DNA from: Patescibacteria group bacterium
GTDB lineage: Bacteria; Patescibacteriota; Minisyncoccia; Phycocordibacterales; UBA2100
NCBI GenBank assembly: GCA_021731295.1
Contig: JAKFXQ010000014.1
Span: 1 to 60,164, forward strand
DNA: 60,164 nucleotides
Direction of reading: 5' to 3'
Program-made: the position numbers and the translations under genes
Part shown: piece by piece, positions 1 to 60,164 of the stretch
Layout of the letters: each line of letters opens with the position of its first letter
Position numbering within the stretch: the first letter of the stretch is position 1
Notes under the pieces: generated by a model
Database searches by the model: none
The model's input: only the letters and a program-made list of their open reading frames with translations
Told to the model about the DNA's origin: nothing

Positions 1-121
1 GTACCGTACCGCCGGCGAATTCACAAAACGACCCGTGCGACAATCCAAGCCTCACCTGTGAACAGTTGGTGCAACAAGGGGTGCGACTCGTCGAGCGGTG
101 CCCCGATACATTTAATTAGGT

Positions 122-919
122 TTATTGACGAGCTAACGTCTGCCACTCTGCAAGCGTGAGGTCCTCTGCGCGCGCATTCGGCACAATCCCGCATGACGCG
201 AGAGCGTCGTCCGGATTTTTCATCACCGCGCGCAAGTTTCCGGCAAGCTTTTTGCGCTTGGCCGCAAAACCGGCCTTAACGACTTCAAAGAAACGCGATT
301 CGTTGATGTCCGTGAAATAGGAGCGCGAAATGCCAGAGACCTGAAGAATTGCCGAGTCTACTGACGGCGGCGGATTGAAATTGCCCGCAGAGACGGTGCG
401 TACTAGTTTCGGCGTGCCGTATGCTTTCACCGAGAGCGAAAGAATACTTTCCTTTCCGTCTCGCGCGACGATGCGCTGTGCCACTTCTTTCTGAATGAGC
501 AGTGCCATCTGTGTTGGTTGATGCGACGCAGTGAGAAAGCGACGGATGATTTCGCCAGTGATGTAGTACGGGATGTTTGCGGCCAATACATACGCGCCAG
601 AGAAAAGCGCCTGTGGGTCGCAGTCGCGCACGTCGCCCTCGATGAGGCGAAACGTGTTGTTTCGTATTTCTTCCGCGAACGTCTCGCGCAAACGTGCGAC
701 GAGCGCAGAATCCTTCTCAATTGCTGTGACGATACCACCGAGCTTCAGAATTTCTTTCGTCAGCGCTCCCGTTCCTGGGCCGATTTCAAGAACATCTACG
801 CCAGGTGCAACGCCGGCGCTCTCGGCAACGACGTGCGCGATATGCGCATTGGTGAGGAAGTGTTGCCCCAGTTTCGCGCCTCTCCGTGGCCGCTTATCTA
901 ATCGTGTCTTCGTCTTCAT
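122..919 (-). CDS. rsmA: 16S rRNA (adenine-N6,N6)-dimethyltransferase RsmA/KsgA
   Basis: ORF 122..967 trimmed to Met17 (MKTKTRL...), because the upstream part overlaps the helicase ORF. Has the GQHFL motif and the SAM-binding LEIGPGTGALT motif. Confidence 0.9.
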   Translation of the reverse strand: MKTKTRLDKRPRRGAKLGQHFLTNAHIAHVVAESAGVAPGVDVLEIGPGTGALTKEILKLGGIVTAIEKDSALVARLRETFAEEIRNNTFRLIEGDVRDCDPQALFSGAYVLAANIPYYITGEIIRRFLTASHQPTQMALLIQKEVAQRIVARDGKESILSLSVKAYGTPKLVRTVSAGNFNPPPSVDSAILQVSGISRSYFTDINESRFFEVVKAGFAAKRKKLAGNLRAVMKNPDDALASCGIVPNARAEDLTLAEWQTLARQ

Positions 920-2828
920 ACATATCAAGTATCCCTCCACCTCCGCCGCGCGGACGCGAGACACCAAATGCCAAGTCTTCTTCTATTAAGCGACGGTCAA
1001 TATCATCCAGAAATTCCGAAGGTAGCCCGTATTCGCGCGAACCGTACTTCAGGCGCGAGCGCGCGTACGTGAGATACAACTTCTTTTTCGCGCGTGTCAT
1101 TGCCACATAGAACAAGCGCCGCTCCTCTTCGGGGTCACGGTCATCTCCACGCATCGCAGGAAACAAGCCTTGTTCCATGCCGGTAACAAAAATAGCTTCG
1201 AATTCGAGACCTTTGGCCGCGTGGACGGTCATCAAGGAAACTGCGCCCTCGCCTGCATCATAGGAATCTTGGTCGCTCATCAAGGCAGCTTCTTCCAGTA
1301 ATCGTTCAATTCCCTCACGTGGTGGCATAGCATCGTAAGAAACGCCGAGCGACGCGAGCTCTTCCATGTTCGCGAGGCGTTCGCGATCTTCCGCATCACC
1401 TCCGGCGAGCTTCATGCGCATGCCGCTCTCACCAATAACGAATCTGATGGTTTCAGACGGCAGCGCTGTTTCTATAGACGCCTTGATGCGATCCAAGAGT
1501 GACAGGAACGTGCGCATCTTCGCCTGAGCAGTGCCAGATAGTCCATCCAACCCACCTTCGCGCCACTTATCGAGCGAGATTTTCCCAATACCGCGCGGCG
1601 GAGCTCCGGCAGCACGAACAATATCAATAGTGCTCTTTCTATTGAGTGCCGCACGAAGGTAGCTCAAGACGTCTTTTATTTCAGCGCGCTCGAAGAAGCG
1701 TACGCCGAGCACGCGGTACGGAAGATTTTGACGGATGAATGCTTCTTCGAGCGCGCGCGACTGAAAGTTTTCACGGAACAGAACGGCAATTTCTTGCGCG
1801 GGGGTTCCGCTCGCGAGAAGTTCGCGAACGGAAGATGCTATATATCGCGCCTCATCTAGTTCATCAGCAAGACCCGCGAGCGTGATGGCTTCTCCTGTTC
1901 CGTTCTCTGTGTAGAGTCGCTTGGGAAGACGATTGGTGTTCTTCTCTATAATCGCGTTCGCCGCGGCGAGGATAGTCTGCGTCGAGCGGTAATTCTGCTC
2001 CAAGGTAACAACGAGTGTACCCGGAAAGGATTTCTCGAATGAAAGCAGGTTCTCCAGTTTCGCTTGGCGCCAGGTATAGATGCACTGGTCCAAGTCACCC
2101 ACCGCGCAAATATTCATGCGCGGTCCTGCTATGAGGCGTGCTATTTCATACTGGATTGCATTGGTGTCTTGGTATTCATCTATAGTGACGTGGCTATAGC
2201 GCTCCTGAAGGCGAGCAATGATGTCTGGGTCGCGCAGCAATTCGCCCGTCTTCAACAAGAGGTCATCAAAATCGAGCGCGTCATGCGCGCGAGCATCCGC
2301 CTCGTACTTCTCCCAGCTCCGCGCGATGGCGCGCTCCATGTAGCTGGAAGCGCTCGCGGCGTATGCCTTCTGGTCCTTTCCTTCGCTCTTTGCCGCGGAA
2401 ATAGCCGAGAGTATTTTTCGTGGCTCGATGTCCCCGCCGAGGTCCTTCTGAATCGCTTTCAACGATTTCATACTGTCGTCCCTATCCCATATGGCGAACC
2501 CGCGGGGGACGCCAATCCTCTCACCGAACTCACGTAAAAGGCGGACTGCGAGGCTATGGAACGTGGCGATGGTGGGCTCGCCCCACTCGTCAGGGCGTTC
2601 CTGTGACAAAAGCGCACGAACGCGCTCACGCATCTCCCCCGCTGCTTTGTTCGTGAACGTGACCCCGAGGATGGAGGAGGCCGGAATCCCTTGACACACC
2701 GCATGAACCATTCTGTGGGTTATGGTCTTGGTCTTTCCGGCACCTGCCCCGGCGACTATGAGAAGGGGGCCGTCGACATGGCTCGCGGCCTGTTTTTGGG
2801 CTTGGTTGAGGCCTTTTAGGTGCTCCAT
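894..2828 (-). CDS. UvrD/PcrA/Rep-family ATP-dependent DNA helicase
   Basis: 644 aa. Walker A AGAGAGKTKT, motif II IDEYQDTN, and TVHAAKGLEF late helicase motif. Confidence 0.92.
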   Translation of the reverse strand: MEHLKGLNQAQKQAASHVDGPLLIVAGAGAGKTKTITHRMVHAVCQGIPASSILGVTFTNKAAGEMRERVRALLSQERPDEWGEPTIATFHSLAVRLLREFGERIGVPRGFAIWDRDDSMKSLKAIQKDLGGDIEPRKILSAISAAKSEGKDQKAYAASASSYMERAIARSWEKYEADARAHDALDFDDLLLKTGELLRDPDIIARLQERYSHVTIDEYQDTNAIQYEIARLIAGPRMNICAVGDLDQCIYTWRQAKLENLLSFEKSFPGTLVVTLEQNYRSTQTILAAANAIIEKNTNRLPKRLYTENGTGEAITLAGLADELDEARYIASSVRELLASGTPAQEIAVLFRENFQSRALEEAFIRQNLPYRVLGVRFFERAEIKDVLSYLRAALNRKSTIDIVRAAGAPPRGIGKISLDKWREGGLDGLSGTAQAKMRTFLSLLDRIKASIETALPSETIRFVIGESGMRMKLAGGDAEDRERLANMEELASLGVSYDAMPPREGIERLLEEAALMSDQDSYDAGEGAVSLMTVHAAKGLEFEAIFVTGMEQGLFPAMRGDDRDPEEERRLFYVAMTRAKKKLYLTYARSRLKYGSREYGLPSEFLDDIDRRLIEEDLAFGVSRPRGGGGGILDMYEDEDTIR

Positions 2829-3129
2829 CGCGGCACTATAGCATGGTACCCAAAACCATTGACACCAGCCCTATCCACTGGCCTGGTTTAACCCCCGTTG
2901 ACGGGATACCCCTACCGACTACAGTAATGACGGTGGCCGGGTCCGGGTACTTACCGAACTCATTCACGATCGCCCGATCGGATCCGTCATCTCGACATGT
3001 CACAGGATGGTCTCCTCCGCCGGTTCCCGTAAGGGTCCCGTACACCGGCGAGTACACGTCGACGCTGTCTGCGGCTAACACCTCGACAGCCCCCACCGTA
3101 TAGCAATCAACCCTACAACGACACGCGGC

Positions 3130-4203
3130 ATGCCGCGGGTCCCACATAGTGGAGTGCGCCGAAAGGCAGTTACGTCCTTCATATCACTTATCGCAGTGAC
3201 GGGGGCCGTTGTTCCTACAGACGCGCTCGCCCTCGAAGCCCCGGGATTCTTCTCGAGGCTCTGGGGTGGTTTCGAACCACAGACGCTGCATGCGGCAGTG
3301 CTTATTCCGTCCATGCCGAATGCACAGACCATGCCGCTCTTGCAGTCCAACATGGTCTCCGCCAAAGAATTATCGAAGGGCGGTGGTGACGTCACGATAG
3401 TTGATGATTCGGCGCTTCTTCCTGAAGAAGGACCTTCGGGGGCAGGCGCGGACATCATCAGGCCGAAGAACTCGACCATCAGCATTTATGTCGTGCGTGA
3501 GGGGGATACGCTTTCCCACATAGCCGAGATGTTCGATGTCACGGTCAATACGATTGTCTGGGCGAACGATTTGAAGCGTGGAAGTGCCCTGAAAATTGGC
3601 CAGACCCTCACCATCCTCCCAATTACGGGCGTTAAGTACACCGTGAAGAAGGGAGACACGTTGGCGTCCATTGCGAAGGCACTTCATGCTGACCCAGGTG
3701 AAATCATCTCCTACAACGACCTCCCATCTGAAATGCTCGCGGCGGGAGATCAAATCATCGTTCCGAACGGAGAAATCGCGATGCCGGCACCGGCGCCAGT
3801 ACCGGCGCGTTCTGCGACTGCCCGCGCATCCGGTGGCAGCACCACCTCGTCCTACTCCGGCTTCTACATGCGTCCGTTGGTCGGGGGTGTCCGCACACAG
3901 GGCGTCCATGGGTACAACGGCGTTGACCTTGGCGCCGCGGCAGGCACTCCATTCATGGCGTCAGCCTCTGGTGACGTGATTGTCGCTCGCGCAACGGGCT
4001 GGAATGGTGGTTACGGTCAGTACATAGTAGTCCGCCACGACAACGGCACACAGACTTTGTATGCGCACGCGAACCAAATCATCGTTGGCGTTGGTCAGCG
4101 TGTAGTGCAGGGCCAGGTCATCGGGTACGTCGGCAATACTGGCCGTTCAACCGGCCCGCACCTCCACTTCGAGATTCGTGGTGGCCCACGTAACCCGTTC
4201 TAA
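3130..4203 (+). CDS. Secreted or anchored LysM-repeat M23 metallopeptidase (cell-wall hydrolase)
   Basis: Hydrophobic N-terminus. Two LysM-like repeats (YVVREGDTLSHIAEMF..., YTVKKGDTLASIAKAL...). C-terminal M23 signature GNTGRSTGPHLHFEIR. Confidence 0.9.
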   Translation: MPRVPHSGVRRKAVTSFISLIAVTGAVVPTDALALEAPGFFSRLWGGFEPQTLHAAVLIPSMPNAQTMPLLQSNMVSAKELSKGGGDVTIVDDSALLPEEGPSGAGADIIRPKNSTISIYVVREGDTLSHIAEMFDVTVNTIVWANDLKRGSALKIGQTLTILPITGVKYTVKKGDTLASIAKALHADPGEIISYNDLPSEMLAAGDQIIVPNGEIAMPAPAPVPARSATARASGGSTTSSYSGFYMRPLVGGVRTQGVHGYNGVDLGAAAGTPFMASASGDVIVARATGWNGGYGQYIVVRHDNGTQTLYAHANQIIVGVGQRVVQGQVIGYVGNTGRSTGPHLHFEIRGGPRNPF

Positions 4204-4270
4204 TCTATGTCACTCAACCTTTTGTACGCACTGCGGCATCTGCTTCCTCTGATGCGCTCCCTCCTCTAAT

Positions 4271-5800
4271 TTAGAGCGTTCGTGCTCGGTACTGAAGAGC
4301 TTCCAGCATATGCGGCACCTGTATGGTGTCGCTTTCTGCTAAATCCGCGATGGTGCGTGCGAGTTTGACCGTGCGGTGATAGCCTCGCGGTGAGAGTTTG
4401 AGGCGCTTCGCGGCATCAACGAGCTGTTTTTCAGCATCGCTTTCGAGGCGTGCGTGCGTTTCGAGTTCGCGTGCAGTCATGTGCGCGTTTGCACTCAATT
4501 TCGTGCCAGTGAAGCGTCTTCGTTGTCGTTCTCGCGCCGCGTGTATACTCTCGCGCACGCGCACCGTCTCTCCTGCCACCCGTTTTTTCTGAAGCGAGAG
4601 TGATTCGACCGGCATTTCTTGCACCGACACCCAGACGTCAATCCTATCCGCGATGGGCCCGGAAATCTTGCGACGATATTTTTCTATCGTGTGCGGCATG
4701 CATTCACAGCGGGCACTGCCCCAGTACCCACACGGGCAGGGGTTCAGCGCGGCGACCATCATGAATTGTGCAGGGTATGTCGCATTGTGTGCGGCGCGCG
4801 CTATGGACACGACACCGTCTTCCATGGGCTCGCGGAGCGCCTGTATGACATCGCGTCGAAACTCGGGGAATTCATCCAAGAAGAGGATGCCGCGATGCGC
4901 GAGCGTAACTTCCCCAGGGCGGACGGAGCCAGAGCCACCACCAATGAGCGATGCGTATGACGCAGTGTGGTGCGGTGAGCGAAACGGTGGGCGCCAGAGC
5001 GCGCCGCGCATTTCGCGAACGAGTGAATGGATGGTCGTGACCTCGATCATCTCATCTTCGTTAAGGTCGGGCAGTACTGCGGCGCACGCGCGGGCAAGTA
5101 ACGTCTTCCCTGTGCCTGGCGGGCCGTAGAGTGCGATGTTGTGCATACCGGCCGCGGCAATGGTGAGCGCGCGTTTTGCGTGCTCCTGACCACGGATAAT
5201 GTCGAACGAATCTTCTGTGTCTGATGCTGCTGCGTGTTTGTGTATATGACGCGTCGCCTTTTTGCCCGAGAGGAGAGACAAGGCCTCTTTGAGGTGAGCC
5301 ACCGGGTATACCGTGAGACCGCTGATGAGCGCAGCTTCATCTGCATTTTCCTCGGGAACGACGAGTACACTAAAGCCATGCTTCTGCGCAAGTGCCGCGA
5401 CGGAAATGGTTCCTGCAACGGGACGCACCGTGCCGTCGAGTCCAAGTTCGCCGACAAACAACATCTTGTCCGTCGCCGCAGTGACCTGTCCCGATGCTTT
5501 CAGAAATGCGATGGAGAGCGGCAAATCAAAAATACCACCCTCTTTCTTTACGTTGGCGGGTGCGAGCGAGAGGACAATCTTTTTATTGCTCCGTTTGGGC
5601 GATTCGTACCCACAGTTTTTTATGGCAGCCGCGATACGATCTTTTGATTCTTCAACTGCTTTATCGGGGAGGCCTACCACCGTGAACGCATGCAAACCGC
5701 GCACAATGTCACATTCGATAGTGACTTTGTGCGCGTGCGGCAAGCCCGGCTGTGCCGCGTACACTCGGGCGAACCCGGACTGTACCTCGGGGTTCTTCAC
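4271..5800 (-). CDS. YifB/ComM-family Mg-chelatase-like AAA+ ATPase
   Basis: 509 aa. Walker A GPPGTGKTLLARA. LFLDEFPEF and overall YifB architecture. Confidence 0.9.
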   Translation of the reverse strand: MKNPEVQSGFARVYAAQPGLPHAHKVTIECDIVRGLHAFTVVGLPDKAVEESKDRIAAAIKNCGYESPKRSNKKIVLSLAPANVKKEGGIFDLPLSIAFLKASGQVTAATDKMLFVGELGLDGTVRPVAGTISVAALAQKHGFSVLVVPEENADEAALISGLTVYPVAHLKEALSLLSGKKATRHIHKHAAASDTEDSFDIIRGQEHAKRALTIAAAGMHNIALYGPPGTGKTLLARACAAVLPDLNEDEMIEVTTIHSLVREMRGALWRPPFRSPHHTASYASLIGGGSGSVRPGEVTLAHRGILFLDEFPEFRRDVIQALREPMEDGVVSIARAAHNATYPAQFMMVAALNPCPCGYWGSARCECMPHTIEKYRRKISGPIADRIDVWVSVQEMPVESLSLQKKRVAGETVRVRESIHAARERQRRRFTGTKLSANAHMTARELETHARLESDAEKQLVDAAKRLKLSPRGYHRTVKLARTIADLAESDTIQVPHMLEALQYRARTL

Positions 5801-5818
5801 CCGAACATTGTATACCTA

Positions 5819-6169
5819 CTAGAGCGCAGTGCGTGCCGACGGATTCGCGCGCAAGCGTTCAATGGAGATGGCCTCTCCGGTTTTTTCATCCATGCCGTAC
5901 GTACCCTTTTCAATCTTCATAAGAGCATCAGTAACATCCACAAGGCGACTCTCAAGGGTTTCTACGAGAGGCACGTTTGTTGCAAGCTCTTCCATTTTGT
6001 CAGCTGTATCCGTTTCGTCGGCCTCGTCAGATTCAAAGCCTGCCGCGGTGCCTTGCCAATCGCCACCCACTTTCCGTCCGTGTTCAGCGAGCGATGCTTC
6101 AAGCTCCTGTTTCTCGTTCTCTAAGAGAACCGTAAGCTGAGTGATGTCATCAGATGTGAGGTGTTTCAT
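5819..6169 (-). CDS. DksA/TraR-like protein (finger region without Cys ligands)
   Basis: 116 aa. Acidic coiled-coil N-part. The C-terminal GTYGMDEKTGEAISIERLRANPSART resembles the DksA/TraR C-terminal region, but the CxxC pairs are absent. Confidence 0.55.
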   Translation of the reverse strand: MKHLTSDDITQLTVLLENEKQELEASLAEHGRKVGGDWQGTAAGFESDEADETDTADKMEELATNVPLVETLESRLVDVTDALMKIEKGTYGMDEKTGEAISIERLRANPSARTAL

Positions 6170-6209
6170 GCAAGCAGTGTACCGGCCCCAGTGAGGCTGT
6201 AAAGAGTGG

Positions 6210-7526
6210 CTAGATTTTGCGCTCTGCTCGCAATCGGCTCAACACTTCCGGAAACGAGTACTGACTTTCAGAAATAATAAGGAGAGAACGTGTCGGGAAG
6301 GAGTAATAGAGCTGGATGGTCCCCGCGTCGTCCTTCAGTGCGCGGACATCAAAGTTCTGGATAACCGTATCAATAAAAGTTCTCTGGACGACCAGACCTT
6401 CCGCATTCTTGATGAGTGGCGAGAGGCCCGTGAAAATCGGCGCGAGGTCAGTATTTAGCGTTTTCTCCCACGCCAGCATGCCGCCAAATGCGCGTTCGTA
6501 GGATGAAATGCGAAAGACTAAGACCGGCGCTTGCTCGTCCACAGAGTGGAAACCAAAGAAGAATTCATCTTCGAGGGTCCGCACGAGCTCTTCAGGTATC
6601 TGCATGTCGAGTGCGCGAATGAATTCTTGCGCTGTCGCTTCGCGCTCAATGAGTGCGCCTGTGTTCGGGTCTGTTTCGTCAGTGGTGGGGACGAGGCGTG
6701 TGATGGAGCCGAGTGTGAGCCCGCCTGATGTGCGCGCCGCCGCCAGCGAGCGCTTGATGTCTTGTGGGTTCTCCACGAGTGGAAATGCTGCCGATTGTTC
6801 GGCGAATATGAGGTTTGTCCCGAATTGCGACGAATCCCCCACCGTTTGCTCGCGAACGATGAAAAGAATGGCACCTAATAGCAAAATGCCGAGCGCGATG
6901 AATGAAAGCGCGAGCATGATGGGCGCGGCGTAACTCCGTACGGTTGCCGCGTGCACTGACTGTGGCTCCGGTTCTCGATGAGCGCGCTTGTCTTCTTCCA
7001 GCGCTGCGGCCTGCACTAAGGACAGTTGCGAGTCTTTAACGACCGTCTGGAGATCGTGATGAAAGGTGCGCACCGGAAAGACGGAACCTTCCTGTTTCGG
7101 CGCGTCTTCTGAACTGCTTTTCGGAGCCGGCGCGGGTTTCGGCTGGACGACTGGTTTTCGTGGCGCAGCGTCAGCTCCTCCGCGAACATCATCACGACGC
7201 TCCGGAAGTTTTGTATCCGCGAGGATTTTCGCAATATCCGCCTGAACGTCGGTCATGGGACGCGCAGGTGGAGGGGCGGGCTCCGTTTCTGGTGCCGCGG
7301 GCGGGGGCGTTCGCGGCATAACCATGGTCGCCGCTAGTGGATGCGGCGCAGGAGTGCTCGGAATGACGGGTTTAGCCGTGGGGACAGCGACAGATGCGGC
7401 TGCAGGAATAGTCGCAGTGGCAGGTATTGCTGCAGGCGCCGGTGTAGGAGTAGACGCCGCCTGCGGATTAGAATCGGCGCCGGTCGCCCCGGCCTCCTCC
7501 GCCATGATGTCGCTCTCCTCCGCCAT
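6210..7526 (-). CDS. Hypothetical single-pass membrane protein with Pro/Ala-rich N-terminal region
   Basis: 438 aa. The low-complexity P/A-rich first ~200 aa are followed by a TM helix (IMLALSFIALGILLLGAILFIV) and then a globular C-domain. The start is uncertain (Met1 at 7526 or Met8 at 7505), and both overlap the pnp 3' end. Confidence 0.6.
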   Translation of the reverse strand: MAEESDIMAEEAGATGADSNPQAASTPTPAPAAIPATATIPAAASVAVPTAKPVIPSTPAPHPLAATMVMPRTPPPAAPETEPAPPPARPMTDVQADIAKILADTKLPERRDDVRGGADAAPRKPVVQPKPAPAPKSSSEDAPKQEGSVFPVRTFHHDLQTVVKDSQLSLVQAAALEEDKRAHREPEPQSVHAATVRSYAAPIMLALSFIALGILLLGAILFIVREQTVGDSSQFGTNLIFAEQSAAFPLVENPQDIKRSLAAARTSGGLTLGSITRLVPTTDETDPNTGALIEREATAQEFIRALDMQIPEELVRTLEDEFFFGFHSVDEQAPVLVFRISSYERAFGGMLAWEKTLNTDLAPIFTGLSPLIKNAEGLVVQRTFIDTVIQNFDVRALKDDAGTIQLYYSFPTRSLLIISESQYSFPEVLSRLRAERKI

Positions 7527-9675
7527 GATTTCTTTCGCCGGTTCCTGGAGTTACGCCCTTACGCGTAGCGTATTCCGGGTCCGCGGCTTTGATGGACAGA
7601 TTATAGCGTCCTTTTTCGTCTACTTCCTTCAAGACGACGGGGACGATGTCGCCAATAGCAACGACGTCTGACACTTTGTCTACGTGGAATGGCGCCATTT
7701 CGGATACGTGCACAAGTCCTTCTGCGTTTACGCCGATTTTCACGAACGCGCCGAAGTCCATGAGACGAGTCACTTCCCCATCGAATCGTTCGCCCGGCAT
7801 GTATTCACGCGTCAGTTCATAGATTTCCTGGTGCGCAGCTTCAGCGGCACCATTCGTGCCCGTAATGAATACTGTGCCGTCTTCCTCAATGGTGATGTCG
7901 CTCGCCTTCGTTCTCTCGCGAATGCCGTTGATGGTCTTTCCTCCAGGACCGATAACGAGACCGATTTGGTCAGGCTTGACCTTGATAGTAAGTATCTTCG
8001 GTGCACGTGGAGAGATGTCAGCACGTGGCGCAGGAATCGCTTGCGTGATGACATTCAGAATCTCGAGGCGTGCTTTCTTTGCCTGCGTGAAGGCTTCAAC
8101 AAGCACGTTCACTGGCACGCCTTCAACTTTCACGTCCATTTGTACTGCGGTAACACCATCTGCAGTGCCTGCAACTTTGAAGTCCATGTCTCCGTGATGA
8201 TCTTCCGGTCCCTGGATGTCAGTGAGCACTTTGTACACACCGGCCTTTGCGTCCGACATCATGCCCATCGCGATACCCGCAACCGGCTTGGTGATGGGGA
8301 CGCCGGCATCCATAAGTGCGAGTGTGCCTGCGCACACGGTAGCCTGCGATGTCGAGCCGTTCGAGGCGAGACATTCGGAAACGATACGGATGGTGTACGG
8401 GAACGCGTCCTTTGTCGGGAGGACTGCACGCAGTGCCTTTTCAGCAAGTGCGCCGTGACCAATCATGCGGCGGTTCATACCGCCAAAGCGGCCGGTTTCA
8501 CCAACGCTGAAAGGTGGGAAGTTGTAGTGCAGCATGAACGTCTTCTTCATGTCGCGTGATTCGATGGTGTCCACGAGCTGTGCATCCCCTGGGCCACCCA
8601 ACGTGAGCGCGGCCAAGACGTGTGTTTCCCCGCGATAGAAGATGCCTGTGCCATGAATGACGGGAGAGACGCCGCCTGCTTGTGCGAACAGCGAACGAAT
8701 TTGGTCCATACCACGCCCATCCACGCGCTTGCCTTCTTTGATGGCGAGGTCATGCACGTACGCGTCCAGATTGTGTTCGTAGACGGAGTCGAGAAGCCCT
8801 GGCGATGCCTCTGGCATCTTTTCGAGCGCCGCCTTCATCCATTCTGACTTGAATGCATTGATATCTTCTTTGCCGAGCATGCCCTTCGTCGCAAGGAGTT
8901 TCGGAGCGACGAACTCCTTGAAAAAGGATTCCATCTCCGGCGTTGGTTCCGCTGCTTTGAATTCAATTTTGGCGACACCTTCTTTGGCAACAATGTCTGC
9001 CTGCCACTTTTGCAGCTTCTCGATTTCTTCCGATGCTTTCGCGAGAGACTTTGCGAGCACTTCTTCCGTTACCTCGCGTGCGCCTACTTCAATCATGTTG
9101 ATGAGGCCATCTTTACCACAGGCGGTAAGGTCCAGCACTGCTTTCGGGTCGCCTGCCTCGTCGCGCTCTTTGTACGTCGGGTTCACGATGAATTCACTCT
9201 TCCCTTCCTCAAGTCCGATGCGCACCGCAGAAACAGGGCCGTTCCAAGGAATGTTTGACGTCGCGATGGCGAGCGATGCGGCATTAACGGCGAGAATGTC
9301 GGTGTCATCTTCCTCGATAGAGAGCACAGAGATGATGACCTGCACATCTTTCTTCAGTCCCTTCGGAAAGAGAGGGCGAATGGTGCGATCAACAATGCGG
9401 CCCGAAAGAACCGCCTCATCGCTCGGGCGTCCCTCGCGACGCATAAAGCGCGAGCCCAATATGGCGCCCGCAGCGTAAAACTTTTCCTCGTACTCGACGG
9501 AGAGCGGGAAGTAGTCAAGGTTCGACTCTTTCTTTCCCATTACGACCGTCGCTAGAACTGCGCTGTTACCGTAGCGCATCAGCACCGAGCCGTTCGCTTG
9601 GTCTGCCCAGTCGTTAAACTCGGCAGTTAATGTCTTTCCCCCGATTTCTACGGAGTACTCTGTTTTCTTTTGCAT
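7468..9675 (-). CDS. pnp: Polyribonucleotide nucleotidyltransferase (PNPase)
   Basis: 735 aa. Two RNase PH-like domains (FPPFSVGE), a KH domain (IGPGGKTI), an S1 domain, and a Gly/Arg-rich C-terminal tail. Confidence 0.96.
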   Translation of the reverse strand: MQKKTEYSVEIGGKTLTAEFNDWADQANGSVLMRYGNSAVLATVVMGKKESNLDYFPLSVEYEEKFYAAGAILGSRFMRREGRPSDEAVLSGRIVDRTIRPLFPKGLKKDVQVIISVLSIEEDDTDILAVNAASLAIATSNIPWNGPVSAVRIGLEEGKSEFIVNPTYKERDEAGDPKAVLDLTACGKDGLINMIEVGAREVTEEVLAKSLAKASEEIEKLQKWQADIVAKEGVAKIEFKAAEPTPEMESFFKEFVAPKLLATKGMLGKEDINAFKSEWMKAALEKMPEASPGLLDSVYEHNLDAYVHDLAIKEGKRVDGRGMDQIRSLFAQAGGVSPVIHGTGIFYRGETHVLAALTLGGPGDAQLVDTIESRDMKKTFMLHYNFPPFSVGETGRFGGMNRRMIGHGALAEKALRAVLPTKDAFPYTIRIVSECLASNGSTSQATVCAGTLALMDAGVPITKPVAGIAMGMMSDAKAGVYKVLTDIQGPEDHHGDMDFKVAGTADGVTAVQMDVKVEGVPVNVLVEAFTQAKKARLEILNVITQAIPAPRADISPRAPKILTIKVKPDQIGLVIGPGGKTINGIRERTKASDITIEEDGTVFITGTNGAAEAAHQEIYELTREYMPGERFDGEVTRLMDFGAFVKIGVNAEGLVHVSEMAPFHVDKVSDVVAIGDIVPVVLKEVDEKGRYNLSIKAADPEYATRKGVTPGTGERNHGGGERHHGGGGRGDRRRF

Positions 9676-9774
9676 GTCACTAATAGTGACGACCAGATTT
9701 CAGCGTCGAGTCTTTCGACCACTGCCTATCTAGCCGCCACCGCTAAGAACTAATACGCGCACTATAGCAAATCG

Positions 9775-10539
9775 TTACCGTTTCGCCACGTTCCAGAGCG
9801 CGTTGAAGAATTCGCGATAGCCATCCGCTACCGCCTTGCTAAGGAGGGTGAAATCAAGAATCGGGGAGCCATAGACAACGAAAGTGACACTTTCTGGATG
9901 AATTTCGGTGCTCGTTATGCCTATCGATTGACCCGGAAATATTCGATACGTCCAAAGAGGCCGATTCTTGTCCATAATCTCAAGCCTCGCTCGCTGTGCT
10001 TCCGATCCGATGTACCGAACCTGAATCCCCTTCTCGATTCGCACCTTTTCATATTCGTCCGTCAGCCCGAGACTATCGAATGTTGCCATGTATCGTTCTG
10101 ATTGACTCGCGATCACGTCGATTGTCGTACCGGTAGGGAGACCTCGGATCATTTCGAGCTGATGCGCGACAAAGGCATCGTCTCCCTGATAGACCTCGAA
10201 ATCTTGCTCATGGGCGCCAGAGAAGCGCTGTTCTAGCTGACGGACAATCGTTTGTGCAGACAATCGCTTTTCTTCGAGCGTGGCGAGTATGCGTTTCGGT
10301 GCATTTGCACTGAATTTCCTTCGGCCATTCTGAATCACGTGCCTCACCAGCCCCTTCTGCTCAAGTTGTGCAAGGGCGGTATAGACGAATTGCCCATGTA
10401 ATCCGGTTGCACGGATGATTTTGGTGGAACCGATGTCTCGATAGGGCAAAAGTGCCAAGTACACCTTCGCCTCCTTTTCGCTTAACCCTATGCCTTCAAG
10501 CTGTTTAATCACCCTCTTATCATCAGGATTCTGTGACAT
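9775..10539 (-). CDS. TrmB-family transcriptional regulator
   Basis: 254 aa. N-terminal winged-HTH LSEKEAKVYLALL...TGLHGQFVYTALAQLEQKGLV, typical of TrmB. Confidence 0.8.
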   Translation of the reverse strand: MSQNPDDKRVIKQLEGIGLSEKEAKVYLALLPYRDIGSTKIIRATGLHGQFVYTALAQLEQKGLVRHVIQNGRRKFSANAPKRILATLEEKRLSAQTIVRQLEQRFSGAHEQDFEVYQGDDAFVAHQLEMIRGLPTGTTIDVIASQSERYMATFDSLGLTDEYEKVRIEKGIQVRYIGSEAQRARLEIMDKNRPLWTYRIFPGQSIGITSTEIHPESVTFVVYGSPILDFTLLSKAVADGYREFFNALWNVAKR

Positions 10540-10599
10540 GTAACCATAATATCATGTATTTAAAGGATATTCTATCAATAATATTGTCATAACTATTCG

Positions 10600-10629
10600 T
10601 TGACAATAGTTGCTCTACCACGCTACAAT
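10600..10629 (+). promoter_or_regulatory. Sigma70-like promoter (TTGACA, 18 nt spacer, TACAAT) overlapped by an 8-bp inverted repeat
   Basis: TTGACA at 10600-10605 and TACAAT at 10624-10629, in an AT-rich divergent intergenic region. Inverted repeat TATTGTCA (10582-10589) / TGACAATA (10601-10608). AGGAGG at 10671-10676 precedes the GTG start at 10683. Confidence 0.5.
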
Positions 10630-10682
10630 AATCAAGGTTAATCAAGTTCAACCGTGCCCTACGCACACCAAGGAGGTTCATC

Positions 10683-11279
10683 GTGCGCATTCTCATCATC
10701 GACGACTCTGCGGCCAACCGTGAAGCTGCTCAGGAACAGCTGGAAGGTCACGAGCTTATCTTTGCGTCTTCGTACGACGAAGCGCAGAGAGCTCTCACTC
10801 CGCGTTTAGACTATGTGCGTGCAAAGAAACGTTTGGAGGAACTCTTGGAGGCAGCTGGCTTCTCGTGTGATTCGAAGCAGTATCGAAACACCGATAAGTG
10901 GGATGCCTTTTTGGAGGCCCACGACAGATTCGATGAACAGGCGTCGGAGGAGATGACAGAGCATCCTCACTTTGATGCTGTTCTGTCAGATCTCATGATG
11001 CCACCCTCTCTGCAGTTGCTTGCTGATCCGCGAGAGTTTGCGGATTTAGAGCTGCCGCTCGGCACATTTCTTGTGCTGCTGGCCATGCGGGCAGGGGTCA
11101 AGAAGGTTGGGCTCGTCACCGATACCAACCATCATCACCATCCGGCGTCAGCGGCCGTCGATGCCTTCCGTCCCTGGGATGGTGGTTTTGCGGTCGGCGA
11201 CACCATGGTGGTGTGCTGGAATCGTGGCAAATCTTGGGCCGAAGTTCTCAAGCTTCTCACTGTCGAGAAGTCTGGGTAA
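10683..11279 (+). CDS. Stand-alone atypical CheY-like receiver-domain protein
   Basis: 198 aa with a GTG start after AGGAGG. MRILIIDDS... beta1 strand and FDAVLSDLMMP phospho-acceptor-like motif. About 50 aa are inserted between them. No output domain. Confidence 0.6.
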   Translation: MRILIIDDSAANREAAQEQLEGHELIFASSYDEAQRALTPRLDYVRAKKRLEELLEAAGFSCDSKQYRNTDKWDAFLEAHDRFDEQASEEMTEHPHFDAVLSDLMMPPSLQLLADPREFADLELPLGTFLVLLAMRAGVKKVGLVTDTNHHHHPASAAVDAFRPWDGGFAVGDTMVVCWNRGKSWAEVLKLLTVEKSG

Positions 11280-11310
11280 GGCACGATTTGTTGCCCACAA
11301 ATAGGACACA

Positions 11311-11340
11311 AGCCCCGGCACCAATTGCCGGGGCTTTTTC
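11311..11340. terminator. Bidirectional intrinsic terminator hairpin
   Basis: AGCCCCGGCA / TGCCGGGGCT 10-bp stem followed by TTTTTC, between convergent genes. Confidence 0.75.
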
Positions 11341-11356
11341 TGCTATATTCAGCGTT

Positions 11357-11953
11357 CTACCCTAAATCTAGAGATTCACGGTCTGCCGTAGCCTTCGCGT
11401 CAGGGGCGGCTTTCGCGCCGCGATCAGGAGCGCGACGAGTCGGGCGGTAGTTTAAGAGGTATCGCTTTGGCTCCAAGTCGAGATCCAAAAAGTCATCGGC
11501 AGCCTCTTTCAGCTTGCCCGAGGTCGAGCGGCCGAAGGATACTACTTCTACCTGGCACCCTGCATGAATCTGCAAGTATTCGACGAGGGGGACGAAGTCG
11601 CCATCGCCTGTAACGAGAATGACGGTGTCGAGTTTTGGCGAGGCAACGATAGCATCAACCGCAAGTCCGACGTCCCAGTCGGCCTTTTTGGCACCGCCAT
11701 AGAAGACCTGGAGGTCCTTAGTAATCATTTCGATACCAACTTTGGCCAAGGCTTCGAAAAAGCCCTTCTCTTCCCCGCTTTCGGTCGTAACCGAGTAGGC
11801 GCGGGCGCGCACCAGGCGGCGTCCTTCGACGGTGTCCTTGAGGACGTTGCCGAAGTTAACGCGCGCATGGTAGAGGTTTTTAGCGCTGTGATAGAGGTTC
11901 TGCGTATCGATGAAGACACCGACGCGCTGTTCCGGATGTTTAATTGTGCTCAT
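11357..11953 (-). CDS. NYN/LabA-like domain protein (putative RNase)
   Basis: 198 aa. VGVFIDTQNLYHS..., ADWDVGLAVDA, VILVTGDGDFVPLVEYL are typical of the NYN (LabA/DUF88) fold. Basic, low-complexity C-tail. Confidence 0.8.
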   Translation of the reverse strand: MSTIKHPEQRVGVFIDTQNLYHSAKNLYHARVNFGNVLKDTVEGRRLVRARAYSVTTESGEEKGFFEALAKVGIEMITKDLQVFYGGAKKADWDVGLAVDAIVASPKLDTVILVTGDGDFVPLVEYLQIHAGCQVEVVSFGRSTSGKLKEAADDFLDLDLEPKRYLLNYRPTRRAPDRGAKAAPDAKATADRESLDLG

Positions 11954-12029
11954 AACAGTCTCTGGGATAAGTCCCAGTATACGTTAGTAATGCCACTACA
12001 GTGGCGCTGACGAGGAGAGGCGGGTCTGC

Positions 12030-12296
12030 TTACTTCTTGAGACCGAGCTTCTTGACGAGCGAGTTGTAGGAGCGCTTATTGGTGCCCTCAAGGTATTTCA
12101 AATGCTTGCGGCGGGTGGCAACGAGACCCAAAAGGCCACGGCGCGAGCTCTTATCCTTGCGATTCTTATCCAAATGCGCCGACAGTTCTTCAATACGGCG
12201 TGTGAGAACAGCGACCTGCACTTCAGGAGAGCCTGTGTCTCCCTCGTGGCGCTGGGTCTTCTTAATCTCGTTCTTCTTTTTCTGCTTCGTCAGCAT
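12030..12296 (-). CDS. rpsO: 30S ribosomal protein S15
   Basis: ORF trimmed to MLTKQKK... Has GDTGSPEVQVAVLTRRI..LS.HL..NRKD.SSRRGLL. Confidence 0.95.
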   Translation of the reverse strand: MLTKQKKKNEIKKTQRHEGDTGSPEVQVAVLTRRIEELSAHLDKNRKDKSSRRGLLGLVATRRKHLKYLEGTNKRSYNSLVKKLGLKK

Positions 12297-12361
12297 GCGG
12301 CGTACGATAGCACGCCTCAAGGCGGTTTGCAAGCGTTTAGGGCCTATTTTGCGGCCGGAAT

Positions 12362-12838
12362 CTACTCTGTTGGCGCTGTTTCTGCAGGAGCGTCGGTCAC
12401 GGAAATGACCCTTAGGCGGAAGATGAGGGGTGAATTTGCCGGAATAGCGCCAACCGCCTGATCGCCATAGGCCAGGGCCGGTGGGATATAGACAGCCCTC
12501 TCACCGCCCTCGCGCATGCCGTTTACGCCAATTTGGAAGCCCGCGATGATGCCGGGAGCGCCAAGGGTGAAGACCAGCGGCTGGCCGGAAGTCTCCGAAG
12601 AGTCGAAGACGGTGCCGTCAGGGAGTTGCCCAATGTAATCAACAGTAACCTGAGTGCCCGGGACAGCCTCGCGGCCCTCGCCGACGACGATATCCTGCCC
12701 TTCTACTTTATCGGTAGGAAGTTCGCCTGCTGGCTGATTTTCAGCAGAGACTTCTGGTTCAGAGTTAGATGACATGAAGAAGTATGCACCAAGTCCGATA
12801 ATGAGGACTGCGGCGAGTCCGGCAATTAGTTTGAACAT
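12362..12838 (-). CDS. Membrane-anchored FKBP-type peptidyl-prolyl cis-trans isomerase
   Basis: ORF 12362..13078 trimmed to MFKLIAGLAAVLIIG (TM anchor; ATG verified at 12838). FKBP core VTVDYIGQLPDGTVFDSS...IAGFQIGVNGMREGGER. Confidence 0.88.
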   Translation of the reverse strand: MFKLIAGLAAVLIIGLGAYFFMSSNSEPEVSAENQPAGELPTDKVEGQDIVVGEGREAVPGTQVTVDYIGQLPDGTVFDSSETSGQPLVFTLGAPGIIAGFQIGVNGMREGGERAVYIPPALAYGDQAVGAIPANSPLIFRLRVISVTDAPAETAPTE

Positions 12839-12911
12839 ATCTAAAGAATAACGCGCGTCATGATATGTGCAACTGGTGAATGCGGCATTATGTGCAGAGT
12901 GTGTCGCGCGG

Positions 12912-14063
12912 ATGCATACTGCACTCATGGAGCCTCTCGCATCGCGCATCAGACCTGATTCATTGACCTCGTTCGTCGGACAAGAGCATCTCGTCGGCGC
13001 TGGTAAACCGTTGCGCGTGGCGATTGCGCGTAAAGAATTGTTCTCGTTCATTCTCTGGGGCCCGCCAGGATGCGGCAAAACGACACTCGCGCGTATCTAT
13101 GCCACATCGGTGGGCGCCGAGTTCTACGAACTTTCTGCAGTGGATTCGGGAAAGGATGACATTAAGCGGGTCATTGGCGCGCGCGGAACACTGGTGAAAC
13201 AGAAACCACGCGTGCTTTTCGTAGACGAGATTCATCGTTTTAATAAAGCGCAGCAGGACTTCCTCCTTCCCTTCGTGGAGCGCGGAGACATCACACTCAT
13301 TGGCGCAACTACTGAGAATCCGTCGTTTGAAATCATCGCACCACTTTTATCCCGCTGCCGCGTCTTTGTACTGAACGAACTCTCGGAGAAAGAAATGCAG
13401 GGTATTATCGCGCGCACGAAACTCAAAGTTCCGAAAGACGCACGGGCGTGGCTTATTGCGCTTGCACAAGGTGATGCGCGTCAGGCCCTGACCATACTCG
13501 AAACGGCCGAGCGTCTCTACGGCGCAATCACCATCAACACCCTCAAGGAGGCCGTGCAATCGAAGCACCTTCGGTACGACAAAAAGGGCGAAGAGCACTA
13601 CAACACCATTTCCGCGTTCATAAAGTCGATGCGCGCGTCACAACCTGATGCTGCTCTCTACTATTTGGCCCGCATGATTGACGCCGGCGAAGACCCGAAG
13701 TTCATCGCGCGACGCATGGTTATATTCGCGAGCGAGGATGTAGGACTCGCGCAACCGACAGCGCTCGTCGTTGCGAATGCTGTATTCGAGGCGGTGCGTA
13801 GTATTGGGTATCCGGAAGCACGCATCTCACTCGCGCATGGCGCTGCATATCTCGCGACGTGCAAGAAAGATCGTCGTGCTTACGATGCGATTGAATCTGC
13901 ACTCGAAGACGCTCGTGCTCTCGGCAACCTCCCTATTCCTCTTAAGCTGCGCAATGCGCCGACGAAATTAATGAAGGAGCTGAAGTACGGCAAAGGGTAC
14001 GACATGTACGACACAGAGAGTTTTTTGCCAGACAAGTTGAAAAAGAAGCGATACTTGCAGTAG
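12912..14063 (+). CDS. rarA: Replication-associated recombination protein A (MgsA/RarA AAA+ ATPase)
   Basis: Walker A GPPGCGKTTLAR, Walker B LFVDEIHRFNK, MgsA C-terminal domain. The start is ATG at 12912 or 12927. Confidence 0.92.
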   Translation: MHTALMEPLASRIRPDSLTSFVGQEHLVGAGKPLRVAIARKELFSFILWGPPGCGKTTLARIYATSVGAEFYELSAVDSGKDDIKRVIGARGTLVKQKPRVLFVDEIHRFNKAQQDFLLPFVERGDITLIGATTENPSFEIIAPLLSRCRVFVLNELSEKEMQGIIARTKLKVPKDARAWLIALAQGDARQALTILETAERLYGAITINTLKEAVQSKHLRYDKKGEEHYNTISAFIKSMRASQPDAALYYLARMIDAGEDPKFIARRMVIFASEDVGLAQPTALVVANAVFEAVRSIGYPEARISLAHGAAYLATCKKDRRAYDAIESALEDARALGNLPIPLKLRNAPTKLMKELKYGKGYDMYDTESFLPDKLKKKRYLQ

Positions 14064-14128
14064 CGCCCACATTGCTTCTAGGACTGGGGTCGACTAGATT
14101 GCTAAGGGGCAACCAGAGGAGTCTCACG

Positions 14129-14473
14129 ATGATAGGCGACAAGTTGTTCGTTGGTACGGACTTTCACGAGATCATTTGCAAAGAGAAAGCGCATCTCGAG
14201 TTGCTCATACGGTACCTGGGCCGCAATGGGATGGACCCTTATGCTGCAATGAAGAAAGTGAATGAGAAGGTCGGCGAAACGGTGTGCGAACCGCATGCAG
14301 GGGTTCTCGCTTCGTACGAGTCGCTGGAGACGGAACGTTCCCTCATTGTGAAGGGCATGGAACACATCCCGACATTCATAACGCCCATCAAGGTGCTCTA
14401 TCGCGATGGCTACCGCGGGTACACGTACCGGACGCGAAGGATTGTGCGACCCGGGGACATGTCTCCCCGCTGA
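14129..14473 (+). CDS. Hypothetical protein
   Basis: ORF 14072..14473 trimmed to MIGDKLFV... It is followed by a strong terminator. No recognisable motif. Confidence 0.5.
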   Translation: MIGDKLFVGTDFHEIICKEKAHLELLIRYLGRNGMDPYAAMKKVNEKVGETVCEPHAGVLASYESLETERSLIVKGMEHIPTFITPIKVLYRDGYRGYTYRTRRIVRPGDMSPR

Positions 14474-14493
14474 CCCAGCATTCTGTTTGTGAA

Positions 14494-14515
14494 AGCGCCG
14501 CCCACGGGCGGCGCT
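14494..14515 (+). terminator. Intrinsic terminator hairpin
   Basis: AGCGCCGCC-CACG-GGCGGCGCT, then TCTGT. Confidence 0.7.
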
Positions 14516-14553
14516 TCTGTATGTCGCACAATATCAACTGATAGAATGCTCCC

Positions 14554-15465
14554 ATGGCACAGGACCTTCACTCGTTAAAACAGCAATTTCTAGAGTACTG
14601 CGAGATCGAGAAGGGGCGTTCTGTGAAGACGGTTGAAAACTATGACCGCTACCTCACCCGCTTTCTCACGCACACCAAAGTCACGTCCCCTGCTAAATTG
14701 AGCGAACAGGTCGTTCGCGAGTTCCGTTTGTGGCTCAATCGCCAGCCAGGTGTCGCCGGCGACATGAAGCGCAAGACGCAGAATTACTATCTCATCGCGC
14801 TCCGTGCGTTCCTTAAATACATACGGAAACAAGGAATCGAGTGCCTCTCCCCTGAACGCATTGAGCTTGCCAAGGTGGGAGGACGAGATTTGGACCTAAT
14901 CACCGCAGATGAGCTGAACCGTCTCATGAAGAGTCCCGTTGGCGACTCCACTAAGGCGCTTCGCGACCGAGCCATACTCGAACTCCTGTTCTCCACAGGC
15001 CTTCGCGTTTCTGAGCTCTGTGGTCTTAGTGCCGATTTGGACCTCTCTCGTGACGAGTTTTCTGTGCGCGGGAAGGGCGACAAGGTGCGGGTCGTGTTTC
15101 TTTCTCCGGGGGCGAAGAAGGCGGTCGCGGAATACATAAAGAAACGCGAGGATATGAGCGATGCGCTGTTTGCAGGATATGGTCGTGGACAGACTAAGGG
15201 TAAGGATTCGACGCGTCTCACGCCCCGCTCGGTGGAGCGCATAGTGAAACAGCATGCAATCAAGGCAGGAATCACTCGAAAAGTGACGCCGCACGTCATT
15301 CGACACTCGTTCGCGACAGATTTGCTCGAAAATGGCGCCGATCTGCGCTCCGTACAGGCCCTGTTGGGACACGCGAACATTGCTACGACCCAAGTCTATA
15401 CCCACGTGACCGACAAGCGCCTCCTCGAGGTACATCGGGCATTCCATGGGAAACGTCGGGGCTGA
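14554..15465 (+). CDS. Tyrosine recombinase XerC/XerD family
   Basis: 303 aa. SAM-like N-domain. Catalytic region RHSFATDLLENGADLRSVQALLGHANIATTQVYTHV. Confidence 0.92.
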   Translation: MAQDLHSLKQQFLEYCEIEKGRSVKTVENYDRYLTRFLTHTKVTSPAKLSEQVVREFRLWLNRQPGVAGDMKRKTQNYYLIALRAFLKYIRKQGIECLSPERIELAKVGGRDLDLITADELNRLMKSPVGDSTKALRDRAILELLFSTGLRVSELCGLSADLDLSRDEFSVRGKGDKVRVVFLSPGAKKAVAEYIKKREDMSDALFAGYGRGQTKGKDSTRLTPRSVERIVKQHAIKAGITRKVTPHVIRHSFATDLLENGADLRSVQALLGHANIATTQVYTHVTDKRLLEVHRAFHGKRRG

Positions 15466-15477
15466 TATGATGCCCGC

Positions 15478-16272
15478 ATGAAACTCGTCTCGTGGAACGT
15501 AAACGGCATACGGGCAATACACAGAAAGGGAGCATTTGTGCCGTTTGTAAACACATTTAAGCCCGACATTATCTGCCTTCAGGAAACAAAGGCCGAGCGG
15601 CACCAGTCAGAAGTTGACCTTCCAGACTACGACGAGTACTGGAACTCTGCCGAGCGCAAAGGATACAGCGGCACTGCCATTTTCAGCCGAGAGGCACCGC
15701 TCTCACTCACATTAGGCCTGCCGGACGACCTAGTCGCCAAGTACACCCTCTCCGGCGACGGGTATGGCAATCCTAATAAAGAGGGGCGCGTGCTTGCGGC
15801 CGAATATCCCAATTTTCACGTAGTCACCGTCTATACGCCTAACGCGAAACCCGATCTTTCTCGTCTCAACCTGCGCCACAAACACTGGGACCCCGCCTTC
15901 CTTACCTATATGAAACGGCTCGATGCCAAGAAGCCCGTCATATTCTGCGGGGACTTGAACGTTGCTCATACTGAAGACGACCTCGCAAACCCGAAACAGA
16001 ACGAGGGAGACCATGGATTTACGAAGGAGGAGCGCTCGGGCATCGACGCAATACACACAGCGGGATTTGTCGATACGTTTCGCTTGTTCCACAAGGGTAA
16101 TGGGCACTATTCGTGGTGGAGCAACTTTGGAAACGCGCGCTCTCGAAACGTCGGTTGGCGAATAGACTACATATTTGTCAGCGAACGGCTCGTGCCCAAG
16201 GTAAAGAAGGCCAGCATTCACGCCGACACGCTCGGCTCAGATCACTGCCCAGTTTCCGTAGAGATTTCATAA
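15478..16272 (+). CDS. xth: Exodeoxyribonuclease III (AP endonuclease)
   Basis: 264 aa. KLVSWNVNGIRA..., LQETK, GDLNVAH, SDHCPV. Confidence 0.95.
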   Translation: MKLVSWNVNGIRAIHRKGAFVPFVNTFKPDIICLQETKAERHQSEVDLPDYDEYWNSAERKGYSGTAIFSREAPLSLTLGLPDDLVAKYTLSGDGYGNPNKEGRVLAAEYPNFHVVTVYTPNAKPDLSRLNLRHKHWDPAFLTYMKRLDAKKPVIFCGDLNVAHTEDDLANPKQNEGDHGFTKEERSGIDAIHTAGFVDTFRLFHKGNGHYSWWSNFGNARSRNVGWRIDYIFVSERLVPKVKKASIHADTLGSDHCPVSVEIS

Positions 16273-16554
16273 AGGACATTCTTGGATGCATCAGTGAGTT
16301 ATCCACACCACTGTCCTTTACAATTACGAACACTTCGATATTCTTATGGACAGAGGATTGAGCCACTGCTTGATCCTAAAGCATTTTCCAAGTTCTTTAA
16401 TAGGACAGGTAAGCAGGTACACACCATAATCATTGGCAGCTATACAGCGCCTAACAATTGGAAAACGTACTGCTGGCTTAACCGGAAGAAGTCCAAGAGA
16501 CAAAAAAAGGAAAATGAGAAAAGTGAATGTTACGCATTCACTTAAGAAAAAGAT

Positions 16555-16609
16555 TCCCCGCTTTACGACTGTGGATAGGAAATGTCCTATCCACTAAGTG
16601 AAGCGGGGA
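16555..16609. terminator. Nested (double) hairpin between convergent xth and cca
   Basis: Outer stem TCCCCGCTT / AAGCGGGGA. Inner stem GTGGATAGGA-AATG-TCCTATCCAC (16571-16594). T-run after 16615. Confidence 0.65.
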
Positions 16610-16623
16610 TCTCCCTTTTTATG

Positions 16624-18090
16624 CTAGCTAACGTGATGTTTCGCACGAATCCCTCGTATCTCCTGCTCCTCCTCTTCATCTTTTCGCTCCTTGCCCTGCT
16701 TGCCCACTTTTTCAAGTTCCCCGTCGGTCAATTGAGCCAATACTGACGCTCGCTGAGCTAAATATTCGGCCGTATTCCTAGCCGGGTCGTCCAGAACCTC
16801 CTCAAGGAGTGCGTGAAGGAGCCATCCTAAGCGTGGACCAGGTGCCTCGCCCATACTCATGAGATCGGTCCCGTTAATCGCCAGCATTTGCACGGAAATC
16901 GGGTCCCGCATGGCCTCGTCAACCATAGACATGTACTTTCGTAGTCGAAATGGGTGTTCCTTGGGGCGTCCCGTACCTATGCGGTCACATACGCGCAGGT
17001 TCAATAGGTCCTTAATGCGATGCGTCCCCACTCGGGCTATGACCCTGCGTACTGCAGAAAGTGTGATTTTGTCCGGATCTGAGAAGAACATGTGCCACCT
17101 CACCAAGAGGGTCACTGTTTCTACGGTGTCGCGAGGGTACTTGAGGTCGGTGAGGATGCGCTTTGCCATTTTTGCCCCTATTACGTCGTGTCCGTAGAAG
17201 GTCCAGTCTTTCTTCTCGTCGGACCAGGCCCTGCTCGCGGGCTTCCCTACGTCATGCAGCATAGCCGCAAGGCGCAAATCGAGGGACCAGTTCTTGTCAG
17301 CTGCGTGCTGAAGGGTGCGTAGCGAGTGCTCGAATACGTCAAAGGAGTGCGCTTGATTTTGAGTTGCGCCAATTCCCTCCTCCAGCTCGGGAATCATGAA
17401 ACGCAAAAGGCCAAGCTTTTGAGCCATATACAGGCCCTGCATGGGCCGGTCACTCTCCAATGTCTTGGTAAGCTCATCACGGACACGCTCGCGCGAAATC
17501 TTCGTCAATTCTGGTGCGCAGGTGGCTATAGCGGTAGCGGTCGTGCCATCTAGCGCAAAACCGAGTTCGGAGGCCAGTCGTACGGCTCGCAGCATCCGCA
17601 GTGCATCCTCCGAAAAGCGCTCAACTGCGCCACCGACGGTAATGAGGACTCCCCTGCGCAAGTCGTCTTGCCCCCCGTGTAAATCAACAAGAGCCTCCGT
17701 AGAAGGTTCATATGCCATGGCGTTTATTGTGAAATCACGCCGCTCGAGGTCCTCTGACAGTGTTTCGGCCCAAGTCACGTCATCAGGATGTCGCGCATTC
17801 GAATACTTCCCTTCCTTTCGGTACGGCGTGATTTCGACGACCTTGTGTCGAGGGTTATCAGATGTGGTGACAATGCCCACCGTCCCGAAGTCATTCTCGT
17901 AAAAGGTCTCCTCATAGAGCGCCTGTATCTGCTCTGGCTGCGCGTTCGTCGTAATGTCCCAATCTTTGGGCTCGCGATCCAGCAGTAAGTCTCTCACACA
18001 GCCGCCAACCAAATAGGCCTCAAAACCTGCGTTTTTTAGCGCTGCATGGCACGAACGAACCACGTCAGGTATACGGCTCGAGGCAATCAC
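16624..18090 (-). CDS. cca: CCA-adding tRNA nucleotidyltransferase / poly(A) polymerase family with HD domain
   Basis: 488 aa. GGCVRDLLL...DWD nucleotidyltransferase head, RRDFTINA, and HD domain LHDVGKP. Confidence 0.9.
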   Translation of the reverse strand: MIASSRIPDVVRSCHAALKNAGFEAYLVGGCVRDLLLDREPKDWDITTNAQPEQIQALYEETFYENDFGTVGIVTTSDNPRHKVVEITPYRKEGKYSNARHPDDVTWAETLSEDLERRDFTINAMAYEPSTEALVDLHGGQDDLRRGVLITVGGAVERFSEDALRMLRAVRLASELGFALDGTTATAIATCAPELTKISRERVRDELTKTLESDRPMQGLYMAQKLGLLRFMIPELEEGIGATQNQAHSFDVFEHSLRTLQHAADKNWSLDLRLAAMLHDVGKPASRAWSDEKKDWTFYGHDVIGAKMAKRILTDLKYPRDTVETVTLLVRWHMFFSDPDKITLSAVRRVIARVGTHRIKDLLNLRVCDRIGTGRPKEHPFRLRKYMSMVDEAMRDPISVQMLAINGTDLMSMGEAPGPRLGWLLHALLEEVLDDPARNTAEYLAQRASVLAQLTDGELEKVGKQGKERKDEEEEQEIRGIRAKHHVS

Positions 18091-18136
18091 AAGTCAATTC
18101 TAGCATTAGGCGTAAAGACAGGTATCATAGCGAGAC

Positions 18137-18211
18137 GCTCTCGTGGTGAAACGGATATCACGGCAGTCTTCGGAACTGCTATTCCAGGTTCGAATCCTGG
18201 CGAGAGCACCA
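18137..18211 (+). tRNA. tRNA-Arg (anticodon TCG), CCA encoded
   Basis: Hand-folded cloverleaf. Acceptor GCTCTCG/CGAGAGC, D stem GTGA/TCAC, anticodon stem GCAGT/ACTGC with loop CTTCGGA, T arm CCAGG-TTCGAAT-CCTGG, then A-CCA. Confidence 0.85.
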
Positions 18212-18214
18212 ATG

Positions 18215-18288
18215 TGGTGCGGGCAGGGAGAATCGAACTCCCGACTCGTCCTTGGCAAGGACGCATTATACCACTTAACCATGCCCGC
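18215..18288 (-). tRNA. tRNA-Gly (anticodon GCC), CCA encoded
   Basis: The reverse complement folds as follows. Acceptor GCGGGCA/TGCCCGC, anticodon stem CGTCC/GGACG with loop TTGCCAA, T arm GGGAG-TTCGATT-CTCCC, then A-CCA. Confidence 0.85.
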
Positions 18289-18523
18289 AGTCCGCACATC
18301 CTCTCACACAATGCGGTGCATATCAACTGGACTTCCCTGCCCTATTTCGGCCTAGCCGCACCCCGCAAAGACTCACCGAAAATGTTCAAAACTGGGGACA
18401 AGTCTGTGGACATGTGGATAAAGGACATGGACAATCAATACGTACATGTACGTTACCTTAAGGAATTATGGCCCATTACGGCCATAATCGGCTAATTACG
18501 TTTCTTAGTACCACAATTTTGGC

Positions 18524-18537
18524 ATTTCACGTGAAAT
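18524..18537. repeat. Palindrome ATTTCACGTGAAAT (copy 1 of a TTCACGTGAA-core family), upstream of yraN
   Basis: Perfect 14-bp palindrome, 11 nt upstream of the yraN ATG. Confidence 0.8.
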
Positions 18538-18547
18538 CCACGAGAGT

Positions 18548-18922
18548 ATGAATGACACGGGGCAAATTGGCGAGGACATTGCCTGCAAGTACCTAAAGCA
18601 GAAAGGGTATGCGATACTCCATCGCAACGTAAGGCGTCCGTGGGGAGAGATCGACATTATCGCGGAACTTGGAAGTGTCGTTCACTTCATAGAGGTCAAA
18701 TCAAGCGCGGCCGACCTTTCACGTGAAAACATTTCACGTGAAAGCTCGACGAACCCGCTAGAAAGGGCGACGGAGGCGAAAATGGCCAGGGTGGTGAGAA
18801 CTGCACAGCTGTACATGGACGAGCACAAGGACAGCAGGGAATTCGTCATCGATGCACTGTCCGTGCTCGTTGATGCTGGCTCTAGGAGAGCTCGATGTGA
18901 ACTGTTCGAGCAGGTACTATAA
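18548..18922 (+). CDS. yraN: YraN-family (UPF0102) endonuclease-like protein
   Basis: 124 aa. [21 protein letters not shown]...GEIDIIA......FIEVK, the typical YraN motif order. Confidence 0.85.
18717..18743. repeat. Two tandem TTTCACGTGAAA palindromes (copies 2 and 3) inside yraN
   Basis: TTTCACGTGAAA at 18717-18728 and 18732-18743, encoding the duplicated peptide [10 protein letters not shown]. Confidence 0.8.
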
Positions 18923-18991
18923 ACACAAAACGAGAAAATAGTGTATAGTTCCTGCTGTTCTGGTAGCAGTCATATAAATCGAGCCTCGTTT

Positions 18992-19062
18992 CGGGACGTC
19001 GTATACTGGCAGTACGCATGGTTTGGGACCATGTAGACCGGGTTCGATTCCCGGCGTCCCGA
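18992..19062 (+). tRNA. tRNA-Pro (anticodon TGG), no encoded CCA
   Basis: Acceptor CGGGACG/CGTCCCG, anticodon stem CATGG/CCATG with loop TTTGGGA, T arm CCGGG-TTCGATT-CCCGG. Short D arm, 71 nt total. Confidence 0.75.
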
Positions 19063-19074
19063 AAGGAGACTTGA

Positions 19075-20178
19075 TTAGGGCAGGGCGGCCTCGAGGAAGG
19101 AGCCGGCCTCTGCAACAGCTGCGGCCGCAGCCGGACTGGACGGTTCACGTGAAAAGTCCTCAAGCGAAATGCCAATTGCTTCGCGCATGGACCGATCGAT
19201 ATGCGCCGTTGATATGGCGCGAAGTTCACGTTCGGCCGTGTTTGCGCCTTCTGTGCGTGTTGTTATGACGCCAATGAGAAAACCCCAGGCGTTCACGACC
19301 GCGCCACCGGAGGAGCCCTGTTGGGCTAATGGGTTTGAACCAATGGAGAACGCATCCAATGTTTCGCCAACAAACGTGTATAGGCCCTGAACACTCGAAT
19401 AGGCTGAGAGGGCATTGAGTGACCTCTGAATCTCACTTCCTCGTATAAATTCGGCCGGATACGCTCCGAGAACGACACCACCAAAGACGGCTTCTTCGCG
19501 ACTGTCGAAAGGGAGGTGAGGTAGCGGGGTTGTTTCGTCGCGAACGACACGTAATATCGCAAAATCGTCCTCACCGGTCCCTGTGGGCCGATTTTGTGTG
19601 ATGGACGAGGCGTACTTCTTGGCCCACGCAGGAGGGAAGTAGACGGTCTCAAGATGCCATTCAGCCAAGGCTGGTGAGCCAATACGCGCCACACAGTTAA
19701 CGGACGCACCGACTTCTTCCAATAGGACGTTCTGTCCTATATGAGCGTTGGTGAGCACTAGCCCGTCAGGACTAATCATGATGCCGCTTCCGCTAGTAGA
19801 GCGCAGCGGGGGAGTGCCGTAACAGAGAATGTTCACAAGCGCTGCGCGCATGTCGGTATTGATATCCTCGTAAGCCCGCACAGGAGTCGAGTAGGCTAAC
19901 AGAGCGTTCGACACTGTCTGTTCGGGCTCTGGTGCGGGAATTGGCAACGGAACCTCAGCGACAGGAGTCTCCGTGATTTCTGGCTCGCGCATGAGCATCT
20001 CAGCCGGTTCGGCTTCTACGGCAATCTCCGTAGACGTTGCAATAGACTCACCATCTACTGCGCTCGGCGTCGTAGGAAGTCCCAAAGGAGGGGGGAGAGC
20101 ATGCTCTACGTGCGGGAATGCAACAAGAGCCGCTACGAGAGTCGAAAGTACAATGAGAACACCCAACGAGCGACCCAT
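19075..20178 (-). CDS. Secreted trypsin-like (S1C/HtrA-like, no PDZ seen) serine protease
   Basis: 367 aa. N-terminal signal/anchor LGVLIVLSTLVAALVA. Catalytic-triad contexts LTNAHI, DFAILRV, QQGSSGGAV. Confidence 0.85.
   Translation of the reverse strand: MGRSLGVLIVLSTLVAALVAFPHVEHALPPPLGLPTTPSAVDGESIATSTEIAVEAEPAEMLMREPEITETPVAEVPLPIPAPEPEQTVSNALLAYSTPVRAYEDINTDMRAALVNILCYGTPPLRSTSGSGIMISPDGLVLTNAHIGQNVLLEEVGASVNCVARIGSPALAEWHLETVYFPPAWAKKYASSITQNRPTGTGEDDFAILRVVRDETTPLPHLPFDSREEAVFGGVVLGAYPAEFIRGSEIQRSLNALSAYSSVQGLYTFVGETLDAFSIGSNPLAQQGSSGGAVVNAWGFLIGVITTRTEGANTAERELRAISTAHIDRSMREAIGISLEDFSREPSSPAAAAAVAEAGSFLEAALP
19144..19153. repeat. Palindrome TTCACGTGAA (copy 4), inside the protease gene 3' region
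   Basis: GTTCACGTGAAA at 19143-19154. The 10-bp core is identical to copies 1-3. Confidence 0.7.
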
Positions 20179-20179
20179 G

Positions 20180-20250
20180 TGCGGGATAGGGGGATCGAAC
20201 CCCTGTCCTCAGTTTGGAAAACTGATGTCCTACCATTGAACGAATCCCGC
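20180..20250 (-). tRNA. tRNA-Gly (anticodon TCC), no encoded CCA
   Basis: The reverse complement folds as follows. Acceptor GCGGGAT/ATCCCGC, anticodon stem TCAGT/ACTGA with loop TTTCCAA, T arm AGGGG-TTCGATC-CCCCT, discriminator A. Confidence 0.85.
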
Positions 20251-20280
20251 GTGGCTCCAGTCTACACGACCGTGCATAAA

Positions 20281-20310
20281 CACAAAAGCCCGCGATTGCG
20301 GGCTTTTGTG
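20281..20310. terminator. Intrinsic terminator hairpin downstream of hup
   Basis: 13-bp stem CACAAAAGCCCGC / GCGGGCTTTTGTG with A/T runs on both sides. Confidence 0.8.
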
Positions 20311-20323
20311 AAGGTCAGAGGAC

Positions 20324-20599
20324 CTATTTGATTGCGTCCTTCAGGGTCTTGGATGCCCGGAACTTCGGGACCCGCATTGCCTTGATCTGGATCATTTCGC
20401 CCGTGCGGGGGTTCCGACCGGTGCGGCCAGCGCGAGTCTTAGCCTCAAAGATGCCGAGACCAGCGATTGAAACTTCTTCACCGTTCTTGAGATACGTGGT
20501 GACGGCATCAATCATCGATTCGACAGCACGTTCTGCGTCAGCCTTCGTGCCGCCGAGAGTCGCCTGGACCTTCTCTACCAAATCCATCTTGTTTGCCAT
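20324..20599 (-). CDS. hup: HU-family DNA-binding protein
   Basis: 91 aa. MANKMDLVEKV...GLGIFEAKTRAGRTGRNPRTGE.I.I....PKF. Confidence 0.95.
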   Translation of the reverse strand: MANKMDLVEKVQATLGGTKADAERAVESMIDAVTTYLKNGEEVSIAGLGIFEAKTRAGRTGRNPRTGEMIQIKAMRVPKFRASKTLKDAIK

Positions 20600-20675
20600 A
20601 GTGTGTGCGCTAAACGAGTAAGCGTTTACCTAACGGTTCGACCTTATGGCCATTGTGGCCCTTCTACCCAAGGTG

Positions 20676-21566
20676 TCAACGGATGCTAGAGCGAGGACGT
20701 GAATAGCGCTTTTTGTCTACTTTGGTCTCGAAACGGGCTCGGAACGGACTTTTCGCGTAGGTGCCGAGGATGGTTAGTTTTCGCGCGTAGTAGCGAAGCT
20801 CATCAAGCGCGATGTGTACCGCGTCAGAATCCGGGTGTCCCTCGAATTCGACGTAGAACGATGCTTCCTCGTGTCGTGTCATCGGCACGAAACTTTCCAG
20901 TTTTATTATGTTTACTCCTGCGGTCGCGAAACCACCAAGGGATTTAAATAATGCCGCAGGAACATCGCGCGTCGCATAGACGATGCTCGTTATGACGTCG
21001 GAGTGCGGGGCGGTATACGGGCGATTTTTGGTAAGCACGAGAAATCGTGTCACGTTGTCCGCGCGGTCCTCGACATTCTTCTGCAGAACAATGGCAGTTT
21101 TATGTCGCTTTGCCGCGGCGGATGAGGCGAGCGCAGCGTACGCAGGATTCTTCTCCGCAACAATATGGTCGACAGCGCCGGCTGTATCCCCAAAGGGAAC
21201 TGGTTCAGCGCGCAGCTTTCGGATATACGCGCGACATTGCCCAAGCGCCTCACGATGGCTATATATATGGCGAATATTACGGAGCACGGTGCCGCGATGG
21301 GCGATGAGGCAGTGGTGAATAGGCAGAAAGTGCTCACCAACTATGGTGAGACCACTTTTCGGGAGCAGATGATGGAGGTCAGCAACTCGACCGGAGGTTG
21401 AATTCTCTATGGGAAGCAGCGCGTAGGCGACGTCGCCTGCTTTGAGAGCGGCAACGACGTCGTCGAAGGTCGGATAGCCTATCGCCTGTGCGGCAGGGAA
21501 GTATTCAGCGACGGCAATGCTCGAGTATGCGCCGGAAACGCCTTGGTACCCGACCCGCAGCGCCAT
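20676..21566 (-). CDS. pheA: Prephenate dehydratase (PDT plus ACT domains)
   Basis: ORF trimmed to MALRVGYQGVSGAYS... (ATG at 21566, 1 nt from the rny stop). NVTRFLVL motif and a C-terminal ACT-like region. Confidence 0.85.
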   Translation of the reverse strand: MALRVGYQGVSGAYSSIAVAEYFPAAQAIGYPTFDDVVAALKAGDVAYALLPIENSTSGRVADLHHLLPKSGLTIVGEHFLPIHHCLIAHRGTVLRNIRHIYSHREALGQCRAYIRKLRAEPVPFGDTAGAVDHIVAEKNPAYAALASSAAAKRHKTAIVLQKNVEDRADNVTRFLVLTKNRPYTAPHSDVITSIVYATRDVPAALFKSLGGFATAGVNIIKLESFVPMTRHEEASFYVEFEGHPDSDAVHIALDELRYYARKLTILGTYAKSPFRARFETKVDKKRYSRPRSSIR

Positions 21567-21567
21567 A

Positions 21568-23097
21568 TTACCGCGCGAACTCAATAACGCGGGTTTCCCG
21601 CATGACGGAAATCTTGATTTCCCCTGGGTACTGCATGTCGCGTTCAATCTGGTCAGCAATGTCACGGGCGAGCTTGCGTGCCTCGAGGTCTGAGATAGCT
21701 TCTGGCTTCACAATGACGCGAACTTCACGTCCCGCAGAGATAGCAAAGCTCTTCTCTACGCCCGGGTGCTGGTTGGCGATGGCCTCGAGCTCTTCCAAGC
21801 GCTTAATGTAGTTTTCAACAGAGTCACGACGTGCGCCGGGCCTGCCGCCGGAAATGGCGTCCGCCACCTGCACAATCATGCTCTCGGGCGTTTCGTACGG
21901 GTATTCTTCGTGGTGCGCCTGCATTGCCTTGATGACGCGTTCGTCTACGTTGAACTTCTGCAGGATACGGCGACCAATCTCCACGTGCGTGCCTGGAACC
22001 TCATGGTCCACGGCCTTGCCGATGTCATGGAAGAGGGCGCCAGCGCGAGCAATAGCTGGGTCTGCACCCAACTCTTCAGCGAGCATGCCCGCGAGATGGG
22101 ACATCTCAACTGAGTGGTCGAGTACGTTCTGGCCATAGCTGGTGCGGAAGTAAAGGCGGCCAAGAATCATGAGGAGCTTCGGGTCGATGTTACCGACGCG
22201 AGCCGCATACGCTGCTTCTGCACCCTTCTTTTTGATGATGTTGTTGATTTCCTGCTCTGCCTTGGCAACAGACTCCTCAATTTTTGCCGGCTGGATGCGA
22301 CCATCCAAAATAAGGTTCTCAAGGGCGATGCGCGCAATCTGACGGCGCATAGGGTCGTAGCATGAGAGGGTAATAGTGCCCGGTGTGTCGTCCACGATGA
22401 CGTCAACACCCGTTGCCTTCTCGAAGGTACGAATGTTGCGACCCTCCTTACCAATGATTTTGCCCTTAATTTCATCATTAGGCAGACTGATGGTGGTGGC
22501 GAGCACGTCCGAAACCACAGAATTACCGAGACGATGCACGGCTGTAGTCAGGATTTCGTTGGCACGCTTCTCAAGTTTCTCCTCGCCGCTGATTTCCAGC
22601 TTGTGCATGCGCGACTCCAAATCCTGCTCGTAGCGCTGCTCCATGGTCTTGATGAGCTCGTTTTTTGCTTCCTCGGCGGTCAGTCTTGCAACCGTTTCGA
22701 GCTTTTCTTGCTGGGCCTTGATGGCGGTTTCCAAGGACTCCTTCATCTTAGCGACATCTTCCTGTTTCGTGCTCAAGTTTTGCTCTTGGGAGTCAAGATT
22801 GACCTGGCGCGTATCCAAGAGCTCTTCTTTACGGACCAAACGCTCCTCTGTCGTCTTGAGCTGTTTTTCGCGGTCTTTCTGTTCAGTAGTGAGCTGAGCT
22901 TCCTTTTCCTTGGCGCGAGCTTCAGCATCTCCGATAATTTTTTTTGCGTCGACTTCAGCATCAAGCATCATCTGCTTGATTTCGAGCTCCATGGACCCCT
23001 TCTTGCCAAGGGAGATTATCCAGCGGAGGAAGTAGCCGAACGCTATGCCTGCAACGCCCGAGAGGGCGACGAGGACAAAGGCTAGTTTTAATGACAT
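21568..23097 (-). CDS. rny: Ribonuclease Y
   Basis: 509 aa. N-terminal TM, long coiled-coil, KH domain (GKEGRNIRTFE), HD domain (LFHDIGKA). Confidence 0.96.
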   Translation of the reverse strand: MSLKLAFVLVALSGVAGIAFGYFLRWIISLGKKGSMELEIKQMMLDAEVDAKKIIGDAEARAKEKEAQLTTEQKDREKQLKTTEERLVRKEELLDTRQVNLDSQEQNLSTKQEDVAKMKESLETAIKAQQEKLETVARLTAEEAKNELIKTMEQRYEQDLESRMHKLEISGEEKLEKRANEILTTAVHRLGNSVVSDVLATTISLPNDEIKGKIIGKEGRNIRTFEKATGVDVIVDDTPGTITLSCYDPMRRQIARIALENLILDGRIQPAKIEESVAKAEQEINNIIKKKGAEAAYAARVGNIDPKLLMILGRLYFRTSYGQNVLDHSVEMSHLAGMLAEELGADPAIARAGALFHDIGKAVDHEVPGTHVEIGRRILQKFNVDERVIKAMQAHHEEYPYETPESMIVQVADAISGGRPGARRDSVENYIKRLEELEAIANQHPGVEKSFAISAGREVRVIVKPEAISDLEARKLARDIADQIERDMQYPGEIKISVMRETRVIEFAR

Positions 23098-23295
23098 ACG
23101 CGTGGGTTACCCACGCCAATCTCTAATCGTTCTCGATATTCCTATTCTGTGGCTGAAAACCGTGATTTTCTAGGCATGTCGTGCGATTCAGATTCTTGGC
23201 AGTGGTGACAAACATATTTTTAGTAAGGTGTAAACGCAGTATAAAGGCTTGACCCCCGGGCCACAAGGTCCGGGGGTCTTTGCACGCTTTGGGGC

Positions 23296-23496
23296 CTAGA
23301 AGCGTAGGCGCTTCGAGACCCAATACAGGAATTCAAGAACCGGCGCTCCGACAATGATGCCGAAGCCCAGTAGTGCAGCGACGATGCCGGGGGTTTGTAG
23401 GGCTGCTATTGGCACGGCGAAACCTGCGCTGAGCAGGAACATACCAACGACAACGACCCCACACCCGAGCGGAATCAGAGAATTCATCACCCTCAT
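23296..23496 (-). CDS. Small hypothetical membrane protein (two predicted TM helices)
   Basis: 66 aa. GAGGAGG lies 6 nt upstream of the ATG on the minus strand. Two hydrophobic segments. A hairpin at 23251-23278 lies downstream. Confidence 0.6.
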   Translation of the reverse strand: MRVMNSLIPLGCGVVVVGMFLLSAGFAVPIAALQTPGIVAALLGFGIIVGAPVLEFLYWVSKRLRF

Positions 23497-23567
23497 TCGT
23501 AGCCTCCTCTGTGCGGCGGCATCCTACCGTGAAGTGACGCAATAGGGAAGTGCGAGCTAGTCTTCGC

Positions 23568-24176
23568 TTAGTCGAGTACTTTGTCGATGATGCCGTACTT
23601 TACAGACTCTTCTGATGTCATAAAGAAGTCACGGTCCACATCGGATTCGATTTTCTTCAAGTTCTGGCCGCTGTTTTTTGCGAGAATCTTATTGAGGCGT
23701 TCGCGGGTTGCGATGATGTGCTTGGCGGTGATTTCAATGTCTGATGCCTGACCTTCGGCTCCGCCTGATGGCTGATGAATCATGACTTCGGCGTTCGGGA
23801 GCGCAAAACGCTTACCTTTCTGTCCTGCCGAGAGAAGCACGGCGGCCATGGATGCGGCGATGCCGACGCAGACTGTCGAGACGTGCGGCTGGATGTGATT
23901 CATCGTATCCAGAATCGCGAGACCGGCTGAGACGTGACCACCAGGGGAGTTGATGTAGAAGGAGATGTCTTTCTTCGGATCCTCGGAAGCGAGGAATAGA
24001 AACTGCGCGACGATGAGGTTCGCGACGTCGCCATCAATTGGACCACCTAAGAAAACTATGCGCTCTTTTAGAAGGCGCGAATAAATGTCATACGCGCGTT
24101 CGCCCATCGAGGTCTTCTCGATAACCATCGGGACGAGCATGCTACTGCGAGTGTTTTTGTATTCCATACGGCGCAT
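23568..24176 (-). CDS. clpP: ATP-dependent Clp protease proteolytic subunit
   Basis: ORF trimmed to MRRMEYKN... (24176; alternative 24167). [15 protein letters not shown], catalytic Ser context [16 protein letters not shown]. Confidence 0.93.
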
Positions 24177-24243
24177 CGTATCAGAAAACGATTTATTTAA
24201 AACTAACATCCGATATGCGCCCATTGGGTTGCGCAGGTGTCTG

Positions 24244-25452
24244 CTAGTTGTCACCTCGAACACGTGGGCGGCCACGGGAATCGTCATTAGATTCATTTTC
24301 AACCTCGCGCTCGTTCTCATCCTCGTCTTTAGCATCATTCATGTTTCGCGCACTGTCGGCGTATGCTTCACGCGCATCAATGGCGATGCGTACCGCACTG
24401 TTCCACAGCGCAGAGGCATCCAAGACGTTTCCATCAGTGTGTGCGATTTCCGCGTTCGCAAACGCATCGCGCGCACTCTCCACCCCTGCAACGAGTATCG
24501 CGATGTCGCGTAGGTTCTTTCGTTTCTCGGCAAGCTTCTCTTCGCGCACAATCAGTTTCTCTAACGTTGCGATGCGTTCCGCAGCGGCTTTCTTCTGACG
24601 CTGTAATGCTTTTTCTGAAATCGCTGGCGCAGTGCGTTTCGCGTTTGGTGCTGCCGACGTTTCCACAGGTTCAGGCGCGGCTGTTTCCATCGCCAGTGTT
24701 TCGACGACTGGTTCCGCCGCCATCATGAGTGTTGGTGCATCAGCGGAACGCATGGCCACATCGGCACCCGCGTTCGCCGGCGCTTCTGCGGTCATCGCGA
24801 ATGTCGCGGAAACGTCGGCATCTTCGACGACGCCCGTAGAAAGCAACAACGGATCAAACTGTTCATCATCTTGCACGCCGCCGAACTCGCCGGGTGCGAC
24901 AAGTGCTTCGTGCGCACGCAGAACAGCGACGACACGACGCTCAACATCGCGGCCCGTCTCGCGCGTGATGCTCGCGGCCTCTGCTTCCTGCACATGGCTG
25001 TCGAGTCGTGCATCAATTTCTTCGCGAAGCGTTTGATCGACGTCGCCGCGCGCGGTTAGGGTCTCGAGTTCTGCGATGCGTCGTTCAGCACGCTCAACAG
25101 CAACGTCAGCTTTCTGTGCCGGAGTCGCTAGTGCCAAGCGCACCTCTTCGTTCACGTTCACTTTGACGGAGTAGAGCGCATCACCGGGAAGTGCAGACTC
25201 GGCAGCGCCGACCATGGAGACGCCGGAGAGTACGACAATAAGGAAAGACGCGATGATGGGCATCGGATTAAAAAGAAATGCAAACCGCGAGACCGTGCTT
25301 TTCTGTTGCGCAGGGTGCATCGCCATATAACGCATGACAAACTCGCGTCCGCGGTCGCGCTCTTTTTCCGACATGCGGAGCATGGTCGCGGAGCGCACAC
25401 GTGCGCGGACATCGGCGTCTTTATGTTGTGTGAACCAGTCAGTAAATTTCAT
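24244..25452 (-). CDS. DUF5667-like membrane protein, putative anti-sigma factor
   Basis: 402 aa. Its start ATG overlaps the sigma-factor stop (ATGA at 25449-25452). TM helix at ~60-85, then the [10 protein letters not shown] motif and a long helical Ala/Glu/Arg-rich ectodomain. Confidence 0.6.
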
Positions 25453-25970
25453 AGCGCGAGATTGAGTTTTTCCCTTAGGGCCTTGATGCCGCGGTGCAGT
25501 CGGACGGATACGACATTCTCCGAAAGAGCGAGGATTTTAGCTATTTCACGGGGTGGAAGGTCTTCGGTGAAACGGAGCAATATGACGTCGCGATAGGTTT
25601 CATCCATCTCCATGATAGCCGCATGGGCACGCTTGAGATCGATGATGTCTATCTTTGTCTCCGCGCTCTCGTCGACAATGGTGAAGTCATGGTCTTCGAC
25701 CAACTGATCGAGTGAGACAGACTTCTTCTTGCGGTACGTGTCCACGATGAGATTGTACGCAGTGCGGAAAAGGAATGGCTTCCAATCCTCCACATGGTTC
25801 CCCTTGCGTGCATAATCCCATGCTTTCGCAAAGGTTTCCTGCATCAAATCGTGCGCGAGTTCGCGGTCCGAAACTTTCAAGGCACAGAACCTAAAAATGG
25901 CGTCCCCGTGCGATTCATACGCCGCGAGAAACGCGCTCTCAACCCCTGCACCTGTAGACGAACGGCTCAT
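25449..25970 (-). CDS. ECF-type RNA polymerase sigma-70 family factor
   Basis: ORF trimmed to MSRSSTG... Region 2 (FRTAYNLIVDTYRKK) and region 4 HTH (EIAKILALSENVVSVRLHRG). Confidence 0.88.
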   Translation of the reverse strand: MSRSSTGAGVESAFLAAYESHGDAIFRFCALKVSDRELAHDLMQETFAKAWDYARKGNHVEDWKPFLFRTAYNLIVDTYRKKKSVSLDQLVEDHDFTIVDESAETKIDIIDLKRAHAAIMEMDETYRDVILLRFTEDLPPREIAKILALSENVVSVRLHRGIKALREKLNLAL

Positions 25971-26070
25971 GGAATCATTACAGGGTAGGCGAGAGCGGGC
26001 ATCCCCGCAAGGCTGGCGTTTGGGCATTCGGGACGTATACTCACGGACATACTACTCTAGCCCAACGTCT

Positions 26071-26652
26071 ATGATGAAACTGCTTATTGGCCTCGTCGTC
26101 GCAGCGCTACTCGCCGTCGGGTTCTGGGTCGCCATGAGTCCAAATCAGAATGCAGATAGTATGCTCCCTGCTGATGAAACTGCGCCAGTTACTCAAGAAG
26201 CAAACGAGCCAACGAGTCAACGGGGTACGTTTGCCTCACTCTTTGGCATGTCTGGTTCGTTCAAGTGCACCGTAACGTCTGAAAACCCAAATGGTTCGGC
26301 GGAAGGTGTCGTCTATGTCCGCGACGGCAACGTGCGCGGTGAGTTCAACACGATGTCGCAAGCGGGCGCCATGACTGCGTACATGATTAAAGATGGTGAC
26401 GTTGTGTACTCGTGGTCGTCCGCGATGCCGATGGGCGTGAAAGCAATGGCCTCCGCAATGGAGTCAGGCGCGAGCGACACGCCGATGCAAGATACACAAG
26501 TCTTCGATGCAGGCGCGAGCGTTGATTACTCGTGTGAGCCGACGACAATTGACGCGGCAATGTTTGTTCCGCCAACGAACGTTGAATTTATGGACATGAC
26601 TGCCGGCATGCCGTCGATGCCTGACTTGTCGAAAATGAAGCAAATGCAATAA
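26071..26652 (+). CDS. Hypothetical anchored or secreted Met-rich protein
   Basis: ORF 25897..26652 trimmed to MMKLLIGLVVAALLAVGFWV (ATG verified at 26071). No known motif. Confidence 0.6.
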   Translation: MMKLLIGLVVAALLAVGFWVAMSPNQNADSMLPADETAPVTQEANEPTSQRGTFASLFGMSGSFKCTVTSENPNGSAEGVVYVRDGNVRGEFNTMSQAGAMTAYMIKDGDVVYSWSSAMPMGVKAMASAMESGASDTPMQDTQVFDAGASVDYSCEPTTIDAAMFVPPTNVEFMDMTAGMPSMPDLSKMKQMQ

Positions 26653-26668
26653 CGCGCACTGCACAAAA

Positions 26669-26696
26669 GAAAACGGGCCCACGTGGGCCCGTTTTC
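26669..26696. terminator. Bidirectional intrinsic terminator
   Basis: 12-bp stem GAAAACGGGCCC-ACGT-GGGCCCGTTTTC between convergent genes. Confidence 0.85.
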
Positions 26697-26712
26697 ATTT
26701 TCCACCCTCGGA

Positions 26713-27801
26713 TTATTTCGCGTCTGGAGTGCGTGTCTCCAACCATTCCAAGACTGCTTCATTTCGCAGCGCGTGCGCGATGTGTGTGCGCAGCATCGCA
26801 TCGTCAGCGTCCGCATAGTGCTGTTTCGCTTGTGCGAATTCACGATCAACTCGCACGCTGTCCGCTTCTATCTTTTCCTTCCGAGCAATCTCCGAAAGTA
26901 CGAGACGCATTTTCACGCGCTTATCAGCCGCATCTCCCCATGCACCACGAAGTTCCTCACGCGTCTTTTTCGTTTCCGCAAGATACGCGTCATACGTTTG
27001 TCCGAGGCGCTCCAAATCTTCTTTGAGACGGGCTTCCATGTCATCGAGTTCGTACTCTTTCAGCACTGTAGGATATTTAATCTTCGCACCAGTGACCAGC
27101 GCATCAATGATGAGCGTGCGGTGTTTCGATGTCGCCTGCACCTGCTTCTCGTGTTGAATCTGCTCGCGGACGCGTGTCGCAAATTCTTCCGTTCCGGCGA
27201 GACCCAATGTTTTTACGAACTCATCATCGAGCTGCGGCAAATCGTCCACCGCGTGCGCGCGTGCTTTTTCTGCTGCTGCCTGTGGAGCCTCACCGGCATC
27301 AATGGCCTCCATGCGCACACGTTCGCGACGGAAGTGCATCTCTGCTTCTTTGTATTCGTCGTCAGACACTGACACCGTCTCACGCGTTTTATTCTGCGCG
27401 ATAGCAATCGCGACGTAGTCGGGGACCTCTGTCGTTGGTGCCAGTGGCGCACGCGCAGTGAAGGTAAGTGGCTCGCCCGCGACAACTTTTTCAATCGCGA
27501 CGCGTGGCGTGTCCACGATGTTCACGGTGTGGGCCGCAAGAATTTCCGGAAGAAAGTGACGCACTGCATGTTCGGCGGTGTGCTCAAGAATATATGGTTC
27601 GCCGTACGCGCGAACAATCTCACTTTCGGGCACGTGACCTTTGCGGAACCCCTTGAGCTCCGTCGTGCGCATCAGCTCCTTAATGACATGCTCGCGCTCG
27701 TGCACGAGTGCTTCGGCGTCTAAAGTAGCCTTAACCTCCGCCTCCCAGCGGGATTCATCAGTGGTAATAGTGACATTGGAAACGTGTTGCATGCGGCGCA
27801 C
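26713..27801 (-). CDS. tig: Trigger factor (short form, apparently no PPIase domain)
   Basis: 362 aa. The ribosome-binding N-domain has the GFRKGHVP signature, followed directly by a helical C-domain-like sequence. The start may be Met4 (27792). Confidence 0.75.
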   Translation of the reverse strand: MRRMQHVSNVTITTDESRWEAEVKATLDAEALVHEREHVIKELMRTTELKGFRKGHVPESEIVRAYGEPYILEHTAEHAVRHFLPEILAAHTVNIVDTPRVAIEKVVAGEPLTFTARAPLAPTTEVPDYVAIAIAQNKTRETVSVSDDEYKEAEMHFRRERVRMEAIDAGEAPQAAAEKARAHAVDDLPQLDDEFVKTLGLAGTEEFATRVREQIQHEKQVQATSKHRTLIIDALVTGAKIKYPTVLKEYELDDMEARLKEDLERLGQTYDAYLAETKKTREELRGAWGDAADKRVKMRLVLSEIARKEKIEADSVRVDREFAQAKQHYADADDAMLRTHIAHALRNEAVLEWLETRTPDAK

Positions 27802-27890
27802 TCTAGCATGTATGTTCGCGGGCTCAAGCGGGGAGACAACGACAGCGCGCCCCTTGTGGGGCGCGTGTGGGGGAACAATGAACGGGGAGG

Positions 27891-28262
27891 CTAGAGTGCG
27901 CCCTCAAGCGCATCGAGATCTGCTTCAATTTCAGCCTCGAGTGCGTTCATGTCTGCACCGATATCGGCCTCAATAGCGGAGACATCATCAGTAGGGGTAG
28001 GTGCTGGCTCTGGCTCATCGCCGAGAATGAGCGGGAGTTCTTCCTGCAGAGCTTGCTGCTGGAGCTGCATGCCGTAGAAGTAGACACCGCCGACAATCAT
28101 GAGGCCAAGGATGATGGCAATGCCAATCATCGGACCCATGCCGCCATGCGGCTGTGCGGCCTCCGGTTGTGGTGTTGGAGTTACTGGTGAGGTGCTTGGC
28201 GTTTGTGTTTCGTCCATACGATGAATGTGTGATGAGTAATGGTTATTCTGATTCAGGTTCAT
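27891..28262 (-). CDS. Hypothetical single-pass membrane protein
   Basis: 123 aa. Pro/Thr-rich N-part, TM helix MIGIAIILGLMIVGGVYFY, acidic C-tail. Confidence 0.5.
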   Translation of the reverse strand: MNLNQNNHYSSHIHRMDETQTPSTSPVTPTPQPEAAQPHGGMGPMIGIAIILGLMIVGGVYFYGMQLQQQALQEELPLILGDEPEPAPTPTDDVSAIEADIGADMNALEAEIEADLDALEGAL

Positions 28263-29181
28263 CGGACTCCTCCTCTGCGTCGTCTTCTACCTCCGTCTCG
28301 TCCTCAGGCGTCGCGTCTGTGTCATCGGAATCATCGGGCGGTGACGCGAGACCTTTCAGTGACTGCAATGCTTCGCGGAGCGCCTGATGCGCGGTCTTCA
28401 CTGCGTCAACCGCAGTGGTGACTGCCTCGCGCACGGAACCCATCTCATCGCGCGGGGTTTCTGAAGCAGCGGCTGCTTCGAGCGCGCTTTGTGCATCAGC
28501 AATTGCCGTTGCGGCAGCGTCCATGGCGGCTCCGGCGGTAGCAGTCGCAACTTCCGCGGCGGCAGTGTCGACGCCGGATTCCTGCAATGTAACGATGCGC
28601 GAGTCTATGCGGGAGAGCAGCGACTCGAAGTCATCAAGAGCATTTAAGAGTCTGCGCAAGACGTTCCGTGCGTATTCGCCAGCGAGATTCTGCGCTTCTT
28701 CACGAACACCTTCGCGACGTGTCTTGAAATCGATACGCATGGTCTCGGCATCCGACTTGATACGCTCGCGGAATTCAAGACGTGTCGCGTGTGCGGTTTC
28801 GATAAGGGCTCGGCGTTCTTCCGGAGACGATGCCGAAGTAATCTGCGCTTTGAACGACTCTTGGAGCGCGCGGCGCTCCTCTATGGTCGCCTTTGTAAAC
28901 TCCTGGCGCTCCATTCGGATTCCTTTGTTTGTCTCTAGTGCCTTCTGTTTGATGAGGATGGCGTCCTGCTTCGTTTCTTTTCGCATCTCAAGCGCATCCG
29001 TCCGATTTTCGCGGACCTCTTGTTTAATCTCCTGAATCTTCTGCTTCTGAATTTCTGCATTTTCTCTGAGTGCACGCAGAGGCGTTTTTCCCGGAGGCGC
29101 CATTCCCGGGACAGGTTCCTGAGCATGTGCTGCGGGCGCAAGGAGGAGTAGTGCTAACGTGAGAACGAATAGTTTCTTCAT
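28243..29181 (-). CDS. Secreted helical/coiled-coil hypothetical protein
   Basis: ORF trimmed to MKKLFVLTLALLLLAPAAHAQEP (signal peptide). Long charged helical repeats and an acidic C-terminus. Confidence 0.6.
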   Translation of the reverse strand: MKKLFVLTLALLLLAPAAHAQEPVPGMAPPGKTPLRALRENAEIQKQKIQEIKQEVRENRTDALEMRKETKQDAILIKQKALETNKGIRMERQEFTKATIEERRALQESFKAQITSASSPEERRALIETAHATRLEFRERIKSDAETMRIDFKTRREGVREEAQNLAGEYARNVLRRLLNALDDFESLLSRIDSRIVTLQESGVDTAAAEVATATAGAAMDAAATAIADAQSALEAAAASETPRDEMGSVREAVTTAVDAVKTAHQALREALQSLKGLASPPDDSDDTDATPEDETEVEDDAEEESDEPESE

Positions 29182-29200
29182 AGATGTAGCGATAGAGTAA

Positions 29201-29245
29201 CCGCATACACAATACCACGTGCCCCAGGGGGCACGTGGTATGCGG
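29201..29245 (-). terminator. Long hairpin downstream of ppa
   Basis: CCGCATAC(ACAA)TACCACGTGCCCC / GGGGCACGTGGTATGCGG inverted repeat. Confidence 0.65.
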
Positions 29246-29261
29246 GTTGTCCACATTCGTT

Positions 29262-29804
29262 CTACGCGTGCGTTTTCTTGTACTCCTCGTACAGTTTCAC
29301 TGAGCGCTCAATGGCGGCCATTGCATCTTTCTTGCCCTTGAAGCCATGTACCGTGATTGGCGCGGGCTTTCCTTTCAAAATTTTGTACGTCTCAAAGAAG
29401 TGCTGAATTTCCTTAATGGTGTGGGAGTTTATCTGCGCGACGTCATTCACATCGTCCCAGCGCTTATCGTCCACGGGAACACCGATGATCTTAAAGTCAG
29501 ACTCGCCGCTATCGGTCATTTCCATCACGGCAACAGGGCGCACGGTGACGAGGATGCCTGGGGCGAGCGGGAAGGTTGTGAGGACCATGACATCGAGCGC
29601 ATCGTTGTCGTCCCAAAATGTCTGCGGGGCGAAGCCGTAATCTACCGGATATGGCGCAGACGAGTAGTTCGCGCGATCGAGCCGAATGAGGCCCGTCTCC
29701 TTGTCGATCTCGTACTTGTTGCTCGAGCCGCGAGGAATCTCGATAATAACGTTGATTTCTTCAGGAGATTCTTTGCCTAATGGGACATCGTGCCAGAGGT
29801 TCAT
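29262..29804 (-). CDS. ppa: Inorganic pyrophosphatase (family I)
   Basis: ORF trimmed to MNLWHDVPLG... IEIPRGSSNKYE, DALDVMVL. Confidence 0.93.
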   Translation of the reverse strand: MNLWHDVPLGKESPEEINVIIEIPRGSSNKYEIDKETGLIRLDRANYSSAPYPVDYGFAPQTFWDDNDALDVMVLTTFPLAPGILVTVRPVAVMEMTDSGESDFKIIGVPVDDKRWDDVNDVAQINSHTIKEIQHFFETYKILKGKPAPITVHGFKGKKDAMAAIERSVKLYEEYKKTHA

Positions 29805-29844
29805 AGAGCGTGCGTTAGCCGAATAAGTAGTACCGAGTGTACCA

Positions 29845-31017
29845 CTACTCCGTTGGCTCTGGTGACTCGGCAGTCTCTTCAACTGGGACATCCTGCTCGC
29901 GGACGGTTTCTGCGACTGCTTCACCCTTTGTGGAGCGGATGTCTATCTTCCAGCCAGTGAGACGGGCCGCAAGACGCACATTCTGGCCCCCGCGGCCGAT
30001 TGCGAGTGACTGCTGGTCTTCTGCAACGGTGACTGTCGCGCGGTTTTCCGCCTCATCGAGGTCAATTTCGAGGACTTGTGCGGGCTTGAGGGCTTCCTTT
30101 ACGAAGTCCTTGGCCTGCTCGGACCATTCTACGACGTCTATCTTCTCGCCACCGAGTTCCGAGGTGACGACAGCGACACGGACACCGCGTTGGCCGACAA
30201 GGGAGCCGACAGGGTCAACATGCTCGTCCTTCGAAAAGACGGCAATCTTGGCTCGGCTACCCGGTTCGCGCACAACGCCCTTCGCTTCGACTATATTTTG
30301 AGCCATTTCTGGGACTTCCGTCTCGAAAAGCTTCACGAGGAACTTTGGATGAGAACGGGACAGGCGAATGAAGGTGCCGCGGACACCCTCGTCTACACGC
30401 AGGAGAAGGGCACGAACACGCTCGCCCTGACGGTAGCGCTCGCCCGGAATCTGTTCTTCGTAGGGGAGAATGGCCGTCGCACGACCGAGGTCGATAAAGA
30501 GGTTGCCACGCTCGAAACGCTGGACATGGCCCGTTACAATCTCGCCCTCGCGTTCGCCGTATTCGGAGATGATGGAGGTGCGCTCCGCCTCGCGGATTTT
30601 CTGCATGATGACCTGTTTCGCCGCCTGAGCAGCAATACGGCCAAATTCCTCGCGGGTCTCAAGAGGGAAGGAGATTTCCTCGTCGAGGGCCGCATCCTTC
30701 TTTATGCGCTGAGCATCCCCGAGCATGATGTGCTGCTCTGGATTGAAGCGGGAGCGGTGGTCGTCATCGCCTGCCTCCTCGTCCTCGGCACGTACCAAGG
30801 AGCCGTCCACAACGATTTTCGCCTGGCGGAACTCAAGGTCGCCGGTTTCTGGATTGAAGGTTGCACGAATGATTTGCCCGCGCTTTCCGTATTCGCGGCG
30901 GTATGCGGCAGCAAGTGCCGTTTCAAGGGCACCGACGACACTTTCACGAGAAACTCCCTTTTCCGCCTGGAGTTCGTCGAGTGCCGCGTTAAGTGCCTTG
31001 AGATCTAAGAGGGCCAT
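29845..31017 (-). CDS. nusA: Transcription termination/antitermination factor NusA
   Basis: ORF trimmed to MALLDLKALNAAL... S1 domain (GEIVTGHVQRFERGNLFIDLG) and two KH domains (VGQRGVRV, IGRGGQNVRLA). Confidence 0.93.
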   Translation of the reverse strand: MALLDLKALNAALDELQAEKGVSRESVVGALETALAAAYRREYGKRGQIIRATFNPETGDLEFRQAKIVVDGSLVRAEDEEAGDDDHRSRFNPEQHIMLGDAQRIKKDAALDEEISFPLETREEFGRIAAQAAKQVIMQKIREAERTSIISEYGEREGEIVTGHVQRFERGNLFIDLGRATAILPYEEQIPGERYRQGERVRALLLRVDEGVRGTFIRLSRSHPKFLVKLFETEVPEMAQNIVEAKGVVREPGSRAKIAVFSKDEHVDPVGSLVGQRGVRVAVVTSELGGEKIDVVEWSEQAKDFVKEALKPAQVLEIDLDEAENRATVTVAEDQQSLAIGRGGQNVRLAARLTGWKIDIRSTKGEAVAETVREQDVPVEETAESPEPTE

Positions 31018-31200
31018 ATGGATTATGTTGTTATTCTTAAACAAAATTCCGGCGGGTGCCGGAACAGGTAAAGGCACTGTACCCGCCCTCGTTTGTCTTG
31101 TCAATCGCTGCATTCGCGACTGCTATACTACGGGCACGTGCGCTCCCCGTCTCGTACGGATTCATTTTGCGTATTGACTTTCGCACTTTGATTTTCTCTT

Positions 31201-32931
31201 ATGTATATAAATGACGCACAGTTGAAGACCTTTCTCGCAGACGCGAATCTGATTTCGCAGCGAGACTTCGAAGCTGCCGTCACGGAAGCACAAACACAGG
31301 GGAAGAACGTGGGCGACTTACTTATTGCACGCGGCCTTATTGGTGCGGACGAGTTGCGTCGCACCTACGCCTATATACTCGGTATTCCGTTTGTCTCTCT
31401 CGTGTCGTCGAAGATTCCGTACGACACTCTTTCTCTGATTCCAGAGCCAGTGGCTCGTCGCAATAACATTATTGCGTACGCGCACAGCGGGGAAGAGCTT
31501 GAGGTGGCCATGCTTGATACCGACGATTTGGCCGCTATCGACTTCATTAAGAAGAAGACGCACTTGAAAATTCAAGCACGCCTCACTGACGAAGCGTCCG
31601 TGAAAGCGGCACTGAAACAGTATCAGCAGGGACTCAAAGACAATCTCGGTGACGCTATTCGTCGCGAGACCGGCACTCTTGAAAATCAGGGCGCGAACGC
31701 TGATTTGAAGGAAATGGCCGAAGGTGTCTCCGCGGTGCGCATCGTTGACACGCTCTTGCGGCACGCGTCAACGCAGGGCGCTTCCGATATTCATATAGAG
31801 CCGTCGGACAACACACTGGTCATTCGCTATCGTATCGATGGCATTCTCCACGACGCAATGGAGTTGCCGAAGCACGCAACCCCAGCAATCACGGCGCGCG
31901 TGAAGGTTCTCGCAAATATGCGACTTGATGAACATCGGCTTCCGCAAGACGGTCGTTTTGGTGTCGAAGCTGGGGGAGAGAAAATATCGTTCCGCGTCTC
32001 GGTCTTGCCAACGTACTACGGCGAGAAAATTGTAATGCGCTTGCTACGCGACAATATATCCGGTTTTACGCTCGAAGGTTCTGGCTTTCACGGTCGCGGA
32101 CTCGAAATCATGCACGATGCAACGCGTCGCACGACGGGCATGATTCTCACCACGGGGCCGACGGGAAGCGGTAAGTCCACGACGCTCTATACGTTGCTCG
32201 ATTTGATGAATACGCCTGACGTGAACATCTCGACCATTGAAGACCCGATTGAATATCAGATGACCCGCATCAATCAGACGCAGGTGCGTCCTGAAATTGG
32301 GTTCACCTTTGCTTCGGGACTGCGCGCGTTGGTGCGCCAAGACCCGGACATCATCATGGTTGGTGAAATTCGCGACAAAGAGACAGCGAATCTTGCGGTA
32401 AATGCAGCGCTCACGGGCCATTTGGTCTTCTCAACTCTGCATACAAACTCTGCAGCGGGGGCCATAGCGCGCCTTGTAGACATGGGTGTTGAGCCGTTTC
32501 TCCTCGTCTCCACACTCCGTGTGATTATCGGTCAGCGCCTCGTGCGTAAACTCTGTAAGGACAAAGAGCAATACGAGCTTTCGCGCGACCAGCAGTCGCA
32601 ACTCGAACATTTGGTTGATGCCGGTGTCGTTCTCAAGAACCTCAAGGAAGAGAAAATTGTCCCACCGGAAGCAACATGGAAGAACGTGCCGTTCTACCGG
32701 CCGACGCCATCGGCAGAGTGTCCGGAAGGGTTCGCGGGCCGCGTCGGTATCTATGAAGTGATGCCCGTTACGGCCTCTATAAAGGAGCTGGTCATTCGGA
32801 ATGCAACCGGCGATGAAATTCACGAACAGGCGAGAAAGGAAGGCATGATGTCTATGGCCGAAGACGGTATTTTCAAGGCCGTACAGGGAATGACCACTAT
32901 AGAAGAAGTACTACGGGTCATCAGCGAATAG
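31201..32931 (+). CDS. pilB: Type IV pilus / type II secretion assembly ATPase (PilB/GspE family)
   Basis: 576 aa. T2SSE N-domain, Walker A GPTGSGKSTT, GEIRD, and the tetracysteine-region equivalent. Confidence 0.92.
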   Translation: MYINDAQLKTFLADANLISQRDFEAAVTEAQTQGKNVGDLLIARGLIGADELRRTYAYILGIPFVSLVSSKIPYDTLSLIPEPVARRNNIIAYAHSGEELEVAMLDTDDLAAIDFIKKKTHLKIQARLTDEASVKAALKQYQQGLKDNLGDAIRRETGTLENQGANADLKEMAEGVSAVRIVDTLLRHASTQGASDIHIEPSDNTLVIRYRIDGILHDAMELPKHATPAITARVKVLANMRLDEHRLPQDGRFGVEAGGEKISFRVSVLPTYYGEKIVMRLLRDNISGFTLEGSGFHGRGLEIMHDATRRTTGMILTTGPTGSGKSTTLYTLLDLMNTPDVNISTIEDPIEYQMTRINQTQVRPEIGFTFASGLRALVRQDPDIIMVGEIRDKETANLAVNAALTGHLVFSTLHTNSAAGAIARLVDMGVEPFLLVSTLRVIIGQRLVRKLCKDKEQYELSRDQQSQLEHLVDAGVVLKNLKEEKIVPPEATWKNVPFYRPTPSAECPEGFAGRVGIYEVMPVTASIKELVIRNATGDEIHEQARKEGMMSMAEDGIFKAVQGMTTIEEVLRVISE

Positions 32932-32932
32932 T

Positions 32933-34150
32933 ATGGCTAAATTCATCTACACTGCGGAGAAGAATGACGGCGAGGTCTATAAGGGAGTCGTTGAAGCGAA
33001 GGATAGGTACGAACTGTATGCGTTAGTACGTCGTGAGGGAGGGCGCATCATCTCGGTGAGCGAAGAGAAAACCGATAACGTACTCTCATTTACCTACTGG
33101 AACAATCTCCTGCGCACGGTTTCAGATTACGAGAAAATTCTTCTGGCGAGAAATCTTGGCGCAATGCTCTCTGCGGGCTTGCCGCTTTCACGTGCGCTTG
33201 CCGTTGAAGAGCGGCAGACGCGCAATCCACGACTCTCTGGCGTCATTTCACAGTTGGCGACCGATGTGCGCCGTGGCAGCACCTTGCACGACGCGCTCGC
33301 GGTTCACAATAAAGTATTCTCGCCACTATTCATCGCCATGGTGCGCGCCGGTGAAGAAGGCGGTGACCTTGCGAAGACACTCCTCGTGATAGCGGAGCAG
33401 ATGGAGCGCATGTATGGCTTGCGCAAGAAAGTGCAAGGCGCGCTCATCTATCCGGCAATCATTGTCGTCGCCATCGTTGGGATTGGGGTTCTCATGATGA
33501 CGCAGGTCGTGCCGACGTTGGCGCAGACGTTCGAAGAGATGGGTGCAGAACTGCCTGCCTCAACCCAGTTCATCATTGCGCTCAGTAACTTCCTTGTTGA
33601 ATACACGGTCGTTGCCATCGCAGGCGTGCTCGTCTTAGGAGGACTATTCTTTGCGGCACTGCGCACGCGCATGGGTATGCGCGCACGCGATATGTTCTTT
33701 TTGCGTCTTCCGGTCGTCGGGACGCTGGTGCGTGAGGTGAATGCGGCACGCACAGCACGTACACTCTCGTCGCTCCTTGCGGCCGGCGTTGATGTCTTGT
33801 CTGCCCTCGAAATTTGCGAAGACGTCATCCAGAACTTGTATTTCCGCGACGTCATCCGCGAAGCGCGCGCGAGTGTCGGCAAAGGTGAACAGCTTGCGGC
33901 GACCTTTGCGCGGTTCGAGCATCTGTACCCGCCGTTTGTCGGCGAAATGATTGCGGTCGGCGAAGAGACAGGGCAGATGACTGAAATGCTCAAGCGCATG
34001 TCCAGCTTCTACGAGGATGAAGTAGATCGAAAAACGAAAGACCTATCGACCATTATCGAGCCGCTCCTCATGGTGGTGATTGGCGGGGCCGTCGGCTTCT
34101 TCGCCATCTCCATGATCTCCCCGATATACCAGCTTTCAGAGAATATCTAG
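32933..34150 (+). CDS. pilC: Type IV pilus platform protein (PilC/GspF family)
   Basis: 405 aa. Duplicated GspF domain and three TM segments. Starts 2 nt after the pilB stop. Confidence 0.9.
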   Translation: MAKFIYTAEKNDGEVYKGVVEAKDRYELYALVRREGGRIISVSEEKTDNVLSFTYWNNLLRTVSDYEKILLARNLGAMLSAGLPLSRALAVEERQTRNPRLSGVISQLATDVRRGSTLHDALAVHNKVFSPLFIAMVRAGEEGGDLAKTLLVIAEQMERMYGLRKKVQGALIYPAIIVVAIVGIGVLMMTQVVPTLAQTFEEMGAELPASTQFIIALSNFLVEYTVVAIAGVLVLGGLFFAALRTRMGMRARDMFFLRLPVVGTLVREVNAARTARTLSSLLAAGVDVLSALEICEDVIQNLYFRDVIREARASVGKGEQLAATFARFEHLYPPFVGEMIAVGEETGQMTEMLKRMSSFYEDEVDRKTKDLSTIIEPLLMVVIGGAVGFFAISMISPIYQLSENI

Positions 34151-34201
34151 CGCGTGTTGAATTCTGCCTCGGCCGCGGGCCCAGCGCGTTAGAATGCTGG
34201 T

Positions 34202-35953
34202 ATGTATTCCCCTGCGTCGAAGGGAGCGACGCTTATAGACACGGTTGTTGCAACAGGACTTCTCCTGATAGTGTTCGTCGGTATTACTGCGGCGTTCAGG
34301 CTCTCCGTCGAAGTGGTCACCAACAATAAGGCGCGCGCAGGGGCCATTGCGCTCGCGAACGAGCGGCTCGAATTTGTACGCTCGCTCCCGTACGACTCCA
34401 TCGGTACCTCCGGTGGCATCCCTGCGGGGACACTGTTGCAAAGTGAAGACGTGACGCTTAATGGTATTCGATACGTGCGCCGCACGGTCGTCCTCTACGT
34501 TGATGACCCACGCGACGGCTCCGGCGGAGCGGATTCCAATGGAGTCACTGCCGATTTTAAGACAGTGAAAGCAGAGGTGTCGTGGTTTGCAAAAAATGGT
34601 GGCGTTCGGAAAGTTGTCTTGGTCACGCGCGTTTCCCCCATTGGTATTGAGCAAGCGGTTCCGGGAGGCACGCTGTCACTCGCAATCATTGATGCCGCGT
34701 CGCAGCCGGTCGTTGGGGCGCAGGTTCTCATCGTGAATACGCTGACGACCCCACCCATCAATACAACACTATTTTCGGACGAGGATGGCATGGTGATAAT
34801 ACCGGGTGCTCCAGAGAGTTCTGGCTACGAAATTACGGTGACGCGCGCAGGGTACACGACCGCGCGCACGTACGCCGCTGATGCGACGAACACAAACCCC
34901 TCACCGGGCCATCTCACTGTGGCGCTCAACCAGACGACATCGTCCACGTTTTCCATAGACGCAATAGCTACCAAAAACATCCGCACCTATACACCGATAG
35001 AAACACAGCAATGGTCAGACACGTTTAGTTCGGCCACAGAAATAGCAGAGCAATCAGGGGTGAACGTAACCAGCGGCTCCGTCTTCCTCGCGGGGGACCC
35101 AGGTGACTACACAACGGCCGGCACTGTGCGTTCGGTGGCAATTGCCTCGGCAACAGGCATTCGTGCGTGGACTGAGGCAGACTGGAGCGATACGCGGCCA
35201 GCCTCCACTGACGTTCGGTATCGCATCTACAGTGGGGATGGGACCGAGCTGGTTCCGGACGGGCAGCTACCCGGCAACTCGACAGGATTTTCAGTTCCAC
35301 CGATAGACCTCTCCGGAGTCTCGACATCGACCTACCAGGCACTTTCGCTGCACGCGTCACTCTCCACGGGAGACATAAACGAAACCCCCGCGCTGCACTC
35401 GTGGAACATTACGTACGACACAGGTCCAATACCACTACCCGACCTAGAATTTTCCGTGCGGGGCACGAAGACCATAGGCAGTGGCCCAGCGGGACAGATA
35501 CTCTTGTATTCGACGACGACTACCAGCGGGGCATCCGCCGGAGTGAATCTCGCAAATCTCGTATGGGACGCGTATACGATAACCGTGGCTCCGGCAACCG
35601 GATATGCAATTGCCTCAGTATGCTCGCCACAACCGCAAGGCCTTGCGCCGAATGAGTATCAAACGACGGACGTTATCGTGGCACCGCATACGCCGCACTC
35701 ACTTTTGGTAGACGTACGGAACAGTGGCGGGGCGTTGATTCCCGGTGCGTCTGTGCGCCTGTATCGCACGGGGACCGATGAGACCGAATCAACGGACGGT
35801 TGCGGACAAGTGTTCTTTAGTGGCATCGGAGAAGGAACGACTGGTGGGGGTGATGCCTACTCCATTACGGTGACGGCAGGCGGGTACACGACCTACAATG
35901 CATCAGACGTCTCCGTCTCTGGGGTTACGCGCCTATCGATACTTCTTGATTGA
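34202..35953 (+). CDS. Large pseudopilin-like protein with prepilin-type N-terminus
   Basis: 583 aa. N-terminal KG/ATLIDTVVATGLLLIVFV class-III signal-like motif (Asp at +5). Ig-like / CarboxypepD_reg-like segments (AQVLIVNT...DEDGMVIIPG; ASVRLYRTG...GQVFFSGI). Confidence 0.7.
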   Translation: MYSPASKGATLIDTVVATGLLLIVFVGITAAFRLSVEVVTNNKARAGAIALANERLEFVRSLPYDSIGTSGGIPAGTLLQSEDVTLNGIRYVRRTVVLYVDDPRDGSGGADSNGVTADFKTVKAEVSWFAKNGGVRKVVLVTRVSPIGIEQAVPGGTLSLAIIDAASQPVVGAQVLIVNTLTTPPINTTLFSDEDGMVIIPGAPESSGYEITVTRAGYTTARTYAADATNTNPSPGHLTVALNQTTSSTFSIDAIATKNIRTYTPIETQQWSDTFSSATEIAEQSGVNVTSGSVFLAGDPGDYTTAGTVRSVAIASATGIRAWTEADWSDTRPASTDVRYRIYSGDGTELVPDGQLPGNSTGFSVPPIDLSGVSTSTYQALSLHASLSTGDINETPALHSWNITYDTGPIPLPDLEFSVRGTKTIGSGPAGQILLYSTTTTSGASAGVNLANLVWDAYTITVAPATGYAIASVCSPQPQGLAPNEYQTTDVIVAPHTPHSLLVDVRNSGGALIPGASVRLYRTGTDETESTDGCGQVFFSGIGEGTTGGGDAYSITVTAGGYTTYNASDVSVSGVTRLSILLD

Positions 35954-36549
35954 GTATGAGACACCTTGCAACATCACGCGGCATGACGGCACTCGAGGCG
36001 CTCGTATCTGTTGCCGTGTTTATCTTCGCCATGGGGGCCATCGTCTCCTCGGTCCAGTATTTCTATCGCACCAATACGTATGCAGTGCAGCAGTCGAGTG
36101 CCGTTACGTCGGCACAGCGTGGCATAGATTCGATGGTGAAAACGATGCGTGAAGCCGCGTATGCATCCAATGGCGCGTATCCCGTCGTAGCGATAGGTCC
36201 CAACGATATTACTTTTTACGCGGATATAGATGATGACGTGTCGGTCGAGCGTGTGCGCTACTACGTATCCGGCACGTCTCTCCTGCGCGAAGTAACGCAT
36301 CCAGCCGGTGACCCACCCGTCTACGGCGCAGCGCAAACATCCTCGGTCGTTTCAGAAACCGTGCGCAATCTCGACCAGGGCGTCACCACGTTCCGCTACT
36401 ATGATATGAATGGCGGCCTCATCGTTGATTATTCGCGCATCGCGTATGTGCGTTTCATCGAGATGAACGTTGTCGTCAATGTCGATCCGGGGAAATTACC
36501 GAACCAGCTTATTTTGCGCTCGACGGCAGCGCTACGAAACCTTAAGTGA
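35950..36549 (+). CDS. Pseudopilin with prepilin-type N-terminal cleavage/methylation motif
   Basis: 199 aa. SRG/MTALEALVSVAVFIF (Gly-1, Glu+5). Overlaps the previous stop by 4 nt. Confidence 0.75.
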   Translation: MSMRHLATSRGMTALEALVSVAVFIFAMGAIVSSVQYFYRTNTYAVQQSSAVTSAQRGIDSMVKTMREAAYASNGAYPVVAIGPNDITFYADIDDDVSVERVRYYVSGTSLLREVTHPAGDPPVYGAAQTSSVVSETVRNLDQGVTTFRYYDMNGGLIVDYSRIAYVRFIEMNVVVNVDPGKLPNQLILRSTAALRNLK

Positions 36550-36550
36550 T

Positions 36551-38017
36551 ATGCACCACGAACGCGGCATCACCATCATGCTCGTCATTGCCTTTATGGG
36601 CATATTCACGTTGCTGCTCGGCTCCATCACGAGCTACACGTTTATGCAGGCCAAGTATGGTCGGGTGCTCCTTACGCGCGAACGAGCGCTCCAAATTGCA
36701 GAAGCAGGACTTGAGTACTATCGGTGGCATCTCGTGCACACACCGTCTGTTATGGAGGACGGCTCGAACTTCGAGAGCCCTGCGGTCTATGAAGTTGCAG
36801 ACCCAGAAGGCGGGAGACTCGGACAGGCAGACATTACGGCAACAATAAACACTGCCTGCAGCGTTCCGCAGTATGTCGACATCACCTCAACGGGAGTCTC
36901 CGACAGTGGTCCGCAGTTCACACGCACACTCCTGGCGCGCTACATGCGCCCGTCGGCCGCAGAATATTCACATGTCGTGAATCAGAACGTATGGGCGGGA
37001 TCCGACAGAAATATCACGGGACCGTATCATTCGAATGGGGGCGTACGCATGGACGGGACGAACAACTCTGACGTTTCCAGTTCGGTGCTGACGTGGATTT
37101 GTGACAGTACGTTCGGTTGTTCACCGACCAATAACACAGCGCCCGGTGTTTTTGGCGGTGGGTCGGGAAGTGCACTGTGGCAAACGGAACAGCCGCAAAT
37201 AAGTTTTGAACAAATGGCAGCAGAATTTTCGTCTCTGCGCACGTACGCGTATATACACGGCATGTTTCTGTCTGGGACGACCACGCGCGTAAATGGCGTA
37301 CAACAGGGAGGTTCGCACACTGCGGTAAACGCCAACGACCAGCGCGGATACCGGCTCGTCTTCAACAGCAATGGCAGTATCACGGTCTACCGAGTTTCGG
37401 GGACCACGTATGTGCGCGGCTACAACAACACGCTCGGGTGGCACAACGACTACAACATTGTCTCGTCGGAGTCTTCGCTCGGCACGTTCACGCCACCTGC
37501 TGACTGCGGACTGATATTCGTGAACGCGAAAGTGTGGATTGAAGGCACGGTATCAGGAAAGTACACGATTGTTGCGGCCGATACCGGTTCGTACGCACCG
37601 GATGTATTGCTCCGAAATAATCTCAACTACGCCACATTCGACGGCTCGACGGGACTCACCGTTATTGCCGAAGATTCTATTCAGATTCCGCTTACGTCGC
37701 CGGACGTAATGACGATTCGTGGCGTCTTCGTTGCGCAAGGAGGTTCCTTTGGACGAAACCACTACACGACGTCTGGAAGTAATGAAGTGCCCTCTTCGTA
37801 TGACTCATACGTGCAGCAGTCCACATTGACGACGTTCGGTTCCGTCGTTTCGAATTTGCGCGTGGGCACGAAGTGGTTGTGTGGCTCTCCCGGCTCGTTC
37901 TGTTCAGGCTACAACAATCGCACCGACAACTACGACCGCATTCTCGCCTTCAATCCGCCGCCGTTTACGCCGGCAACGAGCTTGGACTATCGCATAGTGC
38001 TGTGGCGTGAGGAATGA
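36551..38017 (+). CDS. PilX-like pilus-associated protein
   Basis: ORF 36470..38017 trimmed to MHHERGITIMLVIAFMGIFTLLLG (ATG verified at 36551). PilX_N-like hydrophobic N-terminus without Glu+5. 488 aa. Confidence 0.65.
   Translation: MHHERGITIMLVIAFMGIFTLLLGSITSYTFMQAKYGRVLLTRERALQIAEAGLEYYRWHLVHTPSVMEDGSNFESPAVYEVADPEGGRLGQADITATINTACSVPQYVDITSTGVSDSGPQFTRTLLARYMRPSAAEYSHVVNQNVWAGSDRNITGPYHSNGGVRMDGTNNSDVSSSVLTWICDSTFGCSPTNNTAPGVFGGGSGSALWQTEQPQISFEQMAAEFSSLRTYAYIHGMFLSGTTTRVNGVQQGGSHTAVNANDQRGYRLVFNSNGSITVYRVSGTTYVRGYNNTLGWHNDYNIVSSESSLGTFTPPADCGLIFVNAKVWIEGTVSGKYTIVAADTGSYAPDVLLRNNLNYATFDGSTGLTVIAEDSIQIPLTSPDVMTIRGVFVAQGGSFGRNHYTTSGSNEVPSSYDSYVQQSTLTTFGSVVSNLRVGTKWLCGSPGSFCSGYNNRTDNYDRILAFNPPPFTPATSLDYRIVLWREE
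37951..38017 (+). repeat. Direct repeat copy A (functional 3' end of the PilX-like gene)
   Basis: The core 37961-38017 matches 38609-38665 at 51 of 57 positions (hand alignment). The shared CAATC extends the repeat to 67 nt. Confidence 0.85.
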
Positions 38018-38089
38018 CTTGCGCGCCATGGCTCGTGTAAGTATTCTCGTCATAGCGCTCATGCACAGGGCGCATACACGGAGGATGCG

Positions 38090-38347
38090 ATGGCAGGTCA
38101 GACAGAGACAGATCAGGCAGAGATATTGAAGGACTGGGAGACGTATCTCTCTCCGGCACAGCAGCAGCGGAAACGGGAGGGCGACTCCTGCGGGCACGCC
38201 CCACAGGTCGAATCGTACGACGGTTCGCCGTCTCTCACCTACGCGAGATGCTCGTGCGGGTGGGTTGGTGTCGCGAGATGTGACAGTCCAGCAGCATCGT
38301 TTGAACACTGGGGTGAACATTTCGCCAAAATGTCGGTCGTCAGCTGA
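38090..38347 (+). CDS. Small Cys-containing hypothetical protein inside the repeat-flanked cassette
   Basis: 85 aa. GGAGGA lies 4 nt upstream of the ATG, and a terminator hairpin follows at 38386-38407. Motifs CGH...CSCGW...C. Confidence 0.55.
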   Translation: MAGQTETDQAEILKDWETYLSPAQQQRKREGDSCGHAPQVESYDGSPSLTYARCSCGWVGVARCDSPAASFEHWGEHFAKMSVVS

Positions 38348-38385
38348 ACCGGATGGCCCGGGGCCCTATGGACACACGAATCTAA

Positions 38386-38407
38386 AAGCGGCGCCGAGGC
38401 GCCGCTT
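38386..38407 (+). terminator. Intrinsic terminator hairpin
   Basis: AAGCGGCGCC / GGCGCCGCTT stem followed by CCTGTTT. Confidence 0.7.
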
Positions 38408-38598
38408 CCTGTTTATGTGACTATGCAGAAGAAGATGCGCGACCACCCCCTCTCCTTCGCCGCTGTGCGCACCTCAACCGTCTCACCGATGACGTAGGCA
38501 CTAGTCGGCACGGCGCGCAATCCTCTTACCCACGAAGATTGCAAGCCTTGGGCGCAGGGTGGCATAGATAATCTCGCCACGTTTCGCATCGAGCTCTG

Positions 38599-38665
38599 CA
38601 ATCTAGCGCCGTGTACGCCGGCAACGAGCGTAGACTATCGCATCGTTCTGTGGCGTGAGGAATAA
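38599..38665 (+). repeat. Direct repeat copy B (orphaned relic of the PilX-like gene 3' end)
   Basis: In frame it reads PCTPATSVDYRIVLWREE-stop, against PFTPATSLDYRIVLWREE-stop in copy A. An in-frame stop at 38495-38497 limits the relic. Confidence 0.8.
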
Positions 38666-38713
38666 ACATTTTGCGTCAATTTGGTGCAGGTCAATGCGTG
38701 CTACACTCGCCGC

Positions 38714-39454
38714 ATGAAGACACTCGTCGTCTGTAACTGGAAGATGAATCCGTCGAGCTGGAAAGAAGCGAAGAAGTTGTTTGAGGAGACGAAGAAGGCC
38801 GCGGGGAAAGCGCGGAGTGTGTCCGTCGTAGTTGCGCCACCCGCGCTGTATTTGCGCGAACTCTCGAAATTGGCGCGCTCTATTCCGCTTGCCGTGCAGC
38901 ATGCACATGCCGATGAGGGAGGTGCGCACACGGGGGAAATCTCGCTCGCACAAGCGGCGGAGTCGAAAGCGACGTATGCGATTATCGGACACGCGGAGCG
39001 ACGTGCACAGGGGGAAACCATCGAAGACACTAACAAGCAGATACTCTCGGCGCTCGCACATAAGATGACACCCATTCTCTGCGTGGGCGAGTCAACGCGT
39101 AGTATTCAGGGAGAATATTTTGAGACGGTGCGCTCGCAGGTAAAAGGCGCGCTCACAACCGTGCCACAGAATCGCATCGCAACAATCATTATTGCGTACG
39201 AACCGGTCTGGGCGATTGGTGCACCGCGCCCGATGGCTCCGCGCGACATGCACGAGATGGGCATCTTCATCAGGAAGACAATCGTGCAGGGATGGGGTGA
39301 TGTGGGGCATGCGGTTACGGTCCTCTATGGTGGGGCGGTAGATTCAACGAATGCGGCGCAGATTTTGGATGAGGGCGATGTGCGCGGCTTCCTTGTCGGT
39401 CGTGCAAGTGCGGAGCCCGAAAAGATTAAGGCCCTGATACAATCTCTCTCATGA
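38714..39454 (+). CDS. tpiA: Triosephosphate isomerase
   Basis: ORF trimmed to MKTLVVCNWKMN... YEPVWAIG. Confidence 0.93.
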   Translation: MKTLVVCNWKMNPSSWKEAKKLFEETKKAAGKARSVSVVVAPPALYLRELSKLARSIPLAVQHAHADEGGAHTGEISLAQAAESKATYAIIGHAERRAQGETIEDTNKQILSALAHKMTPILCVGESTRSIQGEYFETVRSQVKGALTTVPQNRIATIIIAYEPVWAIGAPRPMAPRDMHEMGIFIRKTIVQGWGDVGHAVTVLYGGAVDSTNAAQILDEGDVRGFLVGRASAEPEKIKALIQSLS

Positions 39455-40590
39455 AATGCATTGATGAAGTCCCGGCATCGGAATTTGCAGGGAAGCGTGT
39501 TCTCTTGCGAGCCGGACTGGACTTGTCGCTCGACTCACAGGGTCGTGTGACGGATCTCTTCCGCGTGAAGCGTGCACTCCCGACGTTGGAATATTTACGC
39601 AACGCTGGTGCACGAACGATTATCCTCTCCCACATCGGACGTGACACAACGCAGACGAATGCGCCAGTTGCTGCCGCCCTCGCGCCGTTCATGAAAGTTG
39701 TATACGTGCCTGATTTGTTAAGTCATGCCGCGCACGCTGCTGTGGAAGCAATGCAGCCAGGCGATATTGTGCTCCTCGAGAATATTCGTCAGCACTACGA
39801 TTTAGAGAAAGAGAATGATGAAGGATTTGCGAAAGAGCTTGCCTCACTCGGAGAAGTGTACGTCAATGACTCGTTCTCAAGCTCACACCGAGCACACGCA
39901 TCAATGGTCGCGCTTGCGAAACTCTTGCCGCACTATGCCGGTATTCTCGTACGAGACGAAGTGAAAGAGCTGACGCGTGCACTCACTCCGCCGGAACCAA
40001 GTTTTGCGCTCGTTGGTGGAGCGAAATTCGAAACGAAGGACCCCATTATCCGCGTCTTGCTCGATAAGTACGACCACGTGGGTGTTGTCGGCGCGCTCGC
40101 GAACGATATACTCAAAGCAAAGGGCTCGCCCGTGGGGCACTCGCTGGTTTCCGAGCACGCACCAGGCGCTGACGTGTTGATGCGCCCAACCCTCCTGTCG
40201 TCAGTGGATGTAACCGTAGAGCGCATAGATGGCCAGGTTCGTGTCGTTGAACCTTATGACGTGAGTCCGAATGACAAGATTGTAGACATAGGACCGGATA
40301 CGGTCGCGCAGTTTGCCGAACATATCCGCACGGCACAGTTCATTCTCTGGAATGGCCCGACAGGGCTCTACGAGGCCGGCTTCCTTACCTTCACACACCA
40401 AATCGGGCAACTGATACAGCGCCGCGCTGAAGCGGGCGCCTCCGTCGTCATTGGCGGCGGCGACACTATCGCGGCACTTGAACAATCGCACAGTGCCATG
40501 GATAAACTTGGCTTCCTTTCCACGGGCGGTGGCGCCATGCTCGAATTCCTCGTGCAGGGTACTCTGCCGGCTCTTGAGGCACTGAAATAA
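39451..40590 (+). CDS. pgk: Phosphoglycerate kinase
   Basis: 379 aa. ILSHIGRD, GGAKFETK, VIGGGDTIAA. 4-nt overlap with tpiA. Confidence 0.95.
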   Translation: MKCIDEVPASEFAGKRVLLRAGLDLSLDSQGRVTDLFRVKRALPTLEYLRNAGARTIILSHIGRDTTQTNAPVAAALAPFMKVVYVPDLLSHAAHAAVEAMQPGDIVLLENIRQHYDLEKENDEGFAKELASLGEVYVNDSFSSSHRAHASMVALAKLLPHYAGILVRDEVKELTRALTPPEPSFALVGGAKFETKDPIIRVLLDKYDHVGVVGALANDILKAKGSPVGHSLVSEHAPGADVLMRPTLLSSVDVTVERIDGQVRVVEPYDVSPNDKIVDIGPDTVAQFAEHIRTAQFILWNGPTGLYEAGFLTFTHQIGQLIQRRAEAGASVVIGGGDTIAALEQSHSAMDKLGFLSTGGGAMLEFLVQGTLPALEALK

Positions 40591-40626
40591 TTGGCTGTAA
40601 AGAGTATTGCCTCGTAGAATGCTGCG

Positions 40627-41334
40627 ATGGAACCAATGAAACAGGTCGTCATACTCGCCGCAGGGCGCGGCACGCGTATGGGGGCACTTACAGACGATTG
40701 CCCGAAGCCCATGCTGCACGTAGCAGGGAAGACCTTGCTCGAGCATAAGTTCGACATACTACCTGACAGTATCGAAGAAATAGTTCTGGTTGTTGGCTAT
40801 CTGCAGGACCACATACGTCGCGCGTACGGCGAGAGCTACAACGGGCGGCGTCTTACGTACGTCGAGCAGGAGAATATCGTCGGCGGTACGATGGACGCAC
40901 TCGCTCACGCCGCCCCATTCCTTAATAACCGATTCCTTGTCCTCATGGGGGATGACATCTATACGAGTGCGGATATACGCGTGATGACCGAGCACAGGTG
41001 GGCGCTTCTTGCGGCGCGTGTGCCGGACGTGGCGCGCGGAGGCTCGCTCGTCGCCGAAGACGGCGTGCTCAAGGACATCGTCGAGCAGACACGCACAGGT
41101 CCCGGCCTCATTAGTACGAACCTCTTCGCTCTCGATACGCGCATCTTTGAGTATCCTGCCGTCGCGAAATCTTCTGGTTCGAGCGAACTCGGCCTTCCAC
41201 AGACGGTGCTTGCCGCGTCACGCGCTTCCGGCATTCCTCTCGAGATAATCGAAACGGAGGCGTGGATTCAGATTTCGAACCCCGAAGACATTCAGAGCGC
41301 CGAAGAAATTCTGTCCACACGTGCATCAGAGTAA
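40627..41334 (+). CDS. Sugar-phosphate nucleotidyltransferase (NTP_transferase family)
   Basis: 235 aa. VILAAGRGTRMG...PKPML signature. Confidence 0.85.
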   Translation: MEPMKQVVILAAGRGTRMGALTDDCPKPMLHVAGKTLLEHKFDILPDSIEEIVLVVGYLQDHIRRAYGESYNGRRLTYVEQENIVGGTMDALAHAAPFLNNRFLVLMGDDIYTSADIRVMTEHRWALLAARVPDVARGGSLVAEDGVLKDIVEQTRTGPGLISTNLFALDTRIFEYPAVAKSSGSSELGLPQTVLAASRASGIPLEIIETEAWIQISNPEDIQSAEEILSTRASE

Positions 41335-41361
41335 CTCGCTGCGGTAGGGCATACTTCTCGT

Positions 41362-42735
41362 ATGCATGTGCGCCTTTTTGCGCTCCTCGTTCTCGTGCCG
41401 GTCTTTGCCTTCGCGCAGACGGACACGGCTTCTTTACTGAAAGCGCAAATTGCTGCCATCGAGGCACAGATACGGGCGTTGCAAGCGGGTGGTTCCACAG
41501 GAGCAGGTGCAACACGTACGTGTCCCACGTTAACGCGTTCTCTGTATAGAGGACTCTCCGGCGCCGACGTGCGTTCGCTCCAAGACTTTCTTCGTAGCGA
41601 AGGTGTGTTCTTCGAAGAATCGACCGGGTTCTTTGGTGCCATCACGGAAGCCGCGGTGAAAGAATGGCAAGTCGCGCGCGGTGTCGTCAATCCAAATGGG
41701 GATATCAGCGGGTGGGGGATAGTCGGCCCCAAAACGCGCGCCGCAATTGCACAGCGTTGTTCATCTTCTGGCGCTCCAGGCCCAGGGGCAACGACCATAG
41801 TTGTAAATCCACTGAATTCTCCAGCGCCCATCCCTCCCGCACCTGCTCCAGCAACCGCAGCGTCTTCTACGCAAGGTGCCTATGCCGCACTTGAACAATT
41901 GGCTTCTGGAACAAGTGCAACGGGCACGGCGGTTGCGTCGCGACCGAATCGTGCACCGACCATTTTCGGTATCGATGGGCCGTCCGAGCTGGAAGTGGGA
42001 ATGCGCGGAGTATTCACCGTACTTGCCGATGATGCAGACGATGACCGCTTGCTGTACGACATGACGTGGGGGGAGTCGACGCCCCTTGATGCGCTCTACG
42101 CGCTCGCCGGACTTGAACCATCCAGTCCGTATAGTGTGTTTTCCCATACCTATGGAACGGCTGGTTTGTATACACTTACCGCAACGGTGCGCGATTCTCG
42201 CGGGGGGACGACAAAGACAACGCGCATTATTCGCGTACGTCCAGTGTCTACCTCGTGTCCTGGGTGCGCGACGTCAACACCGCTCTACGAGCAACCGCCG
42301 CCAACACAGATTCAGATTCCAAGTGGCATCACCTCGTGCGCAACGCCATGGGGAGGCATCATCCTGCAGACAGGAGGGACAACAACGGCAGAGACGTATT
42401 TCCGCGGCAGTGTGTCATTCACAGGGGAGGCGCCGCAGATGCGCTGTGTAGCAGGGCGGTGGCAGCGTTGTTCTCCGCAAGGGACGAACTGCGTTGCCCA
42501 CACGCCGCCCGCGACAAATCAGTCTATGGCGAGTCTTCGTCGCTATGCCGACGTCGTCGGCTCACCAGGATGCACCCCCGGGGGACTGACTGTACGCACT
42601 GAAGCGCGATCGCTCTTGTGTGCAAACGTCATACATCAGGCACAGCAAGGACGATGTGCATACACACAAGAGGAAACGGCGGTAGAGCTGTTCTGTTCGT
42701 ACAATAACTGGGCAGAACGACTGACGCTTCAGTAG
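41362..42735 (+). CDS. Secreted paralog 1: coiled-coil, PG-binding, PKD-like, Cys-rich C-domain
   Basis: 457 aa. Signal peptide LFALLVLVPVFAFAQ. PG_binding_1-like LYRGLSGADVRSLQDFLRSEG...FGAITEAAVKEWQ. PKD-like ...YDMTWGES...HTYGTAGLYTLTATVRD. Confidence 0.75.
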   Translation: MHVRLFALLVLVPVFAFAQTDTASLLKAQIAAIEAQIRALQAGGSTGAGATRTCPTLTRSLYRGLSGADVRSLQDFLRSEGVFFEESTGFFGAITEAAVKEWQVARGVVNPNGDISGWGIVGPKTRAAIAQRCSSSGAPGPGATTIVVNPLNSPAPIPPAPAPATAASSTQGAYAALEQLASGTSATGTAVASRPNRAPTIFGIDGPSELEVGMRGVFTVLADDADDDRLLYDMTWGESTPLDALYALAGLEPSSPYSVFSHTYGTAGLYTLTATVRDSRGGTTKTTRIIRVRPVSTSCPGCATSTPLYEQPPPTQIQIPSGITSCATPWGGIILQTGGTTTAETYFRGSVSFTGEAPQMRCVAGRWQRCSPQGTNCVAHTPPATNQSMASLRRYADVVGSPGCTPGGLTVRTEARSLLCANVIHQAQQGRCAYTQEETAVELFCSYNNWAERLTLQ

Positions 42736-42792
42736 CAAGCCCTATCCACACAGGGTATACCGACGGCATGCCGCGTACCGCATACTGACGGT

Positions 42793-43905
42793 ATGCGCAT
42801 CGTTGCGACCCTCCTCTTCGCTCTCGTGTTTCTCCCGGCCATCACTGCAGCCCAGACTGCTCCAGCACTTGAGGCGCAGATAACTGCATTACTGCAGCAG
42901 CTTGCGGCACTGCAGGCGCAACTGCGCAGCGCGGAACAGGCGGCACTCACACCAAGCCCTGCGCTCACTGCCCCACTCACCATCGTTGATAGACATCGAT
43001 TCTGCCGCGCGTACTCACGCGAACTGAAGCGGGGTCTTTCGGGTGACGATGTTCGCGCTCTGCAAGAGTTTCTTATTACAGAAGGCATGTTCGCAGGCGA
43101 GCCGACTGGTTATTTTGGACCCATAACAGTTGAGGCGCTTCAGGCGTGGCAGGCCCGTGAAGGTATTGTTTCTTCGGGGAGCGAAGCAGCGACCGGCTGG
43201 GGTGTGTTCGGCCCACGGACGCATGCGCACTTCACACGGTGGTGCGGCGGCATAGGGGCTACGGCAGCGCTTACGATGCGTGCGAGTCCTACGTTCGGTA
43301 TCGCGCCACTTGAGGTAGACGTGACGACGAACATCAGCGGCTTTCGTGCCGGCAATGAACGGTACGTCATCGATTTTGGTGACGGTACCATTGCCTACGC
43401 TACGCCATGTTTCGCGCCGTTCGATACCTGTGACGCGCCAGGAGTGAATACGCACACGTACACAAAGAATGGCACCTATACCGTACGCCTTATTCGAACA
43501 ACGTCTCCGTGCCCGATAGACAATACATGTGGCATTCCTGGCACCGCGAAACAACTCTCGACACTCTCCATACAAGTGACTGATACACAGGCATGTTCGC
43601 GTGAACCGAATCATGTGTGCGCTCTGCAGCGCGTTACCTGCGTCGCGCCACCATGCGGTCCTGTCGAAGTTTCCTTTACGAACCGGTGTCTCATGGAAGC
43701 GGCAGGGGCGACATTCCTCTACGAAGGCCAGTGTCGCCCTGCTACTGCGGACCCGTCGGCGGATGCGAAATGCTCGGCATGGTTTGACGGCTGTAATACC
43801 TGTACGCGTACCAATCCTGGCGCGGCAGGAGCATGTACACGCATGTACTGCACTCCTCCGGAAGGGCAGGCACCGAAACCCTACTGCAGTGCGTACTTCG
43901 AGTAG
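42793..43905 (+). CDS. Secreted paralog 2: coiled-coil, PG-binding, PKD-like, Kazal-like, CxxWxDGCNTC module
   Basis: 370 aa. Signal peptide. LKRGLSGDDVRALQEFLITEG...FGPITVEALQAWQ. IDFGDGT...HTYTKNGTYTVRL. Kazal-like ...SFTNRCLMEAAGATFLYEGQC. CSAWFDGCNTCTR...YCSAYF. Confidence 0.75.
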   Translation: MRIVATLLFALVFLPAITAAQTAPALEAQITALLQQLAALQAQLRSAEQAALTPSPALTAPLTIVDRHRFCRAYSRELKRGLSGDDVRALQEFLITEGMFAGEPTGYFGPITVEALQAWQAREGIVSSGSEAATGWGVFGPRTHAHFTRWCGGIGATAALTMRASPTFGIAPLEVDVTTNISGFRAGNERYVIDFGDGTIAYATPCFAPFDTCDAPGVNTHTYTKNGTYTVRLIRTTSPCPIDNTCGIPGTAKQLSTLSIQVTDTQACSREPNHVCALQRVTCVAPPCGPVEVSFTNRCLMEAAGATFLYEGQCRPATADPSADAKCSAWFDGCNTCTRTNPGAAGACTRMYCTPPEGQAPKPYCSAYFE

Positions 43906-44049
43906 GTTCGTCCTCTGAAAGAAACATCGCCGTCAGACGTCTCAAGAAGCGAGACGCATTGTGGATGCACACGGATGCGCTATCGTGTAGGCAGTAACAC
44001 GACACGTTAATACGCTTTTAGCATTATTACTACGTTTAACATTGTATTC

Positions 44050-45756
44050 ATGAAGAAATTCGCAGGTCTTCTCATTGCGCTCGCCATTGCGGCGCCGGTC
44101 GCGACGTCAGCATTGTCGGTCGCTGATATCCAGGCACAGATTCAAGCACTCTTCGCAAAATTAAGCGAACTCCGACTGCAGCTTCAAACAGCAGAGCAGG
44201 CGGGCGGTCCCGTCTCAACCTCTCCAGTGAAACCCGACTATATTCGTCCGCGCGTCTGCGATTTCCTTGAACGACGCCTCTTGGCGGGTGAATCCGGTGA
44301 GCACGTCATGTCATTGCAAGAATTTCTCAAGCAGGAAGGCATTTTTAAACAAGACGCGACTGGCTATTTTGGTCCAGTCACGGCAGAAGCGGTGAAGGCG
44401 TGGCAGCTCAAGGAAGGAGTTATCGGTGCGCTCGGCGCACCGGGCGCTGGTCTCTTTGGACCACGGTCTCGCGAGTTCCTCTTGCGTCGTTGTGGTGGCA
44501 CTAGCGAGAGTGGCCTCTTGCGTGCCTCGCCACAACAGGGAGCCGCGCCGCTAACGGTTACTTTCGGCGTGAACGTCGGCGGCCTCCGACCTGCCCACAT
44601 TCGTTATGAAATAGATTTCGGCGACGGTACGCGTTCTGCTGCGCCGGAATGTCTTGCGCCAGCTGACGCATGCACGTCCCCAGGAATCATTGCGCATACC
44701 TACGTCATGAACGGCAAGTATGAAGCAAAGCTCATCAAGGTGACCCAGAATACGTGTCAGTCGAATACGGACATCGCGTGCGCAGCCTGGTACAGCGCTG
44801 AGGAAGTTGTTGGGCGTGTCTATATCGCCGTAGGTGAGACCGGTCCGATTGCCTGCACGCTCGAATACGCTCCCGTCTGTGGAGCAAAATCTATCGTCTG
44901 CATCACGACGCCGTGCGACCCAATTCCAACAACCTACGGCAACAAATGTGCCATGCAGGCCGACGGCGCGTCGTTCCTCTATATGGGTGAATGTGGGTCT
45001 CAAACGTACCCTGACCCGGCACAAGATCCGATGTGTAAATCATGGAACGATGGGTGCAATACCTGTGGGCGCAGTGAGCCTGGCGGAATGGCAGCCTGCA
45101 CGTTGAGATACTGTGTGGCTCCAGGGAAGCCATACTGCACCGCATACTTCCCGAAGGACACGAGCAGCAACAAGCCGCCGACCATCCATTCGGTCGAAGC
45201 CCCCACGGTACTTGCGGTGAATGAAACCGGCACGTGGAAAGTTAACGCGAGCGATCCCGAAAACGGCTCACTCTCGTACCGTATAGACTGGGGCGACTCG
45301 TATAAAGCGGACGGTCAGGTCGCTGGAGGGGCGCCTGTCTCGCAAGTGCAGCAGAACTCGTTCACGCACAGCTATGCGTACGCGGGGACGTACACCATCT
45401 ATGTGTACGTAACCGACAATAAGGGCGCGCAGGCGAAATGGACGACGACAGTTGCCGTAGGAGGCGGGCCGATTGCGTGCACGAAGGAATACATGCCTGT
45501 CTGTGCCACTCCCTACTATTGTCAGGTGTCGAAGTACGCAGCCGGGCAAATCCCACTCGAATGTTTAATCGGAAAGACGTATGGAAACCGATGTACTGCA
45601 GAGGCGGATAAGGCTTCATTCCTCTACCAAGGTCAGTGTCAGAGTCAGCCAATTGCGTGCACCGCAGATGCCCGACAGTGTCCTGACGGCAGTTATGTTG
45701 GTCGCACAGGTCCCAACTGCAAATTCGTCTGCTCCGGAGGAGTCGTCTTCGACTAA
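44050..45756 (+). CDS. Secreted paralog 3: coiled-coil, PG-binding, PKD-like, Kazal-like, CxxWxDGCNTC, second PKD-like, second Kazal-like
   Basis: 568 aa. Kazal-type patterns CTLEYAPVCG...TYGNKCAMQADGASFLYMGEC and CTKEYMPVCA...TYGNRCTAEADKASFLYQGQC. PKD-like YRIDWGD...YTIYVYVTDNKG. Confidence 0.78.
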   Translation: MKKFAGLLIALAIAAPVATSALSVADIQAQIQALFAKLSELRLQLQTAEQAGGPVSTSPVKPDYIRPRVCDFLERRLLAGESGEHVMSLQEFLKQEGIFKQDATGYFGPVTAEAVKAWQLKEGVIGALGAPGAGLFGPRSREFLLRRCGGTSESGLLRASPQQGAAPLTVTFGVNVGGLRPAHIRYEIDFGDGTRSAAPECLAPADACTSPGIIAHTYVMNGKYEAKLIKVTQNTCQSNTDIACAAWYSAEEVVGRVYIAVGETGPIACTLEYAPVCGAKSIVCITTPCDPIPTTYGNKCAMQADGASFLYMGECGSQTYPDPAQDPMCKSWNDGCNTCGRSEPGGMAACTLRYCVAPGKPYCTAYFPKDTSSNKPPTIHSVEAPTVLAVNETGTWKVNASDPENGSLSYRIDWGDSYKADGQVAGGAPVSQVQQNSFTHSYAYAGTYTIYVYVTDNKGAQAKWTTTVAVGGGPIACTKEYMPVCATPYYCQVSKYAAGQIPLECLIGKTYGNRCTAEADKASFLYQGQCQSQPIACTADARQCPDGSYVGRTGPNCKFVCSGGVVFD

Positions 45757-45774
45757 CGCAACAGAGACGACGTC

Positions 45775-45800
45775 AGAAAGGCCCCTTAGGGGGCCTTTCT
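45775..45800. terminator. Bidirectional terminator hairpin overlapping the HIT gene stop codon
   Basis: AGAAAGGCCCC-TTAG-GGGGCCTTTCT. Confidence 0.8.
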
Positions 45801-46244
45801 AATGCGCTCCGCTATCTGTGCCAAGGTCGCGTCATCTGCGCGCTTGTGGTCGTGCGACGAAATGTGCCCCTCGTAGAATTCAAAGTATTTGTCGACGTCT
45901 GATTTCCGTTCGCGCCACGTATCGCTCGTGGTGCCATGAAGGGGAAACAGCTTGATATGCAAATGGTCTACACCGAATCCCTCGAATACGAACGCGCACC
46001 GGTCAACATCTTCGTATGCGGTGTCGATTTTCTTCGCGACCTTCTTCGCGAACGAGAGTAACGCGTCGGATACGGAATCTGGTACGTCAACCACGTAGCT
46101 TCCGTGATGTTGTTTGGGTATGACGACGGTGACCGCTTCGGTGTTAGGAAAGATGCTCAAGAACGCCACGTGCGCGTCGTCTTCATGCACGATGTGCGAC
46201 GGAGCGGTTCCGGCGACGATGTTGCAGAAAATACACTCGTTCAT
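45786..46244 (-). CDS. HIT-family (histidine triad) protein
   Basis: 152 aa. CIFCNIV...AFLSIFPN and the histidine triad VDHLHIKLFP. Confidence 0.9.
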   Translation of the reverse strand: MNECIFCNIVAGTAPSHIVHEDDAHVAFLSIFPNTEAVTVVIPKQHHGSYVVDVPDSVSDALLSFAKKVAKKIDTAYEDVDRCAFVFEGFGVDHLHIKLFPLHGTTSDTWRERKSDVDKYFEFYEGHISSHDHKRADDATLAQIAERIRKAP

Positions 46245-46305
46245 GTCTGCAGTATCCGGTAATCAGCGGAAAGCGGCAAGGCCCTACGACGTATACAATG
46301 ATGTG

Positions 46306-47973
46306 ATGTCAGTTCTCATCGAGCACCTCCTGGAGAAACGAGGCATAGTTTCCGCTGCTGACATTGAACGCTTTCTCGCGCCGGATTTCTCGCGCGATAC
46401 ACATCATTACTCACTCATCCAAGATATGGAGAGAGCCGTTGCGCGGATTCTTGCGGCGATACTTCATAGCGAACGCATAGCAATCTATGCCGACTTTGAT
46501 TGTGACGGCATTCCTGGCGCCGCACTCCTCTATGACCTGTTTCGCAAGATAGGCTATGACAATATCGAGGTGTACATCCCCCATAGAGATACGGAAGGGT
46601 ACGGTGTGCACCCGGCGGCATTGAAAGTGCTCTCAGAGCGCGGCGTCGGGCTCATTATTACGGTGGACGTTGGCACGACCGCCGTTGAACCAGTGCGGTA
46701 CGCGAAAGAGCTCGGTATGGATGTCATCGTGACCGACCACCATGAATTACAGGACGTGCTTCCCGAGTGCATCGTCATCAATCCTAAGTGCGGCGAGTAT
46801 CCGTTTCGTGATCTTTGTGGCTCCGGCGTCGCGTGGAAACTCGCAACGGCGCTCATTGCTGGCGGGCGTGAGCGGGGCATTGAGGCATTCACCGCTATAC
46901 CAGAAGGCTGGGAGAAGTGGCTGTTGGATTTCGTTGCCATTGCGACTGTTGCCGACCTCGTTCCTCTCATCGGCGAGAATCGCGTCCTCACCCACTTCGG
47001 GCTCACAGTCTTACGGAAGTCACCACGTCCCGGTATACGGGCACTCTGCCAAGCGACGCGCCTGCGCCAACCGGAAATTACTGAGGACGATATCTCATTC
47101 ACCTTTGCCCCGCGCCTGAACGCTGCATCCCGCATGGGCGATCCGGAGACAGCGTTCAAGCTGCTCACCACGACCGACATGAATGAAGCGGAATCACTCG
47201 CACGGCACCTCGAGGAATTGAATGCGAAACGCAAAGGTGCGGTGGCGAGCATGGTGCGCGAAGCGCGAAAGCGTGTCAGGGCCCGGTATGGCGAGGAGGC
47301 ATCGGTTGTTGTGCTTGGTGATACGGCATGGAAACCGGGCCTCTTGGGATTGCTTGCGAACACGCTCATGGGCGAGCGTGGCGGCTTGGTCTGTGTGTGG
47401 GGAGAGAATGCCAACGGCGAATTGAAAGGCTCGTGTCGTTCGGACGGCTCCATTTCCGTCGTTGACGTCTTAGCCGCGGCAGGAGATGCGCTCATCGAAT
47501 ATGGAGGTCATCAGCAATCTGGTGGATTCTCGCTCACGAGGGAACAGGCACTGACGTTACCTGAAGCGCTCGAGCGAGCAGCTACCACGCTCGAAGCGCG
47601 TGCCGTAGCGCCATCGAATACATTTGACGCAGAACTTGGTTTACGTGAACTTTCCTGGGCGCTCTACATGGACCTTACGCGACTTGCCCCGTTTGGCATG
47701 GGTAATGCGAAGCCCGTGTTCCGCATCCCGCGTGCGTCTATCGTATCGGTGCGCTCCTTTGGCAAAGAGAAGAACCATACTGAAGTTGAGCTTGCGTGTT
47801 TTGATTCTGGAGCCAAAGTGCGCGGCTTTGATTTCTTCCGGACGCCGGATGATTTCACTCGTGCGCCTGAGAGTGGTGCAGTCATTGACGTTTTCGCCAC
47901 CATTTCGCGCGACACGTTTCGTGGACAGCGTGCGCTCGCACTGCGCGTCATCGACATTGTTGAGTGCCGTTAA
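46306..47973 (+). CDS. recJ: Single-stranded-DNA-specific exonuclease RecJ
   Basis: ORF 46114..47973 trimmed to MSVLIEHLLEKRGI (46306; 46243 also possible). DHH motifs IYADFDCDG, TVDVG, VTDHH, and a DHHA1 region. Confidence 0.9.
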   Translation: MSVLIEHLLEKRGIVSAADIERFLAPDFSRDTHHYSLIQDMERAVARILAAILHSERIAIYADFDCDGIPGAALLYDLFRKIGYDNIEVYIPHRDTEGYGVHPAALKVLSERGVGLIITVDVGTTAVEPVRYAKELGMDVIVTDHHELQDVLPECIVINPKCGEYPFRDLCGSGVAWKLATALIAGGRERGIEAFTAIPEGWEKWLLDFVAIATVADLVPLIGENRVLTHFGLTVLRKSPRPGIRALCQATRLRQPEITEDDISFTFAPRLNAASRMGDPETAFKLLTTTDMNEAESLARHLEELNAKRKGAVASMVREARKRVRARYGEEASVVVLGDTAWKPGLLGLLANTLMGERGGLVCVWGENANGELKGSCRSDGSISVVDVLAAAGDALIEYGGHQQSGGFSLTREQALTLPEALERAATTLEARAVAPSNTFDAELGLRELSWALYMDLTRLAPFGMGNAKPVFRIPRASIVSVRSFGKEKNHTEVELACFDSGAKVRGFDFFRTPDDFTRAPESGAVIDVFATISRDTFRGQRALALRVIDIVECR

Positions 47974-49421
47974 CCTGCCAGAGTACACCGGTTGGCGGGA
48001 AGTGTGCGCTCGCAATACGCGCGTATCGCATCGTGTTCGAAGAACGACGAGAGATTGCTGAACGCTTGTCCCACGCAGTACGTTTGCAATTCCCCATCAG
48101 TAAGGAGGCAGAGTTGGAATAGATTTCCCGCGAGCGTGTCGGCTGACCCGGAAGACTGATACTTCATCGCAAGTGCGATGCCGCTCACGCACGCGCGAAG
48201 TTCGAGCATGTCGGTGAGTGGGCGACAGAGCGCGAACGCGCGCTCTGGAGTTGGCGTCGCCAGTTCGTGTCGCACTTCGTCATCGAACAGTGCCTGCAGC
48301 ACTGGTTCGCGGACGGAGCGGGGAAGTGTGCGCATGTGTCGCAGTGTTTCGTCGTAGGATTTGGCGAAGTGGCGGTTCATCCCAAGCGTCAGTTCGACGA
48401 AACACCGGAACTGATACTCGACCGGCTCGTCGAAACACAGCCGGTCCGTTGTTTCAGTGTAGGTCAGCTCATAACTCCGACTTGAGTGCGCATTGGCGAG
48501 TGAATTGTAGACACCAGACATGCAGACCTCACGTCCATGTGCATCGTCCGTGAAGCGTTCGCACTGTGCGGTGACCATCTCGACCATTGCCCCTGCGTCT
48601 CCCCAGAGCGAAGCATCAACCATGTCGAAGAGCGCGTGACCAACGCCGTGGTAGCAGGCATTCATGGCGCGAGCACGTGCGGACCATGTGGGGAGTGCAT
48701 CAGAATCCATGATGCTATCGCAATACGTGCGGGCTTCGGTTAAATCACCAATGCCGCGCTCGAGCATCATTGTCTCGATGAACCCGTGATAGAAACCATA
48801 GCCGCAGGCGATGGTCATTGGATGTGAGTACACAGCTTCCGGATTCTCCGCGTACGCATCGTACGCGGCGGCGCCAACAACGTGCATGACGTCGTGACAT
48901 TGCGATGCGAACTCTGGCGACTCCTGCGCGATTGCCGCAGCATTCAGTGCGGCCTCCAAGCCGTCAGACTTTATGATACGGCCGAGCTCCTGCCCCCAAC
49001 AGAATGCTTGAACGGTGGCTTGTCCGTACGTCTCCAAACATTCATCCAGCGAGCGTTGTACGCCCAGCACATGCACGACGCCGCGTACGCCCGGGGCTAA
49101 GTGGTCGTGGAATGGCCACGTGCCGGGGAACTCGACGATGTACTGCCACGTACCTGTGGGGGCAATTGCACGTTTCGGGTCAAAAGTGCGAAGCACTGCG
49201 TGTGATGGATGGGCATCCGATGCTGGCCAGAATGGTTTCCCATGCATCGCTCGGAATTCAATCGTATCCCCAAGGCGCGCCGTAACCTCGCGCGGCTCAA
49301 AGCCGTTCGCTGTTCGATAAATGGTGATGGTGCGTGGTTCCGTGGAAGGGGACGCAATGACTAGACCAGTGGTCACTATAACGACGCCGAGTATGGCTAT
49401 GGACAGACGGGTAGGAACCAT
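47970..49421 (-). CDS. Anchored protein with N-terminal cupredoxin-like domain and Cys/His-rich helical C-domain
   Basis: 483 aa. TM anchor. ITIYRTANGFEPREVTARLGDTIEFR...GTWPFHDHLAPGVRGVVHV resembles a cupredoxin beta-sandwich. No known match for the remainder. Confidence 0.6.
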   Translation of the reverse strand: MVPTRLSIAILGVVIVTTGLVIASPSTEPRTITIYRTANGFEPREVTARLGDTIEFRAMHGKPFWPASDAHPSHAVLRTFDPKRAIAPTGTWQYIVEFPGTWPFHDHLAPGVRGVVHVLGVQRSLDECLETYGQATVQAFCWGQELGRIIKSDGLEAALNAAAIAQESPEFASQCHDVMHVVGAAAYDAYAENPEAVYSHPMTIACGYGFYHGFIETMMLERGIGDLTEARTYCDSIMDSDALPTWSARARAMNACYHGVGHALFDMVDASLWGDAGAMVEMVTAQCERFTDDAHGREVCMSGVYNSLANAHSSRSYELTYTETTDRLCFDEPVEYQFRCFVELTLGMNRHFAKSYDETLRHMRTLPRSVREPVLQALFDDEVRHELATPTPERAFALCRPLTDMLELRACVSGIALAMKYQSSGSADTLAGNLFQLCLLTDGELQTYCVGQAFSNLSSFFEHDAIRAYCERTLPANRCTLAG

Positions 49422-49473
49422 GCGAGAGAGTATACGGCCTTCAACCGCCGGAGCGCTGTGCTACACTCGCGGC

Positions 49474-50325
49474 ATGGCATTCTCGGCAGTTGAGACTCTA
49501 AAGACCGGCTGGAGCCTCTTCAAGCGCCGTCCAGGGTTTTTTATCGCCGTCTCACTTGGATTCGGCGTCGTGTTTTGGGTCTTAGGAGAATTCACCGATG
49601 ATAAACAGGCTCATGGCCTAATGCGCTTCCTCTTGACCATCGCGTCCTTTGTCATTGGTGTCGTCATCGAAATGTTTCTCATAAATTTTGCGCTTGCCGC
49701 CCATGACCACCCGGAGACCGTCGAACTTTCTGAAGGAAAGGTACGGATGCCGTTCTGGCAGTACGCGGCAGCAAAGATAGCAGTAGCCATCGTCGTCGTT
49801 ACCGGATTTTTCCTACTCATCATCCCCGGTGTCTTTGCTTTGCTGGCGCTTATGTTCACGAACTATCTCGTCGTGGATAAGAATCTCACTTTCATCGACG
49901 CGATGAAAGAAAGCTATCGCATCACCCGACCGCACTGGCTAGAGCTCTTCCTTCTCCTCGTCATGCTCATCGGCATTAATATCATCGGCGCACTCTTTCT
50001 TTTCGTAGGGCTTCTGGTCTCCGTACCAGTTTCCATGCTCGCGATGGCACACGCGTACCGCACACTCTCTAATCAGACACACACGACACCTATTCCCACG
50101 GTTGTCGAAACGCTCATGAATCCGTTTTGGATTATGTTGAGCGGCTTTCTCTTTGCTATTGCCCCTATCGTGCTGTCCGTGATTGCAGACCTGACTCAAG
50201 AGAATGCCTATACGGATGGGTCGGGCATGGTGTTCCTCCTTGCGTTCGCCACAGTACCAATTGGAGGCGTCGTCATCCTGCTCGGTGCCATCAAAGCTGT
50301 ATGGGATTACCTGCACAAGAAATAA
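49474..50325 (+). CDS. Multi-pass membrane protein (DUF975-like N-terminus)
   Basis: ORF trimmed to MAFSAVETLKTGWSLFKRRPGFF... At least six hydrophobic segments. Confidence 0.6.
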   Translation: MAFSAVETLKTGWSLFKRRPGFFIAVSLGFGVVFWVLGEFTDDKQAHGLMRFLLTIASFVIGVVIEMFLINFALAAHDHPETVELSEGKVRMPFWQYAAAKIAVAIVVVTGFFLLIIPGVFALLALMFTNYLVVDKNLTFIDAMKESYRITRPHWLELFLLLVMLIGINIIGALFLFVGLLVSVPVSMLAMAHAYRTLSNQTHTTPIPTVVETLMNPFWIMLSGFLFAIAPIVLSVIADLTQENAYTDGSGMVFLLAFATVPIGGVVILLGAIKAVWDYLHKK

Positions 50326-50343
50326 GCACGTCGCCGTAAAACT

Positions 50344-50775
50344 ATGCCTGCATCTGAGTCGCTCACAATCTTCACCGACGGCGGTGCGCGCGGGAACCCA
50401 GGGCCCGCCGCGATAGGCGTTGTTATCTACGAGGGGGAGAAGAAAGTTGCCGAAGCGGGGCAATTCATCGGTGAGAAGCAAACAAACAACTGGGCGGAAT
50501 ACGAGGCAGTTATTTTCGCTCTGGGCAAACTCTTTGAACTCGAGCGACGCGATTCCGATATTGATTTCAAACTCGATAGCCTGCTTGTTGTTGAGCAACT
50601 GAAAGGTAACTGGAAAATCAAAGAGCCTGCGCTCAAACTGCAGGCGGAAAAAGTACGCTCGCTCTTGAAAGAATTCGGTCGCGTCACGTTTTCCCACATT
50701 CCTCGGGAGCAAAACAAAGAGGCCGACGCGCTGGTGAACGACGCGCTCGATGCGGAAGGCTTGCATGCCGCGTAG
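50344..50775 (+). CDS. rnhA: Ribonuclease HI
   Basis: 143 aa. IFTDGGARGNPGPAA, NNWAEYEA, DS.LVV.Q, ANKEADALVN-type C-terminus. Confidence 0.9.
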   Translation: MPASESLTIFTDGGARGNPGPAAIGVVIYEGEKKVAEAGQFIGEKQTNNWAEYEAVIFALGKLFELERRDSDIDFKLDSLLVVEQLKGNWKIKEPALKLQAEKVRSLLKEFGRVTFSHIPREQNKEADALVNDALDAEGLHAA

Positions 50776-50817
50776 TGCGTACTAGACTGAACCTATTACT
50801 AGATACTCCATGTAAAT

Positions 50818-51105
50818 ATGTCAGGCTTTCTTGATTTTATTCGTGAGCAAGGTGTTGTTGGTCTCGCAGTCGGGTTCATTCTCGGTGGCGCTGTGTCGAA
50901 AGTCGTTACAGCGGTGGTAAACGATATTGTGAATCCGCTTCTCGGTCTCGTCCTGGGCTCTGCGGAAGGTTTGCGTGCCATGTCGCTCGGCCCAATTCTC
51001 CTCGGTGACCTCTTCGTCGTGTTTATTGATTTTATGGTCATTGCCGCGGTCGTCTATTTCGGCGTGAAAGGACTTGGTCTCGATAAGATGGATAAGAAAG
51101 CCTAG
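50818..51105 (+). CDS. mscL: Large-conductance mechanosensitive channel, short paralog 1
   Basis: 95 aa. FLDFIREQGVVGLAVGFILGGAVSKVVTAVVNDIVNPLLG. Confidence 0.85.
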   Translation: MSGFLDFIREQGVVGLAVGFILGGAVSKVVTAVVNDIVNPLLGLVLGSAEGLRAMSLGPILLGDLFVVFIDFMVIAAVVYFGVKGLGLDKMDKKA

Positions 51106-51135
51106 CGAGTGACTAGTGCCAATTGAGATGTTCGT

Positions 51136-51489
51136 ATGTCAGATGAGACAGTAAAAGAATCACGTCGCGACCGAACCATTCTTGCCGCACCGCGGGAAGC
51201 CGTCGGCGGGTTTCTTGAATTCATTCGCGAACGCGGCGTTGCGGGGCTCCTTATCGGCTTTGTGCTCGGCGGCGCGCTCACCAAGGTGACGACTTCTTTT
51301 TCGAACGACATTCTCAATCCCTCGCTCGCCATCGTCTTTGGTTCTACACAAAGGCTCGCTGACGTATCGTTGGGCACCATCGCGATAGGCAAGTTTGCTG
51401 TTGCGGTGATGGACTTCGTCATTCTTGCGCTGGTCTTGTACATTCTCTTCCGCGTCATGGGACTCGACAAGCTGGACAAGCCGAAGTAA
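51136..51489 (+). CDS. mscL: Large-conductance mechanosensitive channel, short paralog 2
   Basis: 117 aa. FLEFIRERGVAGLLIGFVLGGALTKVTTSFSNDILNPSLA. Confidence 0.85.
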   Translation: MSDETVKESRRDRTILAAPREAVGGFLEFIRERGVAGLLIGFVLGGALTKVTTSFSNDILNPSLAIVFGSTQRLADVSLGTIAIGKFAVAVMDFVILALVLYILFRVMGLDKLDKPK

Positions 51490-51593
51490 GGCCACGCATC
51501 TATCGCTACTGACCCGACATCGTTTTGACGCACGTCCTTTGAGGCGCTATACCTCACACGGGACTGTTCACCCCTCGAGAACGGGAGTTCACG

Positions 51594-52256
51594 ATGATAG
51601 ACAAGCAGGCTCTAGACTACGACGCCTTGCGCGACCGTTTCGTACGGTTGTGTGTCGGCGCAGTACCCGAACGACTACGCGAGGAGCGATTCGAGAACGC
51701 GCCAATTGAGTTCGACTACCTCTGTGGCGATTCGCGCTGTCGTTTCGTGTCAGTGGAAGGGAAGAAGCTCTTTCTCGGCACAACGCGACTAGCGATGGAG
51801 ACACCGAAAGGAGGGTTTCACTGGGTCGGCGATTTTGCAATTCAGCTGGACACAGTGAGCAAACTCGTTACCTGCATCGGTTCCGATGAGCGCTCTGGAG
51901 AACACAAGTCAGTTGCGTGGCATCCGCACGTCCATTCGACGAGCACGCCCTGTTTCGGTGACACAGGACTCCACAAGCTCAAACTGTGGTTCGCCGACGG
52001 GAAGCTCGCGCACGCGGGACTCTACGTCATCGAGTTCCTGTGTCTCGCTCGTGGAACGAATCAATATGTTGCGCCTTCGTATTGGCCCCGACTTACGCTA
52101 GAGGAGATTAGTGAATGGAAAGCGAAGCTACCGCAAGAACCGAGATCCTCTTCCCGGCGCGCGAGTTCAACCCAGCTCCCGTCTACATTGGTGGTCTCGG
52201 AGCGCTCGGGGGTCACACGGCAGTGGCGTTGGGGAAGCTCGGAGTCGCAAACTTGA
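51594..52256 (+). CDS. Hypothetical protein with UBC/E2-like H-P-H...Cys motif (candidate prokaryotic E2)
   Basis: 220 aa. GGGAG lies 5 nt upstream of the ATG. A beta-rich core is followed by AWHPHVHSTSTPCFGD (His110-Pro111-His112 at nt 51921-51929, Cys120 at nt 51951). The last ~47 codons are Ser/Arg-rich and overlap the next ORF. Confidence 0.45.
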   Translation: MIDKQALDYDALRDRFVRLCVGAVPERLREERFENAPIEFDYLCGDSRCRFVSVEGKKLFLGTTRLAMETPKGGFHWVGDFAIQLDTVSKLVTCIGSDERSGEHKSVAWHPHVHSTSTPCFGDTGLHKLKLWFADGKLAHAGLYVIEFLCLARGTNQYVAPSYWPRLTLEEISEWKAKLPQEPRSSSRRASSTQLPSTLVVSERSGVTRQWRWGSSESQT

Positions 52257-52816
52257 ATGGATGCGACCGAGACATCGTCAGCCCGCCGAACATTGGCACG
52301 TCCATCTACGGGCCGGCGAACGTCGGGTACACGAAAGCGAGTCAGTGTCAGGCGATTGTCTCCAGTGCCACGTCGGTCTCGATGAGAGCGCATGACTGCT
52401 TCATACAGGAGCAAGACCTCGAAGGTGTCGTCATGATCTGTGTTCACGACATGGATGTCCGGAAGGAAATCCTCTTCGAGCACTGCACGCCACGTAACGG
52501 CGTTCAGCGAGTCGCACGAGTCTTCGAAGGTCGAATGAGCGCGGAGACCATCACTATCCACTCGCTCGATCCCGGGGAGGATGCACACCTCAATGAGTGG
52601 ATGCGCTTCTGGTTTCCGCAGAGCGAAGCACTTCCTGCTCTCGCAGGATGCGGCGAGACGCCTGTCGGTGCGGACTACACGGCCGCAATCGCCGGACGCC
52701 TGATGGCGGCGATGTTCGTCCGTTGGTTCGCGTTCGAAACGGGGCGCGTTCGGAACGCGCCGAATCAGGTGCGGTATGACCTCTCAACATTCGAAGGGAA
52801 GGCATACTACTGGTGA
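52115..52816 (+). CDS. ThiF/MoeB/E1-like adenylation-domain protein
   Basis: 233 aa. GGAGA lies 7 nt upstream of the ATG. Motif order IGGLGALGG (GxGxxG), CDRDIVSPPNIGTS (DxDxV...N), GYTKA, VHDMDVRKE (DxxxxR), as in E1/ThiF Rossmann domains. Confidence 0.65.
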   Translation: MESEATARTEILFPAREFNPAPVYIGGLGALGGHTAVALGKLGVANLNGCDRDIVSPPNIGTSIYGPANVGYTKASQCQAIVSSATSVSMRAHDCFIQEQDLEGVVMICVHDMDVRKEILFEHCTPRNGVQRVARVFEGRMSAETITIHSLDPGEDAHLNEWMRFWFPQSEALPALAGCGETPVGADYTAAIAGRLMAAMFVRWFAFETGRVRNAPNQVRYDLSTFEGKAYYW

Positions 52817-52836
52817 GTGTTTCAAATCACCCTTTT

Positions 52837-52867
52837 GGCCCCGCGGCGTTCTTGACGTCGCGGGGCC
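52837..52867 (+). terminator. Hairpin downstream of the E1-like gene
   Basis: GGCCCCGCG / CGCGGGGCC 9-bp stem with a 13-nt loop, then ATTGTTT. Confidence 0.55.
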
Positions 52868-52954
52868 ATTGTTTACGATTCGTAAGGACCTGCCGCCAAC
52901 CGACCATCATGGGCAGTCGTGCGAGTGTGATGGTTGCAAAGCAAGGAGACGGTC

Positions 52955-53101
52955 ATGTCTGACCGACTGAAAGCGCTCGGAGCGGGCGCCAATATCGTCG
53001 ACGTATCCAGAGTGTCTCCGCCCTCGTCATCGCCGGCCAGTCCGAGTCGCGGACTAACGCCAAGCGAGTCGGCCCGACTCCTTCGGGAGTCCGGCGCCTA
53101 A
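52955..53101 (+). CDS. 48-codon ORF encoding a low-complexity Ser/Pro-rich peptide ending ...LLRESGA
   Basis: Below the ORF-track cutoff, so translated by hand: MSDRLKALGAGANIVDVSRVSPPSSSPASPSRGLTPSESARLLRESGA. AAGGAGA (52943-52949) lies 5 nt upstream of the ATG. A terminator hairpin at 53128-53149 lies downstream. Confidence 0.35.
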   Translation: MSDRLKALGAGANIVDVSRVSPPSSSPASPSRGLTPSESARLLRESGA

Positions 53102-53127
53102 CGCGGTCACGTTTCCGTAGAAGAAGG

Positions 53128-53149
53128 AAGGGGCGCCTCGGCGCCCCTT
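53128..53149 (+). terminator. GC-rich hairpin closing the E2/E1/peptide cassette
   Basis: AAGGGGCGCC / GGCGCCCCTT. Confidence 0.6.
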
Positions 53150-53171
53150 CTGCTTGCGCTATGCTTCACCC

Positions 53172-54596
53172 ATGCAAACGGCGTTTTACGCTGGTGCCTC
53201 GGGACTTTCTCTCGGCATTGCCTACGGACTTCTTGTGGGAAATGGCCTCGCGCCGGTGTTTCTCTGCGCACTACTTGCACTCGTTCTCTTTTTTCTGCGT
53301 CCATCATGGGGCGTTTTCTTTTTCTGTGCCGCGCTCGGTGTGCTGCGCGTTGGGGATGTTGTTGTGGATGCTGCGCTTGAAAATCAGCTTGGTAACGAAG
53401 TGGTGATTGAAGGCAGGATTATCGAGGAGCCAGATATTCGTGAACGGAGCACGCGACTCTCCGTTGAAACAGATTCTGGTGCACGTGTTCTCGTCATAGC
53501 GCAGCCGTATATCGCCGTGCAGTACGGCGAACGCATTCGCGCAGAAGGTACGCTCGGGTTGCCGCGACGGTTCGAAACGGGGGAGGGCCGCACGTTCGAC
53601 TACGCGGGATTTCTGGAGCGTCGCGGCATTCGTTATGAACTCTCGTTCGCGGACATTGAGCGCCTCGACGTGCGAGAGGGCAACGTTGTGATTGCAACTG
53701 CAATCGCCATAAAGCACTGGTATCTCTCTGGACTCACGCAGAGCTTGCCCGAACCACACGCAGGTTTGGCAGGAGGCATTACGGTTGGCGACAAACGTGG
53801 CGTCGGTGAAGACTTAGGCGATGTGTTCCAAACAGTGGGACTCACACACATCGTCGTCTTGTCGGGCTACAACATCATGATTGTCATCGTGCTCATTGAA
53901 AAACTTCTAGGGCCAGCACGATTGCGATTGCGACTCGCGATGAGTATTGTTGTCGCGCTGTTCTTCGTACTCATGACCGGATTTGCATCTGCATCCGTGC
54001 GCGCTGCGGCGATGGCGACCATTGCAACCGTTGGGCGCGCGACGGGACGAGTGTATCTCGCGCTCAACGCACTTATCCTCGTTGCAGCATGTATGATTCT
54101 CGTGAATCCACGACTACTCCTCTTCGATCCAGGGTTCCAACTCTCCATCGTTGCGACATGGGGATTAATCGCGCTCGCTCCACTCATTGAGATGCGGCTC
54201 ACCCGCATTACCGAACGATTCGAGCTGCGCGGAATTATGGGCGCCACCATCGCGACGCAGATTGCAGTCTTACCACTCCTTTTGTTTCAAAGCGGCATGC
54301 TGCCTAGCATGTCATTGCCAGCAAACTTTCTCGTCTTGCCCTTTGTGCCGCTCGCGATGCTGCTGTCGTTCATTGCGGGACTGATTGGAGCAGTGCTACC
54401 GTTCGCCGCTCCCATCTTCGGGTTTCCCGCGCTCGCCGTGCTTGAGTACGTTATTCGTATTTCGGAAGCACTCGCGTCATTTCCACTCAGTACGGCAACA
54501 GTCCCCGCCTTCTCGCCGGTCGTGCTCGCTACTGTCTACGTCCTCCTTATTGCGCTCGTGCAGTCTCGAAGCGCTGCGCAATCACGTCCCAGTTAA
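53172..54596 (+). CDS. comEC: ComEC/Rec2 DNA-uptake channel, membrane portion (DUF4131 plus Competence domains)
   Basis: ORF trimmed to MQTAFYAGASG... OB-like DUF4131 segment (VVIEGRIIEEPDIRERSTR), Competence-domain motif GLTHIVVLSGYNIMIV, and many TM helices. No MBL domain in this ORF. Confidence 0.85.
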   Translation: MQTAFYAGASGLSLGIAYGLLVGNGLAPVFLCALLALVLFFLRPSWGVFFFCAALGVLRVGDVVVDAALENQLGNEVVIEGRIIEEPDIRERSTRLSVETDSGARVLVIAQPYIAVQYGERIRAEGTLGLPRRFETGEGRTFDYAGFLERRGIRYELSFADIERLDVREGNVVIATAIAIKHWYLSGLTQSLPEPHAGLAGGITVGDKRGVGEDLGDVFQTVGLTHIVVLSGYNIMIVIVLIEKLLGPARLRLRLAMSIVVALFFVLMTGFASASVRAAAMATIATVGRATGRVYLALNALILVAACMILVNPRLLLFDPGFQLSIVATWGLIALAPLIEMRLTRITERFELRGIMGATIATQIAVLPLLLFQSGMLPSMSLPANFLVLPFVPLAMLLSFIAGLIGAVLPFAAPIFGFPALAVLEYVIRISEALASFPLSTATVPAFSPVVLATVYVLLIALVQSRSAAQSRPS

Positions 54597-55140
54597 GGTT
54601 TGCGATGAATGCATCGATGTATTTCGCTTTGCCCACAGCACCATAGTCGAGGAGAAACGCATGCTCCCACACATCCATAGCGAGAATGATAGGTAGTGTC
54701 GCAAAGTGTCCCTGATGCTGTTCTCCCGAAAAGCCGACGAGGAATTGTCCGGCGACAGGATCCCAGTAGAGAAGCGCCCATCCTGGGCCACGCATATTTC
54801 CGACAGCTTTGAAGTACTGGAGAAAGAATCCTTTGTATTCTCCGGCAAGCTGTTGCCCAAGAGGAGACTGTGCGTCTAACGGCTTCGCACCGCCTTCGAA
54901 TTGCGCAAAATAGAGTTCGTGTAGCCGCATGCCATCGAATTCGAATGACCGGCGACGGACGAGTTCGGCAAGTGCATGTGCATGTTTCTCACTGTCTTCC
55001 ATGCCGTACTCAACCAGTTTCTGCGATATTGCGTTGAAATTCTTAACATAGCCTTGATACAACTGGAGATGTTCATCTACTGACTTCTGCGAGATACCTT
55101 CGAGCGTTGGAATGCTAAATGTGCGTGGTTCGTAGTTCAT
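54547..55140 (-). CDS. Fe/Mn-family superoxide dismutase
   Basis: 197 aa. HLQLYQGYV, AMDVWEHAFLLDYG. The 3' end overlaps the convergent comEC ORF by 50 nt. Confidence 0.92.
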   Translation of the reverse strand: MNYEPRTFSIPTLEGISQKSVDEHLQLYQGYVKNFNAISQKLVEYGMEDSEKHAHALAELVRRRSFEFDGMRLHELYFAQFEGGAKPLDAQSPLGQQLAGEYKGFFLQYFKAVGNMRGPGWALLYWDPVAGQFLVGFSGEQHQGHFATLPIILAMDVWEHAFLLDYGAVGKAKYIDAFIANLNWDVIAQRFETARAQ

Positions 55141-55160
55141 AAGCGGAGTATATCAAAAGT

Positions 55161-55193
55161 GCGCCCCGCGCCGGAGTTATCCGGGCGGGGCGC
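55161..55193 (-). terminator. Long GC hairpin between the 88-aa ORF and sod
   Basis: GCGCCCCGC...GCGGGGCGC with inner CCGGA-GTTA-TCCGG. Confidence 0.6.
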
Positions 55194-55202
55194 GAGCATT
55201 CC

Positions 55203-55469
55203 TCACTCGTAGAGGAACGAGAGCAGCTGCTTCGACGCCGACAGGCGGCGACGGGCTGCGTTGATTGTGCCGGGCTGACTGCCTTCCGCGATGAGTTTGG
55301 TGACGGCCTCATCCCACCGCGCGTTGAGTGTGCTCCGTACGGAGTTCACGGTGTGCGGCGTGTGCTTCTGTGCTTTGACCCAGATTTTGTCGAGGTCTTC
55401 GGCGACCCGCTTGAGCTGTATGTACTCCTGCGTGTGCGCTTTTTCGAGCTTCGTGTGCACGTCGTTCAA
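55203..55469 (-). CDS. Small helical hypothetical protein
   Basis: 88 aa with charged helical sequence. No motif recognised. Confidence 0.5.
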   Translation of the reverse strand: MNDVHTKLEKAHTQEYIQLKRVAEDLDKIWVKAQKHTPHTVNSVRSTLNARWDEAVTKLIAEGSQPGTINAARRRLSASKQLLSFLYE

Positions 55470-55480
55470 GTCGTCCTCCT

Positions 55481-56425
55481 GTGTTTCGGCAACGTGCTGT
55501 TATACACCACATTCAGGACGTTACGCAAGGTAGCCTGCGAGATACGTGCGACGGCAATCACATCAGGTACACTATTTTTGTGAATGCGCGGCGTATCGTT
55601 ACCGCCTCGTGCGGAGCACTCCTTGGTGCATCCATAGTCATTACGCATGCAGCGTTCGTGCGAACGAATGCGTTCAGTATTACATTCATCGATGTTGGTC
55701 AGGGAGATGCGGCATTTATCACTACTCCGTCGGGAAGGCAAATTCTTATCGACGGCGGACCCGATCGTTCCGTTCTGCGCGGACTCGCAGAACGTATGCC
55801 ATGGTGGGACCGACATATAGACGTGGTCATTGCGACGCATCCAGATTCGGATCACGTCTCCGGTCTTATTGATGTGCTGGAGCGCTATCGCGTTTCGTAT
55901 ATTTTCGACCCCGGTGTTGCCCACGACACACCGCAGGCCGAATCGTTGTTTGCGCTGGTTGCCGACGAAGAAGCACAACATGTTCTCGCGCGTCGCGGGC
56001 AGTTCTTGGATTTCGGCGACGGCATCCGACTTGAAATTCTGTTTCCGGACAGGGATGTCTCGGGGCTTGAAACGAACGCTGCATCCATCGTCGCGCGTGT
56101 GATATACAACGACATCGTCATCCTCCTCACGGGCGATGCGCCGGAGAGTATCGAGCGATACCTCGTTTCATTGCATGGAAAGGATATGCGCGCCGACATA
56201 CTGAAAGCAGGGCATCATGGCTCAAACACATCCTCGTCACTCCACTTTGTTGGCCTCGTCTCGCCAGAGTACGCAATCATTTCACGTGGGTGCGATAACA
56301 CGTACGGGCATCCGCACGAAAGTGTACTCGAAACGTTTGCTCGCTTCGATGTGAGCGTGCTTGATACGTGCACCGAAGGGAACATCACGTTCGAGAGCGA
56401 CGGGCAGTCGCTGGTGCGTCGGTAG
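55481..56425 (+). CDS. comEC: ComEC C-terminal metallo-beta-lactamase domain protein (separate ORF)
   Basis: MBL motifs ITFIDVGQGDAAFI, VIATHPDSDHVSGL, LKAGHHGS. The start is uncertain: GTG at 55481, or GTG at 55580 preceding the TM segment RRIVTASCGALLGASIVI. Confidence 0.85.
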   Translation: MFRQRAVIHHIQDVTQGSLRDTCDGNHIRYTIFVNARRIVTASCGALLGASIVITHAAFVRTNAFSITFIDVGQGDAAFITTPSGRQILIDGGPDRSVLRGLAERMPWWDRHIDVVIATHPDSDHVSGLIDVLERYRVSYIFDPGVAHDTPQAESLFALVADEEAQHVLARRGQFLDFGDGIRLEILFPDRDVSGLETNAASIVARVIYNDIVILLTGDAPESIERYLVSLHGKDMRADILKAGHHGSNTSSSLHFVGLVSPEYAIISRGCDNTYGHPHESVLETFARFDVSVLDTCTEGNITFESDGQSLVRR

Positions 56426-56473
56426 TTGCGTCGGTGTTCGTGCCGGCTAGTATATCCGTGGGAGGAACAAACG

Positions 56474-56617
56474 ATGTCACCGAAATCGCAAGACGCGTCT
56501 TCAGTAAAAGAACGGCTTATTACAGCAGTCATCGTCGTAGTCTCCATCGCTGTCCCGGCGTTGTACTACTGGGTAGTGTTCAATCTCCCTCGCCTCATGG
56601 CGATGACGCCTCAATAG
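56474..56617 (+). CDS. Small single-pass membrane protein
   Basis: 47 aa from the internal ATG preceded by GGGAGGA. TM helix LITAVIVVVSIAVPALYYWVVF. Confidence 0.45.
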   Translation: MSPKSQDASSVKERLITAVIVVVSIAVPALYYWVVFNLPRLMAMTPQ

Positions 56618-56640
56618 AGGGAGAGCAGGGAAGACAAACA

Positions 56641-56667
56641 GAAAGGCCGCCCATCGGGCGGCCTTTC
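56641..56667. terminator. Bidirectional terminator
   Basis: GAAAGGCCGCCC-ATC-GGGCGGCCTTTC. Confidence 0.85.
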
Positions 56668-56685
56668 GCTAGCACGAGAGCATGC

Positions 56686-56931
56686 TTATTTAATGAGTCC
56701 CGATTCCTTGAGGGTCTTATATGCGCCACGCTTCTTCAAGACCTTGAGGCCCTTGGCCGAGACCCGTACGGTGATTTTCTTGTTCAATTCAGGTACGAAA
56801 ATGGTCTTCTTCTGGATGTTCACGCGATTGCGCTTCTTGCCGGTAGGGTTGAATTTGGTCGCACGCGTGCGGTTAGAATAGCCGCCCCCGACGCGACTTC
56901 GCTTACCCGTTATGACGCATACACGTGACAT
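56686..56931 (-). CDS. rpmB: 50S ribosomal protein L28
   Basis: 81 aa. MSRVCVITGKRSRVGGGYSNRTRATKF. Confidence 0.93.
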   Translation of the reverse strand: MSRVCVITGKRSRVGGGYSNRTRATKFNPTGKKRNRVNIQKKTIFVPELNKKITVRVSAKGLKVLKKRGAYKTLKESGLIK

Positions 56932-57080
56932 AGTTCGAGGACTATACAGAAGAATAGTGGTTCAGGCAACTACCTAGGGGCTGGCCACTGCCGGGGAGCC
57001 TGCTCTTCCAAAAGGGGGCTGCCTGAACCGTCCGCACTCTAGCATGTATCGAGTCCAAGACGTCATGCTACACTCGCGGC

Positions 57081-57707
57081 ATGGAACTCGTGGACACCTT
57101 GTTCGTGATATTCATCATTATGTTTAGCGCCGTCATTCACGAGGTCATGCATGGCGTCGCGGCTGATAGGCTCGGAGACCCGACTGCCCGGTACGCTGGC
57201 CGCCTGACCCTGAATCCTATTCCGCATCTCGATGCTATAGGCTCCGTCATCCTGCCCTTGCTCCTCGCCCTCTCAAATTCACCGTTTCTCTTTGGTTGGG
57301 CAAAGCCGGTGCCGTACAACCCCTACAACCTCTTCCGTGCACCTCGCTGGGGCGAGGCCATCGTCGCCTTTGCGGGCCCTGCCTCGAACTTCGCGATAGC
57401 GCTCGTGGTCGGCCTCATCATTCGGCTCGGACTCTTCGAGGCCATGAACCCCGTGCTGTTCATTATTGTCATCGTGAACGTGATGCTCGGCATCTTCAAT
57501 CTCATCCCCATCCCACCGCTCGACGGCTCAAAAATCTTGCCCAAATTGCTCCCGCCGGGCCTTTCTGACGCCTATGAGAGCTTCCGTCGCCAGCTTGAAT
57601 ACAATCCGTTCGTTGGCATGGGTATCGTTCTGGTGTTTATCATGCTCTTTGGGAGTCAGTTTGGGGCCTTAGTCTATAGCGTCGCATCGGCTGTCGCGGG
57701 TGCCTAA
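57081..57707 (+). CDS. Site-2 protease family (M50) membrane metallopeptidase
   Basis: 208 aa. HEVMHG zinc motif in TM1, NLIPIPPLDGSK motif. Confidence 0.88.
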   Translation: MELVDTLFVIFIIMFSAVIHEVMHGVAADRLGDPTARYAGRLTLNPIPHLDAIGSVILPLLLALSNSPFLFGWAKPVPYNPYNLFRAPRWGEAIVAFAGPASNFAIALVVGLIIRLGLFEAMNPVLFIIVIVNVMLGIFNLIPIPPLDGSKILPKLLPPGLSDAYESFRRQLEYNPFVGMGIVLVFIMLFGSQFGALVYSVASAVAGA

Positions 57708-57793
57708 GGCCCGTCTCGACCCCTTTTCCCGCTATTCTTGCATTGTCTGGGGGAGCATAGTACAGTGCGCGGACTTCCTTCGGGGGGTTTTTC

Positions 57794-58210
57794 ATGGCAA
57801 CTATCAATCAGCTCGTGAGGAAAGGACGCGGCAAGCGCTCTTTCAAGTCCAAGACCGGTGCACTCGGACGCAGTTTCAACACGCTCAAGAATCGCCCAGT
57901 ACACTTTTCATCTCCGTTCAAGCGCGGTGTCTGCACTCGCGTCACCACCAAGACCCCTCGCAAGCCGAACTCTGCTATCCGTAAGATTGCGCGTGTTCGC
58001 CTTTCAAATGGCATGGAAATCACCGCCTACATCCCGGGAGAGGGACACAACCTGCAGGAGCACTCACTCGTCTTGGTCCGCGGTGGTCGCGTGAAGGACA
58101 TTGGTCTCCGCTATCAGGTAGTGCGCGGCAAGCTCGACGCCGGCGGTATCGACAAGCGTCGCCGTGGCCGTTCCCGCTATGGTGCCAAGCGACCAAAAGC
58201 AGCTAAGTAA
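57794..58210 (+). CDS. rpsL: 30S ribosomal protein S12
   Basis: 138 aa. [37 protein letters not shown]. Confidence 0.97.
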
Positions 58211-58218
58211 CATTTTGT

Positions 58219-58680
58219 ATGCGACGCCCAGTCAAAAACCGAATGCAGCCAGGACCGGACCCAGTGTACGGCTCTGTTAAGGTGTCCAAGCTCATCAACT
58301 ACGTGATGGAGAGCGGCAAGAAGGATACCGCTAAGAAGATTGTCTACTCCGTCATGGAGGAGCTCAAGAAGGAAGGTGACCCTGTTCTCGTACTTGAGGA
58401 GGCATTGGAAAACGCATCTCCTTCTGTTGAAGTCCGCTCCCGCCGCGTCGGCGGTGCTAACTATCAGGTTCCGCGCGAAGTTCGCCCTGAACGCCGTCTC
58501 GCTCTCGGTCTTCGCTGGATAGTGAATGAAGCAGAAGCAAAGAAGGGCATTCCGATGGCCAAGAGCCTTGCAGTCGAGATTCTCGCTGCAAAGAAGGGCG
58601 AAGGCGCTGCAGTTTCCAAGAAGGACGCGACGCATCGCATGGCAGACGCCAACAAGGCATTTGCACACTTCGCGTGGTAA
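58219..58680 (+). CDS. rpsG: 30S ribosomal protein S7
   Basis: 153 aa. VEVRSRRVGGANYQVP.EV...R...LGLRWIV. Confidence 0.97.
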   Translation: MRRPVKNRMQPGPDPVYGSVKVSKLINYVMESGKKDTAKKIVYSVMEELKKEGDPVLVLEEALENASPSVEVRSRRVGGANYQVPREVRPERRLALGLRWIVNEAEAKKGIPMAKSLAVEILAAKKGEGAAVSKKDATHRMADANKAFAHFAW

Positions 58681-58700
58681 TTTCCGTTCAATATTGACCT

Positions 58701-58728
58701 CACAAGCCCCGCTCTCGCGGGGCTTGTG
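58701..58728 (+). terminator. Intrinsic terminator directly after rpsG
   Basis: 12-bp stem CACAAGCCCCGC-TCTC-GCGGGGCTTGTG. Confidence 0.8.
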
Positions 58729-58782
58729 CATTCATGGGATAGTGGCTGTGGAAGGCCCCTCACTCGGACTGTGGAGGATATG

Positions 58783-59094
58783 ATGACCGCAGGGTACACA
58801 ACGACAAGAGCAGATCACGCGCAAGGTATTCACCGCGCATGGAGAAGACTCATCGTCTTGTTCGGCGAGCCGCGCGACAGCTATGGACGAGTGCCGGTCG
58901 AAATCGGCGAATCAATCTCTGATCTCATCTACTGGGGCGAGAAAACAGGTCCACGCACGGACATCATGCTGTGCGGCCAAATGACCGGCCGAGCGCTTGC
59001 GTTCTTCTACAGCGGCGCGAGCTACGAGGCCATTCGAGAGGAACTGCTTCTCATGGCGCGTGAGGCATCATTGGACCTTGAGTTCAAGGCGTGA
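58783..59094 (+). CDS. Hypothetical protein
   Basis: ORF 58726..59094 trimmed to the second ATG after GGAGGA (58773-58778). 103 aa, no motif recognised. Confidence 0.45.
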   Translation: MTAGYTTTRADHAQGIHRAWRRLIVLFGEPRDSYGRVPVEIGESISDLIYWGEKTGPRTDIMLCGQMTGRALAFFYSGASYEAIREELLLMAREASLDLEFKA

Positions 59095-59115
59095 ATGCAG
59101 ACGTACAGACGAGAG

Positions 59116-59139
59116 AGGGGCGCGCCAAGGCGCGCCCCT
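59116..59139. terminator. Bidirectional GC hairpin
   Basis: AGGGGCGCGCC / GGCGCGCCCCT between convergent small ORFs. Confidence 0.7.
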
Positions 59140-59153
59140 TCGTTTGCCGCACT

Positions 59154-59318
59154 CTATGGACGGCGGATGTGCGGGAGTGTTGCTTCCCGCGCTTTGCTTT
59201 CGGCCTTCAACTGTCGCGCTTCTGCCCGCAAACGAGCGATCTCGCGCGTGATGGTTTGTCGTCGCGCGATGACCTTTTCATAGTCACGAACCATTTCTTC
59301 ATCTCTGCAGTAGGCCAT
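59154..59318 (-). CDS. 54-aa coiled-coil-like small protein
   Basis: Below the track cutoff, so hand-translated: MAYCRDEEMVRDYEKVIARRQTITREIARLRAEARQLKAESKAREATLPHIRRP. GAGGAGGAAT lies immediately upstream of the ATG on the minus strand. Confidence 0.5.
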   Translation of the reverse strand: MAYCRDEEMVRDYEKVIARRQTITREIARLRAEARQLKAESKAREATLPHIRRP

Positions 59319-59341
59319 GTATTCCTCCTCTAAAACGAAAA

Positions 59342-59362
59342 CCCCCTCTCAGCGAGAGGGGG
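59342..59362 (-). terminator. Hairpin plus T-tract (on the minus strand) just upstream of the 54-aa ORF
   Basis: CCCCCTCTC-AGC-GAGAGGGGG. On the minus strand it is followed by TTTTCGTTTT, then the SD. Confidence 0.5.
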
Positions 59363-59526
59363 CTGACGCGTGGGGAATAGGCATCAGCACTCTCTCGCCG
59401 AGAGGGATGTACGACGATTCTGTACGTGCTGTGCGGTCATGTGGTTATCGTACGGTACGCGCGGAGAGTTGCAAGGCTCTGCATGGTTGAATCGCTCTGG
59501 CTGCCAGAGCGTGATATCGTCTACGA

Positions 59527-60164
59527 ATGGACAAGTGGAACTTGGGCGGCCGGGCCGAGAAAATGTACTGGAATATAGGAGTGCCGACGTTCGAATATGA
59601 AGCGCGAGAGGATGGCACGTTGAAGCCTCTCGATTTTCCCGAGCTGCAGAGACGGGTCACCAAGATGGTAAACGAGTGGTTTTCGATGGTGCCGAGTCAA
59701 AAGGCAACAAACGAATTCTTCCGATTCTCATTACTGTGGGATGACTCAACACAGAAAGCATCAGTACGTTTTTTTCCGTCGTCAACATTGTTACACGCCG
59801 ACTGGCAACATAAACATGTGTTTGCGACAGAGGGACAATTTCGTTCCGCGGCGCGAAAGCGCATCGCACTCGTCGACACGAAAGCGCTCTCAGACAAAAT
59901 CGAATCGAAAGACTTCGAGAAGTACAAGAATCATCCACTGTATGACTATTCGTTTTCCGTAGAGCAACAGAAATCGTTGTTCGGGCGGAGGCGAGCAGAT
60001 CCAGCGTCCCTCGACTCAAAGTGGCGCTCTATTCACGCTCTCCTGAATACCGATTTCATACGAATAGAGAATGGAACTATCGTTCCCACAGAAGGATATG
60101 TTCAAGTGCGCAGCGAAAATCATCACGAGCAAAATATGCTCCTCTTCGCGAGAAAAGACGAGTA
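59527..60164 (+). CDS. Hypothetical protein, 5' partial view (runs off the window end)
   Basis: Not in the ORF track because it has no stop within the window. The hand-translated open frame runs from ATG 59527 (MDKWNLGGRAEKMYWNIGVPTFEYEAREDG...) to the last base. Composition is visibly more AT-rich than the core genes. Confidence 0.5.
   Translation, partial: MDKWNLGGRAEKMYWNIGVPTFEYEAREDGTLKPLDFPELQRRVTKMVNEWFSMVPSQKATNEFFRFSLLWDDSTQKASVRFFPSSTLLHADWQHKHVFATEGQFRSAARKRIALVDTKALSDKIESKDFEKYKNHPLYDYSFSVEQQKSLFGRRRADPASLDSKWRSIHALLNTDFIRIENGTIVPTEGYVQVRSENHHEQNMLLFARKDE

Follow-up and report, generated by a model that had tools for sequence, protein, structure and literature searches.

Between the second of two mscL paralogs and comEC, the window (the whole 60,164-nt stretch of DNA analysed here) carries two overlapping genes whose products resemble an E2 and an E1 enzyme. 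This raises the question of what such a pair could activate. A first-pass annotation had described an unusual, stripped-down E1/E2 layout without a modifier; we likewise saw no beta-grasp protein, but the locus holds three genes (Table 1), and a modifier or substrate other than a beta-grasp protein is probably present. We propose that the cassette is a three-gene ubiquitin-type conjugation system, chromosomally fixed in Saccharibacteria-like (CPR) bacteria, in which the E1/E2 pair would activate the C-terminus of a 48-residue peptide. We give this reading a probability of about 50%; the chemistry, the role of the peptide as substrate, its trimming and its target are what we infer from the observations below.

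Table 1. Features of the cassette and its flanks (window positions)
Feature	Position	Strand	Description
MscL paralogs, two	50818-51105 and 51136-51489		Upstream flank of the cassette
Promoter P1 (ORF1-ORF2 unit)	51525..51553	+	TTGACG, 17-nt spacer, TATACC; likely, read from the sequence
E2-like ORF1	51594..52256	+	220 aa; RBS GGGAG at 51583-51587; unnamed family, UBC superfamily
UBC-like core of ORF1 (aa 36-164)	51699..52085	+	Aligned with UBE2D2 residues 6-127
Active-site loop H110-P111-H112...C120	51921..51953	+	Cys120 codon TGT at 51951-51953
E1-like ORF2	52115..52816	+	233 aa; RBS GGAG at 52103-52106; minimal ThiF/MoeB-type adenylation domain
GC hairpin after ORF2	52836..52868	+	15-pair stem, then TTGTTTAC; terminator-like; loop holds the -35 box of P2
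Promoter P2 (peptide gene)	52852..52879	+	TTGACG, 16-nt spacer, TACGAT
H-type pseudoknot leader of the peptide mRNA	52889..52934	+	Stems A and B, conserved loop TCGTGCGAG
Peptide gene	52955..53101	+	48 aa; RBS AAGGAGA at 52943-52949; third gene, candidate substrate or modifier
GC hairpin after the peptide gene	53127..53150	+	10-pair stem with 8 GC pairs; likely terminator closing the peptide unit
ComEC	53154-54596		Downstream flank of the cassette

The two enzyme genes are co-oriented and each is preceded by a GGAG-type ribosome binding site (RBS), as first described, and the GC hairpins reported 3' of the ORFs were recovered as well. A TTGAC box about 17 nt before TATA(C/T)(C/A) stands at the site of P1, 5' of ORF1, in 11 of 12 related loci; P1 itself was missed by a consensus scan because its -10 box lacks the final T. 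ORF1 and ORF2 overlap by 142 nt. The conserved portion of ORF1 comprises residues 1 to about 178, and its tail overlaps ORF2, with the last ~45 residues being an alternative frame of the ORF2 start that is not conserved. The end of ORF1 varies among relatives: it lies 22 nt or 124-139 nt inside ORF2 or a few bases before it, or the two ORFs are fused. Nevertheless, ORF1 is a real gene, as judged from nine loci: its frame was the only one free of stops in all of them, and variation was highest at the third codon position (0.64 vs 0.39-0.42 at positions 1 and 2). Because of the overlap, gene callers often miss one gene or the other, so that the family is under-represented in protein databases; ORF1 as such is absent from the protein database. 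A programmed -1 frameshift joining ORF1 to ORF2 was considered, given that ORF2 lies in the -1 frame and that one lineage (L024) has a fused form. It seems unlikely, since no canonical slippery heptamer was seen by eye in the overlap, and ORF2 has its own RBS and an ATG directly after two in-frame stops.

As a single sequence, ORF1 had no match in Pfam, NCBIfam, PADLOC, PHROGs or a word-indexed protein search. It shares 37-53% identity across 8 lineages, and its family comprises at least 436 cluster representatives, many of them in phages. When a profile of 57 diverse family members was compared with PDB sequences, 59 of the 60 best matches were UBC E2s (best E 7.8e-4). Using hhalign, the family aligned with six canonical E2s at 94.9% probability (E 4.5e-8, 121 columns), against 0.2% in a control with the ThiF family. 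In this register, Cys120 falls on the catalytic Cys (C85 of UBE2D2) and H110-P111-H112 on H75-P76-N77; the loop also aligns with HPNIDEKGQVC of UBE2L3. Pfam bore the assignment out in part: UQ_con was matched directly by 2 of the 57 members (best 2.9e-5), but the window's ORF1 was not recognised, and Prok-E2_A to Prok-E2_E gave zero matches at E up to 1 with it or with the 57 members.

The motif on which the E2 proposal had been based, W109-H110-P111-H112-V-H-STST-P119-C120, is present. Cys120 is invariant in the 57 members, among which P111 and H112 each reach a conservation of at least 90%. The expectation that both Cys120 and His110 would be conserved held for the Cys, but His110 is kept inside the CPR clade only, His112 being the near-invariant residue of the wider family. 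An AlphaFold2 model based on the 57-sequence alignment (pLDDT 95.6, pTM 0.90) shows a helix, a beta-meander, the active-site loop and a crossover helix, in that order. It replaced a first model from a 4-sequence alignment (pLDDT 75), which had no E2 matches in Foldseek. With the new model, Foldseek against the PDB placed Ube2S first, Ube2E2 second and UbcH5c sixth (TM 0.35-0.45, E 0.07-0.36, weak and non-significant alone); E2s do rank first, but the match is a weak one (E 0.07, TM 0.38-0.45). Structural matches in BFVD were uncharacterised phage proteins, with probabilities up to 1.0. We also considered a JAMM reading of ORF1, as H-P-H-x7-C-x2-D resembles H-x-H-x7-S-x2-D, and discarded it because the Asp and the spacing vary in relatives. 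The profile alignments establish that the ORF1 family is homologous to UBC E2s, with the predicted catalytic Cys in register, and so uphold the earlier view of ORF1 as a UBC-type E2 with an HPN-like loop and a Cys.

ORF2 contains all the motifs quoted for it earlier (GGLGALGG, CDRDIVSPPNIGTS, GYTKA and VHDMDVRKE). Pfam ThiF (PF00899) scored 31.1 bits against a gathering score of 28.1, the match spanning the N-terminal half only, and hhalign aligned the ORF2 family with E. coli ThiF/MoeB at 98.1% probability over 193 columns. PADLOC Cap2 'E1-E2' models matched with E values down to 4.9e-9, in their E1 half only. The nearest solved relatives are ThiF (E 1.4e-6), UBA5, MccB (3e-6) and MoeB, with PaaA at 3e-4. 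Invariant in the family are G27, G29, G32, D51, N59, K74, R140, C179-G180 and W233; the nucleotide-binding residues and Cys179 are invariant also in phage relatives. By hhalign, Cys179 lies five residues off the position of ThiF Cys184, and the R-Q of the E1 motif 'N-L-x-R-Q' is replaced by G-T-S or N-Q. The window's ORF2 has His111 at the position of the Mg-binding Asp127 of ThiF, with D112 and D114 adjacent, whereas Asp fills this position in every other lineage that could be aligned securely. It is thus not assured that the window's own copy is active in adenylation. Judged by its profile matches, ORF2 is a full-length, very divergent ThiF/MoeB/E1 adenylation domain, in agreement with the first proposal.

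The size and single-domain layout of ORF2 are those of ThiF/MoeB, ThiF is its best solved match, and the peptide encoded downstream has a C-terminal Gly. These features would also suit sulfur transfer or cofactor synthesis, with the peptide serving as a sulfur carrier through a C-terminal thiocarboxylate and ORF1 being unrelated. We regard this as highly improbable. The best-scoring NCBIfam ThiF/MoeB equivalogs reached 38.3 and 37.2 bits where their cut-offs are 159 and 152, and MoeB models at most 16 bits where 266-376 are required. In addition, there are no ThiS/MoaD beta-grasp, rhodanese, thiazole synthase or molybdopterin synthase genes nearby, and the obligate pairing or fusion with a Cys-bearing E2-like domain would be left unexplained. 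On these scores and this gene context, an ordinary ThiF/MoeB identity of ORF2, the outcome that would have spoken against the first-pass annotation, was ruled out.

In 13 CPR lineages, ORF1 and ORF2 were neighbours without exception, and the pair occupied a single syntenic position in the chromosome, even where ORF1 identity fell to 21%. In one lineage (L024), a 410-aa E2-E1 fusion occupies this site. Pairing of ORF1 and ORF2 is therefore obligate and extends to fusion. The surrounding gene order (RecJ, DUF7847, RNase H, MscL ... ComEC, SOD, L28) is kept over more than 10 kb. Within ~6 kb, no Ubl, JAB, DUF6527, CD-NTase or effector is annotated in the window or the related loci examined, so the reported absence of a beta-grasp or JAB partner extends to the relatives. 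A search of the literature yielded no specific account of such a cassette in Saccharibacteria or CPR.

Relatives of both enzymes are found together in phages. When IMG/VR was scanned with aligned members of the 'DPHPHV' clade of the ORF1 family, matches were obtained. All 12 phage-like contigs encode an E2-like protein, a JAMM-motif protein and an E1 of the same subfamily as ORF2, in this order. In 6 of the 12, a protein of 72-82 aa ending in QVKGN(x0-2) is encoded just 5' of the E2; this indicates that the enzyme pair normally comes with a small partner whose conserved tail contains Gly. That this protein is a beta-grasp is a pattern-based guess, for which neither Pfam nor a profile search of the PDB nor hhalign with ThiS/MoaD gave support. 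No match came from an IMG/VR scan with a single protein (P0078), nor from a tblastn search of 50,697 GenBank phage records with ORF1 and two long family members.

The occurrence of the same E2 and E1 subfamilies in 12/12 phage-like contigs, together with the BFVD matches to uncharacterised phage proteins, would also fit a domesticated remnant of the phage E2-JAMM-E1 module with a role in phage-host conflict, maybe decaying, with the JAB lost and His111 as a further sign. Moreover, the characterised bacterial E1/E2 systems so far are all antiphage (PMC11601596). Such an origin and role seem very unlikely to us, however, for three reasons. First, the CPR cassettes sit at one syntenic site among housekeeping genes although their proteins have diverged to 21-30% identity, indicating long vertical inheritance under selection rather than a mobile defence island. 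Second, no effector, CD-NTase or CapW/CapH-type regulator is found nearby. Third, ORF1, ORF2 and the peptide gene all bear signs of purifying selection, and the active-site residues are intact across lineages.

This leads to the third gene, which encodes the peptide MSDRLKALGAGANIVDVS...TPSESARLLRESGA. The 48-codon ORF had been noted as a mere extra coding candidate; it does exist, but it is a conserved third component with its own promoter, leader and terminator. Variation is 0.61 at the third codon position against 0.37-0.43 at the others, and on this signature the gene is under purifying selection. It lies 3' of the E1 gene in every lineage or locus with enough sequence. The termini of the peptide are conserved and its middle is variable, and over 12 lineages invariance is limited to Met1 and one Gly, which stands last or last but one. 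A single residue (A, F, M, Y or L) follows this Gly in the window's clade; in other lineages it is terminal. None of the peptides in the 12 lineages ends in Asn or in GGQ/GGE, and no Pfam model matched. A peptidase was found neither in the cassette nor within ~6 kb. Conserved gene order in small genomes, instead of function, could also account for the adjacency of the peptide gene.

The putative control region of the peptide gene is conserved as well. P2 is one of two sigma-70-like sites in 51000-53400, where 0.7 would be expected by chance, and the position of both its boxes is kept in relatives. In the hairpin after ORF2, whose loop contributes to P2, the stem covaries and TTGAC is invariant among the 10 aligned lineages; TTGAC was present in 12/12 lineages read. 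In the leader, stem A pairs CCTGCC (52889-52894) with GGCAG (52912-52916), and stem B pairs CCATCAT (52904-52910) with GTGATGG (52927-52933); both were readable by eye in 11/12 lineages. Over the hairpin and the two stems, two-sided changes were observed in 15 of 27 pairs, and 0 of 500 shuffles reached the observed values. Stem B was compensatory in all 8 pairs. Rfam gave only generic hairpin matches far under gathering scores for the spacer and leader, with no family at threshold. The hairpin after the peptide gene has a poor plus-strand T-run in the window; its equivalent in lineage L022 is a hairpin followed by TTTTCTGTT.

With its own promoter and terminator, the peptide gene would not be co-transcribed with the enzymes. 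The conservation of gene order over more than 10 kb makes adjacency alone weak evidence for a shared function, and ORF2 matches the Cap2 'E1-E2' models as well as it matches ThiF. One could therefore imagine that the E2/E1 pair conjugates the C-terminus of another, unlinked protein, and that the peptide is an unrelated micro-protein or regulator. We consider this unlikely, because the peptide gene stays beside the E1 gene even where ComEC (L018) or MscL (L024) is not adjacent. Furthermore, apart from Met1 the peptide is invariant only at the Gly that stands C-terminal or penultimate, as an E1 substrate needs, and half of the phage relatives have a small partner protein whose conserved tail contains Gly.

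A short peptide that is not a beta-grasp, with a conserved, 'leader-like' N-terminal segment and a conserved C-terminus, also resembles the precursor of a RiPP, and MccB and PaaA are about as distant from ORF2 as ThiF and UBA5. ORF2 could then act on this precursor in the manner of MccB or PaaA, by adenylation or another modification, and yield a peptide-nucleotide or a cyclised product, with ORF1 as an accessory transferase. We judge this quite unlikely on several grounds. MccB chemistry needs a C-terminal Asn on the peptide, and the cassette's peptides end in Gly or Gly-X. ORF2 has ~20 residues before its Rossmann motif and hence starts without an N-terminal peptide-clamp domain; the match to MccB begins at MccB residue 111-114. 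Exporter, immunity and tailoring genes are absent nearby, a UBC-fold Cys enzyme occurs in no known RiPP pathway, and the cassette is a fixed core-genome feature instead of a sporadic biosynthetic cluster.

In the conjugation system that we propose, ORF1 and ORF2 would be expressed from one promoter and, as their overlapping reading frames suggest, be translationally coupled, while the 48-residue peptide would be made from its own promoter behind the pseudoknotted leader. ORF2 would bind ATP and adenylate the peptide at its C-terminal carboxylate. A peptidase would first have to remove the single residue after the Gly in the window's clade, whereas elsewhere the Gly forms the end of the peptide as it is. 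In Atg8 and in the last repeat of polyubiquitin, the Gly is likewise followed by extra residues that require trimming. The acyl group may pass first to the invariant Cys179 of ORF2 and then, by thioester transfer, to Cys120 of ORF1, which would hand the peptide to an amino group of a target without an E3, as in Bil and Cap2. There is a precedent for a disordered substrate: what Cap2 activates in type II CBASS is a CD-NTase, at a C-terminus that is disordered and ends in Gly, and not a beta-grasp Ubl. We know of no E1/E2 pair with a free peptide outside the beta-grasp fold as its modifier. Going further, the cassette could be a housekeeping tagging system of CPR bacteria, with a free, intrinsically disordered, Gly-ended 'mini-ubiquitin' of ~50 residues, the smallest known E1/E2 pair, an origin from (or ancestry to) the phage E2-JAMM-E1 module, and control by a new pseudoknot leader RNA; we offer this fuller picture tentatively, at less than even odds.

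To our knowledge, the characterised bacterial E1/E2 systems (type II CBASS, Bil and Bub) are sporadic antiphage islands, each with a JAB-type or serine peptidase, and all but CBASS use a beta-grasp modifier. The cassette stands apart from these in belonging to the core genome of ultra-small episymbiotic bacteria, where it is inherited vertically, in using an E2 family without a name in any public model library, and in having a conserved disordered peptide in place of a Ubl. Should the peptide be the modifier, the ubiquitin fold would be dispensable for E1-E2 chemistry, and one more post-translational tagging system would be known in organisms of poorly understood biology. Even the most conservative reading defines a new UBC-like family (at least 436 representatives), a conserved phage E2-JAMM-E1 module and a new structured leader RNA.

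Among known systems, ThiF/ThiS and MoeB/MoaD resemble the cassette in that a single-domain E1 of ~230-250 aa, homologous to ORF2 over its full length, adenylates a C-terminal Gly. They differ in the equivalog scores of ORF2, in the cassette's lack of a beta-grasp carrier and of sulfur-transfer or cofactor genes, and in its E2-like partner. MccB/MccA and PaaA/PaaP are E1-superfamily enzymes acting on short ribosomal peptides, at a similar sequence distance to ORF2, but they depend on a peptide-clamp domain and on either a C-terminal Asn (MccA) or an internal Glu-Glu (PaaP), and have no E2-like partner. With eukaryotic and archaeal UBC E2s (UQ_con), ORF1 shares profile homology over the helix, beta-meander, active-site loop and crossover helix, and H-P-H takes the place of H-P-N, spaced likewise by 10 residues from the in-register Cys. 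Unlike them, it has two long N-terminal helices, extra strands and a His in place of the catalytic Asn; the window's ORF1 alone has no Pfam match, and its TM is only 0.35-0.45. In Pup/PafA (and UBact), bacterial proteins are tagged covalently with a peptide that is small, of low complexity and probably disordered, the role that we propose for the cassette's peptide. However, Pup is ligated via the side chain of a C-terminal Glu by a glutamine-synthetase-like ligase, with no E1/E2, whereas the cassette's peptide ends in Gly or Gly-X.

Bil consists of the Ubl BilA, the E2 BilB, the JAB BilC and the E1 BilD (Iyer 2006 class 6d), and its cascade runs from a bacterial Ubl to E1 and E2 and works without an E3 (PMC11601596). 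The gene set of the phage relatives (small protein, E2, JAMM, E1) is analogous, but the window lacks both the beta-grasp Ubl and the JAB, and the ORF1 family keeps an H-P-H loop whereas class 6d E2s are without the classical His. Bub (6E / DUF6527) is another bacterial E1/E2 pathway that has diverged, and its type II has the E2-E1 fusion as well; Bub forms Ser/Tyr oxyesters with an E1 and an E2 that lack a catalytic Cys (PMC11601596). In contrast, Cys120 of the E2 and Cys179 of the E1 are invariant in the cassette, and Bub has beta-grasp Ubls and the protease BubE. Type II CBASS Cap2/Cap3 (Iyer 2006 E2+E1+JAB classes) also combines an E2 with a ThiF-type E1 without a beta-grasp Ubl. ORF2 matches the PADLOC models of Cap2, and the fusion in one CPR lineage has the same E2-then-E1 order. 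The substrate activated by Cap2 is reportedly a disordered, Gly-ended C-terminus, as Ledvina and Jenson are said to have described in 2023. The cassette, however, has no CD-NTase, effector or JAB (Cap3) nearby, and its E2 belongs to another family, which keeps the classical H-P-x loop; its candidate substrate is a free peptide of ~50 aa, and it occupies a fixed core-genome site rather than a defence island.

Both reading frames from which the first-pass annotation had proposed a minimal E2-like/E1-like cassette were recovered in the window, with the motifs quoted for them and a GGAG-type ribosome-binding site (RBS) each. Its two GC hairpins were also found, and the cassette is flanked, as described, by MscL (two paralogs) upstream and ComEC downstream; an RNase H gene lies farther upstream, beyond the MscL pair. 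The frames of ORF1 (E2-like) and ORF2 (E1-like) share 142 nt, in a window with a G+C content of 55%. The start of ORF2 is unambiguous, because its ATG comes after two in-frame stop codons.

Features of the cassette and its flanks (forward-strand coordinates)
Feature	Position	Strand	Remarks
MscL paralogs, tandem	50818-51105 and 51136-51489		upstream of ORF1
Predicted promoter P1	51525-51553	+	TTGACG-17-TATACC; upstream of ORF1; position conserved in relatives
ORF1	51594-52256	+	220 aa; ORF listing, GGAG-type RBS
ORF2	52115-52816	+	233 aa; ORF listing, GGAG-type RBS
GC hairpin after ORF2	52836-52868		15 pairs, then T-rich run; terminator-like
Predicted promoter P2	52852-52879	+	TTGACG-16-TACGAT; -35 box in hairpin loop
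H-type pseudoknot	52889-52934	+	presumed 5' UTR of peptide gene; covariation
48-aa peptide gene	52955-53101	+	GGAG RBS; coding signature
Hairpin closing peptide gene	53127-53150		GC hairpin
ComEC, Competence + DUF4131 membrane part	53154-54596		downstream of cassette
Fe/Mn-SOD gene	54547-55140	minus	between the two ComEC parts
ComEC, metallo-beta-lactamase part	55481-56425		separate gene

Nine database relatives (45-62% identity) were found for ORF2 and none for ORF1, which is itself absent from the 5.8-billion-protein database. It is missing because gene callers skip it: on the contigs of the ORF2 relatives, ORF1 (ORF2 in one case) is often passed over and short antisense ORFs are called instead, apparently as a result of the overlap. 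The ORF1 family is therefore under-counted in protein collections. Antisense calls, short or long, replace one of the two genes in L001 (5447-5899), L013, L014, L015, L017 (1216-1917, here ORF2) and the window (51594-52256). By tblastn and ORF tracing, an ORF1 homologue was located immediately 5' of every ORF2 homologue. Eight lineages could be aligned (37-53% identity), the ORF1 frame alone was free of stops in all nine loci tested, and variation was concentrated at the third codon position (0.64 vs 0.39-0.42 for the others). Conservation stops at about residue 178, after which the frame continues by a variable length and ends 22 nt or 124-142 nt inside ORF2, 13 nt inside it (L022) or 3 nt before it (L018). 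The tail is no more than the start of ORF2 read in another frame.

A four-sequence profile of ORF1, run against 1.84 billion cluster representatives, retrieved a family of 436 proteins (E <=1e-3) with the common signature [HY]-H-P-H-[VI]-x3-G-x-[PA]-C-[LFW]-G. The members tested had no match in Pfam, NCBIfam or PHROGs. In a 57-sequence alignment, no variation is seen at Cys120, the residue singled out by the first-pass annotation, or at Trp164, and conservation of Pro111 and His112 is 90% or more. When the resulting profile was compared with all PDB chain sequences, 59 of the 60 best matches were E2 enzymes (UBE2L3, 7.8e-4; UBC9, 1.4e-3), and 'HPHv..dGtpCl' of the family aligned on 'HPNIDEKGQVCL'. 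Against six canonical E2s, whose sequences were entered by hand, hhalign gave a probability of 94.9% (E 4.5e-8, 121 columns), placing ORF1 36-164 on UBE2D2 6-127, H110/P111/H112 on H75/P76/N77 and C120 on C85; the control comparison with the ThiF family gave 0.2%. As to the Pfam families that had been suggested, UQ_con was matched directly by 2 of the 57 members and the Prok-E2 models by none. Taken together, the PDB search, the controlled hhalign comparison and the UQ_con matches demonstrate, at the level of sequence, that ORF1 is a homologue of UBC E2 enzymes, as first proposed. The AlphaFold2 model built from the same alignment (pLDDT 95.6, pTM 0.90) comprises two N-terminal helices, a beta-meander, the HPH-Cys loop and two helices. 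Foldseek against the PDB ranked E2s at the top (Ube2S first, Ube2E2 second, UbcH5c sixth), but with weak scores (E 0.07-0.36, TM 0.35-0.45), so that the model is only suggestive of a UBC fold.

ORF2 matched Pfam ThiF above the gathering score (31.1 vs 28.1 bits), over the Rossmann half only; this half is also matched by the PADLOC Cap2 'E1-E2' models, with 4.9e-9 at best. Its nearest solved relatives are ThiF, UBA5, MccB and MoeB (~1e-6), followed by PaaA and TcdA. A profile of ten cassette E1s aligned with E. coli ThiF and MoeB (sequences entered by hand) at 98.1% probability over 193 columns. ORF2 thus consists of a single adenylation domain along its whole length and lacks an additional Cys domain, which bears out both the ThiF/MoeB/E1 assignment and the remark that there was no room for such a domain. 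An ordinary ThiF/MoeB cofactor enzyme would be expected to score otherwise: the NCBIfam equivalogs gave at most 38 bits, far under their cut-offs of 152-376, and sulfur transfer, to which the kinship with ThiF and MoeB might point, is very improbable. We regard ORF2 as a minimal, divergent E1-type adenylation domain. Across CPR (reduced-genome, Saccharibacteria-like) and phage members, G27, G29, G32, D51, N59, K74, R140, C179-G180 and the C-terminal W233 are invariant; in the hhalign comparison, Cys179 falls within the stretch opposite ThiF 184-CRTAGVV-190 and lies five residues away from Cys184. The Mg-binding Asp of ThiF (D127) has an Asp counterpart in nearly all relatives but is replaced by His111 (codon 52445-52447) in the window (VHDMD vs VDDMD in the relatives); D112 and D114 adjoin. 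The change may be tolerated or may signal reduced activity in this lineage.

The E2-like and E1-like proteins belong together. In all CPR loci the gene order is (HIT), RecJ, DUF7847, RNase H, MscL, E2-like, E1-like, small ORF, (ComEC), SOD, L28, M50, S12, even in lineages whose ORF1 shares only 21-23% identity with the window copy (P0035, P0061). At the same site in GCA_964636905.1, the pair forms a single 410-aa protein (E2-like part, residues 4-173; ThiF, residues 197-380). Product names of all three cassette genes in NCBI and UniRef are hypothetical or uncharacterised.

Several features of the surroundings were also noted. L018 (GCA_002773285.1, PFBM01000008.1), labelled Candidatus Kaiserbacteria at NCBI, has the cassette gene order of the Saccharibacteria loci, so that either cassette and synteny are not restricted to Saccharibacteria or the MAG is labelled imprecisely. 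L004 alone among the related contigs carries a reverse-transcriptase (RVT_1) gene (175-1185) directly 5' of RecJ. The window has a tandem MscL pair, the second copy with an N-terminal extension of ~25 residues, whereas most related loci have a single MscL. ComEC is split into two genes on either side of the opposite-strand Fe/Mn-SOD gene, whose 3' end overlaps the ComEC ORF end by ~50 nt; relatives share this layout.

The 48-codon disordered peptide, which the first-pass annotation had treated as a mere extra coding candidate, exists but is a conserved third gene of the cassette. In all lineages whose sequence extends far enough, an ORF of 48-60 codons lies 3' of the E1 gene; its third codon positions vary most (0.61 vs 0.37-0.43), and it adjoins the E1 gene even without adjacent ComEC (L018) or MscL (L024). 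Comparison of 12 lineages showed conservation in a segment at each end, [RK]-[LM]-x-A-L-G-A ... V-D-V-S at the N-terminus and T-P-x-E-x-x-R-x-[KR]-R-E-x-G-x at the C-terminus, but not in the Pro/Ser/Ala/Gly-rich middle; only Met1 and one Gly of the C-terminal region are invariant. Two lineages end with this Gly (...VDLG, ...VSLG); in the other ten a single residue (A, F, M, Y or L) comes after it. The peptide has no Pfam match. With such conserved ends it could also undergo RiPP-type maturation, which we consider improbable.

The invariant TTGAC in the loop of the post-ORF2 hairpin is the -35 box of P2, and the -10 box lies just 3' of the T-run; this compact terminator-promoter arrangement (52836-52879) is kept across 12 lineages. 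In the pseudoknot that follows, stem A pairs CCTGCC (52889-52894) with GGCAG (52912-52916) and stem B pairs CCATCAT (52904-52910) with GTGATGG (52927-52933), with the loop TCGTGCGAG. It also occurs at the equivalent place in L001, L006, L007, L008, L010, L011, L016, L017, L022 and L024. Counting hairpin, stem A and stem B together, both partners are changed in 15 of 27 pairs, none of 500 shuffles attained the observed values, and all eight stem B pairs are compensatory. No Rfam family fits the leader, a possible new cis-regulatory RNA or candidate riboswitch. Given its own promoter, structured leader and closing hairpin, the peptide would be expressed separately from the enzymes and is probably regulated separately. 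Between P1 and the RBS, ~20-30 nt 5' of the ORF1 start, a CTTTAACA / CTTAACA element is present in L001, L004, L006, L007, L016, L022 and L024; the ORF1 leader of the window does not have it.

Many ORF1-family members are larger (340-650 aa), begin with a coiled-coil region and contain the domain once or twice, and structural matches of the family in BFVD are uncharacterised phage proteins. In a phage-like set of one metagenomic contig (L021, 2554-6034) and eleven IMG/VR contigs (L025-L035), all 12 loci carry three genes in the same order: an E2-like gene of the HPH-Cys family (340-590 aa, coiled-coil N-terminus), a JAMM-motif protein (exact motif HSHVNMxxxPSGQD) and an E1 of the ORF2 subfamily (221-242 aa, E <=1e-47 vs the cassette E1 profile). 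Six of them encode, just 5' of the E2-like gene, a conserved 72-82-aa protein ending in QVKGN plus 0-2 residues, a pattern that recalls ThiS/MoaD; none of the searches run supported a beta-grasp fold for it. None of the E2-like members scanned, nor the L021 JAMM and small proteins, reached a library threshold, the JAMM protein giving a sub-threshold Prok-JAB match only. From these contents we infer that the enzyme pair is normally accompanied by a peptidase and by a small partner protein whose conserved tail contains a Gly. In the CPR cassette the peptidase is missing, and the disordered peptide stands in place of the phage small partner. That the cassette is a domesticated phage or defence module has a slender chance, despite these relatives.

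We propose, with a probability of about 0.5 for the four steps jointly, that the pair conjugates the peptide through its C-terminal Gly to an amine of a target. In the window's clade, the residue that follows the Gly would first be trimmed off. ORF2 would adenylate the Gly; the acyl group would then form a thioester with Cys120 of ORF1, possibly by way of Cys179 of ORF2, and ORF1 would deliver it to the target. Homology, pairing of the genes and conservation of the Gly are demonstrated, whereas every chemical step is an inference. There are precedents: Cap2 acts on the disordered, Gly-ended tail of CD-NTase, and Atg8 and polyubiquitin precursors bear residues beyond the Gly. Weak points of a peptide modifier are the absence of a peptidase from the cassette, His111 in the window E1 and the fact that synteny in small genomes can mislead; moreover, we know of no E1/E2 pair with a free-peptide modifier. 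Action of the pair on an unlinked protein substrate is unlikely, though more probable than the other rival readings.

Bacterial E1/E2 operons were grouped into classes 6a-6e by Iyer et al. 2006; several of them have E2s without the classical His (PMC1779556). Their characterised descendants are type II CBASS, Bil and Bub, the last of which forms oxyesters and has no catalytic cysteines (PMC11601596). No paper describing the cassette was found in a literature search of limited coverage. As the first-pass annotation had observed, the cassette has no JAB partner, whereas all of classes 6a-6e have one (PMC1779556). Compared with type II CBASS, Bil and Bub, it also has a single-domain E1. The cassette shares the E1-E2 logic of these systems, but its own E2 family, its peptide partner and its core-genome location set it apart.
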